DNA of 64,000 nucleotides, taken from Verrucomicrobiales bacterium (GTDB lineage Bacteria > Verrucomicrobiota > Verrucomicrobiia > Limisphaerales > JAYPEY01). The stretch spans positions 44,611 through 108,610 of the forward strand of contig JAYPEY010000006.1 in assembly GCA_038126035.1 (NCBI GenBank). Reading direction: 5' to 3'. The position numbers and the translations under genes were made by a program. Under the pieces are notes generated by a model, which was given only the letters and a program-made list of their open reading frames with translations, was not told the origin of the DNA and did no database searches. Positions 1 to 64,000 of this stretch are shown in pieces. The stretch's first letter is position 1; each line of letters opens with the position of its first letter.

Positions 1-1
1 C

Positions 2-1723
2 TGCAAGACCGTTGAACCGGAAGCAACAGAGAACCGGTTGCAGGGCTACGTCGTGCCGCAGGGTCCCGGCGTATTATGGGGCCGGGTCCTGCTTTCGGGC
101 GAGGCGCCGGCCGAACGGGAGATCCAACTGCCGGGAAACGTGGTGGGTCGGGAAAGCGGTCCGCTGACGACGAGAAGCTTCGTCACCGACGACGACGGCG
201 GCCTGGCCAATGTTTTTGTGCACATCTCCAGGGGACTCGAAAACCGAAGGTTTGACTCCCTTACGGAACCGGTAATCATCGAAAGCTCAGACTTTGGGTT
301 TTCGCCGCTGGTCGCCGGTGTGCAAAAGGGCCGCAAGGTGATCTGGAAATCGTCGGACAAGGCGGGCTTCTCGGTGAAGTCCCATCCCAAGACGGCGGGC
401 AACCGGCCGTTTGAGTATACCCTGTTGCCCAATGTGACGGTCGAGACCAGCTATCGGTCGCCCGAGTTGTTCCTGCGCCACGAGAGTGATCTCGCGCCGG
501 GAATCGAGGCGTTTGTCTGTGTGGTGGATCATCCCTATTTCGCAGTGACGGATGAGCACGGGATGTTTGCGCTGCCGGGCGGACTGGAGCCCGGAAGCTA
601 CACACTGACAGCGCGGCACGCGGTGGCCGGCGAGGTTTCAGCGGTGGCGGTGGTCGGAAATGACGGCAATGTCCGCGTGGAGTTCGAGTTGGGCGCGCCC
701 GGCAGCGGCGTCGCGAACCGGGTGAGATCAATCGACGCCATCGGCGCCCGGCAGCCGCAGCTTGTCTCTGCGGAGCCCGTCCGGGTGAATCCCGTCGGCA
801 CGTTCCCAGGCGTGCCGGGGCCATCGGCCCGGCCGCGTCAACTGCAGCCTGTCCTCAGGACGCCGATGCGGCCGGCGCCGCCGGTCAGGCAGCTTGCGCG
901 ACCAGGGCGGATCGTTCCGCCCGCGGGCAATCGCGGTCCGCAATTGGCGCGGAGGCCGGCCGGTCGCGGCATCCAGACCCGCGTGTTCCAGGTGGACGCG
1001 GACCGCCTGCTGAAGGGCCTGCGGGAATCCTACATGGACAATCAGAGCGACGCCTCGCTGCATTCCCTGTTCAGCTATGCAATCGGCAAGGGCTCGAGAC
1101 CGGAGGCCGGCTGGGATCCGTTCCCCAGTGTCGCGCTCAACAAGGAGGCGGGCGTTCTCCAGGTGAGGGCGCCGACCGAGGAGATGGAACGGATCGAATC
1201 CCTGATCAAGGTCCTCGACCAGGCGCCCGCGCAGGTGGCGATCGACGCCCGCATACTCGAGGTCGATGTCCGCGATTTCGATCGCTACATCGAGGCGCAT
1301 CCCGTGTATTCGCAGACGATGAACCGGGAGAGCTTCGTCGGCATCCTGCCCGAGTCGGAGTTCCGCGAGATGCTGGGTCGCCTCTCGGAGATGAAGGGCG
1401 CGCGGTTGATTCACGCGCCGGGCGTCGCGACCCTGAGCGGACGCAAGGCCGAGATCCGGTTCGACAAGTCGACGACGCTCGATATCGATCCGACCGTTTC
1501 GCCGGACAGACAGAGCGTGGAGATGGAGGTTCTTTTCGCGACCTTTGCGGAAGATTCGAAGGAACCGACGCAGAGCCTGAAGACGACCGCCCGCGCAATG
1601 AGCCGGCAGACCGTGATGCTTGGCGGGCTGGCGAAATCGACCGGACGCTTTTCCTCCCGTGACCGGACGGTGATGCTGCTCCTGATCACGCCGAATGTGT
1701 TGGAGGACGGAGCCGGGAATTGA
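2..1723 (+). CDS. secretin-like fusion protein, 5'-partial: degenerate carboxypeptidase-regulatory/cupredoxin-like N-region + Pro/Arg-rich linker + short type II/III secretin-like C-domain
   Basis: ORF 38..1723 (TTG). The frame stays open back to base 2, so the true N-terminus is probably off-window. C-terminus 'VAIDARILEV..GVATLSGRKAEIRF..TVMLGGL..VMLLLITPNVL' is secretin-like. 'HPYFAVTDEHGMFALPGGLEPGSYTLTA' is CarboxypepD_reg-like. Confidence 0.6.
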   Translation, partial: CKTVEPEATENRLQGYVVPQGPGVLWGRVLLSGEAPAEREIQLPGNVVGRESGPLTTRSFVTDDDGGLANVFVHISRGLENRRFDSLTEPVIIESSDFGFSPLVAGVQKGRKVIWKSSDKAGFSVKSHPKTAGNRPFEYTLLPNVTVETSYRSPELFLRHESDLAPGIEAFVCVVDHPYFAVTDEHGMFALPGGLEPGSYTLTARHAVAGEVSAVAVVGNDGNVRVEFELGAPGSGVANRVRSIDAIGARQPQLVSAEPVRVNPVGTFPGVPGPSARPRQLQPVLRTPMRPAPPVRQLARPGRIVPPAGNRGPQLARRPAGRGIQTRVFQVDADRLLKGLRESYMDNQSDASLHSLFSYAIGKGSRPEAGWDPFPSVALNKEAGVLQVRAPTEEMERIESLIKVLDQAPAQVAIDARILEVDVRDFDRYIEAHPVYSQTMNRESFVGILPESEFREMLGRLSEMKGARLIHAPGVATLSGRKAEIRFDKSTTLDIDPTVSPDRQSVEMEVLFATFAEDSKEPTQSLKTTARAMSRQTVMLGGLAKSTGRFSSRDRTVMLLLITPNVLEDGAGN

Positions 1724-1821
1724 GTCTCCGGCGGGCGGTGTTCGCGCCACTGCCATCAGGATTCGGCGGATGCCGGGAAATGGACATTGATCCATTTTGT
1801 GCCATGGTTGCGGCAGTCCTT

Positions 1822-2583
1822 ATGAACTTCCCGCGCCGACTCATCACGTTGCTCCGGATTGTGGTCGTTGCGGCCCTGGCTCTCGGCGCGGGATGTCGAT
1901 CGCCTTCGTCCGGCGCGCAGACCTGGGGGTTCAAACCGAGGAGCGCTGAGGAGCCGATGCGCATTGCCGGGCGCGCGTCCGCCCGTCCGGCGTCGTCGGC
2001 CAGGGACGCGGGACAGGCGTCAAACCTGCCGGTTCCCAATCCCTATTATCGCAATCGGACGGCCAACACCACGAGCCGCCGGCGTCAGGAGATCGTGCGC
2101 AAGCTGAAGACCATCACCTTTGAGAAGGTGGAGTATCCAGGCATTCCGCTGGGCGAGGTCGTCCGGCATTTGAACGACGAGACCCGGCGCCTGGATCCCG
2201 GAAAAGAGGGAATCAACTTCCTGCTGCTCAGTCCAACCGCGACCAGTGAAGCAGGCGCGCAGGGCCTGGTTGTCGCGCCGGCCGATCCGGCGGATCCCTT
2301 TGCGCCGCCGGCTGCGGCGGGTGTTCGTATCGAAGAGGCTGAGCTCGAGAACGTGCTGATCAACATCGATCCGCCATTGCGCGACCTGCCGTTAATCCAT
2401 GTGCTCGACGCGGTGACCAGGAAGGCGGATGCGGGGATCCAGTTCGCCGTCACGGATTACGCGGTGGTCATCTGGCCGAAGATGCCCGGAGACGCCGACC
2501 GCTTCTTCCGTAATCTCCGTTCCAGTCCCGGGGCCTTTCAACAGGGCCTCGAAGGCGTGCGCGCGGGGTCGACAATCCCGTAG
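1822..2583 (+). CDS. hypothetical lipoprotein (secretin-N/STN-like fold suspected)
   Basis: ORF 1720..2583. ATG at 1822 gives the signal 'MNFPRRLITLLRIVVVAALALGAGC' with a lipobox. It directly follows the secretin-like gene. Confidence 0.6.
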   Translation: MNFPRRLITLLRIVVVAALALGAGCRSPSSGAQTWGFKPRSAEEPMRIAGRASARPASSARDAGQASNLPVPNPYYRNRTANTTSRRRQEIVRKLKTITFEKVEYPGIPLGEVVRHLNDETRRLDPGKEGINFLLLSPTATSEAGAQGLVVAPADPADPFAPPAAAGVRIEEAELENVLINIDPPLRDLPLIHVLDAVTRKADAGIQFAVTDYAVVIWPKMPGDADRFFRNLRSSPGAFQQGLEGVRAGSTIP

Positions 2584-2645
2584 CCGCAGCCTTGTAGTCG
2601 CAACCTTCAGGTTGCGCACCGAGCGCGTCAGCGCGGGAAGTGAAC
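2579..2645. repeat. REP family A copy 1, core GTAG(T/C)CGCAACCTTCAGGTTGCGCACCGAGCGCGTC
   Basis: A 37-nt stretch is 36/37 identical to 27636-27672. It contains the hairpin GCAACCT-TC-AGGTTGC and begins on the TAG stop of the upstream gene. Confidence 0.8.
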
Positions 2646-2668
2646 CTATCACGCCCTGCGCCGCGCAG

Positions 2669-2699
2669 TCCCGCGGTCGCGAGGATTGCGACCGCGGGA
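2669..2699 (-). terminator. stem-loop immediately after the leuA stop (no U-tract)
   Basis: TCCCGCGGTCGC-gaggatt-GCGACCGCGGGA, a perfect 12-bp stem lying between the convergent stops at 2583 and 2707. Confidence 0.5.
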
Positions 2700-2706
2700 T
2701 GGAGAA

Positions 2707-4299
<1,593 letters not shown>

Positions 4300-4381
4300 G
4301 GCTTCGGACTTTCGTTTGTCTGTTTTTCTGTCTGTTTGTTGTTCCCGCGCCGCCGTGTCCGACCGGCATTGTGGGCGCAAC

Positions 4382-4415
4382 AAAAAACCCCACTGCCGGG
4401 CGGACAGTGGGGTTT
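4382..4415 (-). terminator. intrinsic terminator between the leader ORF and leuA (attenuator terminator)
   Basis: Minus-strand RNA reads AAACCCCACUG-UCCGCCCGG-CAGUGGGGUUUUUUG. The stem is GC-rich and is followed by six U. Confidence 0.75.
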
Positions 4416-4434
4416 GGAAAAGCTCAGGAATCGG

Positions 4435-4509
4435 CTAGAACCCAACTGCCGCGCCGCCAATAAGCAGCGCGCTGGTAAGGAGCAGGTTCAACTTTCCGAT
4501 CCGTTTCAC
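4435..4509 (-). CDS. candidate leucine leader peptide (24 aa, GTG start): MKRIGKLNLLLTSALLIGGAAVGF
   Basis: Short ORF 33 nt after the upstream stop and 22 nt before the terminator. Four Leu codons (UUG, CUG, CUC, CUU) fall in a 5-codon window, with two more at codons 15-16. No ATG or clear SD is present. Confidence 0.45.
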   Translation of the reverse strand: MKRIGKLNLLLTSALLIGGAAVGF

Positions 4510-4541
4510 GGTCGTAGGAGTAGTGCCTTTGTATCGGTCGG

Positions 4542-5390
4542 TCAATGGGTTTTTTGAGGAACGGCGTCCATCGCGCAGCGGAAACCCACGTCGTTGCAGG
4601 TGGTGTTTAATGGCTCGAAGCCCTGGTGATAGGTCGTGCCGTGGCGCGCGCCGTAGCCGTGCGCGCCGCCGCGGATGATGCCGCTGCGATGCCAGTTCTC
4701 CTGCGGCTCGAAGGGGATCCTGCTGACATGGATATCGCTGACCCATTCCCAGGCGTTGCCGCACATGTCGTGCACACCGTAGGGACTGGCGCCCTCGGGG
4801 AATTGGCCGACCGCCATCTTCCTGCCGCCTGTGCGACAGACGGCGTCGTCTGAAACGGAGACGCCTTCCTCGGTGATGTAGCCGTCGGGTCGGAGATTGC
4901 ATTTGGTGCGGTCGTATTCGTTGCCCCAGGGGTAGGTCCGCCCGTCGGTTCCGCGCGCCGCCTTCTCCCATTCCGCTGCGGAGGGCAGTCGTTTGCCCGC
5001 CCACTTTGCGTAGGCCTCGGCCTCGTGTTTCAGAATGTGCGTCGCCGGAAAGTCGTCCTCGCCTGCGGGGTATTCGTGGCTCGGTTTGAATTCCTTGTAT
5101 TCGCGATTGGTGACTTCGAAGCGCTCGATGTGGAACGCGGACACGAACACGCGTTTCAAGGGAGGCACGTCGAAGTCGGCCTTGGGATCGTCGCTGCCCA
5201 TGAGGAAGTCGCCGGCGGGAATGAAGACCATGCCCTCCGGCGGCGGCGCGTATTGGCGTTGTTCTTGGAGGACCTGGTCGCATCGAATCCAGAGCCAACG
5301 CCCGCTTGCTGCCGTCGCCGTGATCAACAGGATCGCGACCGCCATGAACAGGCGGGGATGGCGGACTGCTTGTCGGCGCAGGCGGTTCAT
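4542..5390 (-). CDS. formylglycine-generating enzyme (SUMF1/FGE-sulfatase) family protein, N-terminal membrane anchor
   Basis: 'GMVFIPAGDFLMGSDD', 'YPWGNE' and 'GNAWEWVSD' motifs. ATG at 5390 (alternative TTG at 5429). TM segment 'LFMAVAILLITATAA'. Confidence 0.8.
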   Translation of the reverse strand: MNRLRRQAVRHPRLFMAVAILLITATAASGRWLWIRCDQVLQEQRQYAPPPEGMVFIPAGDFLMGSDDPKADFDVPPLKRVFVSAFHIERFEVTNREYKEFKPSHEYPAGEDDFPATHILKHEAEAYAKWAGKRLPSAAEWEKAARGTDGRTYPWGNEYDRTKCNLRPDGYITEEGVSVSDDAVCRTGGRKMAVGQFPEGASPYGVHDMCGNAWEWVSDIHVSRIPFEPQENWHRSGIIRGGAHGYGARHGTTYHQGFEPLNTTCNDVGFRCAMDAVPQKTH

Positions 5391-5489
5391 TCGTTCAGGC
5401 TTCGTAGCATTGGAACCCGATCGCCACAACCGCGTTGAAAGAAATCCGTGCCATCCGCGTCATCCGCTGTTTATCTTACGGGCCAGATT

Positions 5490-7091
5490 ATGAGCATGAC
5501 CAACGCGCAGTTGTGGGAGCGTTTCCAGCGCTTCTATTTCGAGTTTCCGTCGATCGATCTCGCCGTCGATCTCAGCCGCATGAGTTTTTCCGACTCCTTT
5601 CTGGAGGCCATGCGAAGGAAGCCTCTTGCGAGGGCCTTCAAGGAAATGGAGAAGCTCGAGGGCGGCGCCATCGCCAACCCGGACGAGAAGCGCATGGTTG
5701 GTCATTACTGGCTGCGGAATCCGGGCCTCGCGCCCACGAAGGCAATTCAGACCGAGATCCGCTCAACCTTGTCGGCGGTGAAGCGCTTCGCGCGTGAGGT
5801 GCACGCGGGCAAGGTCGCGGGCGCCAAGGGTTCGTTCAAGAGCGTGCTGGTCATCGGGATCGGCGGTTCGGCCCTGGGTCCGCAGTTCGTTGCCAGGGCG
5901 CTCGGCCATCCCGGAACCGACAAGATGAGGGTGTTTTTCTTCGACAACACCGATCCGGACGGCATGGACGCCGTCCTGGCCGAACTGCGTGGGAAACTGG
6001 GCAGGACCTTGTCGGTCGTGATCTCGAAGTCCGGGGGCACCAAGGAAACCCGGAATGGCATGTTGGAAGCCAAGGCGGCTTACGAGCGCGCGAGTCTTTC
6101 CTTCGAAGAGCACGCCGTCGCTGTGACGGGCGTGGACAGCAACCTCGACAAGGTCGCGAAGTCCGGCAAGTGGCTGAAGCGTTTCCCCATGTGGGACTGG
6201 GTTGGGGGCCGGACCAGTGAGATGTCCGCGGTCGGACTGCTGCCGGCTGCCCTTCAGGGCCTGGACATCGACGGGATGCTCAAAGGCGCCGCCGAGTGCG
6301 ACAAGGTCACCCGGGCGAAGACGCTGGAGGGGAATCCCGCCGCCCAACTCGCCCTGATGTGGCACTACGCCGGGGAAGGTCGCGGCGCCAAGGACATGGT
6401 GATTCTGCCTTACAAGGATCGCCTGGAGCTGTTCTCCAAGTATCTCCAGCAGCTCATCATGGAGTCGTTGGGCAAGGAGCTGGATCTGAATGGAAGCGTG
6501 GTCAATCAAGGCATCGCAGTTTATGGAAACAAGGGCTCAACTGACCAACATGCTTATGTTCAACAACTTAGAGAAGGCGTTTCCAACTTTTTTGTCACCT
6601 TCATCGAGGTTCTCAAGGACCGTGCAGGCAATTCGATCGATGTCGAATCCGGACAGAATGTGACGACAGGCGACTTCCTGAATGGCTTTTACCAGGGCAC
6701 CAGAAGGGCGCTTTTTGAGAATAATCGAGAATCGATGACGTTAACGGTGTCGGAGTTGACGCCAAAATCCGTTGGAATGCTCATTGCGCTTTATGAGCGT
6801 GCGGTGGGACTCTACGCCTTCTTGGTCGGGATCAATGCCTACCATCAACCCGGCGTTGAAGCTGGCAAGAAGGCCGCCGGCGTGGTGATCGAGCTGCAGG
6901 GTGAGATCCAGGCGTTCTTGGCGGAGAATGCTGGCAAGGCCTTCACGGCCAGTCAGATTGCGGGCGGCTTGAACCGGGCCGACGATGCGGAGTCGGTCTT
7001 CAAGATCTGCCAGCATCTGGCGGCGAATGGTTCGGGTGGGATTTCGCGGCAAGGCGGGACGTCGCCGGGAACGGTGACGTTTTCAGCGTGA
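5490..7091 (+). CDS. pgi: glucose-6-phosphate isomerase
   Basis: 'GIGGSALGP', '[11 protein letters not shown]', '[18 protein letters not shown]' and '[16 protein letters not shown]'. ATG at 5490 within ORF 5448..7091. Confidence 0.9.
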
Positions 7092-7217
7092 GAGGTCCAA
7101 GGCGCATGATTCACGTCAGCGCGCTGCAGCAGGGAGAGTCCGGCTCAGCGGGAGCTTCGCCCCACCGTATGGCCTATTTGCCCGACAAACCCAGAGTCGG
7201 GAGGGGACTACAGTAGC

Positions 7218-9122
7218 ATGTTCGTCTACCCCAAGGAATACGATGTCATCGTCATCGGCGCGGGTCATGCCGGCGTCGAGGCGGCTTTGGCGGCGTGTCG
7301 GATGGGCTGCGAGACATTGATGCTGACGATCAATGCCGACACCATCGGCCAGATGTCCTGCAACCCGGCGATCGGCGGACTGGCCAAGGGACACCTGGCC
7401 CGGGAGATCGATGCGCTCGGCGGCGAGATGGGCAAGTGCACCGACATGACCGGACTCCAGTTCCGGATGCTCAACACCAAGAAGGGCCCCTCGGTCTGGG
7501 CGCCACGGGCGCAATGTGACAAGAAGGCCTATCAGTTCCGCTTGAAGTGGATCTGCGAGCGGATGGAGAATCTGGATATCAAGCAGGGCCAGGCGGCCAG
7601 GCTCCTGACCCAGGACAAGCAGATCACGGGCGTCGAAACCAATCTGGGTGTGCAGTATCGCGGCAAGACCGTGGTGATCACGACCGGGACATTCCTCCGA
7701 GGTCTGATGCATATTGGCAAGACCCAGAGTTCCGGCGGACGCGCTGGAGAGTCTGCTGCCATGGGATTGTCGGCCTCATTGGCCGAAATCGGCTTGGAAT
7801 TGGGGCGCCTCAAGACGGGCACGCCCCCTCGCCTGCTGCGACGATCCCTGAACCTGGAGGCCTGCGAGGAGCAGCCGGGCGATGAGCCGATCCCCTGGTT
7901 CTCCTACTGGAAGGACGATTTGTTCCACGTGGAACATTCGCAGATCAATCCCTCGGATATCGGGCATTCGGAGGGCAGGTATCCTCCGGGATCGATCCTG
8001 GATCGATTGAACGGCCAGCTTCCCTGTCATATCACCTTCACTACGGATCGTACGGCTGAGATCATTCGGGAGAATCTCCACAAGTCTCCGATGTATTCCG
8101 GGGAGATCGAGGGCGTGGGACCGCGGTATTGCCCGTCGATCGAGGACAAGATCGTCCGCTTCGCCGACAAGGAGCGTCACCAGATCTTCCTCGAGCCCGA
8201 AGGGATCGCGACCGACGAATTCTACGTCAACGGCTTCTCGACCTGCCTGCCGTTCGAGGTGCAGGTGGAGCTGGTCCGCACGATCGTCGGCTGTGAGGAG
8301 GCCGAGATCATGCGGCCGGCCTATGCGGTGGAATACGACTTTGTCCATCCGACGCAACTCACCGCTGGTTTGGAGACCAAACCTTGTCGAAACCTCTTCC
8401 TCGCTGGTCAGATCAATGGGACATCCGGATATGAGGAGGCTGGAGCCCAGGGACTGATGGCGGGAATCAATGCGGCGCGTCGGGCCCGGGAGAAGGATCC
8501 CATCGTCCTGCGGCGGGACCAGGCCTATATCGGCGTGTTGATCGATGACCTGATCACCAAGGGCACGTCGGAGCCGTATCGGATGTTCACGTCCCGGGCC
8601 GAGTATCGGCTGCTGCTACGCCAGGATAATGCCGACCAACGGCTCTGTGATCTGGCTTATAAAGCGGGGCTGTTGCCGGAGAGGAACTACCGTCAGTTCC
8701 AAGCCAAACGGGCGGCGATTGAGGCGGAGCTGGGGAGACTGGCTGGCGCTCACAGCCCGGAGGGCTCCATGGAAAAACTGCTCAAGCGTCCGGAGATTTC
8801 CTACCAGGACCTGCCGAATCGGGATGAGTCTCTGAGCGAGGAGATCGTCCAGCAGGTGGAAATCGCCATCAAGTATGCCGGCTACATCGAGCGGCAGGAG
8901 GCCGAGATCGAAAAGCTGCGCAACGTGGAAGAGAAGCAGATTCCGGAGTCGTTCGACTACGATTCGATCCCCAGCATGCGGAACGAAGCCCGGCAGAAGC
9001 TGAAGGAGATTCGTCCGGCCACCTTGGGTCAGGCTTCCCGGATTTCCGGGGTTTCGCCGGCGGATGTGGGTCTGGTGATGGTCTGGATGAAGCGAGGGCA
9101 GAGCGAGGCCAAGGGGGATTGA
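7218..9122 (+). CDS. mnmG: tRNA uridine 5-carboxymethylaminomethyl modification enzyme MnmG (GidA)
   Basis: 'YDVIVIGAGHAGVEAA', 'GPRYCPSIEDK' and 'AGQINGTSGYEEAGAQG'. Full-length at 634 aa. Confidence 0.95.
   Translation: MFVYPKEYDVIVIGAGHAGVEAALAACRMGCETLMLTINADTIGQMSCNPAIGGLAKGHLAREIDALGGEMGKCTDMTGLQFRMLNTKKGPSVWAPRAQCDKKAYQFRLKWICERMENLDIKQGQAARLLTQDKQITGVETNLGVQYRGKTVVITTGTFLRGLMHIGKTQSSGGRAGESAAMGLSASLAEIGLELGRLKTGTPPRLLRRSLNLEACEEQPGDEPIPWFSYWKDDLFHVEHSQINPSDIGHSEGRYPPGSILDRLNGQLPCHITFTTDRTAEIIRENLHKSPMYSGEIEGVGPRYCPSIEDKIVRFADKERHQIFLEPEGIATDEFYVNGFSTCLPFEVQVELVRTIVGCEEAEIMRPAYAVEYDFVHPTQLTAGLETKPCRNLFLAGQINGTSGYEEAGAQGLMAGINAARRAREKDPIVLRRDQAYIGVLIDDLITKGTSEPYRMFTSRAEYRLLLRQDNADQRLCDLAYKAGLLPERNYRQFQAKRAAIEAELGRLAGAHSPEGSMEKLLKRPEISYQDLPNRDESLSEEIVQQVEIAIKYAGYIERQEAEIEKLRNVEEKQIPESFDYDSIPSMRNEARQKLKEIRPATLGQASRISGVSPADVGLVMVWMKRGQSEAKGD
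7921..7936. other. parS-type ParB-binding palindrome (inside mnmG)
   Basis: TGTTCCACGTGGAACA is a perfect 16-nt palindrome. It has one mismatch to B. subtilis parS TGTTCCACGTGAAACA. An identical copy lies at 9205. Confidence 0.7.
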
Positions 9123-9197
9123 ACTACGGAATACGCGGAAAACACGGAAGGAAGGCAATAGATCCGGTTTCTGTGTGTTCGGTGTATTCCGTAGTTC
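9121..9197. repeat. long imperfect hairpin (REP-like) after the mnmG stop
   Basis: Perfect 14-nt arms GAACTACGGAATAC / GTATTCCGTAGTTC flank a partly self-complementary 49-nt core. Confidence 0.7.
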
Positions 9198-9204
9198 CCG
9201 ACCA

Positions 9205-9220
9205 TGTTCCACGTGGAACA
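9205..9220. other. parS-type ParB-binding palindrome (mnmG/crcB convergent junction)
   Basis: TGTTCCACGTGGAACA abuts the crcB stop codon at 9221-9223. The 17-mer is identical to 7921-7937. Confidence 0.7.
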
Positions 9221-9616
9221 TCAGCGATTCAATGCGGAGCCGATGCCCATCCCGGTCCAGACGGCGAGCATACAGAGGACGAGCGAGAGAACGATATTGC
9301 CCATGGCGTATCCCAGGTGCCCGGTCTTCATCAGGCCCAAGGTCTGCAGGCTGAAGGAGGAAAAGGTCGTGTAACCGCCAAGCAGGCCGATCATCAGGAA
9401 CTGTTGGACGGAGGATGAGATCTGGGTTCTCCCATGCTCCACGGTGAAGGCGGCGGCCAGTCCGATGAGCAGGCAGCCGGTCACGTTGGCGACCATGGTG
9501 CCGATGGGGAGGTTTTCGCCAAAGCGTCTGGCCATCTGCATGGAGACCCAGAACCGGCCCACACCCCCGCAGGCGCTTCCGAGGGCGACGAGGATAAATG
9601 GCTTCAACGATGTCAT
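9221..9616 (-). CDS. crcB: fluoride efflux channel CrcB/FluC
   Basis: 131 aa with 4 TM segments. 'GTMVANVTGCLLIG' and 'GLLGGYTTFSSFS' are CrcB signatures. Confidence 0.9.
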   Translation of the reverse strand: MTSLKPFILVALGSACGGVGRFWVSMQMARRFGENLPIGTMVANVTGCLLIGLAAAFTVEHGRTQISSSVQQFLMIGLLGGYTTFSSFSLQTLGLMKTGHLGYAMGNIVLSLVLCMLAVWTGMGIGSALNR

Positions 9617-9699
9617 TGGCCCGATGATGTGAAATGCGCTCCGTCGCGTCTGTCTTGAGCGAAGGCGATTGAATCACCATATGTACCGGCTGTCGATGT

Positions 9700-9780
9700 T
9701 CTTCGTCCTTCCTAACTATCATTCATAACACATTGATGTACAACATGTTGCGAATATACATAAAGAATGACCGCCAATAC
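9700..9780 (-). promoter_or_regulatory. AT-rich island with short palindromes upstream of crcB (probable promoter/operator region)
   Basis: A marked local GC drop. It contains CAACATGTTG (perfect 10-nt palindrome), TGTACA and TATATT-like boxes. No precise -35/-10 assignment was possible. Confidence 0.3.
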
Positions 9781-9854
9781 GGGCAGAGCTGGCCCTCTGG
9801 TTGCCTCGATCTTTCTGGCCTGGAATCGGTCGTCTGGCCTCAGCGGCGCCTGCG

Positions 9855-11798
9855 CTAATCCATCTCCTCGAGTTTGGCCGCGGCGGCTTCCCACTCCGGG
9901 GTGAGGGCTTCGAGGTTGCGGGTGATGTCGGCGAGGTCGCGATTGATCTGCACGGCTTTGCCGGGGTTGTCGTAGGTCTCGGGCTTCTCCAGCTCGGCGG
10001 TGAGCTCGGCCTGCTTCTCCTCAAGGCGCTCGATGCGCTTCTCGAGATCGTACACCGTTTGTTGCGCTCCCTTGCGTTGTTTGGAGCGTCGTTGCCGCTC
10101 CTCGGCCTCGCGGCGCTTCTGCGCCTTGATCTCCTCGCGGGTGCGCTTCACCGGCTTTGGGGCGGCCCCGGGAGTCGATTGACCGGCCAGGCCTGCGGTC
10201 AGGCCGGCGCGCGCCGAATCGGCGGAGGATTTTTCAAGGTAGTATTGGTAATCACCGGCGTAGTGCGTGAGTTCGCCCGCATTGACGTGCACGACCTTGT
10301 TGCCGAGCGACCGGATGAAATAGACGTCGTGGCTGATGAAGATCAGGGTGCCTGTATATTGCTTCAGCGCTTCGATCACGGCCTCGATGCTGGCCATGTC
10401 GAGGTGCGTGGTCGGCTCGTCCATGAGCAGCAGGTTGGGCGGGTTGAGAAGGATTTTCACCAGCGCCAGCCGGCTCTTCTCCCCGCCGCTCAGCACACCG
10501 ACCGTCTTGAAGACGTCGTCGCCCGAGAACAGGAAGCAACCAAGCAGTGAACGGACCGATTCCTCGGTCACATGGCCGGCGGCGCTCAGGGCCTCGGTCA
10601 GCACATCGCGCGTCAGGTCCAATGTGTCGGTCCGGTACTGGGAAAAATAACCGACCTTGGTGTTGTGCCCGACCTCGCGCTCTCCGGTTTGGAACTGCAG
10701 GACCCCGGCGAGGATCTTCAGCAGGGTGGATTTGCCCGCGCCGTTGGGGCCGACCAGCACGATCTTCTGCCCGCGCTCCGCCTCGAAATCCATGCCCTCG
10801 TAGACCTTGTTCGAGCCGTAGGCGTGATGGATGTCCTTCAAACGGATCGCCCGGAGGCCGCTGCGTTCGGGCTGGGGGAATTTGAAGCTGATCTTGCGGT
10901 CGTCGCGCGGCGGCGGATCGAGCTTCTCCATGCGCTCGATCTGCTTGAGCTTGCTCTGCGCCTGCGAGGCCTTGGTGTTCTTCGCGCGAAAGCGGTTCAC
11001 GAAGGCCATCAGGGACTGGATTTCGCGCTGTTGGTTGTCGTAGGCGGCCTGCTGCTGCTCGTCCTTGGCCCGACGTTGGACGAGGTAGGCGTCGTAATTG
11101 CCGCGATAGCGCACGAGGCTGGTGTTGCGGATCTCGATGGTGCTGCCGATCAGCTGGTTCAGGAACTCGCGGTCATGCGAGATCAGCAGGATCGCGCCGT
11201 CGTAGTTCTTGAGATACTCCTGCAGCCAGAGCAGCGATTCCAGATCGAGGTGATTGGTCGGCTCGTCGAGCATGAGCAGGTCCGGCTCCATGACCAACAA
11301 CCGCGCGAGGTAGGCGCGCATCACCCAGCCGCCGCTCATCTCCTTCAACGGCCGGTTGAAATCCGAATTGCGGAAGCTCAATCCGCCGAGGATGCGCTTT
11401 GCCTTGGGCTCGAGTTGATAACCGCCCAGTTCATCGAAGCGCGCGTGAATCTCGTGGTCGTATTCCTCCGGCGCGTCGGGGTGCTCATTTTCCCAGGCGT
11501 GGATTTTCCGTTGCAGCTCCACGATCTCGTCGCTCACCGCGGTCGCGAGCTCCAGCACGGTCTTCTCGCCGACCGGCGCGCTCTCCTGTGGCAGGTGGCC
11601 GATGGTGAATCCGCGTTGAAACGAAATGTCGCCCGCATCCGGCGTGATGTCGCCGAGAATGATGTTGAACAGCGTCGATTTCCCGGCGCCGTTGGGCCCG
11701 ACCAGACCGATGCGATCGCCGCGGTTGACCTGCAGGCCGGCGCCTTCGAACAGGGTCCGGCCGGCGTAGATTTTCGAGATTTCGGTCAGGGTCAACAT
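9855..11798 (-). CDS. ABC-F family ATPase (two ABC domains, C-terminal coiled coil; Uup/YheS-like)
   Basis: Two Walker A sites ('GPNGAGKST' twice) and two 'LSGG' signatures, with no TM domain. ATG at 11798 ('MLTLTEISKIYAG'). Confidence 0.9.
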   Translation of the reverse strand: MLTLTEISKIYAGRTLFEGAGLQVNRGDRIGLVGPNGAGKSTLFNIILGDITPDAGDISFQRGFTIGHLPQESAPVGEKTVLELATAVSDEIVELQRKIHAWENEHPDAPEEYDHEIHARFDELGGYQLEPKAKRILGGLSFRNSDFNRPLKEMSGGWVMRAYLARLLVMEPDLLMLDEPTNHLDLESLLWLQEYLKNYDGAILLISHDREFLNQLIGSTIEIRNTSLVRYRGNYDAYLVQRRAKDEQQQAAYDNQQREIQSLMAFVNRFRAKNTKASQAQSKLKQIERMEKLDPPPRDDRKISFKFPQPERSGLRAIRLKDIHHAYGSNKVYEGMDFEAERGQKIVLVGPNGAGKSTLLKILAGVLQFQTGEREVGHNTKVGYFSQYRTDTLDLTRDVLTEALSAAGHVTEESVRSLLGCFLFSGDDVFKTVGVLSGGEKSRLALVKILLNPPNLLLMDEPTTHLDMASIEAVIEALKQYTGTLIFISHDVYFIRSLGNKVVHVNAGELTHYAGDYQYYLEKSSADSARAGLTAGLAGQSTPGAAPKPVKRTREEIKAQKRREAEERQRRSKQRKGAQQTVYDLEKRIERLEEKQAELTAELEKPETYDNPGKAVQINRDLADITRNLEALTPEWEAAAAKLEEMD

Positions 11799-12068
11799 GT
11801 CGTGTAAAAAGCCGGGGATGTTGCGCATCGCGGCAACCGGGAGCAAGCCCGAAGGCTGGCATGGATTCGAATCGTCCTCGAAACATCAAATTCCTTCAGC
11901 GTAGGCGCCGACAGGAGGCTCGTTCTCAAGACCAGCTCATCCTCCAGTGAGCGAGTCGCTCCATCCGTCGCAAGGATTGGAGGCGGGCCGAAAGCAGGGG
12001 GTTCGAGGATGTGAACGACCAGAATCGAACCCATTCCCCAATCGCTCGGAACCCGCTAGACTGCCCGC

Positions 12069-12845
12069 GTGATATTCGGATGGCTCAAGCGACGGCGGCG
12101 ACGGCGCATACTCGAACAATCCTTTCCCGGGGCGTGGAATGAATGGCTGGTCCGTCGCGTGCCGCATTGGTCGCGTTTGTCCGGCGCTGAGAAGGACGCG
12201 CTGCGCGGGCTGGTTCAGGTCGTCGTCGCCGAGAAGATCTGGGAGGGCTGCAAGGGCCTGGAAGTGGATGACGAGATGAAGGTGACGATCGCGGGGCAGG
12301 CCTGCCTTCTTCTGCTGGGCATCGAGCATGACTACTTTCAGAACGTGAAGACGATCCTCGTGTTTCCCCGGCAGTTCACACCGCACGAGATGATCGACGT
12401 GGATGAATCCGGCGTGACGCACGAATCCGCAGGGACCGCGCTGGGGTTGGCCTATGAGGGCGGGCCGGTGATCCTGTCCTGGGCCGATTCCAAGGCCGGC
12501 GGGCGCAACTCCCAGGACGGGCTGAACGTGGTGTTGCACGAATTCGCGCACAAGCTCGACCTGCGCGACGGCGTCGTGAATGGAACGCCGCCCCTGAAAA
12601 GTCGGAGCGAATACGCGCGCTGGTCCGAAGTGATGCGCCGCGAGTACGAACAACTCGTCGAAGCCTCCCGCAAACGCCGCGCGACCCTGCTGGACGACTA
12701 CGGCGCCACCGATCCGGGCGAATTCTTCGCCGTGGCGGTGGAGTGCTTCTTTGAGAAGCCCGTCCAGATGCGGAGGAAACATCCGGAGCTTTACGAAACC
12801 CTGGGGCAATACTTCGGCCAGGACCCGGCGGCGCGTTTTGATTGA
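12069..12845 (+). CDS. mtfA: MtfA-like zinc metallopeptidase (peptidase M90 / DUF980)
   Basis: 'HEFAHKLD' HExxH motif and 'GEFFAVAVECFFEKP'. GTG start at 12069. Confidence 0.75.
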   Translation: MIFGWLKRRRRRRILEQSFPGAWNEWLVRRVPHWSRLSGAEKDALRGLVQVVVAEKIWEGCKGLEVDDEMKVTIAGQACLLLLGIEHDYFQNVKTILVFPRQFTPHEMIDVDESGVTHESAGTALGLAYEGGPVILSWADSKAGGRNSQDGLNVVLHEFAHKLDLRDGVVNGTPPLKSRSEYARWSEVMRREYEQLVEASRKRRATLLDDYGATDPGEFFAVAVECFFEKPVQMRRKHPELYETLGQYFGQDPAARFD

Positions 12846-13010
12846 CGGGCCCTGCTGCGGGAGTCGCTGCGGCTGGTCTTCGACACAGCCGCGCCCCGGC
12901 CGGGCAGTGCCCGGCGCTCCGAGCCGTCATTCACCGTTGCGACTGGCCGCTTTTTTGCTGGTTGCCTTTTCGTTCACTCGCATAATGGCCGCTCGTTTCA
13001 AGGGATCCAG

Positions 13011-14270
13011 ATGACGGAAGCAGACTCCATCACCGACGCCCCGCCGGAATCCGGCGCCTCGCCGGCCGAGAAAGGGCGCGCGCCGACGCCCATCGCGCCG
13101 GGAGATTTCTGCATCCTGGTGGCGGACGACGACGGGATGAACCGCGACATCCTGGCCGAACGGCTGTCGCATGAGGGCTACCAGGTGGAGACAGTCTGCG
13201 ACGGGCGCGAGGCCCTGGCGCGGCTGCGCGGAAAGAAGTTCGATCTGGTGCTGCTGGACCTGGTCATGCCGGAGATCGAGGGCGACGAGGTCCTGCGAAC
13301 GATGAAGGGGGATCCCGAGCTGCGCGAGATTCCGGTCATCATGATCTCGGGGCTGGACGAGCTGGACACCGTGGCCCGCTGCATCGAGCTGGGCGCGGAC
13401 GACTACCTGCCCAAGCCCTACAAGCCCGTCCTGCTGCGCGCCCGCATCACGGCCTGCCTCGAAAAGAAGCAGCTTCATGAGCAGGAACAGGAGACCTACG
13501 CGGCGCTCAAGGAAAGCCAGGCGCACCTTGCCGCCGAGCTGGCCGAGGCGGCCGACTACGTGATCTCGCTGCTGCCCGAACCCCTGGACGGCGAGGTGAC
13601 CACGGAGTGGAAGTTCATTCCCTCCACCCAGCTGGGCGGCGATTCCTTCGGTTATCACTGGTTGGACGACGACAACCTGGCGATGTACCTGCTGGATGTC
13701 TGCGGCCACGGGGTGGGCGCGGCGTTGCTCTCCATCTCGGCGATCAACGTCATGCGCGCCCACTCACTCCCGGACACGGATTTCAAGAATCCGGGCAATG
13801 TGCTGGAGGCGCTCAATGAGACATTCCAGATGGAGCGGCACAACAACATGTACTTCACCATCTGGTATGGGGTCTACAACAGGAAGGACCACACCATCGT
13901 CCACTCCTGCGGCGGGCATCCCCCGGCCGTGCTGCTGACCGGCGAGGACCGCGCCTCGGCCGAACCGGTCGAATTGAAGGTCCCTGGGCTCGTGATCGGC
14001 ACCATGCCCGACATGCCTTATCGGAACGCCACCCAGAAACTCGGAAAATACAACGAACTTTTCCTGTTCAGCGACGGCGTCTACGAGGTGGACCTGCCCG
14101 ACGGCGGCATGTGGGAATTCAAGGACTTCGTGAAATTGGTGGCCCAACCCCCGCCGGCCGGCAAGAACGAGATCGACGTCGTCGCGGACCAGGTGACCGA
14201 GTGGGTCGGCGGCGGCGCCTTCGAGGACGATTTCTCCATGGTGAAGTTCGTCTTCCCCCCACGGGACTGA
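13011..14270 (+). CDS. response-regulator receiver fused to a PP2C/SpoIIE-type serine phosphatase (RsbU-like)
   Basis: REC motifs 'ILVADDDGMNRD..DLVLLDLVMPEIEG..KP'. PP2C motifs 'GGDSFGYHWLDDD..LLDVCGHGVGAALLS'. Confidence 0.85.
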   Translation: MTEADSITDAPPESGASPAEKGRAPTPIAPGDFCILVADDDGMNRDILAERLSHEGYQVETVCDGREALARLRGKKFDLVLLDLVMPEIEGDEVLRTMKGDPELREIPVIMISGLDELDTVARCIELGADDYLPKPYKPVLLRARITACLEKKQLHEQEQETYAALKESQAHLAAELAEAADYVISLLPEPLDGEVTTEWKFIPSTQLGGDSFGYHWLDDDNLAMYLLDVCGHGVGAALLSISAINVMRAHSLPDTDFKNPGNVLEALNETFQMERHNNMYFTIWYGVYNRKDHTIVHSCGGHPPAVLLTGEDRASAEPVELKVPGLVIGTMPDMPYRNATQKLGKYNELFLFSDGVYEVDLPDGGMWEFKDFVKLVAQPPPAGKNEIDVVADQVTEWVGGGAFEDDFSMVKFVFPPRD

Positions 14271-14381
14271 AGCCGCGCCGAATTCGCCGGATGTTTGCTT
14301 GATCAAATAACGCGCGTTGCGTAAAAAGCGGCAAAGATTTCTATACTTCAGTCACAACGAGCAACCTCAGCCAAGGAACAC

Positions 14382-14735
14382 ATGGAACTCTCCGTCGAAA
14401 ATTTGGATTCAGGCCATCGCTGCGTGGCGCTTTCAGGCCGACTTGATCTGAAGGGCACGCAGGAAGTCGATGCGCAGTTCACCGAGGAGACCGGCGCCAA
14501 GAAGGAGTCCGTGCTCGTCGATCTTTCCAACGTCACCTACATCGCCTCCATCGGCATCCGCATGTTCCTCAGCAACATCAAGCAGCTGCGCGCAGCCAAC
14601 GCCAAGATGGTCATCCTCAAGCCCCAGAAGATGGTCGAGGAGGTCCTCAAGCTGGCCGGCGTCGACGCCATCATTCCGATCGAGCACGACCAGGCCGCGG
14701 CGGTCGAGGTGCTGAAAGGCGGCAACGCCGGTTGA
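14382..14735 (+). CDS. STAS-domain anti-sigma-factor antagonist (RsbV/SpoIIAA-like)
   Basis: 117 aa. 'VLVDLSNVTYIASIGIRMFL' carries the phosphorylatable Ser context. AAGGA lies 8 nt before the ATG. Confidence 0.85.
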   Translation: MELSVENLDSGHRCVALSGRLDLKGTQEVDAQFTEETGAKKESVLVDLSNVTYIASIGIRMFLSNIKQLRAANAKMVILKPQKMVEEVLKLAGVDAIIPIEHDQAAAVEVLKGGNAG

Positions 14736-14770
14736 TCACGCTTCCCTTCCACCTCCGACCCGCTCCCGTC

Positions 14771-15193
14771 ATGAGCCGAACCAAGCAAATCCAGATCAGC
14801 AACGATCTTTCCGAACTCGAGCGCCTGAATCTGCTGGTGGAGGAATTTGGCGGCAAGAACAGTTTCAAGACCGAGGAGGAATACGCCATCTACCTCTGCC
14901 TCGAAGAGATGGTCACCAACGTCATCAGCTACGCCTGGCCCGACGGCGGCGAGCACACCATCGACATCCGCCTCGCGGTCGATGAGGACTCCATCCGCGT
15001 CGAGATCGACGACGACGGCGTCGAATTCAATCCCGTGGAGTTCGGGACGCCGGACACCTCGGCTCCGGCGGAAGAACGCCCCATCGGCGGGCTCGGCATC
15101 CATCTGGTCAAGCAGACCATGGACGACATGTTCTATCAGCGCATTGACAACCGAAACGCGCTGATCATGAAGAAGAAGCGGATCCAGGGTTGA
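14771..15193 (+). CDS. anti-sigma regulatory factor Ser/Thr kinase (RsbW/SpoIIAB-like, HATPase_c)
   Basis: 'LCLEEMVTNVISYAW' N-box and 'GGLGIHLVKQTMD' G-box. ATG at 14771. An alternative TTG at 14732 overlaps the STAS stop. Confidence 0.8.
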   Translation: MSRTKQIQISNDLSELERLNLLVEEFGGKNSFKTEEEYAIYLCLEEMVTNVISYAWPDGGEHTIDIRLAVDEDSIRVEIDDDGVEFNPVEFGTPDTSAPAEERPIGGLGIHLVKQTMDDMFYQRIDNRNALIMKKKRIQG

Positions 15194-15209
15194 GAGCCGG
15201 TTCGCGTTT

Positions 15210-16328
15210 TCAGGTTGCCGCCGTTTCCACCAACGCCCGCAGCAGGGCGTCCCAGTCCGCCTCCCCCGTCTCCCATCCGCTGCTGAAACGCAGGGCGCGC
15301 GAAGCCTGCGTCTCGTCGAGTCCCATTGCTGACAGGACATGCGACGCTTCCTCCTTGCCGCTGGCGCAGGCGGAGCCCGTGGAGACCGCGAAGCCCGCCT
15401 TGTCGAGTTTCACCACCCAACGATGACGGCAGTCCGCTTCCGGCATCAAGGCCGAGACCGTGTTCCAGAGACGTTCGCATCCGGCGCCGACAATCTCGCT
15501 GCCGGGCAGCGCTTCCAACAACCGGGCTTCGAATCGTCCGCGCAGTTCCAGTCGCGAAGCGACGCCGTCGGCAAGCCGATCCTCGCGCGTCGCAAGGGCC
15601 GCCATCATCGACAGGACGCCCGCGACATTCTCGGTCCCCGCCCGTCGTCCCTCCTCCTGTTGGCCGCCGACGATCGAGGCGTGAAAGCGACCCCGCTCCG
15701 GGACCTTCAAGAATCCGGCGCCCTTGGGGCCGCCAAACTTGTGCGCGCAGCCGCTGACGAAATCGCAGTCGCCCAATCCGGATGAAGGCAGTTTGCCGAT
15801 CCATTGAGCGGCGTCGCAGATGAACGGAATGCCGCGCTCGCGGCACAGGTCGCGGACATTGCGCCAAGGCTGCAGGACCCCCGTCTCGTTGTTCGCCGCC
15901 ATCAGCGCAATGGCGGCGGGCCGGGCCGTCCTCAATTCCCGATCCAACCAGCCGGCATCCACGCCGCCGCCCGGCTGGACCGGAATCAGTCGATGTCGAT
16001 CCGGGAAATGCAGCCGCGTCGCCTCCAGCAGACAGGGATGTTCGATCGCCGAAATCCAGATCTCGGCGTCGGCGCTGAGATCCCGCGCCAGATGCGCGAG
16101 GATCATGTTGTTGGACTCCGTTGCGCCGGAGGTCCACACAATATCCAGCGCATGGCAGCCCAGCAGGGCCGCCAGTTGCTCGCGGGCCTCGGCCAACGCG
16201 CGATCCGCCCGGGCCCCCAGCCGATGAGGACTGGAAGGGTTTCCCACGAACCGATCCACCGCGTCCAGCCAGGCCTCGCGCGCCTCCGGCAGGACCGGCG
16301 TCGTCGCATTGTGGTCAAAATAGATCAT
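15210..16328 (-). CDS. cysteine desulfurase (class V aminotransferase, NifS/IscS-like)
   Basis: 'FDHNATTP', 'SGATESNN', 'HKFGGPKGAGFL' (PLP Lys) and 'STGSACASG' (active Cys). Confidence 0.85.
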   Translation of the reverse strand: MIYFDHNATTPVLPEAREAWLDAVDRFVGNPSSPHRLGARADRALAEAREQLAALLGCHALDIVWTSGATESNNMILAHLARDLSADAEIWISAIEHPCLLEATRLHFPDRHRLIPVQPGGGVDAGWLDRELRTARPAAIALMAANNETGVLQPWRNVRDLCRERGIPFICDAAQWIGKLPSSGLGDCDFVSGCAHKFGGPKGAGFLKVPERGRFHASIVGGQQEEGRRAGTENVAGVLSMMAALATREDRLADGVASRLELRGRFEARLLEALPGSEIVGAGCERLWNTVSALMPEADCRHRWVVKLDKAGFAVSTGSACASGKEEASHVLSAMGLDETQASRALRFSSGWETGEADWDALLRALVETAAT

Positions 16329-16464
16329 GCGCTTTGTGGAGCGCGGACTTTAGTCCGCTTCAACCTCGGGTGTCACGACGCATTGGCGTTCCCATCGATG
16401 CCATGGTCGCAGCCTCGAAACGACATTGCGACCCGGCATCTTTGTCCTAGAATCCCACCATCCT

Positions 16465-18084
16465 ATGAAGCGATTTCTTTTGATCATTCTAGCGGGACTT
16501 GCCCTATCCTCCTGTGCGCACGCCGCCCGGAAACCCAACGTCCTCCTCATCATGGCCGACGACCTCGGCTTCTCGGACCTCGGCTGCTATGGCAGCGAGA
16601 TCCGGACGCCCAATCTCGACGGCATCGCCCGGCGCGGCCTGCGCTTCACGCAGTTCTACAACACCGGCCGCTGCTGGCCGACGCGCGGCTCGCTGCTCAC
16701 CGGGTACTACGCCCAGCAGATCCGGCGCGACAATGTCCCCGGCGTCACCAGCGGCGGTCGTGGAACGCGCCAGCCGTGGGCCGTCCTGATTCCCCGGATG
16801 CTCAAGCCGCTCGGCTACCGTTCCTACCACTCCGGCAAATGGCACATCGATGGCATGCCCATCCAGAACGGCTTCGACCGCTCCTACTACCTCAAGGACC
16901 AGGGCCGCTTCTTCAATCCTGAGATCCATTGGAAGGACGACGTCAAGCTGCCCAAGGTGGAAAAGGACTCCGGCTACTACGGCACCACCGCCATCGCCGA
17001 CCACGCGATCGAGTGCCTCAAGGAGCACGCCGCCAAACACGACGACAAGCCCTTCTTCCACTACCTGGCCTTCACCGCGCCGCACTTTCCGCTGCACGCC
17101 CTGCCCGAGGACATCGAACGTTACAAGAACGCCTATCGCCGCGATTGGGAGAAAGTCCGCGCCGAACGTTGGGCGCGCATGAAGAAGATGGGTCTGCTCC
17201 AGGGCGAACTGTCCGACGTCGAGCGCGATCTCGGCCCGCCCTATCACTTTCCCGAACACTTGAAGATCCTGGGCGACGCCGAGGTGAACCGCCCTTTGAA
17301 ATGGAGTTCGCTGACCAGGGAGCAGCGCGAATTCCAATCCGCGAAGATGTCGCTGCACGCCGCGATGATCGATCGCATGGACCAGGAGATCGGCCGCGTG
17401 CTCGATCAGCTCCGCGCCATGAATCGATTGGACAACACCTTGATCTTCTTCCTCTCGGACAATGGCTGCAGCGCCGAGATCATGGTCCGCGCCAGCGGCC
17501 ACGACCGCAGCGCGCCGCCCGGATCGGCCGCCAGCTACCTCTGCCTCGGCCCCGGTTGGTCGACCACCTGCAACACGCCTTTCCGCCGCCACAAGACCTG
17601 GACGCATGAGGGCGGCATTTCCACGCCCTTGATCGTCAGCTGGCCCGACGGCATCCAGGCGCGCGGGGAATTTCGTCGCAACCCCGGCCACGTCATCGAC
17701 ATCGTCCCGACCATCATGGACGCGGCCGGCGGCTCGGCTCCCAAACAGATGAACGGCAAGCCCGTCCCCGCGCCGCCGGGCAGGAGCCTGCGTCCCGCCT
17801 TCGCCGAGGACAATGCCGTGAAGCGCGACTGGTTCTGGTGGTTCCACGACGGTCACCGCGCCGTGCAACAGGACGGCTGGAAACTCGTTGCGCCCAAGGA
17901 TGAACCCTGGGAACTCTACAACCTCAAGACCGACCGCGCCGAATCCAACGACCTCAGCAAGTCCAAGCCGGAGCTGGCCAAGAAACTGGAGGCCCTCTGG
18001 GACGAGAAAATGGCGGAATTCAAGGCATTGGCGAAAACCGACCTGCCCGTCGGCAAAGGCAGGGGCAAAGCGAAGAAGAAATGA
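16465..18084 (+). CDS. arylsulfatase-family sulfatase (Cys-type)
   Basis: Signal peptide followed by 'PNVLLIMADDLGFSDLGCYG' and the CxPxR motif 'CWPTRGSLLTG'. ATG at 16465. Confidence 0.9.
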   Translation: MKRFLLIILAGLALSSCAHAARKPNVLLIMADDLGFSDLGCYGSEIRTPNLDGIARRGLRFTQFYNTGRCWPTRGSLLTGYYAQQIRRDNVPGVTSGGRGTRQPWAVLIPRMLKPLGYRSYHSGKWHIDGMPIQNGFDRSYYLKDQGRFFNPEIHWKDDVKLPKVEKDSGYYGTTAIADHAIECLKEHAAKHDDKPFFHYLAFTAPHFPLHALPEDIERYKNAYRRDWEKVRAERWARMKKMGLLQGELSDVERDLGPPYHFPEHLKILGDAEVNRPLKWSSLTREQREFQSAKMSLHAAMIDRMDQEIGRVLDQLRAMNRLDNTLIFFLSDNGCSAEIMVRASGHDRSAPPGSAASYLCLGPGWSTTCNTPFRRHKTWTHEGGISTPLIVSWPDGIQARGEFRRNPGHVIDIVPTIMDAAGGSAPKQMNGKPVPAPPGRSLRPAFAEDNAVKRDWFWWFHDGHRAVQQDGWKLVAPKDEPWELYNLKTDRAESNDLSKSKPELAKKLEALWDEKMAEFKALAKTDLPVGKGRGKAKKK

Positions 18085-18124
18085 TGAACGTGCGTCATTC
18101 CGATTCATTGGGAGCGCGGGGTCA

Positions 18125-18312
18125 AAATCCCAAGCTCCAAGCTCCAAATCTCAAGAAAGCTCCAAGCTCCAAATCTCAAAGGGGCCATTGGGTGGGCTCG
18201 TGGCTGCGGCCGTTGAAACAGCGAGAGCGCTCCTACGCTCAACGACGCCCATTTGGAGCTTGGAACTTGGGATTTGTTTGGAATTTGGAGCTTGGGATTT
18301 GGAGCTTTTGGA
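18125..18312. repeat. large imperfect inverted repeat built from (C)CAAGCTCCAAAT(C) subrepeats
   Basis: The left arm (18125-18180) has tandem 'caagctccaagctccaaatctcaa' twice. The right arm (18251-18312) is the reverse complement ('atttggagcttgg..' three times). Confidence 0.8.
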
Positions 18313-21300
18313 AACACGCGCTCGGCATTGCACGACTGACCATCCCCTTCGCTGCGCTCACCCTTTCCACCCATGCGTCACCGCGTTTCAACACCGAAGT
18401 CCGCCCCATCCTCGCGGCCAACTGCTTCAAGTGCCACGGTCCGGACGACAAGACCCGCGACGCCGGACTCCGACTCGACACCCAGACCGGCGGACACGAG
18501 GCCATCCAACCCGGCGATCCTTCCGCGAGCGAGTTGTTCAAGCGCATCACCCATGAGGATCCGGACGAGCGCATGCCGCCGCCCGAATCCAAGTTCACCC
18601 TGACCGACGCGCAGATCGAAACCCTGCGCAAGTGGATCGAAGCAGGCGGAAACTACGAGGCGCACTGGGCCTTCATCCCGCCGAAGCAGACCGACCCGCC
18701 ATCGGTCGCCGACGAATCCTGGATCCGCAATCCCATCGACCGCTTTGTGCTGGCCCGGCTTGAGCGCGAGGGTTTGACGCCGTCGAAGGAGGCGGACCGT
18801 TACGCGCTCATCCGTCGGCTCACCCTCGATCTCACCGGCCTGCCGCCGACTCTCGGGGAGACCGACGCCTTCGTGAATGACAAGGATCCCTTGGCCTATG
18901 AGAAGGTCGTCGATCGTCTGCTCAAGTCGCCGCGCTACGGCGAACGCTGGGCGCGCCTGTGGCTCGACCTCGCGCGCTACGCCGACACCAATGGCTACGA
19001 GAAGGACCGCGAACGCTCCATCTGGCCCTACCGCGACTGGGTCATCCGCGCGCTCAATGACGACATGCCCTTCGATCAGTTCTCCATCGAGCAACTTGCC
19101 GGCGACATGCTGCCCAACGCCACGCTCGATCAACGCGTCGCCACCGGCTTCCACCGCAACACGATGATGAACGAGGAGGGCGGCATCGATCCGCTCGAGT
19201 ATCGTTTCTATGCGATGGTCGACCGCGTCAACACGACCGGCTCGATCTGGTTCGGCATGTCGGTCGGCTGCGGCCAGTGCCACACGCATAAATACGACCC
19301 CATCACGCAGACCGACTACTACGAGATGATGGCGTATCTCAACAACGCCGACGAACCCGACCTCGCAGTGGTCGACGAATCGATCCAAGAAAAACGCGCC
19401 GATATCGAGGCCCGCGTCGCGAAGCTCGAATCCGAACTCCCCGGGCATTTCCCTCCCGCGAAGGGCGCGCCGGCGGAGGCCCGATATCGTGCCGCCAATC
19501 TGAACACGAAGCTCGCCGAATGGACCGCGAAGGAGACGAAAAGCGCCACCGATTGGACGACCCTTCTTCCGACCGGGATGAAGACCAACCTGCCGAAGTT
19601 GGAGACGCTCGAGGATGGTTCCATCCTCTCCACCGGCGACATCACCAAGCGCGATGTCTTCGATTTCAAGTTCAAGCTCGCCGGATTCAAGGCGCCGATC
19701 ACCGCGCTTCGTCTCGAGGTCCTGCCCGACGAACGTCTGCCCGCCAACGGTCCCGGCCGTTGTTACTACGAGGGCCGCAAGGGCGACTTCTTTCTCAGCG
19801 AGTTCAAGGCCGTCGCCAACGGCAGGCCGCACACGTTCAAGGGCGGTTCGCACAGCTTCGGCAAAATCAGCATCGGCTCCGGCAAGGCCGACGCGCCCAA
19901 TGTCTACGATCGCGACGGCTCCACCGGCTGGTCCACTTCGACCCAGCAGGGCAAGCCGCATCAGCTTGTGTTGAACCTGAAGGAACCCATTCCGGCCGGC
20001 GCGGAACTGAAGATCGAGATGCTCTTCGAACGCCACTTCGCCGCCAGCCTCGGCCGCTTCAGACTGTCCGCCACAACCGCAACCGGCGAGGTGAAGGCCT
20101 CCAAACTCCCGGTTGAAATCGAGGCCGCCTTGGCCAAAGGGAACAAACGAACCGACGCCGACAAGGCGCAGTTGAAGAAGCATTTCCTCTCGGTCGCGCC
20201 GGAGCTCGCCGCGAAGCGCAAGGAGATCGAGAACCTCCGCAAGTCGCTGCCCGCGGCGCCGGAGACCATGGTCCTGCTGGAGCGGCCCGCGGACAATCCG
20301 CGTCCCACGCACCGTCATCATCGCGGCGAGTATCTCAAGGCCGAGGAGAAGGTCGCGCCGGGCTTGGTCGAGGCCCTCTCCTCGGTGACCGAGCGCGTGC
20401 CGAAGAACCGGTTGGAATTTGCGCGCTGGCTGGCCAGCGAACAGAACCCGCTCGCCGCCCGCGTCACGGTCAACCGCGCCTGGCAGGCGATCTTCGGCCG
20501 TGGCATCGTCAGCACGGTTGATGACTTCGGCACGCAGGGCGAGGCCCCGTCGCATCCGGAATTGTTCGACTGGCTGGCGGTGGAATTCATGAACCGCGGC
20601 TGGTCGTTCAAGGAGCTGCACCGCCTGCTCGTCACCAGCGCCGCCTATCGCCAGTCGTCGAAGGTTGCCGCCGAACTTCACGCGCGGGATCCCGAAAACA
20701 TCCTGCTCGCGCGCGGCCCGCGTTTCCGGGTCGAGGCCGAGACCGTCCGCGACATCGCCCTTGCCGCCAGTGGATTGCTCAGCCGCAAGATGGGCGGCCC
20801 GGGTGTCTATCCGCCGCAGCCCGCGAGCGTCACCGGTCTCGCCTACGGCAAGACCAAGTGGAGCGTGTCGGCGGGCGGCGATCGTTATCGCCGGTCGCTC
20901 TACACCTTCGTCAAGCGCACCGCCCCCTTCGCCGCCTACCTCGCCTTCGACGGACCGACCGGTGAAAACTGCATCCCGAAGCGCAATCGCAGCAACACCC
21001 CGCTGCAGGCTCTGACCCTGCTCAACGACGAAATGTTCTACGAAGCCGCGCGCGAATTCGGCCGGACCGCCATCGTCGACAACGCCACGCCCGCACAAGC
21101 CGCCGAGACCATCTTCCGTCGTTGCCTCACCCGTCCGCCTTCCGAGAACGAGTTGAAGCGCATCCTGGAATACCGCAACACGCAGTTGGCGCGGTTGAAG
21201 AAGGGCGAACTCGACGCGCGGAAAATCAACGGCGCGAACTCAGCCAACGCCGATCAGGCCGCCTGGACCTTGGTGGCGCGCGCCATCCTCAATCTCGATG

Positions 21301-21320
21301 AAACCATCACGAAGCAATGA
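18285..21320 (+). CDS. PSCyt (Planctomycete cytochrome C) / DUF1549 / DUF1553 protein
   Basis: 'CFKCHGPD' CxxCH, 'NPIDRFVLARL', 'LDLTGLPPT', 'GCGQCHTHKYDP' and 'FDGP..C..R..SNTPLQAL'. The start is uncertain: TTG at 18285 or 18267 gives a signal peptide, while ATG at 18081 overlaps the sulfatase stop. Confidence 0.85.
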   Translation: MELGIWSFWKHALGIARLTIPFAALTLSTHASPRFNTEVRPILAANCFKCHGPDDKTRDAGLRLDTQTGGHEAIQPGDPSASELFKRITHEDPDERMPPPESKFTLTDAQIETLRKWIEAGGNYEAHWAFIPPKQTDPPSVADESWIRNPIDRFVLARLEREGLTPSKEADRYALIRRLTLDLTGLPPTLGETDAFVNDKDPLAYEKVVDRLLKSPRYGERWARLWLDLARYADTNGYEKDRERSIWPYRDWVIRALNDDMPFDQFSIEQLAGDMLPNATLDQRVATGFHRNTMMNEEGGIDPLEYRFYAMVDRVNTTGSIWFGMSVGCGQCHTHKYDPITQTDYYEMMAYLNNADEPDLAVVDESIQEKRADIEARVAKLESELPGHFPPAKGAPAEARYRAANLNTKLAEWTAKETKSATDWTTLLPTGMKTNLPKLETLEDGSILSTGDITKRDVFDFKFKLAGFKAPITALRLEVLPDERLPANGPGRCYYEGRKGDFFLSEFKAVANGRPHTFKGGSHSFGKISIGSGKADAPNVYDRDGSTGWSTSTQQGKPHQLVLNLKEPIPAGAELKIEMLFERHFAASLGRFRLSATTATGEVKASKLPVEIEAALAKGNKRTDADKAQLKKHFLSVAPELAAKRKEIENLRKSLPAAPETMVLLERPADNPRPTHRHHRGEYLKAEEKVAPGLVEALSSVTERVPKNRLEFARWLASEQNPLAARVTVNRAWQAIFGRGIVSTVDDFGTQGEAPSHPELFDWLAVEFMNRGWSFKELHRLLVTSAAYRQSSKVAAELHARDPENILLARGPRFRVEAETVRDIALAASGLLSRKMGGPGVYPPQPASVTGLAYGKTKWSVSAGGDRYRRSLYTFVKRTAPFAAYLAFDGPTGENCIPKRNRSNTPLQALTLLNDEMFYEAAREFGRTAIVDNATPAQAAETIFRRCLTRPPSENELKRILEYRNTQLARLKKGELDARKINGANSANADQAAWTLVARAILNLDETITKQ

Positions 21321-21465
21321 GAGGCGGAGTGACAAGAGAATGGAGACACAGGAATGAGCGAATGAATTGCCATCCAAGCAAATTCCTTTGTCTTCATTCC
21401 CTTGTCGGACTGCGCGCCCGGATTCCGAATGACGCCCCCACACGTAGGCCGGGCGCTTCATCGGC

Positions 21466-21675
21466 ATTCAGGCCTGAAAGGCCGGGACAACAAAGCCCAG
21501 GGCAGCGCCCTGGGTATCGGGCCAGAACCGGCAAAGCCCTGAAAGGGCGGGACAATCACAGAGCATATTCCCAAAGCGCGGCTGTCTCGCCCTTTCAGGG
21601 CTGGCTCCCGTGTTCATCCAAGCCCAGGGTTTCACCCTGGGCTTTGTTGTCGTGCCCCGTTGGGGCTGAAAATGA
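21466..21675. repeat. composite palindromic MITE-like element (REP family C, full copy)
   Basis: Nested arms: AGCCCTGAAAGGGCGGGACA / TGTCTCGCCCTTTCAGGGCT; hairpins CCCAGGG-n-CCCTGGG twice; outer GGACAACAAAGCCCAGGG / CCCTGGGCTTTGTTGTCG. Confidence 0.8.
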
Positions 21676-21743
21676 CCATCTGACATTCGCGCGGGCGCCG
21701 TTTGTAAGTTGCATCATCCGAGGCTACAGCTAGACCGAAGAAT

Positions 21744-22181
21744 ATGGCCGAACTCGCAACATGGCAGATTTGGGTGATCTCCTTGATCCTTGCAACGGTC
21801 GGGGCTGCCGGGATCGTCCTGAGTTACGCGTTCATGGATTGGTACACATACTATCGATTCACTACTCGCGCCCGAAAGACTCCCTGCCCGAATTGCGGTG
21901 CGCTATTCGGAGATGCCGCGGTTGAAGCGATCACTTTCGATCACCGCGAAACTGGTTGTCCAAACACCTCCGTGTTTCGATACCACAAGCCCGGATCGCC
22001 CGTTGTTCCCATTCCTTACCGCGTCGTTAAGTGCGCGCATTGCGAGGCCGAGTTCGACATGGAATCGAACGGAACCGTCCGAGGTCTTTACTCCGGGCGG
22101 AATCCCGGGGAATCACCAGACATCTACAAAGCTCGAATGGAGGAACAGGAACGACTCGAAGCTGCACACACTCACTCATGA
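21744..22181 (+). CDS. hypothetical membrane-anchored zinc-ribbon protein
   Basis: 145 aa with an N-terminal TM segment, then CPNC..(about 60 aa)..CAHC. The stop overlaps the DUF1501 ATG (ATGA at 22178-22181). GC is lower than the neighbours (hand count 63/120). Confidence 0.5.
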   Translation: MAELATWQIWVISLILATVGAAGIVLSYAFMDWYTYYRFTTRARKTPCPNCGALFGDAAVEAITFDHRETGCPNTSVFRYHKPGSPVVPIPYRVVKCAHCEAEFDMESNGTVRGLYSGRNPGESPDIYKARMEEQERLEAAHTHS

Positions 22182-23611
22182 ACACCCAACCACTCACCCA
22201 CCGCACCCGCCGCCAGTTCTTCCACGACTGCGGGATTGGCGTCGGCAAGATCGCGCTGGCTTCGCTCTTGGCCGAGCGCGGTCTGACGCGCTCCGCAACC
22301 GCCGCGCCGACCACGCCCTTTACGCCCAAGCCGACACACTATGCGCCCAAGGCCAAGCGCGTGATCTACCTCTCGATGATCGGCGCGCCCAGCCAGCTGG
22401 AGCTGTTCGACAACAAGCCCAAGCTGCGCGAACTCGACGGCAAGCCCATCCCGCCCTCCGTCATCGCCGGCCAACGCTACGCCTTCATCCAGCCCGACGC
22501 CGCCGTGCTGGGCCCGCGGTTCAAGTTTCAGAAGCACGGCCAGAGCGGTCAGGAGCTTTCCGAAGTCCTGCCCCACCTGGGCAAGGTCGCCGATGAGATT
22601 GCGGTCGTGCGTTCGCTCCACACCGATCAATTCAATCATTCCCCCGCGCAGTTGTTCTTCAACACGGGCAGTCCGATTCCCGGCCGTCCGGCGATGGGCT
22701 CCTGGCTCAGCTACGGCATCGGCAGCGAGGCCAACGACCTGCCGTCCTTCGTCGTGCTCAAGGGCGGCGGCAATGTCAGCGGCGGCGCGGCCATGTGGAG
22801 CTCCGGCTTCCTGCCCTCCAGCCACCAGGGCGTGCCTTTTCGCAGCCAGGGCGATCCGATCCTGCACGTTTCCAACCCCGCCGGTTTCGACAACCGCGCC
22901 CAGCGCGACTCGCTCGATCTCATCGGCGACCTCAATCGCGAGAATCTTGCCGCGGTCGGCGATCCGGAGATCCTGTCCCGCATCAACGCCTACGAGATGG
23001 CCTATCGCATGCAGTCCCGCGCGCCGGAGCTGATGGATTTCAAACAGGAGTCCCAAGCAACGCTCGACATGTATGGCGCCAAGCCCGGCAGCGGCAACTT
23101 CCGGACCAACTGCCTCCTCGCCCGCCGCCTCATCGAACGCGGCGTCCGCTTCGTGCAGGTCTATGAACCGGGCTGGGACCATCACTCCAAGGTGGAGAAC
23201 GGCGTGAAGGCCAAGGCCCGGGCCATCGACCAGGCCTCCGCCGCGCTGCTCAACGATCTGAAGCAACGCGGATTGCTGGAGGACACGCTGATCGTCTGGG
23301 GGGGCGAGTTCGGGCGCACGCCGATGGTCGAAGCCAGCGGCGCATTGAACCGCAGCCAAGGGCGTGACCACCATCCGCAGGCCTTCACCATGTGGTTCGC
23401 CGGCGGCGGCATCAAACCCGGCATCTCACTCGGCGCCACCGACGAACTCGGCTTCCACGTGGTCGATGATCAAGTCCACGTCCACGACGTCCAGGCCACC
23501 ATCCTCCACCTCCTCGGCCTCGACCACGAACGCCTTACCTTCACGCACCAAGGCCGGCCGTATCGTTTGACTGATATTCACGGGCACCTGGTGGAGAAGC
23601 TGTTGGCGTGA
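22178..23611 (+). CDS. DUF1501 protein (sulfatase/alkaline-phosphatase-like) with TAT signal
   Basis: 'MNTQPLTHRTRRQFFHDCGIGVG' twin-arginine signal, 'HTDQFNHSPAQ' and 'GGEFGRTP..GRDHHP'. Confidence 0.9.
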   Translation: MNTQPLTHRTRRQFFHDCGIGVGKIALASLLAERGLTRSATAAPTTPFTPKPTHYAPKAKRVIYLSMIGAPSQLELFDNKPKLRELDGKPIPPSVIAGQRYAFIQPDAAVLGPRFKFQKHGQSGQELSEVLPHLGKVADEIAVVRSLHTDQFNHSPAQLFFNTGSPIPGRPAMGSWLSYGIGSEANDLPSFVVLKGGGNVSGGAAMWSSGFLPSSHQGVPFRSQGDPILHVSNPAGFDNRAQRDSLDLIGDLNRENLAAVGDPEILSRINAYEMAYRMQSRAPELMDFKQESQATLDMYGAKPGSGNFRTNCLLARRLIERGVRFVQVYEPGWDHHSKVENGVKAKARAIDQASAALLNDLKQRGLLEDTLIVWGGEFGRTPMVEASGALNRSQGRDHHPQAFTMWFAGGGIKPGISLGATDELGFHVVDDQVHVHDVQATILHLLGLDHERLTFTHQGRPYRLTDIHGHLVEKLLA

Positions 23612-23613
23612 AC

Positions 23614-23723
23614 CCCCGGACCGCGGCTCTGTGAGCCGTGGCGGCCTTGGAGAGCAAGTCGCCCGGGCATGCCAAAATGCCCGGACTATCGGAGGTTGCT
23701 GCGGGTCACAGACCCGCGATCCG
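23614..23723. repeat. REP family B copy 1 (110-bp element with 17-nt terminal inverted repeats)
   Basis: GGACCGCGGCTCTGTGA ... TCACAGACCCGCG(A)TCC. It starts 3 nt after the DUF1501 stop and is homologous to 25554-25664. Confidence 0.8.
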
Positions 23724-23791
23724 GTATGGTGTCCACACTCCCCACAACCTTTGCCTGACATTCGCGCGCATCCGGTGGATAAACTGGCGAC

Positions 23792-25549
23792 ATGAAAAGC
23801 CCAGTCCCGGCCGCCGCGTTCCGCATCCTTCCGATTACCGCCGCAATCCTCGCATCGAATCTCCCCCTGCCCCCGGCCGCAAACGCCGCTCCGGCCGACT
23901 GGCGCGCGGAGAAGCGCGTCATCGATCTCCATGTGCACCTGGGCACGCGCGACGCCAACGTGCAACGCGCCGTCGGGATCATGGACCGCGCGGGCATCGG
24001 GATCGGGGTCAATCTCAGCGGCGGCTACGTGACGCATTCACCCGGTAAGGAATCCTCCTTCCAACGCAACCAGGCGCGGGCGGACCGTTTGTTTCCCGGG
24101 CGCTTCGTCCATTACTTCAATCTCGACTACTCGCGCTGGAATGAGCCGGACTTTTCCGAATGGGCGGTGCGACAGGTGGAGGAGGCGCATCGCCTCGGCG
24201 CGGCCGGCTTGAAGGAATACAAGCGCCTTGGTCTCTACCTGCGCGACAAGAACAACAGGCTCATCACGGTCGACGATCCCAAGCTCAACCCGGTCTGGAA
24301 GAGCTGCGGTGAACTCGGCCTGCCGGTGTCGATCCACATCTCCGATCCCAAGGCCTTCTGGCTGCCCTACAATGCGAAGAACGAGCGCTGGACCGAGTTG
24401 AAGGACCACAAGTCCTGGTGGTTCGGCGACCCGAAGAAGTACCCCTCCCGCGAGGAACTGCTGGAGGCGCGCAACCGCGTCATCGCCCGGCATCCGAAGA
24501 CAACCTTCGTCTGCGTCCACTTCGCCAACAATCCCGAGGACATCGACCAGGTCGGCGAGTGGCTCGACAAGTACCCCAACATGATGGCCGACCTCGCGGC
24601 CCGTGTGCCGGAAATCGGCCGCCACGATCCGAAGAAGGTGCGCGACCTGTTCGTGCGGCATCAGGATCGGATCCTCTTCGCGACCGACTTCATGGTCTAC
24701 AGCAAGCTCATCCTGGGCTCCGGCGGCGACAACGAGAAACCCACCGACGACGACGCGGTCGAATTCTATGAGAAACATTGGCGCTGGATGGAGTCCAGGG
24801 ACCGGCAGTTCAAGCACATGACGCCAATCCAGGGCGAGTGGAAGATCGACGCAATCGATCTGCCGCCCGCCGTCGCGCGGAAGATCTACTTCGACAACGC
24901 CCGCCGTTTGTTGGTCCGCGCACTGCCGCCGCCAACCGCGCGCGCCGCGAGGATCAAATCAGACTTCGAACTGAGCGGCGATCTTTCGAACGAAACCTGG
25001 AAGCGCGCGAAGTCGGTCCGCATCGAACAGGGCCTGCTGAGTGGCGCCGCGAAGACGGAACAATCCACGGAGGTCCGCATCCTTTGGAGCGACCGTTATC
25101 TCTACCTGGGCTACCGCGCGCCGTTCACGAAGTTGACCGTCTTCGATCCGCCGATCACCGACCGCGAGCGGGAAGGACTCTGGGATCGCGACGTGGTCGA
25201 GGCGTTCATCGGTCCGGATCTGAAGAACATCAACCGCTACACCGAGTACGAGGTCGCCCCGACCAACGAGCGACTGGATCTCGACCTGAGCCTGCCCGAC
25301 AAGCGGCTGGGCTGGGACAGCGGGTTTGCCTCGGCCGTGAAGGTGGATCGGGAGAAGCGGATCTGGACAACGGAGATGCGGATTCCCTTGGCCGCCATCA
25401 GCGGCGCGAAGCCGGAGGTCGGAACGCGCTGGCGGCTGAATCTCTACCGCAACAACCGGGCCGGAAAGGCCTTCCTCGCCTGGAGCCCGACGGGTGTGCG
25501 CACCGCCCATTATCCTGAGCGGTTCGGGTTCTTGGAGTTTGGGGAGTAG
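23792..25549 (+). CDS. amidohydrolase-family (TIM-barrel metal hydrolase) protein with C-terminal CBM9-like domain
   Basis: Signal peptide, then 'VIDLHVHLGTRD' and 'ILFATDF'. The C-terminal 'YTEYEVAPTNERLDLDL..RWRLNLYR' resembles carbohydrate-binding family 9. Confidence 0.75.
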   Translation: MKSPVPAAAFRILPITAAILASNLPLPPAANAAPADWRAEKRVIDLHVHLGTRDANVQRAVGIMDRAGIGIGVNLSGGYVTHSPGKESSFQRNQARADRLFPGRFVHYFNLDYSRWNEPDFSEWAVRQVEEAHRLGAAGLKEYKRLGLYLRDKNNRLITVDDPKLNPVWKSCGELGLPVSIHISDPKAFWLPYNAKNERWTELKDHKSWWFGDPKKYPSREELLEARNRVIARHPKTTFVCVHFANNPEDIDQVGEWLDKYPNMMADLAARVPEIGRHDPKKVRDLFVRHQDRILFATDFMVYSKLILGSGGDNEKPTDDDAVEFYEKHWRWMESRDRQFKHMTPIQGEWKIDAIDLPPAVARKIYFDNARRLLVRALPPPTARAARIKSDFELSGDLSNETWKRAKSVRIEQGLLSGAAKTEQSTEVRILWSDRYLYLGYRAPFTKLTVFDPPITDREREGLWDRDVVEAFIGPDLKNINRYTEYEVAPTNERLDLDLSLPDKRLGWDSGFASAVKVDREKRIWTTEMRIPLAAISGAKPEVGTRWRLNLYRNNRAGKAFLAWSPTGVRTAHYPERFGFLEFGE

Positions 25550-25553
25550 GGCG

Positions 25554-25664
25554 CCCCGGACCGCGGCTCTGTGAGCCGCAGCGATCTTGGAGAGGAAGTC
25601 GCTTGGGCATGCTTCATTCCCTCGGCATCCGGAGGCTGCTGCGGGTCACAGACCCGCGGTCCGA
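25554..25664. repeat. REP family B copy 2
   Basis: GGACCGCGGCTCTGTGA ... TCACAGACCCGCGGTCC. It starts 5 nt after the amidohydrolase stop. Confidence 0.8.
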
Positions 25665-25710
25665 GAATACCTGCACCTTCTGCAGCGGGGCCGCACGCTG
25701 TCGGAAACGT

Positions 25711-25965
25711 CCCTTTCGAACCCGAAGGGTTCATAGCCTCGGTAGCCGTGGGTTGAGCGGAGCGACACCCACGGAATGGTCATCAATCGGATCTGCATCC
25801 CGAAGGGATGCCAGCGGAGTCGAGAACTGGCGTAGCGCGTGGAACCAGAGCGGCTGCGACCCCGTTCGAGGTCGTTTCCTTGGTGGGCGCAGAACCCCGG
25901 GTGTCGCCCGCGCGGCGGGCTCAACCCGGGGCTACAGGGCTGTCAACGCTTCGCGTTGGAATGAG
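25711..25965. repeat. multi-hairpin REP-like block
   Basis: Serial hairpins CCCTTTCGAACCCGAAGGG, CCGTGGGT..ACCCACGG, GCATCCCGAAGGGATGC and ACCCCGGGTG..CAACCCGGGG. No credible ORF. Confidence 0.6.
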
Positions 25966-26206
25966 TCCGACATTTCCAAAACGCTGTCGCGCAACCGAAT
26001 GCCCCATACGTCCATAGAACTCTCACTGTGCGATCGCATACCCGTCTCCACAGCTGCGACCAATTGCGGTTGCCTCTCAACAACTTCGGGAAGGAACACC
26101 GCCACGTTTCCGCTTCAAATCGAAACCATCGGATGACAGGCTTTGCCGCAATCCCTGCGAACGGATTGCGCTGTTGAGTCACGATCCTCAACCTCCAACA
26201 CCCGCC

Positions 26207-27568
26207 ATGAAAACACCCTCTGAACCCAAGCAACCGAACCGCCGTCAGTTTCTCAAGAAGACCGGCGCCGTCACCGCCACCTCGGCGTTGCTCGCCAGCC
26301 TGCCGCGCAATGTCTTCGCCGCGGACGACAACAGCATCCGCCTCGCCTTCATTGGCTGCGGCAATCGCGGCGCGGGCGCGGTCGTCAACGCCCTGTCCGT
26401 GCCCGATGGCGAACAGGTGAAGCTCCACGCCATGGCCGACCTGCATCCCGAGCCGATGGAGGAGAAGCACAAGGCCTTGAAACGCCAGTTCGGCGATCGC
26501 ATCGATGTCTCCCTCGGCATGCGCTTCACGGGCTTCGACGCCTACAAGGCCGCCATCGACACCCTGCGCCCCGGCGACATCGCCATGTGCACGACACGCG
26601 CCTACATCCGACCGGCCCATGTGGAGTACGCGGTCGAGAAGGGCGTGAACGTCTTCATGGAGAAACCCTTCGCCTGCGATCCCGGCGGATTGAAGCGGCT
26701 GCTCCGCGCCGTTGAGATGGCGGAGAAGAAGGGCGTGAAGATCGCGGCCGGCCTGCAATGCCGGCACTCACCCGCGCGCCAGGCAATGATCCGCAAGATC
26801 CGCGACGGCGAACTCGGCGACATCCAGCTCATCCGCGCCAACCGCCTCGGCGGACGTCGTTGGATGAAGTCGCAGGGCGAAAAAGGCTTCAAGCTCACCG
26901 AGCAGATCAAGTTCGGGAAGATCCAGCTGCTCTGGATCGGGTCCGGGCACATGGTCGACAACCTGATCCATCAGATTGACGAGTGCTGTTGGATCAAGGA
27001 TTCGTGGCCGGTGTCCTGCAGGGCCATGGGCGCCCGCGAGGTTGGCAGCACGGATTGCGGCCAGAACCTTGATGTCTATTCCATGGAATACACCTTCGCC
27101 GACGGCACGAAGGCGCTCTGCGGTTTCCGCCGACAACACAAGGCCCTGACCGACTTCACCACCTTTCTCCACGGCACGAAGAAGGCGGCGCAGTTCTCCG
27201 GCCTCGTTCACAAGGCCACCGTGCATCTCTTCAAGGACCAGCGCATCAGCCGGCCGAATGTCGAATGGACCCCGACCGACGACGCGCTCCCACCCTGGCA
27301 GTACGAGTGGAACGAATTCATCGAGAGCATCCGCAAGGACCGCCCGCACAACGAAGGCCGCCGCGCGGTCTACTCCGACTATGCGTCGCTGATGGGACGC
27401 GCGGCGGCGCACACCGGCGTCGAAGTGACTTGGGAAGAGATGCTGGCGTCCAACTTCCAGTTCTGCGACTACCACGACAAGCTGGACTACAACAGCGAGG
27501 TCCCCGTGAAGCCGGACGAGAACGGACAGTTCCCCGTGCCAAGGCCTGAGGACTGGAAGGAAACCTGA
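26207..27568 (+). CDS. Gfo/Idh/MocA-family oxidoreductase with TAT signal
   Basis: 'NRRQFLKKTGAVTATSAL' followed by the Rossmann motif 'IRLAFIGCGNRGAGA'. ATG at 26207. Confidence 0.85.
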   Translation: MKTPSEPKQPNRRQFLKKTGAVTATSALLASLPRNVFAADDNSIRLAFIGCGNRGAGAVVNALSVPDGEQVKLHAMADLHPEPMEEKHKALKRQFGDRIDVSLGMRFTGFDAYKAAIDTLRPGDIAMCTTRAYIRPAHVEYAVEKGVNVFMEKPFACDPGGLKRLLRAVEMAEKKGVKIAAGLQCRHSPARQAMIRKIRDGELGDIQLIRANRLGGRRWMKSQGEKGFKLTEQIKFGKIQLLWIGSGHMVDNLIHQIDECCWIKDSWPVSCRAMGAREVGSTDCGQNLDVYSMEYTFADGTKALCGFRRQHKALTDFTTFLHGTKKAAQFSGLVHKATVHLFKDQRISRPNVEWTPTDDALPPWQYEWNEFIESIRKDRPHNEGRRAVYSDYASLMGRAAAHTGVEVTWEEMLASNFQFCDYHDKLDYNSEVPVKPDENGQFPVPRPEDWKET

Positions 27569-27591
27569 GCGCGGGGTGCGTTTGAATAGAT

Positions 27592-27750
27592 CGTAGCCGC
27601 GACCTTCAGGTTGCGAGTCGTGTCCGAGGGGACTTGTAGCCGCAACCTTCAGGTTGCGCACCGAGCGCGTCCCGCGCGAGAAGTGGGCACATACGCATGC
27701 CCGCTGCTCGTCCAAGCGGACTCGAGGCGGGACTTAAGGCTGCGGCTACG
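27592..27750. repeat. REP family A copy 2, MITE-like with terminal inverted repeats
   Basis: CGTAGCCGCGACCTT...AAGGCTGCGGCTACG termini. The internal core is 36/37 identical to 2596-2632. Confidence 0.8.
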
Positions 27751-27991
27751 GGACGCCCCGCCACCGGCTCGGACTTCCAGGTGACGGTCTGCATTTCTCG
27801 CTAAAGGAAGCCCCGCAGTTTGCCGATGTGGGAACGGAAGGCGTGTGAAGTCGTCGCTGCATTGTCGCGCCCGCAGGGTCTTGCGGTGGAGGCGAAATTT
27901 TCCCAAGCTCGGACGCCTTTGCGAAAATGTGTCCCAACAGTGTGATGGAGAAGATTCAGAAGACCGATCCCGAGCTGTCGGGTCGTTCCTT

Positions 27992-28897
27992 GTGAGATGG
28001 TTGTGTCTTGCGGGCGCGCTGTTGTTGTCGGGCTGCGGTCCGGCGCCGGAGCCGGCGCTGCGCATCGGCTCCAACACCTAGCCCGGTTATGAGCCCCTGT
28101 ATCTGGCCCGGAGCTTTGGGGAATACGACGACTCCCGGATCCGGTTGGTTGAGCTGACCTCCGCTTCGGAGGTCATCTACGAACTGCGCAGCGGGACGCT
28201 GGAGGGCGCCGCCCTGACACTGGACGAGTCCCTGACCCTGCTCGACGACGGATTCGACCTGAGAGTGATACTGATCATGGATTTCTCCGACGGCGGCGAC
28301 GTGCTGCTGGCCAAGCCCGGGATCGATTCCCTGGAGAAGCTGCGCGGCAGACGCATCGCCGTGGAAACCACCGCGGTCGGGGGCATCGTGCTGGACTCCG
28401 CGCTCCGCAAGGGCGGCCTGAAGCCCGACGATGTCGAGATCGTTCCCTGCTCCATCGAGGAGCATGTCGATCGCTACCCCGAGGTCGACGCCGTGGTGAC
28501 CTTCGAGACCATGAGGACCAAGATCAAAAAACTGGGCGCGGTCACGTTGTTTGACAGCAGTGAGATTCCCGACCGGATTGTCGACGTGCTGGTGGTGAAG
28601 GCCGAAGTCGCCGAATCCCATTCCCGCTCGCTCAGTCGCCTCCTTGCGGGTTACTTCAGGGCGCGCGAACACCTCGCCGCCAACCCGGATGACGCCGCGA
28701 AACGCATGGCCGTGCGACTGGGATTGTCCCCGGAGGAAATGCTGACCGCCTATGAAGGAATGAGACTGCCGGAGCTGGATGAGAACCGGAAGATCCTTAC
28801 AGGCGCCCAACCGCCATTGGAGCGCAACCTGCTCCAGAGCCTTTCCGGGATCGGAAAGCTGGCAGACGGGCGGTTCCTGCCCGACGGGGAGCCATGA
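27992..28897 (+). pseudogene. NMT1/THI5-like ABC substrate-binding lipoprotein interrupted by an in-frame TAG
   Basis: GTG at 27992 gives 'MRWLCLAGALLLSGC'. TAG at 28079-28081 interrupts '..LRIGSNT*PGYEPLYLA..'. ORFs 27845..28081 and 28145..28897 are in the same frame. Confidence 0.7.
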
Positions 28898-29411
28898 GGG
28901 CCGTCCATTCATTGCCGCTCAGGTTGTGGCTGCCCCTGCTTGTCGCCGTCGTCTTCGTCGCGCTGCTGGCAGTCATGGCCTGGGCCGAACGCCGCGACAT
29001 GCGGTCGGACCTCGCGTCCACAAGCCTGTGGTTCGTGACCCAGGACATGACCCTGTTGCAGCGCGAAATCAATCAGAGCTTTTCCGCCGATGAATTCGGC
29101 CGCGCGAAGGAGGCGTTGACGGCGCGCGGCGTCAACGAGAACTACAAGAGCCTGGCCGCCATCGATCATGAGGGCCTGATTCTGGTCGCCACGCGGTTCA
29201 CGCTGAAAGGACGCCAGGCCATGGAGGTTTTGCCCGATTTCGATCCCGCCCGTTTCGCGGAGACCAGGCGCAACAATCGCGCGGATGTGCGGCTCGATCC
29301 GGGCGGCGACAGCATCACCGCCTATTTTCCGCTCACCCTGGCGCGCGAGCCGGGTGAGATTCGTCCCTCGCGAGTTGGAGCCATCCACCTTGTGGTTGAC
29401 CTGGGCGCCTT
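28894..29411 (+). pseudogene. N-terminal periplasmic sensor-domain fragment (truncated signalling protein)
   Basis: ATGA overlap with the SBP stop. There is one TM segment and a roughly 140-aa extracytoplasmic region, but no second TM or output domain. The ORF tail (29412-29640) is antisense to the real convergent gene. Confidence 0.5.
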
Positions 29412-30956
29412 CTATTCCTCCATCGACTTCAACCGTCGTTCGAGTTGGGCTTGGCGCAGGTTTCTGGGTTGCAGCCGGAGTGGATCGATCGCTTCGAACC
29501 AGCGACCATTTGTCGCCATGGTCGATTTGCCTGCGGGCTGCACGCCGACGAAGTTCATCATGTCGGGGCCGAAGCCTTTGGGCCAGGACTGCGGCCGGCG
29601 GGCGCGGATGCCCCAGAAGGTCGCCCAGGCTGCGCAGTGATGCCCCAGTTTGGCGCCGCCGCCGGACTGAACCATCCGACTCCCCTCGCCAAGGTGGATG
29701 TCGGTGAACAGATTCGAATGCGGCGCGTAGCGGTGGTGGTCGAAGGACAGGTCGGATCCCATTCCGACCGAGGCGACATTGCCTGCCGAACCGCGGGTCA
29801 CGGTGATGCCGTGCATGAAGCGCGTCTCAAAGCGGAAGCGCGTGAGCAGGTTGTCCTGGCCGCCCAGGGTGACGCCGTGGTGCCCGGTCGCCTTGCGGGA
29901 TTTTTCAATCGCGCGCGCGGACGTGATGTGCAGGTCGGTGACGGTGTTGTTCACGCCGCTGACGAAGACGCCGCTGTCGGCGTTGTGGATGCGGATGTTG
30001 CGCGCCCAGCAATGCCGGACGCCGCGCAGATCGATCGCGTTGAAGCCCAACTCGGTGAAGTGTCCCTTGTAGGGCGTGTTGGGAAACGCGAAGCCCAGCT
30101 CTTCGATGCCGCACTCCTCCACACTGCTCCTGGCCGCGACGAGGTGCGGTTTCCATTCCGCCCGCGCCTCCGTGCGCAGCGGACGGTCGAAATGGATGCG
30201 CTTCGCGGTCGCGTCCACCCGGGTCACGCGGAAGGCGAACGATTCACGAATGTTCTTCAGATTGTTGATGGGTCCGGTGTCGCCGGCGTAGAGATGTTTG
30301 GTGAGGCTCCTGTCCGGGGCGTCGCTCATTCGCAGTTCATAGTCCTCGCCCGGCTTGAACCTCGAAGAATCCGACACTGTCAGCGACCGGTCCCCGCGTT
30401 TGGCCGGCGAGGCGACATCCGCCAACTTCCGGTCCGACGCCCGGCCGACGATGCGGACATAGCCGCCGGACCAGGAGTAGTTGGAGGTTCGTTTGCCGGA
30501 GGTCGTGGCGCCCCAGTTGGGTTTGACCGAATCGAGCGGCTTGGGAAAGACGAACACGGACTTCGTCGGCCCCGCGCCGCGCAGCACGGTCCCGCTGGCC
30601 GAGATGGTGAGGAAGTCCGTGATGCGGTAGTTGCCGCGCGGCACGTAGATCACCTTGCCCGCCGCCTCCGCGATGGCCTTCTGAAACGCGGCCGTGTCGT
30701 CGGTCCGGCCATCGCCCTTGGCGCCGAAGTCCTTCACTGAAACGTCCACAACGCGGCGGGGAATCTCTTTCTCCCCCCGGCCGTAGCCGGCATGGGAGAA
30801 GTCCGACAGTCGGCCCTGCGGCGTCCACAGCTCGCCGGACCCGCCCCAAAGGCGGGAGTGTTGCGCGGCGGCGTTGTTGAGCGCCCCCGCTCCAAGCAGG
30901 GCCAGCAATGTCAGCCGCGGTAATGTCCCGGCAAATCGCTTCTCACTGAATTCCAC
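29412..30956 (-). CDS. pectate-lyase-superfamily / right-handed beta-helix protein (Pectate_lyase_3-like)
   Basis: 'VKDFGAKGDGRTDDTAAFQKAIAEA..VIYVPRGNYRI'. GTG at 30956 gives the signal 'VEFSEKRFAGTLPRLTLLALLGAGALNNAAA'. Confidence 0.8.
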   Translation of the reverse strand: MEFSEKRFAGTLPRLTLLALLGAGALNNAAAQHSRLWGGSGELWTPQGRLSDFSHAGYGRGEKEIPRRVVDVSVKDFGAKGDGRTDDTAAFQKAIAEAAGKVIYVPRGNYRITDFLTISASGTVLRGAGPTKSVFVFPKPLDSVKPNWGATTSGKRTSNYSWSGGYVRIVGRASDRKLADVASPAKRGDRSLTVSDSSRFKPGEDYELRMSDAPDRSLTKHLYAGDTGPINNLKNIRESFAFRVTRVDATAKRIHFDRPLRTEARAEWKPHLVAARSSVEECGIEELGFAFPNTPYKGHFTELGFNAIDLRGVRHCWARNIRIHNADSGVFVSGVNNTVTDLHITSARAIEKSRKATGHHGVTLGGQDNLLTRFRFETRFMHGITVTRGSAGNVASVGMGSDLSFDHHRYAPHSNLFTDIHLGEGSRMVQSGGGAKLGHHCAAWATFWGIRARRPQSWPKGFGPDMMNFVGVQPAGKSTMATNGRWFEAIDPLRLQPRNLRQAQLERRLKSMEE

Positions 30957-31170
30957 GTGCCCAACCTCCAATTCTTCATCCGCTTGGGCAAGACCGGGAT
31001 TGCGCCCCGCACAGCGGATCTGGCCCTCCAAGCGGCATTGCTAAAACTTAAACAAATTTTAGACATAAGGTTGACACCTCAAGAGACTGGAGAAACTTCC
31101 GCCTGCGCTCGGCCCCGTTGGTTGGAGCGCGTTGCAGAACAAAATGTAAACCAAAGAGAGAAAACCACAC

Positions 31171-31665
31171 ATGCAAACCACACGTTTCCTCACCGCCATG
31201 GCCTGTGCTTCCGCATTGTTCGTCGCCGGAGCGACCGCCCATGCCAACGACAAGGCCGACAAGAACATCGTGCAGATCGCCAGTCAGGCGGGGCAGTTCA
31301 ACACCCTCGTTGCCGCGGTGAAGGCCGCGGGCTTGGCGGAAACACTGCAGGGCAAGGGTCCGTTCACCGTGTTTGCGCCGACCGACGAAGCCTTCGCCAA
31401 GCTTCCGGCCGGCACGATCGATGAACTGCTCAAGCCCGCCAACAAGAGCAGGCTCGCCGCGATCCTGACCTATCATGTCGTTCCCGGCAGCGTGAAGTCA
31501 TCCGCCGTGAAAACCATGAAGGCAAGGACCGTGAACGGCCAGAAGGTCCAGCTCAAGGTCAGCGACAAGGGCGTGCACATCGACAATGCCAAGGTCGTCA
31601 AGGCGGACATCATGGCCGGCAATGGCGTCATCCATGTGATCGATCACGTCATCCTTCCCCGGTAA
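31171..31665 (+). CDS. fasciclin (FAS1) domain protein, secreted
   Basis: '[54 protein letters not shown]'. Confidence 0.9.
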
Positions 31666-31671
31666 CTCCAA

Positions 31672-31708
31672 GGGCCCGGGTGGAAAACGCTGTTCCGCCC
31701 GGGCCTTT
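31672..31708 (+). terminator. intrinsic terminator after the fasciclin gene
   Basis: GGGCCCGGGTGGAA-aacgctg-TTCCGCCCGGGCC followed by TTT. One G.U pair in the stem. Confidence 0.6.
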
Positions 31709-31746
31709 CCACGCTCGCACTCAATTCATCACCAAACACAGAAACC

Positions 31747-32013
31747 ATGACCACCCAGACCACATCCAATTCAATTCACCTTCGCGAGCACGTCCTTGAC
31801 TCCCCGCGCGTCTCCAACACCCTCGACACTGCCTTCCTCAGCGCCGCCGCGTTCAGCCTGGCCCTGAGCGTTGTCCTGTGGTTTGCGCTGGATCAAAGCC
31901 ACGGGATCTTCGTCGGTCTCTGGGTCCCCAGCATCATCGGCTTGTGGACTGGGCTGAAAGTCACGGCCCTGTATCGGGCATTGAGCCGCGAACAGGAGAG
32001 CCCCGGCGAATAG
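31747..32013 (+). CDS. hypothetical small membrane protein (2 predicted TM)
   Basis: 88 aa with an ATG start and hydrophobic segments 'FLSAAAFSLALSVVLWFAL' and 'IFVGLWVPSIIGLWTGL'. Confidence 0.45.
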   Translation: MTTQTTSNSIHLREHVLDSPRVSNTLDTAFLSAAAFSLALSVVLWFALDQSHGIFVGLWVPSIIGLWTGLKVTALYRALSREQESPGE

Positions 32014-32034
32014 CGACGCAGCGAAGGGCGGCGG

Positions 32035-32658
32035 TCAGTGCCTTCGATAGGCCGCGCGGTGGGTGGGCTTGCCCTGGGCGTTCCACTGCTCCTCGAAGTC
32101 GGTCACCACGGAGGCGAGTTCCACTGGCGTGTCGACCGCCTCAAAACCCTCGGCCGCCCCGCAGACTTCCAGCATCTGCTCGAAGTAGGGCGGATCGTCG
32201 GTGCGCAGGTAGAGGGTTCCGCCGGGCGCAAGAGCCTTGCGGGCGGATTGCAGGAACGCCGGTTGGATCAGTCGATGACGCTCGTGTTTCGCCTTGGGCC
32301 AGGGATCGGGAAAGTAGATGTGAATCGCGCGCAACGATTCCGCCGTCAGCAGATACTCAGTGAAGTAGCCGGCCTCGAGTCGGATGATCTTCAGGTTGTC
32401 CAGGCCAAGTCTCCGCGCCTTCTTGTCCAGTTTGCGCAGGCGACCCAGCAATCGCTCAATGCCGAGGAAATTGGTCTCGGGATGAAGGTTGGCATAGCGC
32501 GCAAGAAAGGAGCCGTCGCCGCTGCCGATCTCCAATTCGACCGGGCGTGCGACCGGGAAGACCTCCGCCAGATCCAACCGATCCTCGTACGATGCGGGGG
32601 TGTGGACGATCGAGGGAAGGGACTTCCAGTCGGGGGTCTGGTTGGGGTTGCTTGTCAT
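32035..32658 (-). CDS. trmB: tRNA (guanine46-N7)-methyltransferase
   Basis: 'ELEIGSGDGSFL', 'NFLGIE' and 'IHIYFPDPWPKAKHERHRL'. Confidence 0.9.
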   Translation of the reverse strand: MTSNPNQTPDWKSLPSIVHTPASYEDRLDLAEVFPVARPVELEIGSGDGSFLARYANLHPETNFLGIERLLGRLRKLDKKARRLGLDNLKIIRLEAGYFTEYLLTAESLRAIHIYFPDPWPKAKHERHRLIQPAFLQSARKALAPGGTLYLRTDDPPYFEQMLEVCGAAEGFEAVDTPVELASVVTDFEEQWNAQGKPTHRAAYRRH

Positions 32659-32681
32659 GCCAAGAGGATGTCAGAGAGTCT

Positions 32682-32810
32682 GGCCGTGAAAGGGCGGGAC
32701 AGACGGTACGGCGTTCAAGGACTGTCTCGCCCTTTCAGGGCTGGAGCCCTTGCCGACGGACACCCGGGGTTGTACCCCGGGCTTTGGTCTCTCGCCCCGT
32801 TGGGGCTGGA
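32682..32810. repeat. REP family C half-copy
   Basis: GTGAAAGGGCGGGACAG..CTGTCTCGCCCTTTCAGGGCTGG..ACCCGGGG..CCCCGGGCTTTGG..CCCCGTTGGGGCTG. Collinear with the right half of 21466-21675. Confidence 0.8.
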
Positions 32811-32837
32811 GTGTGTTGGCGCGTCCCGACTCCATGT

Positions 32838-33098
32838 TCAGTCCATTCGCAGGTCGCCGACAAATTCAGCCTCGGGAACTACCGCTGATTCGCGAACGCC
32901 GAGCTGTTCGACCACAACACTCACATAGCGAGTCCACGCAATCTCAGGATCCAACGTTTTGCCGTCGTTCTGGCCCTGGGAGAGAACGTGGGCAAACAGA
33001 TCGCCGACGGTCATCATCTCGGAGGCCTTCTCGTCCCGCACGCGGATACCGAACTCCTCTTCAACGGCCAGAATCAATTGAACCGAGTCCAGTCCCAT
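32838..33098 (-). CDS. acyl-carrier-protein-like protein with permuted domain order
   Basis: It starts 'MGLDSVQLILAVEEEFGIRVRDE..TVGDLFAHV' (ACP helices II-IV) and ends '..VSVVVEQLGVRESAVVPEAEFVGDLRMD' (ACP helix I and loop). Confidence 0.6.
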   Translation of the reverse strand: MGLDSVQLILAVEEEFGIRVRDEKASEMMTVGDLFAHVLSQGQNDGKTLDPEIAWTRYVSVVVEQLGVRESAVVPEAEFVGDLRMD

Positions 33099-33127
33099 GG
33101 ATCAAAGAGAACACGCTTGAAGGAAAA

Positions 33128-33214
33128 AGACGAACGTCAAACGCTCAACTTTGAACTCTAAACATCAAACTGCTGGGAGTTTAACGTTTGGAGTTGGACG
33201 TTGAACGTTCGTCT
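33128..33214 (-). terminator. inverted repeat after the recA stop (hairpin, REP-like)
   Basis: AGACGAACGTCAAACG / CGTTGAACGTTCGTCT arms match 14/16. The element lies 12 nt downstream of the recA stop. Confidence 0.5.
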
Positions 33215-33225
33215 TGTCCTGGCGC

Positions 33226-34347
<1,122 letters not shown>

Positions 34348-34514
34348 GGTAAATCGGGTGTTTGAAGTGACTTGGCCGGCAACTATGCGGAAGCCCCGGC
34401 AGGCAAGTCAACCGCCGCCTGCCGATTGCGTTATCGAAGCGCGAAATCCGGGCATTTTTTCCCATTCGGAGAATGGAATTGTCTTCGAACGGCCCCCCGA
34501 ACTACGCTCCGGCC

Positions 34515-34814
34515 ATGTTTTCACACGTGGTTATTTTTTGGACGGATCCGGAGCAGCCCGACGCGGCGGATCGCTTGATCGAAGGCGCGAACCGGTATCT
34601 TCGCGACATCCCCGGCGTGCATCACTTCCACATCGGCAAGATGCAGTCGAGTCACCGCGACGTGGTGGACCAGAGCTACCAGGTGGCGCTGAACACGCAG
34701 TTCGAATCCAAGCAGGCGCAGGACGAATACCAGGATCACCCGGAACACATCGAATTCGTCGAGAAGGTCTTCAAGAAGGTCTGCCAAAGGGTCGTTGTGT
34801 ACGATTTTGAATAG
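34515..34814 (+). CDS. Dabb (stress-responsive A/B barrel) family protein
   Basis: 'MFSHVVIFW..' and 'QDHPEHIEFV'. ATG at 34515. Confidence 0.8.
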   Translation: MFSHVVIFWTDPEQPDAADRLIEGANRYLRDIPGVHHFHIGKMQSSHRDVVDQSYQVALNTQFESKQAQDEYQDHPEHIEFVEKVFKKVCQRVVVYDFE

Positions 34815-34816
34815 GG

Positions 34817-35020
34817 AACCACGGATGAGCACGGATGGACACAGATGGGAACTGTGGGCGCTGCGTTCCGTAGAACGGGATTTATCCCGTTTGTTGCGCG
34901 TTGAGCCGGCAAAGGCCTATGACGATGACCAGCGTCTTGAGTTTCAGTCGGATGTTTCCCGGTTTCGTCCCGCGCCCTGCAAACGGAATGAATTCCGTTC
35001 TACTGTGTTCATCGGTGGTT
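34817..35020. repeat. multi-hairpin REP block
   Basis: Outer arms AACCACGGATGAGCAC.. / ..GTGTTCATCGGTGGTT. Inner perfect hairpins AACGGGAT-tt-ATCCCGTT and AACGGAAT-ga-ATTCCGTT. Confidence 0.7.
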
Positions 35021-35035
35021 AAGAAGGATTCAGCC

Positions 35036-35851
35036 ATGAGCCACGATCTTAAGGATTTTGAGAAGGACGTCATTGAGCGGAGTCATTCGACGCCGGTGTT
35101 GGTGGATTTCTGGGCCGAGTGGTGCGGGCCGTGCAAGATGCTGGCCCCGGTGATCGAGGGCCTGGCCGACAAGGCCCATGGGAAATGGGCCTTGGTCAAG
35201 ATCAACACCGAGGAGCATCCCGAGCTGGCCGAACGCTTCGGCATCAGCAGCATTCCGAATGTGAAGCTGTTCCATGGCGGCGAGGTGATCGATGAGTTCT
35301 TTGGCGCCATGTCGGAGAGCGAGATCGAATCCTGGATTGCCGGGGCGCTGCCCTCGCCCAACGCCAAGACGCTTCTGAAGGCCTTCGCCCTGCTCGATGC
35401 GGGCAATGCGGCCGAGGCGTTGGCCGCGGCCGAACCTGTCCTGGTCGAGGAGCCCGACAATCAAGAAGCCCGCATGCTGATCGCGGAGGCGTCCTTGGGA
35501 TCCAATCCCGGCCGGATCGTGGAACTCCTGCAGTCGATTAACGAGGATTCGGATCACTTCGACAAAGCCAAGGCGCTGCGCGAACTGGCCAAGGTTTCGT
35601 TGGCCGTGGACGAGCCCGATTCGCTGCCGGACGCCGCGGTGAAGGACCGTTATCTGGAGGGCGCCAATGCCGTGCGCGCCGGCGACTACGACGCGGCGTT
35701 CCAGGCCTTCATCGAGGTGATCGAGAAGCAGGGAAGCTACGCGGACGAGGCGGCCAAGAGCGCGGGCAAGGCGCTGATCCAGTTTCTCGGCATCCGCCAC
35801 CCCGTGGTCGACAGGAACTACCGGGCGTTCACGAGTGTGCTGTATATGTGA
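35036..35851 (+). CDS. thioredoxin-domain protein with TPR-like C-terminus (YbbN/CnoX-like)
   Basis: 'VLVDFWAEWCGPCKMLAP' followed by a helical repeat region. ATG at 35036. Confidence 0.85.
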   Translation: MSHDLKDFEKDVIERSHSTPVLVDFWAEWCGPCKMLAPVIEGLADKAHGKWALVKINTEEHPELAERFGISSIPNVKLFHGGEVIDEFFGAMSESEIESWIAGALPSPNAKTLLKAFALLDAGNAAEALAAAEPVLVEEPDNQEARMLIAEASLGSNPGRIVELLQSINEDSDHFDKAKALRELAKVSLAVDEPDSLPDAAVKDRYLEGANAVRAGDYDAAFQAFIEVIEKQGSYADEAAKSAGKALIQFLGIRHPVVDRNYRAFTSVLYM

Positions 35852-35853
35852 CC

Positions 35854-35930
35854 CGTAGCAGCGAACGTAAGTTCGCTCATTTCGAGTCTTGGACTCCGGA
35901 AGTCAGAGCGAACTTACGCACGCTGCTACG
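35854..35930. repeat. 25-nt-arm inverted repeat between convergent trx-like and msrA genes (bidirectional terminator/REP)
   Basis: CGTAGCAGCGAACGTAAGTTCGCTC ... GAGCGAACTTACGCACGCTGCTACG, complementary at 23/25 positions. Confidence 0.7.
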
Positions 35931-35942
35931 CCGAGGTGTTAT

Positions 35943-36458
35943 TCACCCCAGACCCAATTTCTCCAACTTCGGCGGGATCGTGACCTGGCAGAACCGGTTC
36001 TCCGGATGGTTGCGGAAATAGTCCTGATGATAATCCTCCGCCGGATGATAATTCGAAACCTCTTCGATCTCGGTCACGATCGGGCCTTCCCAGAGGGCGG
36101 CGGCGCCGGCTTTTGACCTCCCGGCGATCTCGCGCTGTTCCTCATCATGCCAGTAGATGCCGGAGCGATATTGCGTTCCTTCGTCCACTCCCTGCCGGTT
36201 GAGCGTGGTCGGATCATGCGCCCGCCAGAAGACATCCAGCAGCTTGGCGAATGAAATCACGTCCGGATCGAATTCAATCCGCACGACCTCGGCATGCCCG
36301 GTCTCGCCCGTGCAGACCTTCTTGTAATCCGGATCGGGGTCATGGCCGTTCGAATACCCGGAGACGACCGATCGAACCCCGTCCAATCTCTGGAAGACGG
36401 CCTCGACGCACCAGAAGCAGCCCGCGGCAAGGGTGGCCTGTTGCAGCGATTGACTCAT
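35943..36458 (-). CDS. msrA: peptide-methionine (S)-S-oxide reductase
   Basis: 'ATLAAGCFWCVEAVF', 'GYSNG' and 'GHAEVVRIEFDP'. ATG at 36458. Confidence 0.9.
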   Translation of the reverse strand: MSQSLQQATLAAGCFWCVEAVFQRLDGVRSVVSGYSNGHDPDPDYKKVCTGETGHAEVVRIEFDPDVISFAKLLDVFWRAHDPTTLNRQGVDEGTQYRSGIYWHDEEQREIAGRSKAGAAALWEGPIVTEIEEVSNYHPAEDYHQDYFRNHPENRFCQVTIPPKLEKLGLG

Positions 36459-36567
36459 GACAACAAGGATAGAACGGGTGTCTGGATCGCCAAGCGAATT
36501 TGATGCGGGGCGGCCTGCCACCTTTGGACTTTCTTCGCGCGATGCCTGCCCACACACTGCGTCGATC

Positions 36568-38865
36568 ATGAATCGATTCGTCTTTCTACGGGCTGCGCTC
36601 ATTGCCGTCTTCATGTTTTCCCTGGGCCTTCATGCTGCGGGGAAACGCCCGAACATCCTGTATTTTTACGTCGATGACATGGGTTGGGGCGCGATCGGGC
36701 CGAACGGGCAGGCGGAGCGTCGGGCGAAAGGGCTGCCCCACGTGCTCACGCCGAATCTCGATCGCCTGGCGGCCGAAGGCGTCAATTTCACGCGGTCGTA
36801 TGGCTGCACGGTCTGTTCGCCGGCGCGGTCGTCGCAGCAGACCGGCTTTCATCAGGGACACACCTTCGCCGACCGCAACGATCCCGACAACGCCAAGAAG
36901 GCCATCCGCCGCGAGGACCTGACCATGGGCAACAGACTGTCGAAGGCCGGCTACACGACCGGCTACTGGGGCAAGTGGGGCTACGGCGGCTCCAAGAGCC
37001 AGGAGGCGCCGACCATTGACAACATCCAGACCCTGCCGACCTCGCACGGCTATCAACACGTCGTGGCCGAGCTGCACCACGTGCGGGCGCACACCTTTTT
37101 TCAACCGACACTGTGGAACGCCCCGGCCAAGGCCGGCTCCGTGGGCGGGTTGGAGTTGAAGCCGAACTCCATGTCGTCGTTCAAGGGCGACAAGAGATAC
37201 CCGGACGCTCCGGCGCTGCAGAATCACCCGGATTATCCGGCGACGGCCTATTGTGACGATGTCTACGCCTTCGCGGCCCTGGACTTCGTCCGCGCCGGAG
37301 CGAAGGCATACAACGCGAGCGGCAAGCCGTTCTTCGGGTTGCTGGCGGTGCAGGTTCCGCATGCGCCGTTCGATGAGATTCAACAACTGCCCGAATGGAA
37401 TCGCGCCTACCGCGACAGACCCTTCTTCAATTCGCTCTCGAAACAGGCCCAGGAATGGGCGGCCATGGTCACGCGGATCGACGGCCATTTCGGCAATATC
37501 CTCGACGCCCTGGAGGATCCGAATGGGGACGGCGACACGTCTGATTCCATTGCGGCCGACACCCTGGTGGTGTTCCAGTCGGACAACGGCGGCCCGCAGC
37601 ATCCGGCGCGCAATGAGTTCCGCGCAAATGGCGGTCTGCGCGCGGCCAAGGGCAGGATCGAGGAGGGCGGCATCCGGATCCCCACGATCATGCGTTGGCC
37701 GGCGAAAATCACGGCGACCTCCAAACTCCGCGCGGGAACCAGCACAGACCGGATCATCGATGTCACCGATCTGCTGCCGACCTTTTGTGAACTGGCGGGC
37801 ATCGACGCGCCGCTGGGCATCGATGGCGTTTCATTGGCGCCCACGTTGACCGGCGAGGGCCGTCAGCGACGGCGCGAGTTTGTCATTCACGAGGCCGGCA
37901 ACGGCCAGTCCATCATCCGCGGCCGGCACAAGTTGATCCGCCGCAGGAAGGGAATCGAACTTTACGACCTGGTGGCCGATCACGCCGAGGAGAAGGACAT
38001 CGCGGCAAAACATCCGAAGCTGGTCGCGGAACTGAAGGAGCTGCTGCTCGGCGAGCGCGTCGATGAACCGAAGGGCTTCGCTAACACCTACCACCATTGG
38101 ACCGCGGGCGCGCGCGGCGACCTGAGCTCCGCCGACAACTGGTCCGACTACCGATATGCCAACGCCGGCATCACCTACACGACGGATGACGGCCCGCCCC
38201 GGGCGTCCTGGGTCGCGCGATTGGAGAACAAGGGCGAAACGGGCGCCTCGGCGTCCGTCGGCAAGCCGAGGAAGAACGCCCGGGCAGGACAGAGCAAAGG
38301 AGAGGTCGCGTTCCTTGCCCTCGAAATCGCGGGCGATGTCGGAGCGCGCGCCCTGCAGACCCTGTCGGTCGAGAGCGATCAGGCGCTGATCGGTCGCAAT
38401 GAGGTTCGAATTTCAGAACTGGGCGTCGTCCATCTGAAGGGCGGGCGGGTGGAATCGCAGCGGTGGATCGATATCAAGTCCGGCGGACTGCTTTATGGTC
38501 ACGGCGCCGTGGAGGGCGATGTTCACAACGCTGGCGCGATCAGCGCCATCCACGGCCGCAACAAGGTCGCGCGTCGGCTCGAGATCGACGGTGACTATTT
38601 CGGCTCGGACGCGTCCACGCTGACGATCGACGCCACCAGGCAATCCGATCATTTTGAGATCGCGGGGACGGCGCATCTGGACGGTGAATTGAAGGTCATG
38701 TTGCACCGGGGCGACAGGCCGACGAAGGGCGACGCCTTCACGGTGTTGAAGGCGACGAAGATCGAGGGCCGCTTCAACAATCCCGGCGATGTCGTCAAGA
38801 GTGCCGACGGAGCAGCGTTCAGGATCGAGTATTCGGCGAAGTCGGTTCGCGTGATTGTGCTGTGA
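36568..38865 (+). CDS. Cys-type sulfatase with C-terminal autotransporter-associated beta-strand-repeat-like domain
   Basis: 'PNILYFYVDDMGWG' and the CxPxR motif 'CSPARSSQQTG'. The last 250 aa or so begin 'HWTAG..GDLSSADNWS' and are beta-rich. ATG at 36568. Confidence 0.85.
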   Translation: MNRFVFLRAALIAVFMFSLGLHAAGKRPNILYFYVDDMGWGAIGPNGQAERRAKGLPHVLTPNLDRLAAEGVNFTRSYGCTVCSPARSSQQTGFHQGHTFADRNDPDNAKKAIRREDLTMGNRLSKAGYTTGYWGKWGYGGSKSQEAPTIDNIQTLPTSHGYQHVVAELHHVRAHTFFQPTLWNAPAKAGSVGGLELKPNSMSSFKGDKRYPDAPALQNHPDYPATAYCDDVYAFAALDFVRAGAKAYNASGKPFFGLLAVQVPHAPFDEIQQLPEWNRAYRDRPFFNSLSKQAQEWAAMVTRIDGHFGNILDALEDPNGDGDTSDSIAADTLVVFQSDNGGPQHPARNEFRANGGLRAAKGRIEEGGIRIPTIMRWPAKITATSKLRAGTSTDRIIDVTDLLPTFCELAGIDAPLGIDGVSLAPTLTGEGRQRRREFVIHEAGNGQSIIRGRHKLIRRRKGIELYDLVADHAEEKDIAAKHPKLVAELKELLLGERVDEPKGFANTYHHWTAGARGDLSSADNWSDYRYANAGITYTTDDGPPRASWVARLENKGETGASASVGKPRKNARAGQSKGEVAFLALEIAGDVGARALQTLSVESDQALIGRNEVRISELGVVHLKGGRVESQRWIDIKSGGLLYGHGAVEGDVHNAGAISAIHGRNKVARRLEIDGDYFGSDASTLTIDATRQSDHFEIAGTAHLDGELKVMLHRGDRPTKGDAFTVLKATKIEGRFNNPGDVVKSADGAAFRIEYSAKSVRVIVL

Positions 38866-38900
38866 GCCGCGGCGGCTCGACGAATGACATGGCCGCAATG

Positions 38901-38985
38901 GTGTCACCCTTCCAAGGGTTTGAAGTGGGGCGCCTGCGGCGGGTCTCCCCGACTTGTAATGGCGGGGACGTCCCGCCCGATTGTA
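38901..38985. repeat. REP family D copy 1
   Basis: GTGTCACCCTTCCAAGGGTTTGAAGTGGGGCGCCTGCGGCGGGTCTCCCCGACTTGTAA.. Homologous to 39399 onward and to 47205 onward. Confidence 0.75.
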
Positions 38986-39015
38986 AGAGAAACGAACTGT
39001 ATAAGCCTGAATATC

Positions 39016-39342
39016 ATGAACGAATCTGTCTGTCCCATGTGTGAAATGGACGAAATCCTCAAGCATGAGGATCACCTTGAATGCGTCACCTGCGGCCACG
39101 AATGGGAACCTGAGCCGGCCGCCGCCGGCGAGCGCGTCGTGAAGGACGCCCATGGGAACACGCTCGCGGATGGGGATTGCGTGATCCTGGTCAAGGATCT
39201 CAAGCTCAGCGCCTCGGAGGTTCTCAAGGTCGGTTCAAAGTCCAAACCCATCCGCCTGGTGGACGGCGATCATGAGATCTCCTGCAAGGTGAACGGCATC
39301 GCGGTCGGTCTCAAGGCGCAGTTCGTCAAAAAGGCGTCCTGA
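39016..39342 (+). CDS. yjdM: PhnA/YjdM zinc-ribbon protein
   Basis: 'CPMCE..CVTCGHEW' followed by 'VKDAHGNTLADGDCVILVKDLKL..IRLVDGDHEI..GLKAQFVKK'. Confidence 0.85.
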   Translation: MNESVCPMCEMDEILKHEDHLECVTCGHEWEPEPAAAGERVVKDAHGNTLADGDCVILVKDLKLSASEVLKVGSKSKPIRLVDGDHEISCKVNGIAVGLKAQFVKKAS

Positions 39343-39370
39343 GCCTGACGGAATAATCGAATTCAGAATG

Positions 39371-39600
39371 GGGAGACCCGACCTGCCGCCGCACGATTGT
39401 GTCACCCTTTCAGGGTGTTGAAGTGGGGCGCCTGCGGCGAGGCGCCCCTACCTGCGTTGCTCGGGACGGCTCGCCGACTTGTCACACTTCAAAGTCCCGG
39501 AGGGACGAAGGAACTCGGAATGGGGATCGCGGAATGCGGAGCCAAAACTGTTCCGAACTCCGCGTTCCGATTTCCGCATTCGCCTGTCCCGGAGGGACGC
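39371..39600. repeat. REP family D copy 2 plus adjacent hairpin block
   Basis: GTGTCACCCTTTCAGGGTGTTGAAGTGGGGCGCCTGCGGCGAGGCGCCCC.., followed by GCGGAATGCGGAG..CTCCGCGTTCCG..TTTCCGCATTCGC hairpins. Confidence 0.75.
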
Positions 39601-39797
39601 AAAGCGGCTGCCGCCTGCGCTTCCGGGTCAGCCTTGAAATCACGCAGTCGCCTGGCCTTCTCTTCCGACAGCGATTCGATGACTGGTTCCAGCAGCCGTC
39701 GAAGGATTGTGGACGCTTCGCTCACGGTCGACATCGCAATCCGACTTCCAGCGCCAGTCGAAACGCCTGTCACCGCCTCGCCCGGGCGGGTCGAACC

Positions 39798-42700
39798 TCA
39801 CTCCGCATTGCGGCCGCAGCATTTCTTGTATTTCTTGCCGCTGCCGCAGGGGCACGGGTCGTTGCGGCCGACCTTGGGCCCGCTTTCGACCGGCTTGGCC
39901 TTTTCGACCTCGGCCGCCGCCTCGGAGACCATGTCGCCGCCGCTGGCCTGGGCCGGGGCGCCCGCGCCGCCGCCGAAGGCGTTCATGTCCTGGTGCTGGG
40001 CCTGGCTGCCGCGATTGGCAAGGCGCAGGCGGAACCGCTCCAGGGCCTCGCGGCTCGAGTGGCCGAGGAAGACGTTGTGGCAGATCTCGGTCTTGATATC
40101 GACCATCATCTCGTCGAAGACCTTGAAGGCCTCCGCCTTGAACTCCAGCAGCGGGTCGCGTTGTCCGTAGGCCCGCAGGCCGATGCTGTGGCGCAGGCTG
40201 TCGATCTCGTAGAGGTGCTCCTGCCATTTCTGGTCGATCGCGGCCATGATGAGCCAGCGTTCGATGGCGGTGAGCGCCGTGGGATCCTCGATGCTGGCCT
40301 TGATCTCGTAGGCCTCCTTCACCGCGTCCGTGATGGCCTTGCAGACACCGAACTGGGCCGCGTTGAAGCCGTTGTAGATCGAGCCGGCCGGCGGGGCTTC
40401 GTCGTTGCTCGTCGCCGCCTTGAGCAGTTCCTCTTCGGGGATGCCGATCGGGAAGGTCAGGTTGGTCCAGTCGGCCAGGCCGCGGATGTTCCAGTCCTCC
40501 GGCTCCTTGTCCTCGAAGCAGAACTCCTCGACCTTCTGGATGATGACCTCCTCGATCACCTCCATCATGCGGTCGTGCACGCTCTCGGCCTGGAGGATCT
40601 CGTTGCGGAAATCGTAGATCACCGAGCGCTGCTTGTTCATCACGTCGTCGAACTCCAACGTGCGTTTGCGGATCTGGAAGTTGTGGCCTTCGACGCGCTT
40701 CTGCGCGGAGCCGATCGAACGGTTCAGCAGGGGGTGCTCCAGTTCCTGGCCCTCCTCGAGGCCGACGCGCTCCATCACCTTGCTAATGCGGTCGGAGCCG
40801 AAAAGGCGCATGAGGTCGTCCTCCAATGAGATGAAGAAGTGCGAGGAGCCGGGATCGCCCTGACGCGCGCAACGTCCGCGCAGCTGCCGGTCGATGCGGC
40901 GGGATTCGTGGCGCTCCGTGCCGAGCACGTGCAGGCCTCCGAGTTCGGCGACGCCCTCGCCCAGTTTGATGTCCGTGCCGCGGCCGGCCATGTTGGTCGC
41001 GATGGTGACTGCGCCGCGTTGTCCGGCGCGCGCGACGATCTCCGCCTCCTTTTCGTGGAACTTCGCGTTGAGCACGTTGTGCACGATGCCGGCGCGTTTG
41101 AGCATGCGCGCCAACTGCTCCGAGGTCTCGACCGAAACCGTGCCCACCAGGATCGGACGACCCTGCTTGTGGACTTCGCGGATCTCGTCCAGCACCGCAT
41201 TGAACTTCTCGCGCTTGGTCTTGTAGACCGTGTCGTTGTGGTCGATGCGCAGGCAGGGCTTGTTCGTCGGAATGACCAGCACGCCCAGCTTGTAGATGTC
41301 GTAGAACTCGGAGGCCTCGGTCTCGGCCGTGCCGGTCATGCCGGCCAGTTTGTGGTAGAGACGGAAGTAGTTCTGGATGGTGATGGTCGCCAGGGTCTGG
41401 GTTTCGCCTTCCAGCTCCACGCCTTCCTTGGCCTCCACCGCCATGTGTAGGCCGTCGCTCCAGCGACGACCCGGCATCTTGCGGCCGGTGTTTTCATCGA
41501 CGATGACGACCTTGTTGTTCTCGACCACATACTGCACGTCCTTCTCGTAGATGCAGTAGGCCTTCAACAACTGGGAGACCACGTGGATGGTCGAGGCGCG
41601 TTCGTCGGAAAGCTCCTGGATCCGGGCCTTCTCCTGCGCGCGTTGATGCGCATCAAGATCGTCGCGCAGATCGACCTCATGGAACAGGGTCGAGATGTCC
41701 GGCAGCATAAACGCCTCCGGATCGTCGGAGTTCATGAAGTTGCGGCCCTTTTCGGTCAGGTCCGCGTCGTGGGACTTCTCGTCCATCGCGAAGAAAAGCT
41801 CCTCCTTCTGCGCGTAGAGCTCCTTCTTTGTCTGGTCGGCGAGCAGTTGCAGCTCGGCCTGGTTCATCATGTTGAGGTTGTCCGGATTCTCCAGGATCGA
41901 CAGGAGCCGCGGCGAGCGCGGCTGGCCCTGCTTGACCTTGTAGAGCTGCAGGCCGATGTCGTAGCGCAACAGTTCCGCCTCCTCGCGCTGCCCTTCGTCC
42001 AGTTCGGCCAGCTGCTTGATCTTCTTCTTCGCGTCGTCGATGAAGCGATCGCAGAGCTTGCGCTGCGCCTGGATCAACGACTGGATCCTGGGCCGCGTGG
42101 CGACATAGCGCTCGTTGTCGCTGTTGGCGACCGCGGGTCCGCTGATGATCAACGGCGTGCGCGCCTCGTCGATCAGGATCGAGTCCACCTCGTCAACGAT
42201 CGCGAAGTAATGCCCGCGCTGCACCTGGTCCTCCTTGCGCGTGGCCATGCCGTTGTCGCGCAGGTAGTCGAAACCAAATTCGGAGTTGGTGCCGTAGGTG
42301 ATGTCGCAGTTGTACTGCTCGCGGCGCAGTTCGGAATGCTGGGAGTTCTGGATGCAGCCCACGGTCAGGCCGAGGAAGCGGTAGACCGCGCCCATCCACT
42401 CGCTGTCGCGCGCGGCGAGGTAGTCGTTGACCGTCACCACGTGCACGCCGCGCCCGGTGAGCGCATTGAGGTAGACCGGGAACGTGCCGACCAGCGTCTT
42501 GCCTTCACCCGTCGCCATTTCCGCGATGCGGCCCGTGTGCAGCCCCCAGCCGCCGATCAACTGCACATCGTAGGGAATCATCTCCCACGGCAGCGGATGA
42601 TCCCGCACCATCACCTCCGTGCCGCACAGGCGACGGCAGGCGTTCTTCACCACGGCGAAGGCCTCGGGCATGATCTCATCCAGCCGCGTTCTCAGCTGAT

Positions 42701-42881
42701 CGAGATCCTCGATCTCCGACAGCTCCTTCTTCCAATCCGCGGTCTTGTTGCGCAGATAGTCGTCGGACTGCTTCTGGTACGACTCCTCGAGCTCGTTGAT
42801 GCGGGCCACGACCGGCTGCATCTTCTTGATCTCGCGCTCGTTCTTCGAGCCAAACACTTTGTTGATGACAAATTTCAGCAT
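39798..42881 (-). CDS. secA: preprotein translocase ATPase SecA
   Basis: 1027 aa. 'MLKFVINKVFGSKNEREIKK', 'MATGEGKTLV' and the C-terminal zinc motif 'CPCGSGKKYKKCCG'. Confidence 0.97.
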   Translation of the reverse strand: MLKFVINKVFGSKNEREIKKMQPVVARINELEESYQKQSDDYLRNKTADWKKELSEIEDLDQLRTRLDEIMPEAFAVVKNACRRLCGTEVMVRDHPLPWEMIPYDVQLIGGWGLHTGRIAEMATGEGKTLVGTFPVYLNALTGRGVHVVTVNDYLAARDSEWMGAVYRFLGLTVGCIQNSQHSELRREQYNCDITYGTNSEFGFDYLRDNGMATRKEDQVQRGHYFAIVDEVDSILIDEARTPLIISGPAVANSDNERYVATRPRIQSLIQAQRKLCDRFIDDAKKKIKQLAELDEGQREEAELLRYDIGLQLYKVKQGQPRSPRLLSILENPDNLNMMNQAELQLLADQTKKELYAQKEELFFAMDEKSHDADLTEKGRNFMNSDDPEAFMLPDISTLFHEVDLRDDLDAHQRAQEKARIQELSDERASTIHVVSQLLKAYCIYEKDVQYVVENNKVVIVDENTGRKMPGRRWSDGLHMAVEAKEGVELEGETQTLATITIQNYFRLYHKLAGMTGTAETEASEFYDIYKLGVLVIPTNKPCLRIDHNDTVYKTKREKFNAVLDEIREVHKQGRPILVGTVSVETSEQLARMLKRAGIVHNVLNAKFHEKEAEIVARAGQRGAVTIATNMAGRGTDIKLGEGVAELGGLHVLGTERHESRRIDRQLRGRCARQGDPGSSHFFISLEDDLMRLFGSDRISKVMERVGLEEGQELEHPLLNRSIGSAQKRVEGHNFQIRKRTLEFDDVMNKQRSVIYDFRNEILQAESVHDRMMEVIEEVIIQKVEEFCFEDKEPEDWNIRGLADWTNLTFPIGIPEEELLKAATSNDEAPPAGSIYNGFNAAQFGVCKAITDAVKEAYEIKASIEDPTALTAIERWLIMAAIDQKWQEHLYEIDSLRHSIGLRAYGQRDPLLEFKAEAFKVFDEMMVDIKTEICHNVFLGHSSREALERFRLRLANRGSQAQHQDMNAFGGGAGAPAQASGGDMVSEAAAEVEKAKPVESGPKVGRNDPCPCGSGKKYKKCCGRNAE

Positions 42882-43139
42882 GACAAAAAGGGTTCCCCGC
42901 GCCGGGTGTGCGCGGCGCGATAAGAACCGGCGACGCTACGCGACCGCCACTGCCGCGTCAAAAGGATTCAAATCGCAAAAATCCGGGAGATTTGGAGCGG
43001 AAATCCGGTTCCGCGCGCGCTTGAATGACCGCAAAGCGGGCAACGATGGGGGGCAATAGACAAAGTCCCCGGCGTTGTTGACTGATCCATCCAGCAGCGC
43101 CAAGTTCCTCTTGACGTCACCGATTCGGAGGACATTTCG

Positions 43140-44099
43140 ATGAGTAAGGGAGAACGGATGAGCATTCGAACGAAACGAATGGCAGCGAATTTCGGGTTGT
43201 TCTGCTTCCTCTTGCTCGCTTCGGAGAGGATCGTCGCATGTCTCTGGGACTACGACACCCTCTCGATGGAGCGGAAACGGTTTCCCGAAGCCCACGAACT
43301 CATTGCCGGATATTTCCTTCGTCACTCGGATGCGTATTACGAATGGCGCCTGGCCGACCGGCTGGCAAAACAGGTCAATGAGCGGACGGCCATGGACCTC
43401 GACGATATTGCAGTGGCGTATGAGAAGCTCGATCGCCATGACGAAGCCATTGCCGCCATTTGCGAGAGGATGAAGCGTTGGCCTGAGGAAGGTCGTTATG
43501 AATCTGAAGCCAATCTGGGAACCTTCCTGATTCATTCAGGGAAGCTCGACAAGGGCTTGGAGCACATCGCGACAGCGATTGAGTTGAATCCGGACGCGCA
43601 CTTCGGGAGGGAAAAGTATCAGAAGCTTCTCGTCGAGTACGTCTTGGAAACAAGGAAGGTTCACCAGGACCTGCCGCTTCGGCCTGATTCATCATACGGA
43701 AGGCGGTTTGGGTTTGCAGAGTTTGCCTTGGAGACTTCTGAGATCGGCCCGGCCACAGACGCGGAGGCCCAAGCCGCGATCAAAGGCGTTCTGGGAATGA
43801 TGCGTTTTGGGCGGCACGATTCACCCATCCTACTTGAGGCTTTGGGGGATCTGCTTCTCTCGGCCGGCGAGTTCAACGATTCCAAGATGCTCGCCGCTCG
43901 CGCGTATCTGAAAGCTTCCTACGAAGTTGAGAGCGTCGAGGCTTCATATCGCTTCAGAATGAAAGCCAAGGAAGCGATCAACATGCAGTTCGGTAGAAGT
44001 TTGGATGAGATCGAAGCCGATCTTCAGGATGAGATCGCGCAAGGCTTCAAGTTGGCGCTGGAGATCGCCGCCAAGGAGCGAAGGTGGGTTGCCGAGTAA
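43140..44099 (+). CDS. hypothetical lipoprotein, helical/TPR-like, mature N-terminus CLWDYDTL
   Basis: GGAGGA lies 7 nt before the ATG. The signal peptide ends '..ERIVAC' (lipobox-like). No family recognised. GC is about 50-55% in four hand-counted blocks. Confidence 0.6.
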   Translation: MSKGERMSIRTKRMAANFGLFCFLLLASERIVACLWDYDTLSMERKRFPEAHELIAGYFLRHSDAYYEWRLADRLAKQVNERTAMDLDDIAVAYEKLDRHDEAIAAICERMKRWPEEGRYESEANLGTFLIHSGKLDKGLEHIATAIELNPDAHFGREKYQKLLVEYVLETRKVHQDLPLRPDSSYGRRFGFAEFALETSEIGPATDAEAQAAIKGVLGMMRFGRHDSPILLEALGDLLLSAGEFNDSKMLAARAYLKASYEVESVEASYRFRMKAKEAINMQFGRSLDEIEADLQDEIAQGFKLALEIAAKERRWVAE

Positions 44100-44348
44100 A
44101 TGAATCTCGACCGCGAATTTGCATCGACCTATCGCGAGCTGGCGAAACTTCAGCTCAACCGCCCGGATTGGTCGCCAAGGGAGGGTGATGTGAGAAGGGA
44201 GCGGATGTTAACGACCTTGGGATACCTCTCCGGAATCTGTGTCGTGGGTTCATTCCTCGTTCTCTTGACCATCTACGTCAGAAGATCGTTTCGCGGGCAG
44301 GCTCCCGCAAGAAGGCGGCAGGAGCAGCTCGAGAAGGACATCGGGTGA
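44100..44348 (+). CDS. hypothetical small protein with C-terminal TM helix
   Basis: The ATG immediately follows the TAA of the upstream gene. TM segment 'LSGICVVGSFLVLLTIYV'. Confidence 0.45.
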   Translation: MNLDREFASTYRELAKLQLNRPDWSPREGDVRRERMLTTLGYLSGICVVGSFLVLLTIYVRRSFRGQAPARRRQEQLEKDIG

Positions 44349-44423
44349 ACTGTAAGCCGCGCAACCAGGTCTTGGAATTCGAATACCGGCGCTGTTGACT
44401 GGGTGTTGAATTCTGTTCGCCCC

Positions 44424-45860
44424 ATGAAATCACATCGATTCCTTTTTGCCGCCGTTGTTGTCGCGATCGCGGCGTTGTGTTCCTTGTCCGCCGCCGTCGC
44501 GGCGCCGCCGAATTTTCTGGTCATCATGGCGGACGACTGCACCCACAACGACCTGCCGTTGTATGGCGGTCGGAATGCGAAGACGCCGAACATCGATTTA
44601 TTGGCGGCGCAGGGATTGACCTTCAACCGCGCCTATCTCAGCGAGGCCATGTGCCAGCCCTGTCGCGCCGAGTTGTATTCCGGGCAGTTTCCGCTCCGCA
44701 ATGGCTGCGCCTGGAATCACTCGGCAAGCCGGCCGGGCGTGAGGAGCATGCCGCAGCATCTTCGGCCGTTGGGTTACCGGGTGGGTCTGGCGGGCAAGGT
44801 GCACGTGAAGCCGGACAAGGCCTTTCCCTTCGAGAACGTCGGCGGATTCGATCCCAACTGCGTGCGGGATCCCACCCGGGCGCACGATCTGTCGGCGGTG
44901 AACGAATTCATGAGCCGCGACCGGACGCCCTTCTGCCTGGTCGTGGCGTTGGTGGAGCCGCATGTCCCGTGGGTCATGGGCGACCCGTCGAAGTATCCGC
45001 CGCGGAAGATCCAGCTGCCGCCGAACATTGCCGATACGCCGCGCACGCGCTCCGACTTCGGGAGGTATCTCGCCGAGATCACCTACATGGACGGCCAGGT
45101 CGGGGAACTGCTCGAGGCTTTGGACAAGTCCGGCAAGGCCGACGACACGCTCGTGCTCTTCACCTCGGAGCAGGGCTCGCAATTCCCCGGCTGCAAGTGG
45201 ACCAACTGGGACACCGGCGTCCACACGGCCCTGGTGGCCCGTTGGCCCGGCCGGGTTCCCGCCGGCAGACGCACGGACGCCATCGTGCAATACGCGGATG
45301 TCCTGCCGACCTTCCTTCACGCGGCGGGCGGCGGCGCCGCCGCCGCGGATTTCGACGGCCGCAGTTTCCTGCCGGTCCTGAAGGGCGGGGCGGAGAGCCA
45401 TCGTGAGTTCGCATTCGGCCTCCACAACAACGTTCCCGAAGGGCCGCGCTATCCGATCCGCACGGTCACCGACGGCGAGTGGCGTTACATCCGCAATTAT
45501 CTGCCGGAGGAGCTCTACATTGAGAAGCACCTGATGGGCGTCCAGGGCGACGGGAAGTTGAACAATCCCTACTGGTCGACCTGGGTGTTCCAGTCGTGGA
45601 ACAAACCGGCGATCTACAACCTCGTCAAACGCTACACCCGGCGTCCGGCCGAGCAGCTGTATCACACGGCCGAAGACCGGTTTGAGATGACCAATCTCGC
45701 CGACGATCCGAAACACGCCGCAATCAAGCGGCGGCTGCAGGCAAAACTGGAGGCCTGGATGAAATCACAGGGCGACCCCGGCGCGCCGGAGGACACGGAC
45801 GAAGCCATCCAGGCCGCGCGTAAAGGGAATCATCTCTACGGCCCGCCGTCCTCCAAGTAG
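44424..45860 (+). CDS. Cys-type sulfatase
   Basis: Signal peptide followed by 'PNFLVIMADDCTHNDL' and the CxPxR motif 'CQPCRAELYSG'. ATG at 44424. Confidence 0.9.
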   Translation: MKSHRFLFAAVVVAIAALCSLSAAVAAPPNFLVIMADDCTHNDLPLYGGRNAKTPNIDLLAAQGLTFNRAYLSEAMCQPCRAELYSGQFPLRNGCAWNHSASRPGVRSMPQHLRPLGYRVGLAGKVHVKPDKAFPFENVGGFDPNCVRDPTRAHDLSAVNEFMSRDRTPFCLVVALVEPHVPWVMGDPSKYPPRKIQLPPNIADTPRTRSDFGRYLAEITYMDGQVGELLEALDKSGKADDTLVLFTSEQGSQFPGCKWTNWDTGVHTALVARWPGRVPAGRRTDAIVQYADVLPTFLHAAGGGAAAADFDGRSFLPVLKGGAESHREFAFGLHNNVPEGPRYPIRTVTDGEWRYIRNYLPEELYIEKHLMGVQGDGKLNNPYWSTWVFQSWNKPAIYNLVKRYTRRPAEQLYHTAEDRFEMTNLADDPKHAAIKRRLQAKLEAWMKSQGDPGAPEDTDEAIQAARKGNHLYGPPSSK

Positions 45861-45929
45861 CCGCGCTCGCGAGAGCGTGGTTCCACGTGAGCCCGGAGCG
45901 AGGCTGGCGCCACCATCTGGCGAAGGCCG

Positions 45930-46571
45930 CTACTTCGGTGAAGCTTTCAACACCGCCCTGGCCGGCGCGCCTTCGGCGCCGAGCAGTTTCAACGGCAGGC
46001 AGATCAACTCGTAACGGCCGGGTTTCACGGCGGCGAGGTTCAGGCCTTCGATCACCCAGATCCCGGCGCCCAGCATGATCTGATGCGTCTCGACGCCGTC
46101 GCGCTGCCAGCCGCCGATGGAAAGGTAATCGATGCCCACGGTCATGACGCCCCGATCGGCGAGGAACTGCGCGCCTGCCTGCGAAATGCAGACGAACTTC
46201 TTGTCGAACGTATCCGACTTCCACGACTTTCGGCTGTTGCCGGTCTTGAAAAGGACGCGCTCGCCCCTGCGCAGTTTGTGCGGCTCCAGATGTTTCGGTT
46301 CAATCGCTGTCCGCGCCTTGATCTCGATAACCCGGCAACGACCGACCGTGGCGTGGATTGGCAGCTGATCAATGGAGGCCCCGTCGGCGACGAAATGCAG
46401 CGGCGCGTCCATGTGCGTGCCGGTGTGGGCGCCGAAGGAAAGCTGCGTGAAATTGCAGACATCGCCCTTGGCCATGTCGAGCTTCCGCGCGAGCGTCACC
46501 TCCGGGTCGCCGGGCCAATGGACCATGCCTGATCGGATTGGGACGGAGATGTCGATGAAGTCCTGGATCAT
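45930..46571 (-). CDS. cyclase-family protein (kynurenine-formamidase-like metal hydrolase)
   Basis: 'MIQDFIDISVPI' and the 'GAHTGTHMDAPLHF' HxGTHxDxPxH motif. ATG at 46571. The longer ORF N-terminus overlaps the regulator gene. Confidence 0.85.
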   Translation of the reverse strand: MIQDFIDISVPIRSGMVHWPGDPEVTLARKLDMAKGDVCNFTQLSFGAHTGTHMDAPLHFVADGASIDQLPIHATVGRCRVIEIKARTAIEPKHLEPHKLRRGERVLFKTGNSRKSWKSDTFDKKFVCISQAGAQFLADRGVMTVGIDYLSIGGWQRDGVETHQIMLGAGIWVIEGLNLAAVKPGRYELICLPLKLLGAEGAPARAVLKASPK

Positions 46572-46602
46572 GAGGATTCGGCCCTGCGGGCGATGTGTCC
46601 GC

Positions 46603-47037
46603 TCAGTCCTTGTCCGCGCTGCCCCGGCGGGAGTCGAGGAACGCCTGAAGCGTGTCCGGGTTCTGCTCGAAGAATTTCGACAGGGCCTCCAGGCAGTCGA
46701 TGGTCGAGGTGCTGAGATGATGCTCCAGGCCCTCGATGTCGCGTCCCTGCGTTTCCTTGTCGAGGCCGAGGAGCGAGAAGAAGCGGGCGAGGGTCTCGTG
46801 GCGGTGTTGGATCTTGAGGGCGATCGAGCGTCCCTCGTCGGTGAGCATGAGGCCGCGGTATTTCTCGTAATTGACGAAGCCCTTTTCATCCAGCTTCTGA
46901 ACCATGCTGGTCACCGAGGCCTGGGTGACGCCGAGCGAGGAGGCGATGTCGACCACGCGGGCGTATCCCTTCTCCTCGATCAGTTCGTGGATGCGCTCCA
47001 GATAGTCCTCGGCGCTCTGGCTGGGTTTCGGCGGCAT
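46603..47037 (-). CDS. DtxR/MntR-family metal-dependent transcriptional regulator
   Basis: 'SAEDYLERIHELIEEKGYARVVDIASSLGVTQASVTSMVQKL' and 'HRHETLARFF'. ATG at 47037. Confidence 0.85.
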   Translation of the reverse strand: MPPKPSQSAEDYLERIHELIEEKGYARVVDIASSLGVTQASVTSMVQKLDEKGFVNYEKYRGLMLTDEGRSIALKIQHRHETLARFFSLLGLDKETQGRDIEGLEHHLSTSTIDCLEALSKFFEQNPDTLQAFLDSRRGSADKD

Positions 47038-47204
47038 GGGTGAAAGAGCGCGGATTGTTGTTGGGCGGCCGGGAGAATGCAAGCGCGGGGGGGAGCGGGA
47101 TGGCAGGCGCTGGCGCACGTCACTATTGCAACCCCACGATCCAACCGTACGAAACCCTCGCCCTCAATGGGGGATCAAACGGCGGCGGGAGAAATCGTGT
47201 TCAA

Positions 47205-47284
47205 GGTCTCCTGTTTCGCCCCTGCAGGGCTTTGAAATGGGACCTTTCGGCGAAAGGTCCCTACCTCGATGTGGTAGGGCCGCC
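47205..47284. repeat. REP family D copy 3
   Basis: GTTTCGCCCCTGCAGGGCTTTGAAATGGGACCTTTCGGCGAAAGGTCCCTACC.. It abuts the DUF1501 stop at 47285. Confidence 0.65.
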
Positions 47285-48718
47285 TCACGCCAACAACGGC
47301 TCCACGATCTTCCCATGGACATCCGTCAGGCGGAAGTCGCGGCCCTGGAAGCGGTAGGTCAGTTTGAGGTGATCGAAGCCCAGCAGGTGGAGCATCGTTG
47401 CGTGAAGGTCGTGCACATGCACCTTCTCGGCGATGCCGTTGAAGCCGAGGGCGTCGGACCGGCCGTAGCTGACGCCTCCCTTCACGCCGCCGCCGGCCAT
47501 CCACATGGTGAAACAATTGGGGTGGTGGTCGCGTCCGTCGTTGCCGCCCTGCACCATGGGCGTGCGACCGAACTCGCCGCCCCAGACGATCAGTGTGTCC
47601 TCCAGCATGCCGCGCTGCTTCAGGTCCCGGATCAGGGCCGCGGCCGGCTGGTCGGTGTCGTGGCAGTTTTTCCTGAGGTCTTTCACGAGGTTCCCGTGCT
47701 GGTCCCAGGATTCGTGGAACAACTCGACGAAGCGCACGCCGCGTTCGAGGAGTCGCCGGGCGAGCAGGCAGTTGTTGGCGAAGGAGGATCTGCCCGGCTC
47801 GGCGCCATACATGTTGCGCACGTGTTCGGGCTCGCGGGAGATGTCCATCACCTCGGGCGCGTGGTCCTGCATGCGGAAGGCCATTTCGAAGGAGGCGATG
47901 CGGGTTGCGATCTCCGGATCGCCGACGGCGTCGAGGCGCATGCGGTTCAGGCTGGAGATGGCGTTCAGCGAATCGCGCTGCAGCTCGCGATCGACGCCCC
48001 TGGGATTGGACAGGTAGAGCACGGGCTCCCCGCCGCCGCGGAACTGCACGCCCTGGTAGACCGTGGGGAGGAAGCCGCTGCCCCAGTTGGACGCGCCGCC
48101 GCTGGGTCCCTTCTTGCCGGAGCTGAACACGACAAAGGACGGGAGGTTCCGCGACTCGCTGCCGAGGCCGTAGGTCGCCCAGGAGCCGATGCTCGGCCGT
48201 CCGAACTGCTGCGACCCGGTGCTCATCATGATCTGGCCGGGCGCATGGTTGAAGGCGTCGGTGTGCATCGCCTTGACGAAGCAGACATCGTCGGCGACGC
48301 CCGCGAGATGCGGCAGCAACTCGGAAAGCTCGGCGCCGCTCTGGCCGTGCCGGGCGAACTTGAATTTCGGTCCCAGCAGCTTGGACTGGGGGTCGATGAA
48401 GGCCGCGCGGTAGTCCTTGATCAGGTCGGCCGGCGGCAGCTTGCCGTTGAGGCGCGTCAACTCGGGCTTGTTGTCGAACAACTCCAGGTGGCTCGGCGCG
48501 CCGGCCATGAAGAGGAAGACCACCCGCTTGGCCCGGGGCGCGTGGTGCGGCCCCTTGGGCGCCAATGGATCGACAGCTGTCGGCGCGGCGTGGCCATTCT
48601 CGCAAAGAAGTTGTCCCAGGGCGGCCGCGCCCAGCCCGACCCCGCATTGGCTGAGAAACCAACGACGGGAGACAGCGGCAGGATCAGCGATTTGGGGAGA
48701 GTGATCGTGGCGGTTCAT
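47285..48718 (-). CDS. DUF1501 protein with TAT signal (second paralogue)
   Basis: 'MNRHDHSPQIADPAAVSRRWFLSQCGVGLG', 'HTDAFNHAPGQ' and 'GGEFGRTP..GRDHHP'. ATG at 48718. Confidence 0.9.
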   Translation of the reverse strand: MNRHDHSPQIADPAAVSRRWFLSQCGVGLGAAALGQLLCENGHAAPTAVDPLAPKGPHHAPRAKRVVFLFMAGAPSHLELFDNKPELTRLNGKLPPADLIKDYRAAFIDPQSKLLGPKFKFARHGQSGAELSELLPHLAGVADDVCFVKAMHTDAFNHAPGQIMMSTGSQQFGRPSIGSWATYGLGSESRNLPSFVVFSSGKKGPSGGASNWGSGFLPTVYQGVQFRGGGEPVLYLSNPRGVDRELQRDSLNAISSLNRMRLDAVGDPEIATRIASFEMAFRMQDHAPEVMDISREPEHVRNMYGAEPGRSSFANNCLLARRLLERGVRFVELFHESWDQHGNLVKDLRKNCHDTDQPAAALIRDLKQRGMLEDTLIVWGGEFGRTPMVQGGNDGRDHHPNCFTMWMAGGGVKGGVSYGRSDALGFNGIAEKVHVHDLHATMLHLLGFDHLKLTYRFQGRDFRLTDVHGKIVEPLLA

Positions 48719-48786
48719 GGCGACTTGAAATCTGAAATCTGGCGCGTTGCGTTGCGTGTTGTGACTGACGTCGGCGATGGCAGATA

Positions 48787-48873
48787 GCAAATGGCAAATG
48801 GCAGACCACTGACCACTGACTACTGACCACTGACTACTGACCACTGACCACTGACCACTGACCACTGACCACC
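48787..48873. repeat. heptanucleotide tandem repeats: (GCAAATG)x2.4 then (GACCACT)x10
   Basis: 48804-48873 holds ten contiguous 7-nt units: seven GACCACT, two GACTACT and one GACCACC. They lie between the DUF1553 stop (48879) and the DUF1501 start (48718). Confidence 0.9.
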
Positions 48874-48878
48874 GCCGT

Positions 48879-51800
48879 TCATTCCTTCGTGATTGTTTCG
48901 TCGAGGTTGAGCAACGCGCGCGCCACGGCGGTCCATGCGGCGAGGGTTGCTTTCGGGCGCTTCGGATCGTCGGCCAGGCCTGCGGTCAATTCAGCCGCCT
49001 TGGCGGCGTCCGCTTCGAATCGTTTCTTCTGGCGGTTCAGCAGGGTCAGCAGGACCCTGGTTTCCTCCGCTTCGGGCGCTCGGGTCAGGCAGCGGCGGAA
49101 CGCAAGGGTCAACTTTGCTTCATCCGTTTCGCCGCCCTCGCGCAGGGCGAGCGCGGCCAGCGCCCGGGCGCATTCCAGGAAGACCGGTTCATTCAGGGTG
49201 GTCAGCGCCTGGAGGGGGGTGTTGGAGCGCGACCGGCGCACGCAGGAGAAATCGCCGTTGGGCGAATCGAAGGTCTGCAGCATCGGATAAGGCACGGAGC
49301 GGAAACGGAAGGTGTACATCGCGCGGCGGTAGCGGGCGCCGCCGTTGTCCTCCTTCCACGACTTCGGGCCGTAGCTGGCGGGCGGTTGGAAGAGGAATTC
49401 CGGCGCCGGCGGGTGCACGCTCGGCCCGCCCACGGTCCGATCCAACAGACCGCTCGCGGCCAGCGCGATGTCGCGCACAATCTCGGCGTCCACGCGGAAC
49501 CGCGGGCCGCGCGCGAGCAGGCGGTTGTAGGGATCGCGGGCGTGCAGTTCCGGCGTCACGCGCGAGGACTGACGGTAGGTGGAGGAGGTCACGATCAGCT
49601 TGTGCAGCCGTTTCAGGCTCCAGCCGCCCTCCATGAACTCGACGGCCAGCCAGTCCAACAGCTCGGGATGCGAAGGCGGCGCGCCCTGGGAACCGAGTTC
49701 CTCCGGCGTCTCCACGATGCCGATGCCGAAATACGCCTGCCAGATGCGGTTCACGATCGAGCGGGCGGCGGTCGGCGAATCGCGGGCCACGAGCCAGCGG
49801 GCGAAATCCAGGCGCGTCGGATCGCCGTCGGTCCGCATCGGGTTCAGGAACGCCGGGGCCGCGGGCTTCACGGCGCGTTCGGGCTTCAGCCAGTCGCCGC
49901 GCGCGAGCATGCGGGTCATGCGTTGGTCGTTGCGCTCCTCCATCACCAGTTGCGTCGCGCTCTCCGGATGCTCCCGCCACAACGTCTCGATCCGGTCGTT
50001 CGAGGTTTTCCAATCCTTCACCGTCGTGCGCCAATATGAGAACACCGCGTGCATCTGCCCGGGCGAACGGTCTTTCATCGGGATCGCAAGAATCTCCCGC
50101 ACCCGGCGCGGAAGCGGATCGGCGACGGCATCGGGCGCCGCCGTGGCCGAGACGCGGAAGCGGCCGAGATTCATGGTCTTCACGTCGTCGCTGTTCCAGC
50201 CGCCGTGGCCCTGCTGGAAGGAGACGGTCAGTCTCGTGCCATTGGGGAAGGCGATGTTCTTGTCGGCGACAAAGACCGCCTTGCGATCCTGGTTGCGGCG
50301 GCCGGGCCCGGCGTCGATGCCCCAGGCCGTGTCGGCCTTGCCGTCGATGGCGTAGTCGGCGGGGCCGGTGAAGCCGCGCTTGCCGTTCCGGTCCGCATAA
50401 AGTTCGCCGAGTTGTTTGCGTTCGTTCGCGAAGTCCGCCGTCGCCCTCACAAACTTCACCTGGACCTTCTTCTTTGGATCGGTCGCGTCCTCGGCCGTCA
50501 CCTTGAATTCGGTCAAGGCGAACTGCCCGTCGATCGCGCGTCCGGGGCCGTGGGCCGGGAGATTTGGATCGGTGAACATCTCGAGGCGGAAGGCGCGTAT
50601 TTCAGGCATCGTCACCGTGTTGGTGAAGGTGGAGGTCCAGCGCGTCGGCGCGTAGCCATGCGCGACCTGCGAGCCGTCGCCGCGCGGATCGTAACGTTGC
50701 GAATTGTTGCCCGAATTGCGGATGTCCAGGACGGTCCATTCCGGCCGGCCGTTCTTCACCGATTTCTCCCATTCGGCCATGCGGCGCCTCCAGTCGGGGG
50801 TCCGGTGTTTCAGATCGTTTTCGATGTCCCGGATCTCGCGCAGGATCCGCTCCCGTTCCGCCAGCCCGTTGGCCGTGTAGACCGCGATGCTGGCCTCGTG
50901 GGAATTGTTCAGGAAGGCGAACAACCGGTAATACTCCTCGCGTGAGAAGGGGTCGTATTTGTGCGAGTGGCACTGGCCGCACTGAATCGTCAGACCCAGC
51001 ACGCTCTTGCCCAGGGCGTCCATCCGGTCGAACATCGCATCCATTCGGAACTGCTCGGGATCGATGCCCCCCTCCTCGTTGACCATGGAGTTGCGCAGGA
51101 AGCCCGTGGCGACGCGCTGGTCCTGCGTGGAGTCGGGCAGCAGGTCGCCGGCGATCTGCTCGATGATGAATTGATCGTAGGGCAGGTCGCGATTCAGGGC
51201 GTTGATCACCCAGTCCCGATAATGCCAGACCTGCCTCGGCTTGTCCTTCTCGTAGCCGTCGGAATCCGCATAACGCGCCGCGTCCAGCCACACGCGTCCC
51301 CAACGCTCGCCGTAGTGCGGCGACTTGAGCAGTCGATCGACCGCCCGCTCGTAGGCGCCATCCGCCGTGTCGGCAAGGAAGGCGTCCGTCTCCCCGCCGC
51401 TCGGAGGCAGACCGATCAGGTCCAGATGCAGCCGGCGAAGCAGGGCGACCTTGCCGGCGCGCGGCGATGGGGACAGCCCTTCCCCGTGCAGTTTGCGCAA
51501 TACAAACGCGTCGATCGGATTGGCGACAAGGCGGTCGTCCCCGAATCGCGGGACCTGCGGTCGGACCGGGGCTTCGAACGCCCAGTGGCCCGACCATTCG
51601 GCGCCCTCGGCGACCCACTGTTTCAGGATGGCAATCTGCGACGCGGTCAACGATTTCCCGGAATCGGGCGGCGGCATGAGGTCATCCGGATCGGCCGTGG
51701 TGAGGCGGTGGATCAGGGCGCTTTCGCCGGAAGCGGGGGTTGTGACGCTCTGCGCCCCATCGCGTGTGTCCAGCCGCAGATCGGCCTTGCGCTCCGCCTC

Positions 51801-51944
51801 GTCCGGCCCGTGGCAATGAAAACAGGCGTCGGAAAGAATCGGCCGCACGTCGCGGTTGAAATCGATCGACGCGGCGTCGGCGCTCAGCAGGCAGGCTGTC
51901 GCCGCGACGCCCCTGATGAAATGGCGGACAAGCATCGCATCCAT
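48879..51944 (-). CDS. PSCyt / DUF1549 / DUF1553 protein (second paralogue)
   Basis: Signal peptide followed by 'CFHCHGPD', 'NPIDAFVLRKL', 'LDLIGLPPS', 'QCGQCHSHKYDP' and 'FDSPNGDFSCVRRSRSNTPLQAL'. Confidence 0.9.
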   Translation of the reverse strand: MDAMLVRHFIRGVAATACLLSADAASIDFNRDVRPILSDACFHCHGPDEAERKADLRLDTRDGAQSVTTPASGESALIHRLTTADPDDLMPPPDSGKSLTASQIAILKQWVAEGAEWSGHWAFEAPVRPQVPRFGDDRLVANPIDAFVLRKLHGEGLSPSPRAGKVALLRRLHLDLIGLPPSGGETDAFLADTADGAYERAVDRLLKSPHYGERWGRVWLDAARYADSDGYEKDKPRQVWHYRDWVINALNRDLPYDQFIIEQIAGDLLPDSTQDQRVATGFLRNSMVNEEGGIDPEQFRMDAMFDRMDALGKSVLGLTIQCGQCHSHKYDPFSREEYYRLFAFLNNSHEASIAVYTANGLAERERILREIRDIENDLKHRTPDWRRRMAEWEKSVKNGRPEWTVLDIRNSGNNSQRYDPRGDGSQVAHGYAPTRWTSTFTNTVTMPEIRAFRLEMFTDPNLPAHGPGRAIDGQFALTEFKVTAEDATDPKKKVQVKFVRATADFANERKQLGELYADRNGKRGFTGPADYAIDGKADTAWGIDAGPGRRNQDRKAVFVADKNIAFPNGTRLTVSFQQGHGGWNSDDVKTMNLGRFRVSATAAPDAVADPLPRRVREILAIPMKDRSPGQMHAVFSYWRTTVKDWKTSNDRIETLWREHPESATQLVMEERNDQRMTRMLARGDWLKPERAVKPAAPAFLNPMRTDGDPTRLDFARWLVARDSPTAARSIVNRIWQAYFGIGIVETPEELGSQGAPPSHPELLDWLAVEFMEGGWSLKRLHKLIVTSSTYRQSSRVTPELHARDPYNRLLARGPRFRVDAEIVRDIALAASGLLDRTVGGPSVHPPAPEFLFQPPASYGPKSWKEDNGGARYRRAMYTFRFRSVPYPMLQTFDSPNGDFSCVRRSRSNTPLQALTTLNEPVFLECARALAALALREGGETDEAKLTLAFRRCLTRAPEAEETRVLLTLLNRQKKRFEADAAKAAELTAGLADDPKRPKATLAAWTAVARALLNLDETITKE

Positions 51945-52137
51945 ATCGCGCTAATCTACCCGCCCGACACCCGCCATCCACAAAAAAAGAGGTCAACGCG
52001 GGGCTTCGGTGTTCATGAGCCGGGTTCGAAGGTCATTTCGGCGGCGTGTTGCCGGTTCGTCCTTGGATTTCCGACCTTGATCACATTCCCGGGGGCGCCA
52101 TGTGACAAGGTCGCGGCGGCATGCGTTGTTTTCTTGA

Positions 52138-53352
52138 ATGCGTGCGTTTCTGAATCTGGCGATGGTCTGCGCGACGTTCCAATGGAGCGTCGCAACAGCC
52201 GAGGTTGTCCCGGTTCCGGCGCAGGCCGGCGACGCGCAGAACAACGTTGCCAGCCCGGCTTCCGCGCGTTCCATCGTCGCCCGGTCGCCGCGGTTGGCGT
52301 CCGGCGCCTGGGGCATTGTGGAGCTCACGCCGCTGGTCCTTCGCGTTCCCCTGGAGGCGACCGCCCCCGAAGCGGTCCGCTGTGAGCCGATGCGTTGGTT
52401 CTTCCCCCGATGGGACGAAGACCGGGCGGGGCGATTCCTGCGCGAGGCCGGTTGCCCGGCGTTCGAGGGAACGCCGGTCTTCGAGCGCGCATCCGACGGC
52501 GTCTGGCTGCTGCCGTCGCCCGATTGGATTGTTTCGCTGTCGCCGGAGTCGAGGTCGGAGTTGTACCGGTTCCTTGCGCGAAGCGGCCGGAATCCGAGAC
52601 ACCAATATCCCTTCACCTTCGCCCGCGGGCGTCTGGACACGCAGATTGCCGCCGTCGACCTTGAGCCCGCCACCGCGACGTTGATCCGCCGCCTTGTCTG
52701 CCCCATCGGGACGACCTTGATCCTGGCCGACGCGGAGCTGATCCTTGAAGGCTGCGCGAACCTCGCGGAGAAGCGCAGGTTCCTCCGGTTTCTGACCACG
52801 CACACGACGATCGGCATGCGGCTGAGCCTGCCACAGGATGTGAATTTCGGGACGGTCGTCGGCTATTGGGGCGCGCGGGGAAGGGAGTCAACCGTGCGTC
52901 CGCTTCTGGAAGCCCTGCGGGACTCCCGGGGGACGGGGCATCTGGACGTCGCCTATCTGCTGCCGCCGTTGGGCCGCAATCTCCTGATGACCTATCCGAC
53001 CGGCGCTTCGGACGATCGGCCCAACGCCGCCCATTGGAACTGTTTCTGGACCTCGCTGAACTTCTTTGCGTCACGACCGGACGCGCGTCTGGTGGACGCC
53101 AACCTCGCCCGCGACGAACTTGCGCGATCCTACGTTCGCGTGTCCGGGGAAAAGCGGTTTGGCGATGTCGTGGTGTGGCGCGAGAAGTCGGGGAGCCTCA
53201 ACCACATGGCTGTCTGGATTGCCGCCGACGTGGTCTTCACCAAGAACGGCTACGACGCCCTCCATCCCTGGGCCCTCATGTCTCTCGACGAATTGGGCCT
53301 GCGCTTCCCGTTCGCCGGTCCCGACGACATCGCCTTCTACCGGCGCCGCTGA
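52138..53352 (+). CDS. hypothetical secreted protein; C-terminal region with NlpC/P60-like Cys..His spacing
   Basis: Signal 'MRAFLNLAMVCATFQWSVATA'. C-terminus 'HWNCFWTSLNFF..GDVVVW..LNHMAVWIAADVVFTKNG'. The family assignment is tentative. Confidence 0.55.
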   Translation: MRAFLNLAMVCATFQWSVATAEVVPVPAQAGDAQNNVASPASARSIVARSPRLASGAWGIVELTPLVLRVPLEATAPEAVRCEPMRWFFPRWDEDRAGRFLREAGCPAFEGTPVFERASDGVWLLPSPDWIVSLSPESRSELYRFLARSGRNPRHQYPFTFARGRLDTQIAAVDLEPATATLIRRLVCPIGTTLILADAELILEGCANLAEKRRFLRFLTTHTTIGMRLSLPQDVNFGTVVGYWGARGRESTVRPLLEALRDSRGTGHLDVAYLLPPLGRNLLMTYPTGASDDRPNAAHWNCFWTSLNFFASRPDARLVDANLARDELARSYVRVSGEKRFGDVVVWREKSGSLNHMAVWIAADVVFTKNGYDALHPWALMSLDELGLRFPFAGPDDIAFYRRR

Positions 53353-53432
53353 AGGGCGGTCAAATTTCACTGGAAATGGGGGATTGCGCGGCTTATCGTC
53401 GCGGCAAATCACACCTCAACTTCGGCCCGATC

Positions 53433-53891
53433 ATGGAACTGAACTTCAATTGCCCCCAATGCAGCCAGGAACTCACCGCGGATGAAACCATGCTCGGCGT
53501 CGAGATCGAATGCCCGTCCTGCGGCGAGACGATCATGATCGAGGGAGAGGCCGCGCCGGCCGAAGGGTATGAGCAGAATTTCGAGGCGGGCTCCTTCGAC
53601 GCCGGTTCCTCCGAGCCGCGCGCGCCGATCGCGATTCCCACCTCCGCCGCCTCGGCGGACATGATCAAGAAGCCGAAGGCCAAACGGCTGGAGGTGGCCG
53701 CGAAGGAGGAGATGGAGGTCCTCTGCAAGACGATCCTCTATTCCAACGTCGGCAAGGACGCGGCCAAATACGACGAGGCGGTCGCGCAGGCGATGGTGGA
53801 TATCGGCCGCCCGCATATCATCAGCATGCACCCGGTCAATCCCGGCGAGGGCGATTTCGGCCTGATGATCATTTACGAGAAGCAGCCCTGA
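53433..53891 (+). CDS. hypothetical zinc-ribbon protein
   Basis: 'MELNFNCPQCSQEL..IECPSCGETIMI', then an acidic linker and a roughly 60-aa C-domain. Followed by a strong terminator. Confidence 0.6.
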   Translation: MELNFNCPQCSQELTADETMLGVEIECPSCGETIMIEGEAAPAEGYEQNFEAGSFDAGSSEPRAPIAIPTSAASADMIKKPKAKRLEVAAKEEMEVLCKTILYSNVGKDAAKYDEAVAQAMVDIGRPHIISMHPVNPGEGDFGLMIIYEKQP

Positions 53892-53914
53892 GGGCGCATC
53901 CATTTTGGAATGAG

Positions 53915-53947
53915 AAGGCCGCGGACGATTCCGCGGCCTTTTTGTTG
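53915..53947 (+). terminator. rho-independent terminator
   Basis: AAGGCCGCGGA-cgat-TCCGCGGCCTT followed by TTTGTTG. Perfect 11-bp stem. Confidence 0.85.
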
Positions 53948-53990
53948 TCGAACCGAAACCGACAGGCTCGACACGGCGGAGGATCCGGCG

Positions 53991-55454
53991 ATGATTGCCG
54001 GCATGATTTCCCGAAGTCACCTTACGCGATTTGCGGCCGTCGTTCTTGCCGCATCCACCTTTCTGACCCGCGCCGCCGATCCGGCTTCCGGCGCGACCGA
54101 CCGGCCCAACATCGTCTTCTTTTTCGCGGACGATCTCGGCTGGACCGGCCTGCGCTGTTTCGGCAGCGATCTCTATGAAACGCCGAATCTCGATCGGCTT
54201 GCCGCGGAGGGCGTGAAGTTCACCGACGCCTATGCCGCGTGCACGGTCTGCTCGCCCAGTCGCGCGGCTGTCATGACCGGCAAGTATCCGGCGCGACTGC
54301 ATCTCACCGACTTCATCGCCGGGCAGAACCGCCCCTTCGCCAGGCTGCGGATTCCCGAATGGCAGAAGTGGTTGAAGCACGACGAGGTCACCATCGCCGA
54401 GGCCCTCAAGTCCGGCGGCTACAAGACCGCGCAGGTCGGCAAGTGGCACCTCGATCGCAGGGACGCCAATTCCGGCGATTATGAACCGGTCGATCACGGC
54501 TTCGATCGCCAGGTTCTAAAACCGGCGTCGAAGGGCTACTTCCTCAACCAGCCTGAAGGCCGCTTCAAGAAGGGCGATTACGTCACCGATTTCCTTGCCT
54601 CCGAGGCCGCCGGGATCATCGGCGACTGGAAGGAGGATCCCTTCTTTCTCTACTTCCCGTTCCATGTCCCGCACACGCCGATCCAGGGAAAAAAGGAATT
54701 GATCGAAGCCTACGCGAAGAAGGTGAAGCCCGGCGCCAGGCATCAGAACCCGATCTACGCCGCCATGGTTCAAAGCATGGACGAGGCGGTCGGAACCGTG
54801 CTGGACGCCCTCAAGCGACACCGACTCAGCGACAAGACGGTCGTGATCTTCACCAGCGACAACGGCGGACTGACCCAACGCTACGGCAAACCCGACGGAT
54901 TCACGGACAATCACCCCCTGCGTCGCGGCAAGGGTTCGGCCTACGAGGGCGGCGTGCGCGTGCCGACAATTGCGTATTGGCCGGGAGTCACGCCCGCCGG
55001 GACCGTCTGCGCCGAGCCGGTCATCGGGATCGATTTCTATCCCACCTTCCTGGAGATCGCCGGCGTCAAGGGCGACGCCAAACACAACCGCAGCGTCGAT
55101 GGCCTCAGCCTGGTTCCGTTGTTCAAGAATCCCAAGGCCCGCCTGAAACGCGATGCGATCTACTGGCACTATCCGCATTACCACGCCGGCGGCGACGGCC
55201 CCTACAACGCCGTGCGCGCCCGTGATTGGCGATTGGTCCAATTCTATGAGGACGGCTCCGAGGCGCTCTACAACCTGAAGGACGACATCGGCGAAACAAA
55301 GAACGTCGCCGAACAAAACGCCGCCATCGCCGCGAAGCTCCGCAACCAGCTCGACAACTGGCGCATCGCCGTCGGCGCCCAGATGCCGATGCCAAATCCC
55401 GACCACGATCCCGACCGCGCGACCGAGGTCGGCAAGCGCGCGCGGAAGCGTTGA
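53991..55454 (+). CDS. Cys-type sulfatase
   Basis: 'PNIVFFFADDLGWTGL' and the CxPxR motif 'CSPSRAAVMTG'. ATG at 53991. Confidence 0.9.
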   Translation: MIAGMISRSHLTRFAAVVLAASTFLTRAADPASGATDRPNIVFFFADDLGWTGLRCFGSDLYETPNLDRLAAEGVKFTDAYAACTVCSPSRAAVMTGKYPARLHLTDFIAGQNRPFARLRIPEWQKWLKHDEVTIAEALKSGGYKTAQVGKWHLDRRDANSGDYEPVDHGFDRQVLKPASKGYFLNQPEGRFKKGDYVTDFLASEAAGIIGDWKEDPFFLYFPFHVPHTPIQGKKELIEAYAKKVKPGARHQNPIYAAMVQSMDEAVGTVLDALKRHRLSDKTVVIFTSDNGGLTQRYGKPDGFTDNHPLRRGKGSAYEGGVRVPTIAYWPGVTPAGTVCAEPVIGIDFYPTFLEIAGVKGDAKHNRSVDGLSLVPLFKNPKARLKRDAIYWHYPHYHAGGDGPYNAVRARDWRLVQFYEDGSEALYNLKDDIGETKNVAEQNAAIAAKLRNQLDNWRIAVGAQMPMPNPDHDPDRATEVGKRARKR

Positions 55455-55555
55455 GCATGGCCACCCCGTAGAATCCGGCATAAGCCGGATCACTTCACAG
55501 CAAACAAACTTCTCATTCCCTTCGTCGGCGCGATCGTTCAATATCCCCGACGCTT

Positions 55556-58500
55556 ATGAATGTCCGAAACGCCATTCCCTTTCTGTTCGTCGCCCTTTCC
55601 ACCCTTCTTGCATCCACGCTTCAGGCCGCCGAGGCCGGGAGCGTGCTCTTCATGATCGGGGAGAAGGAATATCGGACCAGTGAATCCCTGCCCAGGTTTG
55701 CGAAGGAGCATCTGGAGCCGCTCGGATTCAAGACCACGTTCGTCCACGCCTCCAAGGACGACCCCAATCACTTCCCTGGTCTGGAGCAGCTCAAGGACGC
55801 CGACCTGTTGTTCCTCAGCGTCCGTCGCCGCACCCTGAAGCCGGAGCAGATGGACCTGATCAAGGCGCATCTGAAGGCCGGCAAGGGCCTGGTCGCCATC
55901 CGCACCTCCAGCCACGCCTTCCACCTGCGGAACAAGAAGCCGCCGGCGGGCCATGTGGAATGGGTGGAGTTCGACAGGGAGGTTCTGGGCCATGACTACG
56001 AGAACCACTTCGGCAACAAGTCCGGCACGGATATTGCGACGATTCCCCATTCCATCCGCGACCCGTTGATGACCGGCGTCAAGCAGACGGCCTTCCACAG
56101 CAGCGGCACGCTCTACAAGATGCGCAACCTCGCCGGCGGCAGCCGCACGCTGCTGCGGGGCACGACCCTCGACGAGGGCGAGCCCCAGTTGGAGCCGGTC
56201 GCGATCCATCGCACGCACGGCAAGAGCCGGGTGTTTTACACCTCGCTCGGGCACATCGACGACTTCAAGCTGGCGCCGGTCAACCGCATGTTGGTCAACG
56301 CCGTTCATTGGGCGGCGAAGCTCCCGATCCCGGGCGCCGATTCCAAGGCCGCGCTGCAAAGCTCCAAGGAGCGCGACAAGTTCAACATGAACATCGCCGG
56401 CAATGAGAAGGTCGCCGAGATCATCAAGACCTTCGAGGGTCGCGGCGAGATCGGCGATCACTCCACGCCCACCGCGCCCGCCGCCGCCGTGAAGCTCTTC
56501 CAGGTTCACAACGATTTTGAGATGGAGCTCGTCGCGCACGAGCCGACCATCCGGCAGCCGCTGTTCATGACCTTCGACCATCGCGGCCGCATGTGGGTGG
56601 TGCAGTATCTGCAGTATCCCTTCCCCGCCGGCCTGAAGGTCATCAAGTACGACCAGTATCTCCGCGCGGTCTTCGACAAGGTCCCGCCGCCGCCGCCGAA
56701 CCACTTCAAGGGCGCGGACAAGATCACCGTCCTCGAGGACACCAACGGCGACGGGAAGTACGACAAGGCGAAGGACGTCATCACCGGCCTGAACATCGTC
56801 AGCTCCCTGGCGGTCGGCCGCGGCGGCATCTGGGTCCTCAATCCGCCCTACCTGATGTTCTATCCCGACGCAAACGGCGACGACATCCCCGACGGCGATC
56901 CCGAGGTGCATCTGCGCGGCTTCGGTCTGGAGGACACGCACTCCGTCGCGAACAGCCTGATGTTCGGGCCCGACGGCTGGCTCTACGGCGCCAACGGCAG
57001 CACCACGACCTTCACCGTCGATTCCGAGGTCACCAAGGGCGTGCATTACAAGGGCCAGTGCATCTGGCGTTATCATCCGGCCAGCAAGGTGTTCGAAATT
57101 TTCGCCGAGGGCGGCGGCAACACCTGGAGCACGGAGATCGACGCCGAGGGCCGCGTTTTCTCCGGCACCAACCACGGCCGCACCCACGGCATGCATTACG
57201 CCCAGGGCGGCTATGCCGGGAAAAACTGGGGCAAGCACGGACCGCTCTCCAATCCCTACGCCTTCGGCTTCTTCGACCACATGAAGCACGAGGGCTTTCC
57301 CGAGCGCTTCAGCCAGACCTTCTGCATCTACGACGGCGGCGCCTTCCCCGAGAAGTACAACCACGCCGTCGTCGCCGGCAACGCGCTGCACAACCGCGTC
57401 GTCGCCAGCCAGCTCATCCCGGACACGTCCACCTTCCGCACCAAGGACCATCCGCCGCTCGTCCTGGCCAAGGACCGGTGGTTCCGGCCCGTCGACATCA
57501 AGGTCGGACCCGACGGCTCGGTCTACGTGGCCGACTGGTACGACAGCCGGTTGACGCACGTCGATCCGAGGGACAACTGGCACAAGTCCAGCGGCCGCAT
57601 CTACCGCCTGAAGGCCAGGGGAACAAAGCCGCTGAAGCCCTTCGATCTCGCGAAGCAGTCCAACGACGAACTGGTGAAGGTCCTGCTCACGCACAGGAAC
57701 AAGTGGTTCCGGCACGAGGCCGTGCGCGTGTTGGGCGACCGGCGCGACAAGTCGATCGTCCCGCGCCTGAAGCGGATCGTCATGGCGGACCAGGAGGAGC
57801 GGACCCTGGACGCGCTCTGGGCGTTGTATGTCTCCGGCGGATTCGACAACGAGGTCGCGCTCAAGGCGCTGGACTCGAAGAACCCGCACGTGCGGCGCTG
57901 GGCGGTGCGGTTGATCGGCGATTCGAGGAAGACCACGCCGCGCGTCGCTTCGGAACTCAAGGACCTCGCCGTGCGCGAACCCGAGGTCGAAGTGCGATCC
58001 CAGTTGGCCAGTTCGGCCCGACGCCTGCCCGCCGAACAGGGCCTCCCCATCACGCGCGAGCTGCTGGCGCATGGCTCGGACGTCGACGACCTCCACATTC
58101 CACTGCTGCTCTGGTGGGCGGTCGAGGCAAAGTGCGGCGACGATCGCGACGCCGTGTTGAAGATGTTCGCCGACAAGAATGTCTGGACGCTGCCGATGGT
58201 GGAGAAGCATCTGATCGAACGGCTCATGCGTCGCTACGCCATGGCCGGCAGCCCGCAGGACCTTCAGACCTGCGCCGATCTGCTCGCCCTGGCGCCGGGC
58301 GCGGAACATCGGGCCAAGCTCATGACCGGCCTGATGGAGGCGTTTCAGGGACGCCAGATCGCCAGCCTGCCCGATTCATTGGCCAGGGCCCTGGATGAGT
58401 ATCAAAAGGGGCTGGGCGGCTCCGGCATCGCCCTTGGCCTGCGTCGCGGCGACGCCAAGGCCCTTGGCGAGGCGCTGAAGGTCGTCGCCAGTTCCAAGGC

Positions 58501-59389
58501 GGACATGGCGACGCGTCTGGCCTACATCGAGATCCTCGGCCAGGTGGACCAGCCCAAGGCCGTCCCCACCCTGACGCGGCTCCTCCGCACCACGGGCGCG
58601 ACCGCGATCAATCTGGCCGCGCTCAAGGCCCTGCAGAACTACAGCGACGCCTCCATCGGCAAGGCGATCCTCGGCGCCTATCACAGCGCCCTGCTGGAGG
58701 AGCACGGCGTCCGCGCCACGGCCAACCGCGTCCTCGCCTCCCGCAAGGAGTGGGCGCTGCAGTTTCTCGACCAGATCGACAGCTGGCGCATCAAGGCCGA
58801 CACCGTCGCCATGGATGTCGTGCAACAGATGGCCCTGCACAAGGACGGAAAGATCGACGAGCTGATTGAAAAGCACTGGGGCAAACTCGGCCGCAAGACC
58901 CCGGAGGAGAAGCTGAAGCAGATGGCCCGGATCGAGAAGCTCGTGAAGGCCAACCGCGGCAAGGGCGACCTCGAACGCGGCAAGCAGCTCTTCAGCGCCA
59001 TGTGCGCGATCTGCCACACGCTGTTTGACGAGGGCAGGAACCTTGGCCCGGAACTCACCGGCTACGAGCGCGACAACCTGGACTTCCTGCTGTTGGCGAT
59101 CGTCGATCCCAGCGCCGCCATCCGCGAGGAATACACCAGTTTTACCATCGCCACCAAGGACGGTCGCCAACTCGCGGGCCTGTTGGAGAACCAGGATTCC
59201 AAGACCGTCACCGTCCGCAGCCTCGACAACCAACCCGTCCTCATCCCCCGCGACCAGATCAAGACCCTGCAGGCCTCGCAGACCTCACTCATGCCCGAAG
59301 GCCTCACCGAGGCCATGCCCGATGACATGCTCATCGACCTCTTCACCTACATCATGGCGAGAACGCCCAAACAGGAGGCGAAGAGGTAG
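55556..59389 (+). CDS. PVC-type heme-binding CxxCH protein: ThuA-like N-domain + membrane-bound-dehydrogenase-like beta-propeller + HEAT repeats + C-terminal cytochrome c
   Basis: 1277 aa. 'FEMELVAHEPTIRQPLFMTFDHRGRMWVV', HEAT-like 'NPHVRRWAVRLIG' and C-terminal 'CAICHTLF'. Confidence 0.9.
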   Translation: MNVRNAIPFLFVALSTLLASTLQAAEAGSVLFMIGEKEYRTSESLPRFAKEHLEPLGFKTTFVHASKDDPNHFPGLEQLKDADLLFLSVRRRTLKPEQMDLIKAHLKAGKGLVAIRTSSHAFHLRNKKPPAGHVEWVEFDREVLGHDYENHFGNKSGTDIATIPHSIRDPLMTGVKQTAFHSSGTLYKMRNLAGGSRTLLRGTTLDEGEPQLEPVAIHRTHGKSRVFYTSLGHIDDFKLAPVNRMLVNAVHWAAKLPIPGADSKAALQSSKERDKFNMNIAGNEKVAEIIKTFEGRGEIGDHSTPTAPAAAVKLFQVHNDFEMELVAHEPTIRQPLFMTFDHRGRMWVVQYLQYPFPAGLKVIKYDQYLRAVFDKVPPPPPNHFKGADKITVLEDTNGDGKYDKAKDVITGLNIVSSLAVGRGGIWVLNPPYLMFYPDANGDDIPDGDPEVHLRGFGLEDTHSVANSLMFGPDGWLYGANGSTTTFTVDSEVTKGVHYKGQCIWRYHPASKVFEIFAEGGGNTWSTEIDAEGRVFSGTNHGRTHGMHYAQGGYAGKNWGKHGPLSNPYAFGFFDHMKHEGFPERFSQTFCIYDGGAFPEKYNHAVVAGNALHNRVVASQLIPDTSTFRTKDHPPLVLAKDRWFRPVDIKVGPDGSVYVADWYDSRLTHVDPRDNWHKSSGRIYRLKARGTKPLKPFDLAKQSNDELVKVLLTHRNKWFRHEAVRVLGDRRDKSIVPRLKRIVMADQEERTLDALWALYVSGGFDNEVALKALDSKNPHVRRWAVRLIGDSRKTTPRVASELKDLAVREPEVEVRSQLASSARRLPAEQGLPITRELLAHGSDVDDLHIPLLLWWAVEAKCGDDRDAVLKMFADKNVWTLPMVEKHLIERLMRRYAMAGSPQDLQTCADLLALAPGAEHRAKLMTGLMEAFQGRQIASLPDSLARALDEYQKGLGGSGIALGLRRGDAKALGEALKVVASSKADMATRLAYIEILGQVDQPKAVPTLTRLLRTTGATAINLAALKALQNYSDASIGKAILGAYHSALLEEHGVRATANRVLASRKEWALQFLDQIDSWRIKADTVAMDVVQQMALHKDGKIDELIEKHWGKLGRKTPEEKLKQMARIEKLVKANRGKGDLERGKQLFSAMCAICHTLFDEGRNLGPELTGYERDNLDFLLLAIVDPSAAIREEYTSFTIATKDGRQLAGLLENQDSKTVTVRSLDNQPVLIPRDQIKTLQASQTSLMPEGLTEAMPDDMLIDLFTYIMARTPKQEAKR

Positions 59390-59610
59390 TATTATTGACT
59401 GCTCTCGCGGAATTGTCCCGAGAATCGGATTCCTTCCGGGGAGCGCACGCGGTCTGTATACCTGCCGCATCCATGGTTGCCGGCAGGCGCTGGCCCCATC
59501 CCGGTTCATGCGCTCCCTTTCCCGAATTTTCCAGGCTTGGGTATTGCCGGGATGGGTCCTAAGGTCCGTCCCCATTCGAACCGAACTGAACTGAATTGAT
59601 TTTCACGCTT

Positions 59611-60330
59611 ATGAGCGAACGCAGAACAGCCATTGTGACCGGGGCGGGCAGCGGGGTCGGCCAGGCCGTCGCCCTTGAACTCGTCAAACAGGACTGGAAT
59701 GTCGCCATCCTCGGTCGTCGCGAAAGCGCGCTCAGGGAGACCGTGGAACTTGCCGGTTCGGAGCGCGCCGACCAGCTCCTGGTCATTCCCTGCAACATCG
59801 GCGCCCCCGACGAGGTCGAGGCCATGGGCCGGACTGTCCGGGAAAAGTGGGGCGCCGTCCAGGCCCTCGTGAATTCGGCGGGCACGAACACCAAGGAGCG
59901 CTCCTTCGATGTCCTGTCCACGGACGACTTTCGCGAGATCATCGACGTGAACCTGAACGGCTCCTTCTATTGCGCCCAGGCCGTGCTGCCCGGCATGCGC
60001 GAACAAAAGGGCGGCACCATCGTCAACATCGTCTCCGAGGCCGGCCTCTGGGCCAACACCAAGTCCGGCCCCTCCTACATCTGCGCGAAGTTCGGCCAGT
60101 CCGGACTGACCAAGGCCATCAACGCGGAGGAGCGCGTCAACGGCATCCGCGCCTGCGCCATCTATCCCGGCGACATCAACACGCCGCTGCTGGACAAGCG
60201 CCCGAATCCGCCGGCCATGGAGCTGCGGCCCAGGATGCTGCAGCCCGCCGACCTGGTCGCCTGCGTCATGCTCTGCCTCAACCTGCCGCCGAACGCGGTC
60301 GCCGAGGAGATTCTGCTGCGTCCGGCGTGA
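59611..60330 (+). CDS. short-chain dehydrogenase/reductase (SDR)
   Basis: 'TAIVTGAGSGVGQA', 'NSAG' and 'YICAKFG' (YxxxK). ATG at 59611 (alternative TTG at 59596). Confidence 0.9.
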   Translation: MSERRTAIVTGAGSGVGQAVALELVKQDWNVAILGRRESALRETVELAGSERADQLLVIPCNIGAPDEVEAMGRTVREKWGAVQALVNSAGTNTKERSFDVLSTDDFREIIDVNLNGSFYCAQAVLPGMREQKGGTIVNIVSEAGLWANTKSGPSYICAKFGQSGLTKAINAEERVNGIRACAIYPGDINTPLLDKRPNPPAMELRPRMLQPADLVACVMLCLNLPPNAVAEEILLRPA

Positions 60331-60361
60331 TCCGGCCGGGGCTGTCCTGGAGTTCCGCGCC

Positions 60362-60739
60362 ATGGACCGGAAGAAACAAACGCTGATCGCCGCGCCTTTG
60401 CTGGCGCTCGTCCTGATCGCCGCGGGCGTCTTCTACGTGAAGGTGATCAAGGTCCGATCGGAATACAACCGGATCGTGACGGAGTTGATCGACGCGGGGA
60501 GGAATGAGGAGGCCGCCGCGGCCTTGGAGGAGCTGCGACCGAGGGCTGTCGGCGGCATGCAGGCGACCATCACGAAGGATCTCGCCGAAACCCATCGCGT
60601 GTTGGGCGACGATCCGGGGCTGAATTTCGATGAATCACGCCGACACTTCGAGCGCGCGCACGAACTGGATCCGGAAGGCATGCAACCGCATCAGATGCGG
60701 GTGTTGCAATTGGCGCCGGGTGGTGAGTCCGCAAGGTGA
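60362..60739 (+). CDS. hypothetical membrane-anchored helical protein
   Basis: 125 aa with an ATG start and N-terminal TM segment 'LIAAPLLALVLIAAGVFYV'. Confidence 0.45.
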   Translation: MDRKKQTLIAAPLLALVLIAAGVFYVKVIKVRSEYNRIVTELIDAGRNEEAAAALEELRPRAVGGMQATITKDLAETHRVLGDDPGLNFDESRRHFERAHELDPEGMQPHQMRVLQLAPGGESAR

Positions 60740-60745
60740 GAACGG

Positions 60746-61675
60746 TCACGCCTCCGCCAACCACCGCTTCAGCGCGGCCAGATCCTCCTGCATCAGGCGG
60801 ATCATCTTCTGTCCCTCGCCATGATCGTATTCGTGGTGCTGTGAGATCGGCCCGTTGAACGACGACTTCCTGAGCATCCTGAAGAAGGCCTTGTTGACCA
60901 TGCCCTTGCCCAGCTGACACCAGCTTGCGCGCCAGCCGCGCTTCTCCGTCTTCGCCCAGGTGAAATCCTTCACGTAGACCGCCCCGGCGCGCGGCAGCAT
61001 CAGTTGCGCGTGGGTTTCCCAGGCGTAGCCGCCCTCCGCCGTGGCGTGGCCGATGTCGAAGCACATGGCCATGTATTTCGGATCGAGGTCCTTGATCAGG
61101 CCATGCAGGTCCCAGACCGGCGCGCCGACATAAGCCCGACCCGAATGGTTCTGATAGCAGCACTGGATCCCGATCTCCCTGTTCAGCGCGGCGAGGTCGC
61201 GGAGCTTGGGCCGGATCTCGTTCAGTTGATCCTGAACCGGGCGCGATCGGTCGTATTTCCAGTAGTCCATCCGGTAACGCTTGATCCCCAGTCTAGCGGC
61301 CGTGCGCAACAGGGATTCGGCATGGGGTTGGTCCGCCGCTCCAATGCGCGTGGTCATGACCCCGATCTCCAAGCCGCGCTGCTTGAGGGCCTCGACGAGT
61401 TTCGGAAGCTCATCCTTTGCGCGCTCGGGTTCGATCTGGCCCTTGGGGCGCACCGGACATTCGATGCCGTCCCAGCCGATCTCCGCGGTCACGTCGGCCG
61501 TGTCTTCAAAGCTGAGTTTCTGGAAGGGCTTGGAAAAGCCGATGATCTTGTAGGGGGCGTTCTTCTTCTTCGGCGCAGCGGAGAGGATGGCGGCGGGGGT
61601 CGCGGCAAGGACCGCGGCGGTTGCGGCGCCTTGGGCGAGGAATTGTCGGCGGGTTGGATCAACGGGGTGTCTCAT
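60746..61675 (-). CDS. sugar phosphate isomerase/epimerase (xylose-isomerase-like TIM barrel) with TAT signal
   Basis: 'MRHPVDPTRRQFLAQGAATAAVLAA' and 'FDIGHA'. ATG at 61675 (alternative 61690). Confidence 0.85.
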   Translation of the reverse strand: MRHPVDPTRRQFLAQGAATAAVLAATPAAILSAAPKKKNAPYKIIGFSKPFQKLSFEDTADVTAEIGWDGIECPVRPKGQIEPERAKDELPKLVEALKQRGLEIGVMTTRIGAADQPHAESLLRTAARLGIKRYRMDYWKYDRSRPVQDQLNEIRPKLRDLAALNREIGIQCCYQNHSGRAYVGAPVWDLHGLIKDLDPKYMAMCFDIGHATAEGGYAWETHAQLMLPRAGAVYVKDFTWAKTEKRGWRASWCQLGKGMVNKAFFRMLRKSSFNGPISQHHEYDHGEGQKMIRLMQEDLAALKRWLAEA

Positions 61676-61806
61676 GGCGGTTGAATGCATGGATTCTTCA
61701 AAAGTCTGGAACATCGACAACCTGTCCCCCGGCCTTCGTTGTTGTCGCTCACGCTTCTGCGCGCATTCGGCCGGGCACACGTTGAAGCGCGGGATTCCTC
61801 TGAGGG

Positions 61807-62481
61807 TCAACCGACCAGCCAAAACCCGCCGCAGATGATGGCGGCGATGGAGCAGAGACCGACGGCCACGGGAGCCCGGTGGTTGGCGGCCGGATCGCCG
61901 CCCCGGACCCATCTGGAGACGGCCGCTGAAAATGACGTCATGGCGGCGACGGTTCCAATGGCGTAGGCGGCCAGGTAAAGCCCGGCTTCAAGGAGCGAGG
62001 GAAACGCCAGCGCGGCGACGGCCGCCAGCATGTGGCTGCCGCCGGCCAATCCATGCAGGGCGCCGATGCCGAAGGCTGTGTGGCCGTGTGAGTGGCGCCT
62101 GCGTTGAGTCTCGTCGGACTCATCCGTGTGCAGGTGGACGTGGCGGTGTTGGATCGCCGGGTGGTCGTGATCGTGATCGTGCGAATGCAGCCGGTGTCGC
62201 AGCGCGCGCCGGATGCCCCAGAGCCCCAGGCCGATCAGAACGACGCCCACCAGCCGTTCGGAAATGGAGGAGATCAGATCCCAGGGAAGCGCCTGCCGCG
62301 TGCCCAGGGCGAAGCAGGCCACGAAGGTCACCGCCAGCGCGTGGCCGACGCCCCATTGCGCGCCGACCCGCCAGCCCCTGGCCGAGTTCGCGCTGCTCAA
62401 CGGCGCCACGGCCGCCAGGTGATCCGGCCCGGACGCCGCATGCGCCGCGCCGGCGATGAAGCCCGTCAGCGGGGCGATCAT
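61807..62481 (-). CDS. putative Ni/Co-type metal transporter with His-rich loop (NicO/UreH-like TM protein)
   Basis: 'HAASGPDHLAAV' and the loop 'HRLHSHDHDHDHPAIQHRHVHLH..HSHGH'. About 6 TM segments. Confidence 0.65.
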   Translation of the reverse strand: MIAPLTGFIAGAAHAASGPDHLAAVAPLSSANSARGWRVGAQWGVGHALAVTFVACFALGTRQALPWDLISSISERLVGVVLIGLGLWGIRRALRHRLHSHDHDHDHPAIQHRHVHLHTDESDETQRRRHSHGHTAFGIGALHGLAGGSHMLAAVAALAFPSLLEAGLYLAAYAIGTVAAMTSFSAAVSRWVRGGDPAANHRAPVAVGLCSIAAIICGGFWLVG

Positions 62482-62707
62482 GATTTGGGGAGAGGACCGT
62501 TCATCGGCACGCGGTTGTTTTCCGGGCTGCGGGGCCGCGCGTCAATGGCGAAACGAACGGACCCGGGCATTCGGAGGTCATCCGCCCAACGAAACCGGGG
62601 GGTCGTGGCCCGGGCCGTCGCGGCGCAGGGGACGGCTCGTCGCTTCGCGCGACGCACGGGCGCATCCGCTTGACATTGAAACCCGCGAGGCTTTCTCTGG
62701 CGAGGTC

Positions 62708-63364
62708 ATGCAATGGTATTACAACGAAGGGAGTGAGCGACGCGGTCCGGTTTCCCACGAGGAGCTGCAGGGGTTGATCGCGCAGGGTGTTGTCGGCCCC
62801 GACAACCTTGCCTGGCGCGAGGGCATGGCCAACTGGATGCGCGCGGGCGAACTGCCGGAATTGGCGCCCTTCTTTCAGATTCCCGAGGCGCCCACGGGTC
62901 CCCCGACGATTGAACCGCAACCGCCGTCCGCGGGTGCGTCCGCCTTCGGACAACCCGCCGCGAACCAGCCTTCCGTGAGCCAACCCGCGGCCTCCGGTTT
63001 CGGCAGCTACGCCTCCGGTTCGTCCGCCCAGGGCGGCGTCCACAGCATCTATGGGGACAGGCAGCGAATGCAGTATGGAGTGCCGGAAACGAACGGCTTC
63101 GCGATTGCCTCAGTCATTTTGGGACCGCTTGGAATGTGCGGGTTCTGTTGCTGCGCCGGCCTGTGGCTTGGAATTCCGGGCGTGATCTGCGGCCATATCG
63201 CGCGAACGCAGATCGAGGATTCAAACGGATCGCAGACAGGCGGGGGGATCGCTCAAGCGGGACTGATCACCAGCTATCTCGCCGTCGTGATCACCATTGC
63301 CTGGATCGTCTACAGCATGGTCACGGCCGACCAGAGTCCGAATTTCGAAAACTGGTCCATGTAG
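62708..63364 (+). CDS. GYF_2-domain protein with C-terminal DUF4190-like TM region
   Basis: 'MQWYYNEGSERRGPVSHEELQGLIAQGVVGPDNLAWREGMANWM', then a Pro/Ala/Ser linker and two TM segments. ATG at 62708. Confidence 0.75.
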   Translation: MQWYYNEGSERRGPVSHEELQGLIAQGVVGPDNLAWREGMANWMRAGELPELAPFFQIPEAPTGPPTIEPQPPSAGASAFGQPAANQPSVSQPAASGFGSYASGSSAQGGVHSIYGDRQRMQYGVPETNGFAIASVILGPLGMCGFCCCAGLWLGIPGVICGHIARTQIEDSNGSQTGGGIAQAGLITSYLAVVITIAWIVYSMVTADQSPNFENWSM

Positions 63365-63458
63365 GCGGGAAGCCGCGGCCGATCATCAGGATTTTCAGCC
63401 CGATGCGGATGTCTCAGGAGTCCTCGTTCGAGCTGTCGCCGGATTCCGCATTCGGGAA

Positions 63459-64000
63459 CTAATCGCCGATGCAATCGGGGCAGAGACCGTGCGACAACCG
63501 CGCGTCCGATTCCTCCTGGACGTATTGGTCAAACTCCTTCCAGACGTTGTTCTCATCGCGGATTTTCTGACAGGACGCGCAGATGGGAAGAATGCCGTGG
63601 AGTTGCTTGAGTTGCTGCCGGGCGTCATCGAGATCGGATTCGAGGCGGCGTTTGTCCTGTGCGACGCGGAGGCGTTCGGAGGTGATGTCGATGTTGAGGC
63701 CAAGGTATCCACGGAGCTTTCCGGCCTTGTTGTAGAGCGGCTTGGCCATGCCGAAGAGCCAGGAGGTCTTGCCCGTCTTTTGGTTGATGAATCGATATTC
63801 GAAATTCCACCGCCCCTGGGACTCCACGACCCTGTAGCAGTTGTCGAAGATGGCATTCTTGTCCTCCGGATGCAGGCCGGCCTTCCAACCTTTGCCCATG
63901 GCTTCGTCCGCCGTGATCCCCGCCGTGTCCTGCCAGGCCCGGTTCACGTAGAGACAGTCGCCTTCCTTGTCCGTCAAATAGATCCCGGCGGGCGAAAACT
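63459..64000 (-). CDS. PAS-domain signalling protein with C-terminal 4-Cys module (5'-partial, runs off window)
   Basis: The frame is open to base 64000 ('..FSPAGIYLTDKEGDCLYVNRAWQD'). A coiled coil is followed by 'ILPICASCQKIRDENNVWKEFDQYVQEESDARLSHGLCPDC'. Confidence 0.8.
   Translation of the reverse strand, partial: FSPAGIYLTDKEGDCLYVNRAWQDTAGITADEAMGKGWKAGLHPEDKNAIFDNCYRVVESQGRWNFEYRFINQKTGKTSWLFGMAKPLYNKAGKLRGYLGLNIDITSERLRVAQDKRRLESDLDDARQQLKQLHGILPICASCQKIRDENNVWKEFDQYVQEESDARLSHGLCPDCIGD

Follow-up and report, generated by a model that had tools for sequence, protein, structure and literature searches.

A candidate leader-peptide attenuator for leucine control upstream of leuA in Verrucomicrobiota

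Introduction

On the minus strand of a 64-kb verrucomicrobial window, the term used here for the whole stretch of DNA that was analysed, an FGE-sulfatase gene ends at position 4542 and leuA starts at position 4299, and the DNA between them raises the question of how the expression of leuA might be controlled. The leuA gene (2707..4299, minus strand) encodes a protein with Pfam HMGL-like and LeuA_dimer domains that scores above cut-off with both of the NCBIfam equivalogs NF002086 and TIGR00973, which identifies it as 2-isopropylmalate synthase. No further leu genes were identified downstream of leuA among the open reading frames (ORFs) examined in the window and in most of its relatives. The first-pass annotation, which correctly placed the FGE stop codon, the leuA start and a TTGACC (4545-4540) lying across that stop codon, proposed a ribosome-mediated leucine attenuator with a leucine-rich ORF, a hairpin inside it, an intrinsic terminator and an antiterminator. 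All four features are present, and the conservation of the ORF, the terminator and the alternative helices in relatives supports the overall reading; an anti-antiterminator, a long basal stem and a -10 box had been missed.

The candidate attenuator spans positions 4555-4382 of the minus strand and encompasses a promoter, a 24-codon ORF, four mutually exclusive pairing regions and a 13-bp terminator. On the combined strength of these elements, their geometry, their conservation, a coding signature and covariation, it is very probably a transcription attenuator of leuA that acts through the ribosome and responds to leucine.

The leader and its terminator

The leader ORF (4435..4509, minus strand) is composed of a GTG start codon (4509-4507), a further 23 codons and a TAG stop codon (4437-4435), and encodes MKRIGKLNLLLTSALLIGGAAVGF. 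Just as first annotated, leucine codons occupy positions 7, 9, 10, 11, 15 and 16, the first cluster (4477..4491, minus strand) comprising codons 7 (TTG), 9 (CTG), 10 (CTC) and 11 (CTT), and the second (4462..4467, minus strand) codons 15 (CTG) and 16 (CTT). By itself the window ORF is weak evidence, amounting to 6 leucines in 24 codons without a Shine-Dalgarno (SD) sequence. The wider arrangement of TTGAC-N18-TA, start codon, short ORF and terminator occurs once on the two strands of the 64-kb window.

The terminator reads AAACCCCACTGTC-CGCCC-GGCAGTGGGGTTT and continues in T; 4415-4403 pair with 4397-4385 as a 13-bp stem around a 5-nt loop, with a ΔG of about -21 to -22 kcal/mol. Its 5' arm, region 3 (AAACCCCACTGTC; 4403..4415, minus strand), doubles as the 3' strand of the antiterminator, whereas region 4 (4382..4397, minus strand) is made up of the 3' arm (GGCAGTGGGGTTT) and the U-tract, a T6 run that ends at 4382. 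The stem begins 19 nt after the stop codon, and not 22 nt as had been stated; across the leaders this distance is 11-25 nt, with a median of 20. The leuA gene starts 82 nt after the T-run in the window, and across the loci the T-run is separated from leuA by 19-221 nt (median 47), the distance being 30 nt or less in 19 of 59 loci. Where the T-run ends this close to leuA there is no room for a second promoter, and the expression of leuA must therefore be the result of read-through. The leuA start itself takes no part in the leader helices.

Occurrence among relatives

A covariance model, R1, was built from relatives and used to search 612 kb, comprising the window and leuA-centred loci. R1 matches one full-length copy just before leuA in the window, and likewise in 63 of 80 related Verrucomicrobiota loci, with scores of 58-123 bits, and five of the matching loci lie outside the seed alignment. 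Weaker leader variants are found in a few additional loci, and the 67 leaders analysed here represent the 64 strong matches together with three weak variants. In the same 612 kb no copy of R1 was found away from leuA, and neither was the leader peptide, whose possible occurrence apart from leu genes had been raised by the first-pass annotation. A metagenome scan with a degenerate pattern of the internal hairpin P1 and regions 2 and 3 (described below) was too loose, and 0 of 80 among the matches listed fit R1.

The 64 sequences of the seed alignment define a new RNA family, one that Rfam 15 lacks. A cmscan of positions 4200-4700 with permissive filters and E values up to 10 returned no leader, T-box or riboswitch match, and the chance matches driven by the terminator (NsiR1, ar14, anti-hemB and the rnk leader) reached 16-17 bits against gathering scores of 39-59. 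At the gathering threshold, twenty related loci yielded a tRNA only. For Verrucomicrobia and Akkermansia, the literature searched has nothing on leader peptides or on attenuation; a survey by Lopatovskaya et al. 2010 (PubMed 20198868) may list a case. As far as literature searches show, an attenuator has no earlier description in PVC bacteria.

The upstream neighbours of the leader are diverse, belonging to 47 families among 57 loci, with 27 on the opposite strand, and this variety bears directly on a simpler account of the locus, in which the hairpin terminates the FGE-sulfatase gene and the short ORF is open by chance in DNA that is rich in GC. Viewed from the window, the account has some appeal, as the hairpin follows the FGE stop codon by 128 nt on the same strand, and the leader frame extends a long way upstream without a stop, through the FGE gene (ORF 4435-5298), as is often the case in such DNA. 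However, terminator, ORF and promoter are kept before leuA in 63 other loci, in only one of which, that of the closest relative, is the FGE gene found upstream, and about half of the loci have a divergently oriented neighbour. The hairpin as an FGE-gene terminator was rejected, as it is refuted by the differing upstream neighbours at conserved loci, and we attach practically no credence to it.

Beyond the R1 family, Chthoniobacterales-type loci carry different leucine-rich leaders, one of which precedes an ilvH-ilvC-leuA operon. These leaders suggest that the phylum may generally rely on leader-peptide attenuation for leucine control.

Coding signature of the leader ORF

Leader ORFs were called by anchoring on the stop codon and on the distance to the promoter. 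An in-frame ATG or GTG is found 18-25 codons before the stop codon in 67/67 leaders, and 22-25 codons before it in 63 of them, so that the leucine-rich ORF is kept in its start, stop, frame and length throughout. The stop codon itself varies (TGA 25, TAA 23, TAG 19), the other two frames contain stops in 62/67 and 32/67 leaders, and the indels within the ORF part of the DNA alignment are multiples of 3. The mean number of leucines per peptide is 6.8 over the 67 leaders, compared with 2.1 expected from composition and with 1.6 and 0.4 in the other two frames. Leucine is found at peptide columns 7, 9, 10 and 11 in 46, 53, 50 and 60 of the 67 leaders, where five different leucine codons are used, and at columns 16, 17 and 18 in 65, 61 and 38. 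These seven aligned positions are kept despite heavy synonymous variation, which includes first-position switches between TTG and CTG; one column, for example, is encoded by CTG 17 times, CTT 8, CTC 8, CTA 7 and TTG 6. Apart from leucine, almost the only conserved part of the peptide is a C-terminal AAVG, whose codons form region 2, and the rest varies freely. From these evolutionary signatures the leader ORF is predicted to be translated.

A conserved, hydrophobic peptide of 18-25 amino acids, in a unit with its own promoter and terminator, could also be the product of an independent small gene that lies upstream of leuA by chance and acts through its peptide in trans, and some published work describes leader peptides with trans functions, such as peTrpL. 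In this case, however, conservation is nearly confined to the leucines and to the AAVG residues encoded by region 2, and in the 612 kb searched the unit always lies directly before leuA whatever the upstream gene. In a third of the loci the terminator is so close to the leuA start (30 nt or less) that it necessarily gates leuA, and the antiterminator helix would have no role in a plain small gene. An independent small gene is thus considered very unlikely, and the peptide of the proposed attenuator may have a trans role in addition to attenuation.

Mutually exclusive helices

The helices were defined from per-sequence constrained folds and counted explicitly. RNAalifold on a MAFFT alignment recovered the terminator alone, a limit that reflects competition between the alternative helices. 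Region 1 (GGAAAGTTGAACCTGC; 4482..4497, minus strand), in which the first leucine codons lie, is the anti-antiterminator strand; its partners are region 2 and the spacer. The window leader has this 1:2 pairing in its minimum-free-energy fold; the cells of the pairing are 72-87% paired across relatives, and its pair 44-96 is found as GC in 16 sequences, AU in 15 and GU in 11. Nested within it, and inside the ORF, is the P1 hairpin, GCGCTGC-TTATTG-GCGGCGC (4451..4470, minus strand), which had already been picked out in the window and whose arms (4470-4464 with 4457-4451) are likewise found in the minimum-free-energy fold; 80-87% of its cells are paired, and changes on both sides are seen in all four outer pairs. 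The long leader hairpin appears in the minimum-free-energy fold of most leaders.

Region 2 (GGCAGTTGGGTTCTAG; 4435..4450, minus strand), the 5' strand of the antiterminator, consists of the last five sense codons and the stop codon. Its segment GGCAGTTGGGTT (4450-4439) closely repeats, as the first-pass annotation recognized, the 3' arm of the terminator, GGCAGTGGGGTT, and pairs with the 5' arm in constrained folds, and the duplicated segment, GGCRGTxGGGGTT, is kept in the orthologous leaders. The resulting 2:3 antiterminator extends over 13 columns with a 1-nt bulge, and its cells are 85-86% paired, compared with 26-51% in slid controls (26-52% in the slid controls over all helices). The cells of the terminator are 95% paired and also contain compensatory changes, with pair 141-164 being AU in 40 sequences and GC in 15. 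In the antiterminator, pair 93-143 is AU in 28 sequences, GU in 15 and GC in 14, and C at column 143 is always accompanied by G at column 93 (14/14). The columns of region 3 co-vary with both alternative partners, and compensatory changes are found in each of the three helices.

The antiterminator positions are mostly conserved rather than co-varying. Between 4 and 5 of the 13 pairs change on both sides, a count that is not above shuffles, since 195/500 and 56/500 of these reach it, and significance is overstated by such controls, as the sequences are related. Constraints from coding and from RNA structure also overlap, and so neither is cleanly isolated.

In another explanation, the leader is an RNA riboregulator that senses a protein, uncharged tRNA or a small molecule, and its ORF arises incidentally from stems rich in CUG. 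CUGCUG and CAGCAG are frequent in region 1, P1 and region 2 and are read as leucine in one frame, and the LEU element of actinobacterial leuA has been proposed to be protein-binding, since mutations of its leucine codons were non-classical in their effect (PMC1262725). An incidental ORF does not account well for a start, a stop, an intact frame and three-nucleotide indels that are kept in 67/67 leaders, nor for leucines that are kept through nucleotide-altering synonymous changes, including those between TTG and CTG. Moreover, the conserved columns lie in helices, with no conserved unpaired nucleotides for a ligand pocket, and no T-box or riboswitch model matches. A riboregulator of this kind is accordingly judged improbable, if a little less so than an independent small gene.

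The folding of the window RNA is broadly in keeping with ribosome-mediated attenuation. When it is masked as by a stalled ribosome, the antiterminator can form for 5 of the 6 leucine codons, and when it is masked at the stop codon the terminator alone remains. The antiterminator is the weaker of the two structures, at about -15.7 vs -21.9 kcal/mol. In ribosome-free window RNA that includes region 3, the minimum-free-energy fold favours P1 and the antiterminator over the 1:2 pairing, and the attenuation model thus depends on the order of folding during transcription.

Promoter and start of the leader

The leader is preceded by a well-conserved promoter-like arrangement. An A6 tract (4550..4555, minus strand) that resembles an UP element, and may enhance the promoter, lies directly 5' of the -35 box, and, counted from TTGAC, each of positions -10 to -5 is an A in 34-52 of the 67 leaders. 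The -35 box itself, TTGACC (4540..4545, minus strand), overlaps the TGA stop codon (4544-4542) of the FGE-sulfatase gene. A TTGAC (TTGCC in 2) is found in 67/67 leaders and is located 35-39 nt 5' of the start codon in 61 of them. It is followed after 17 nt by a -10-like hexamer, TACTCC (4517..4522, minus strand), which ends 7 nt before the GTG. Counted from the T of TTGAC, position +23 is T in 55/67 leaders and position +24 is A in 54/67, and the distance from the end of the -10 box to the start codon is 7-10 nt in 61/67. The start codon is ATG in 36 leaders and GTG in 31, with no TTG. In the window the -10 box is weak, its last base being C, the start codon is GTG, and a simple sigma-70 scan did not call the leader promoter. 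For the group as a whole, the alignment supplies a promoter consensus of A-tract, TTGAC, 17 nt and TA.

No SD sequence is visible by eye in the leader alignments. The first-pass annotation had listed the lack of an ATG and of a clear SD, and the need for a promoter inside the upstream gene, as caveats; these are addressed by the conserved spacing between TTGAC, the -10 box and an ATG or GTG. As the -10 box ends 7 nt 5' of the GTG, transcription is predicted to begin at the start codon or no more than about 2 nt away, and the fixed geometry of -35 box, -10 box and start codon suggests a leaderless transcript, for which no SD would be required. Judged from promoter geometry only, the leader ORF is probably translated from a leaderless mRNA. 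For the fuller proposition, that the leader has a truly 5'-terminal AUG or GUG, placed 7-8 nt after the -10 box in 61 of 67 genomes, that the attenuator rests on leaderless initiation and tight coupling in Verrucomicrobiota, and that leader-peptide attenuation is a phylum-wide form of leucine control, the balance tips only slightly in favour.

Proposed mechanism

From the sequence we infer the transcription start, the translation of the ORF, the stalling of the ribosome and the response to leucine, which together would operate as follows. Transcription would start at the dedicated promoter (A-tract, TTGACC and TA-type -10), probably no more than 2 nt from the GTG, and the 24-codon leader would be translated from the leaderless mRNA while RNA polymerase moves on. 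When charged tRNA-Leu is plentiful, the ribosome would reach the TAG and, because this stop codon lies within region 2, would cover that region (4450-4435) as it terminates. Region 3 (4415-4403) would then be expected to pair with region 4 (4397-4385), and the hairpin and U-run to stop the polymerase ahead of leuA. Under a shortage of tRNA-Leu, the ribosome would stall at the leucine codons (4491-4477, 4467-4462); as these lie in or beside region 1, the stalled ribosome would mask region 1 and leave region 2 free to pair with region 3 as the antiterminator, allowing the polymerase to read through into leuA. In the absence of any ribosome, the long hairpin of regions 1 and 2, capped by P1, would be expected together with the terminator. 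We know of no demonstration of transcription-translation coupling in Verrucomicrobiota.

For a phylum on whose gene regulation the literature searched has little to say, the leader would provide a concrete cis-regulatory element that is conserved and easy to test. Its operation would imply that intrinsic termination and transcription-translation coupling are at work in Verrucomicrobiota. It also suggests that short regulatory ORFs in this phylum may use leaderless mRNAs, which bears on the annotation of small ORFs and promoters in genomes that are mostly from uncultured organisms. The mechanism belongs to a known class, and the understanding of attenuation itself is unchanged.

Comparison with known systems

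The closest parallel in logic is the enterobacterial leuL attenuator (Rfam Leu_leader, RF00512), which shares a leader ORF with leucine codons in region 1, a four-region pairing scheme (1:2, 2:3 and 3:4) and an intrinsic terminator before leuA. There is, however, no homology of sequence or structure, as cmscan gives no match at E values up to 10. The first-pass annotation had compared the IGKLNLLL of the window peptide with the IGLLLLN of E. coli, a likeness that is not one of homology because the Rfam Leu_leader model does not match. The verrucomicrobial peptide has two leucine clusters, L-x-LLL and LL(L), whereas leuL has four consecutive leucines, and the verrucomicrobial stop codon is located inside region 2. 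E. coli leuL has an SD sequence, whereas the verrucomicrobial leader is probably without either a 5' UTR or an SD. Finally, the E. coli leader controls leuABCD, whereas that of Verrucomicrobiota lies directly before leuA with no further leu genes identified.

Ribosome-mediated attenuation at leucine codons outside the Proteobacteria is also represented by the Lactococcus leu/phe leader (Rfam RF01743). The leucine-rich attenuator peptide of the S. aureus ilv-leu operon (PMC5794164) likewise shares this form of control. Both come from a different phylum, are unrelated in sequence to the verrucomicrobial leader (no Rfam match) and control whole ilv-leu operons.

In actinobacteria, as in Verrucomicrobiota, a stand-alone leuA is immediately preceded by a short ORF with a leucine run; in Corynebacterium the leu leader peptide is MNRANLLLLRRGGSQA, and the related ilvB leader is a leaderless mRNA, as is proposed for the verrucomicrobial leader (PMC5784534; PMC1262725). 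The actinobacterial LEU element is described as a pseudoknot or hairpin in which a base stem pairs the leucine codons with the leuA SD, there is no obvious terminator and the mechanism is disputed (PMC1262725). In the verrucomicrobial leader, by contrast, the partner of the leucine codons is the 3' end of the leader ORF, the terminator is strong, the antiterminator is of the classical kind and the leuA ribosome-binding site is uninvolved, so that the leader does not belong with the LEU element. Mutations of the candidate codons in the actinobacterial leuA and ilvB leaders do not give classical behaviour (PMC1262725); architecture alone has misled before.

The leaderless polycysteine uORFs of mycobacteria, which regulate in cis in response to an amino acid, are short ORFs with a 5'-terminal AUG or GUG, as is predicted for the verrucomicrobial leader (10.1101/834739; PMC4633059), but they sense cysteine, unlike the leucine-rich leader described here. 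Mycobacterial leaderless mRNAs begin with AUG or GUG (10.1101/834739; PMC4633059), and the start codons of the verrucomicrobial leaders (ATG 36, GTG 31, no TTG), whose leaderlessness is predicted from promoter geometry only, fit the same rule.

Organization of the leader region

Two genes on the minus strand flank the leader region, namely an FGE-sulfatase gene that ends at 4542 and leuA (4299-2707), which is assigned to 2-isopropylmalate synthase by Pfam and NCBIfam equivalog models. Between them, a short ORF from a GTG at 4509 to a TAG at 4435 encodes the peptide MKRIGKLNLLLTSALLIGGAAVGF. It is followed by a terminator with a 13-bp stem (AAACCCCACTGTC at 4415-4403 paired with GGCAGTGGGGTTT at 4397-4385), a 5-nt loop and a T6 run to 4382, with a dG of about -22 kcal/mol. 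The 3' arm of the terminator is nearly duplicated by the last sense codons of the ORF, GGCAGTTGGGTT, and a GCGCTGC/GCGGCGC hairpin is found within the ORF. The ORF, terminator, near-repeat and internal hairpin described in the first-pass annotation are thus all present, with the correction that 19 nt, not 22, separate the stop codon from the terminator stem.

The leader frame stays open for 287 codons further upstream (4435-5298, minus strand), overlapping the FGE-sulfatase gene out of frame, an artefact of GC-rich DNA that would lead a naive ORF caller to merge or miss the 24-codon leader. Downstream of leuA, long ORFs overlap on both strands: in Pfam, the plus-strand ORF at 38-1723 (561 aa) gives secretin-like and CarboxypepD_reg hits that are all below threshold, and the minus-strand ORF at 728-1795 (355 aa) gives no hit.

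Conservation and linkage to leuA

A search with this LeuA yielded 80 Verrucomicrobiota loci (68-95% LeuA identity), nearly all from metagenome-assembled genomes and labelled mostly as Limisphaerales, Pedosphaera or Verrucomicrobiales. Most carry a near-identical terminator, (A)AACCCCACTGCC-loop-GGCGGTGGGGTTTTT, shortly 5' of leuA, preceded in the relatives by a Leu-rich short ORF and a TTGAC box. A covariance model, R1, was derived from an alignment of 59 leaders (A1) and searched against the 612 kb made up by the window and all 80 loci. The window contains a single full-length match (4382-4518, minus strand, 100.7 bits), and 63 of the loci contain one each (58-123 bits), including five that are absent from the seed alignment; weaker variants are found in a few additional loci. 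All R1 matches lie directly upstream of leuA, no second copy was found in the 612 kb, and a metagenome pattern scan for leuA-independent copies gave chance matches only, among the matches listed.

The FGE gene is the upstream neighbor only in the closest relative. The other upstream neighbors, from 57 loci, represent 47 families, with 27 neighbors encoded on the opposite strand. Because these neighbors vary in both family and strand, the element belongs to leuA. The hairpin might otherwise be read as the terminator of the upstream gene, a reading that the varying and often opposite-strand neighbors rule out. Some source records carry unexpected labels: L034 has the full verrucomicrobial element yet is recorded as Candidatus Baltobacteraceae, L074 as Saccharibacteria, and several metagenome-assembled lake genomes as Akkermansia muciniphila. 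Binning or labelling errors are the probable cause.

Coding signature of the leader ORF

Alignment of related leuA upstream regions, suggested as a check in the first-pass annotation, reveals that the Leu-rich ORF, its start and its stop are conserved in 67/67 leaders examined, comprising 64 strong matches and three weak variants. The start is always in frame (ATG 36, GTG 31) and the stop is TGA (25), TAA (23) or TAG (19). The start-to-stop distance is 18-25 codons (22-25 in 63/67), with peptides of 18-25 aa (22-25 aa in 63/67). Gaps within the ORF in the MAFFT DNA alignment are multiples of three, and the alternative frames contain stop codons in 62/67 and 32/67 leaders. The peptides average 6.8 Leu residues, as against 2.1 in composition-preserving shuffles and 1.6 and 0.4 in the other two frames.

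Leu is kept at aligned positions 7, 9, 10 and 11 and again at 16, 17 and 18, with heavy synonymous turnover; one column has CTG 17, CTT 8, CTC 8, CTA 7 and TTG 6, and a second has CTT 21, CTG 21, CTA 9, CTC 6 and TTG 3. This pattern indicates that selection acts on codon identity as Leu and not on the nucleotides, and the short ORF appears to behave as a translated ORF. Leu codons in the 67 leaders are CTG (50%), CTT (17%), TTG (13%), CTA (10%) and CTC (8%), whereas in the matching leuA genes CTC, TTG and CTG dominate and CTA accounts for 2%; constraints from the stems, selection favoring codons that are decoded slowly, or both may account for this difference.

Promoter and probable leaderless transcript

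The TTGAC box is found in 67/67 leaders (as TTGCC in two), with its T 35-39 nt upstream of the start codon in 61/67. An A-tract lies upstream of this -35 box, and a -10 box is marked by T and A at +23 and +24, giving a 17-nt spacer. The counterparts in the window, all on the minus strand, are an A6 tract (4555-4550), a -35 box TTGACC (4545-4540), already recognized across the FGE stop codon in the first-pass annotation, and a -10 box TACTCC (4522-4517) that is a poor match. The arrangement TTGAC-N18-TA-start codon-short ORF-terminator occurs only at this site on both strands of the 64-kb window.

The end of the -10 hexamer lies 7-10 nt upstream of the start codon, so transcription would be expected to start at the start codon or at most about 2 nt away. 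From this promoter geometry we infer a leaderless leader mRNA, and both the lack of an SD visible by eye in the leader alignments and the use of ATG or GTG, never TTG, as start codon in the 67 leaders fit with this. Precedents for this arrangement are known: in Corynebacterium diphtheriae, the ilvB leader peptide is encoded on a leaderless transcript (PMC5784534), and mycobacterial leaderless mRNAs start with AUG or GUG and often carry regulatory short ORFs (PMC4633059; 10.1101/834739).

Alternative helices

Per-sequence folds and explicit pair counts define four regions. Region 1, the anti-antiterminator strand (consensus TTGAACCTGCGACTGCTG; window 4497-4482), carries the first Leu cluster and pairs with region 2, the antiterminator 5' strand (consensus GGCAGTCGGGGTTTAA; 4450-4435), which holds the last five codons and the stop codon; the internal hairpin, P1, sits within this 1:2 pairing, at its tip. 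In the antiterminator, region 2 pairs with region 3, the terminator 5' arm (AAACCCCACTGCC; 4415-4403), in a helix of 13 columns that contains a one-base bulge. In the terminator, region 3 pairs with region 4, the 3' arm. A conserved TTT(T/C) lies immediately 5' of region 3.

In a structure-blind MAFFT alignment, the terminator has 95% paired cells, the antiterminator 85% and 1:2 with P1 67-86%, as against 40-51% in slid controls. In a model-based alignment of 64 leaders, the antiterminator, which was left out of the model, shows 86% paired cells versus 26-51% when slid. Covariation in both alternative helices had been proposed as a further check, and compensatory changes are indeed found in the terminator (columns 141-164: AU 40, GC 15) and antiterminator (93-143: AU 28, GU 15, GC 14), and also in 1:2 (44-96: GC 16, AU 15, GU 11). 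Region-3 columns track both alternative partners, the C at column 143 always occurring with G at column 93 (14/14). Antiterminator positions are mostly conserved and not co-varying, and the number of double-changed antiterminator pairs is not above that in shuffles, which are generous controls because the sequences are related; coding and structural constraints overlap along the whole leader.

In minimum-free-energy folds, the 1:2 hairpin is lengthened in 49/64 leaders by pairing between the start-codon region and the spacer that follows the stop codon (columns 6-24 with 99-126 of alignment A3; in the window, GGAAAG 4497-4492 with CTTTTCC 4422-4416). The sequences of this extended helix, which lies outside the model and was seen in individual folds, differ greatly between loci.

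Proposed regulatory logic

The stop codon forms the 3' end of region 2 and is followed by the terminator stem after 11-25 nt (median 20); because of this spacing, a ribosome terminating there would occlude region 2 but not region 3. In computed folds of the window RNA, masking for a ribosome stalled at Leu codon 7, 9, 10, 15 or 16 allows the antiterminator to form, and masking at the stop codon gives the terminator only. The T-run ends a median of 47 nt before the leuA start, and in 19/59 loci the distance is 30 nt or less, such that leuA can be expressed only by read-through since there is no room for another promoter. Forced read-through is expected if the terminator is regulatory, and the geometry fits the classical attenuation model. 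The window antiterminator is weaker than its terminator, and the attenuator model, like other attenuators, would depend on co-transcriptional folding order.

Leaders in more distant Verrucomicrobiota

Different Leu-rich leaders are found in more distant Verrucomicrobiota. In L080, a leader at 1085-1235 (plus strand; ATG 1121) encodes MFQVGNLLLLVAVL with four consecutive Leu codons, has its own terminator and a TTGAC-to-ATG spacing of 36 nt as in R1-type leaders, and precedes an ilvH (acetolactate synthase small subunit)-ilvC-leuA operon (ORFs 1267-1776 and 1799-2887, leuA at 2998). It shares the logic of the R1 element but is unrelated in sequence, with a weak R1 match of 27 bits. The R1 element is absent from three Chthoniobacterales- or Spartobacteria-type loci, which have Leu-rich short ORFs relative to the leuA start at -180 to -99 (MRRNGQLLGVELLLLGSGAPKLLLLS, L079, with no clear terminator seen after it), -231 to -141 (MRYASLQLRLPDLLLLGSGAPNHSLLPIR, L078, followed by a 21-bp perfect hairpin and TTT) and -159 to -78 (MVKAARTSLLALRLGLLPSRLTLLSL, L075).

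Variant leaders with their own terminators occur in L068, with MKLLLLNLNLLIALLIIGRRVG at -291 to -222 and a terminator AAACCCACCGTC...GGTGGGTTTTTT about 140 nt before leuA, and in the GC-rich loci L073 and L077, with ...GLLLRLLGLAPFAVGPVGRA-type ORFs and GGCCCACCGCGG-type terminators. In a marine clade (L013, L020, L030, L037, L044), the leader ORF and regions 1-3 have been lost, and within the 60 nt preceding leuA only a remnant of the loop and 3' arm of the terminator survives, AAGCTGGCGGTG...TTTTTTTGG, a pattern that looks like recent decay of the attenuator. L033, L043 and L014 keep the full element and have a divergent upstream neighbor in common.

Comparison with known systems

Full-text literature searches, which did not extend to one broad 2010 survey, gave nothing relevant on leader peptides or on attenuation in Verrucomicrobia or Akkermansia. 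No Rfam family matches, the few sub-threshold hits resting on the terminator alone, and the window element is a member neither of the enterobacterial Leu_leader family nor of any other Rfam family. It also differs from the actinobacterial LEU element, which is without a terminator and in which Leu codons pair with the leuA SD (PMC1262725). Mutational tests of the actinobacterial leuA and ilvB leaders were inconsistent with classical attenuation (PMC1262725); architecture alone is not proof of attenuation. The element is solid, and of use both in annotation and in studies of regulation in an under-studied phylum. It would not surprise a specialist and, functionally, it is predicted to be the textbook leu attenuator.
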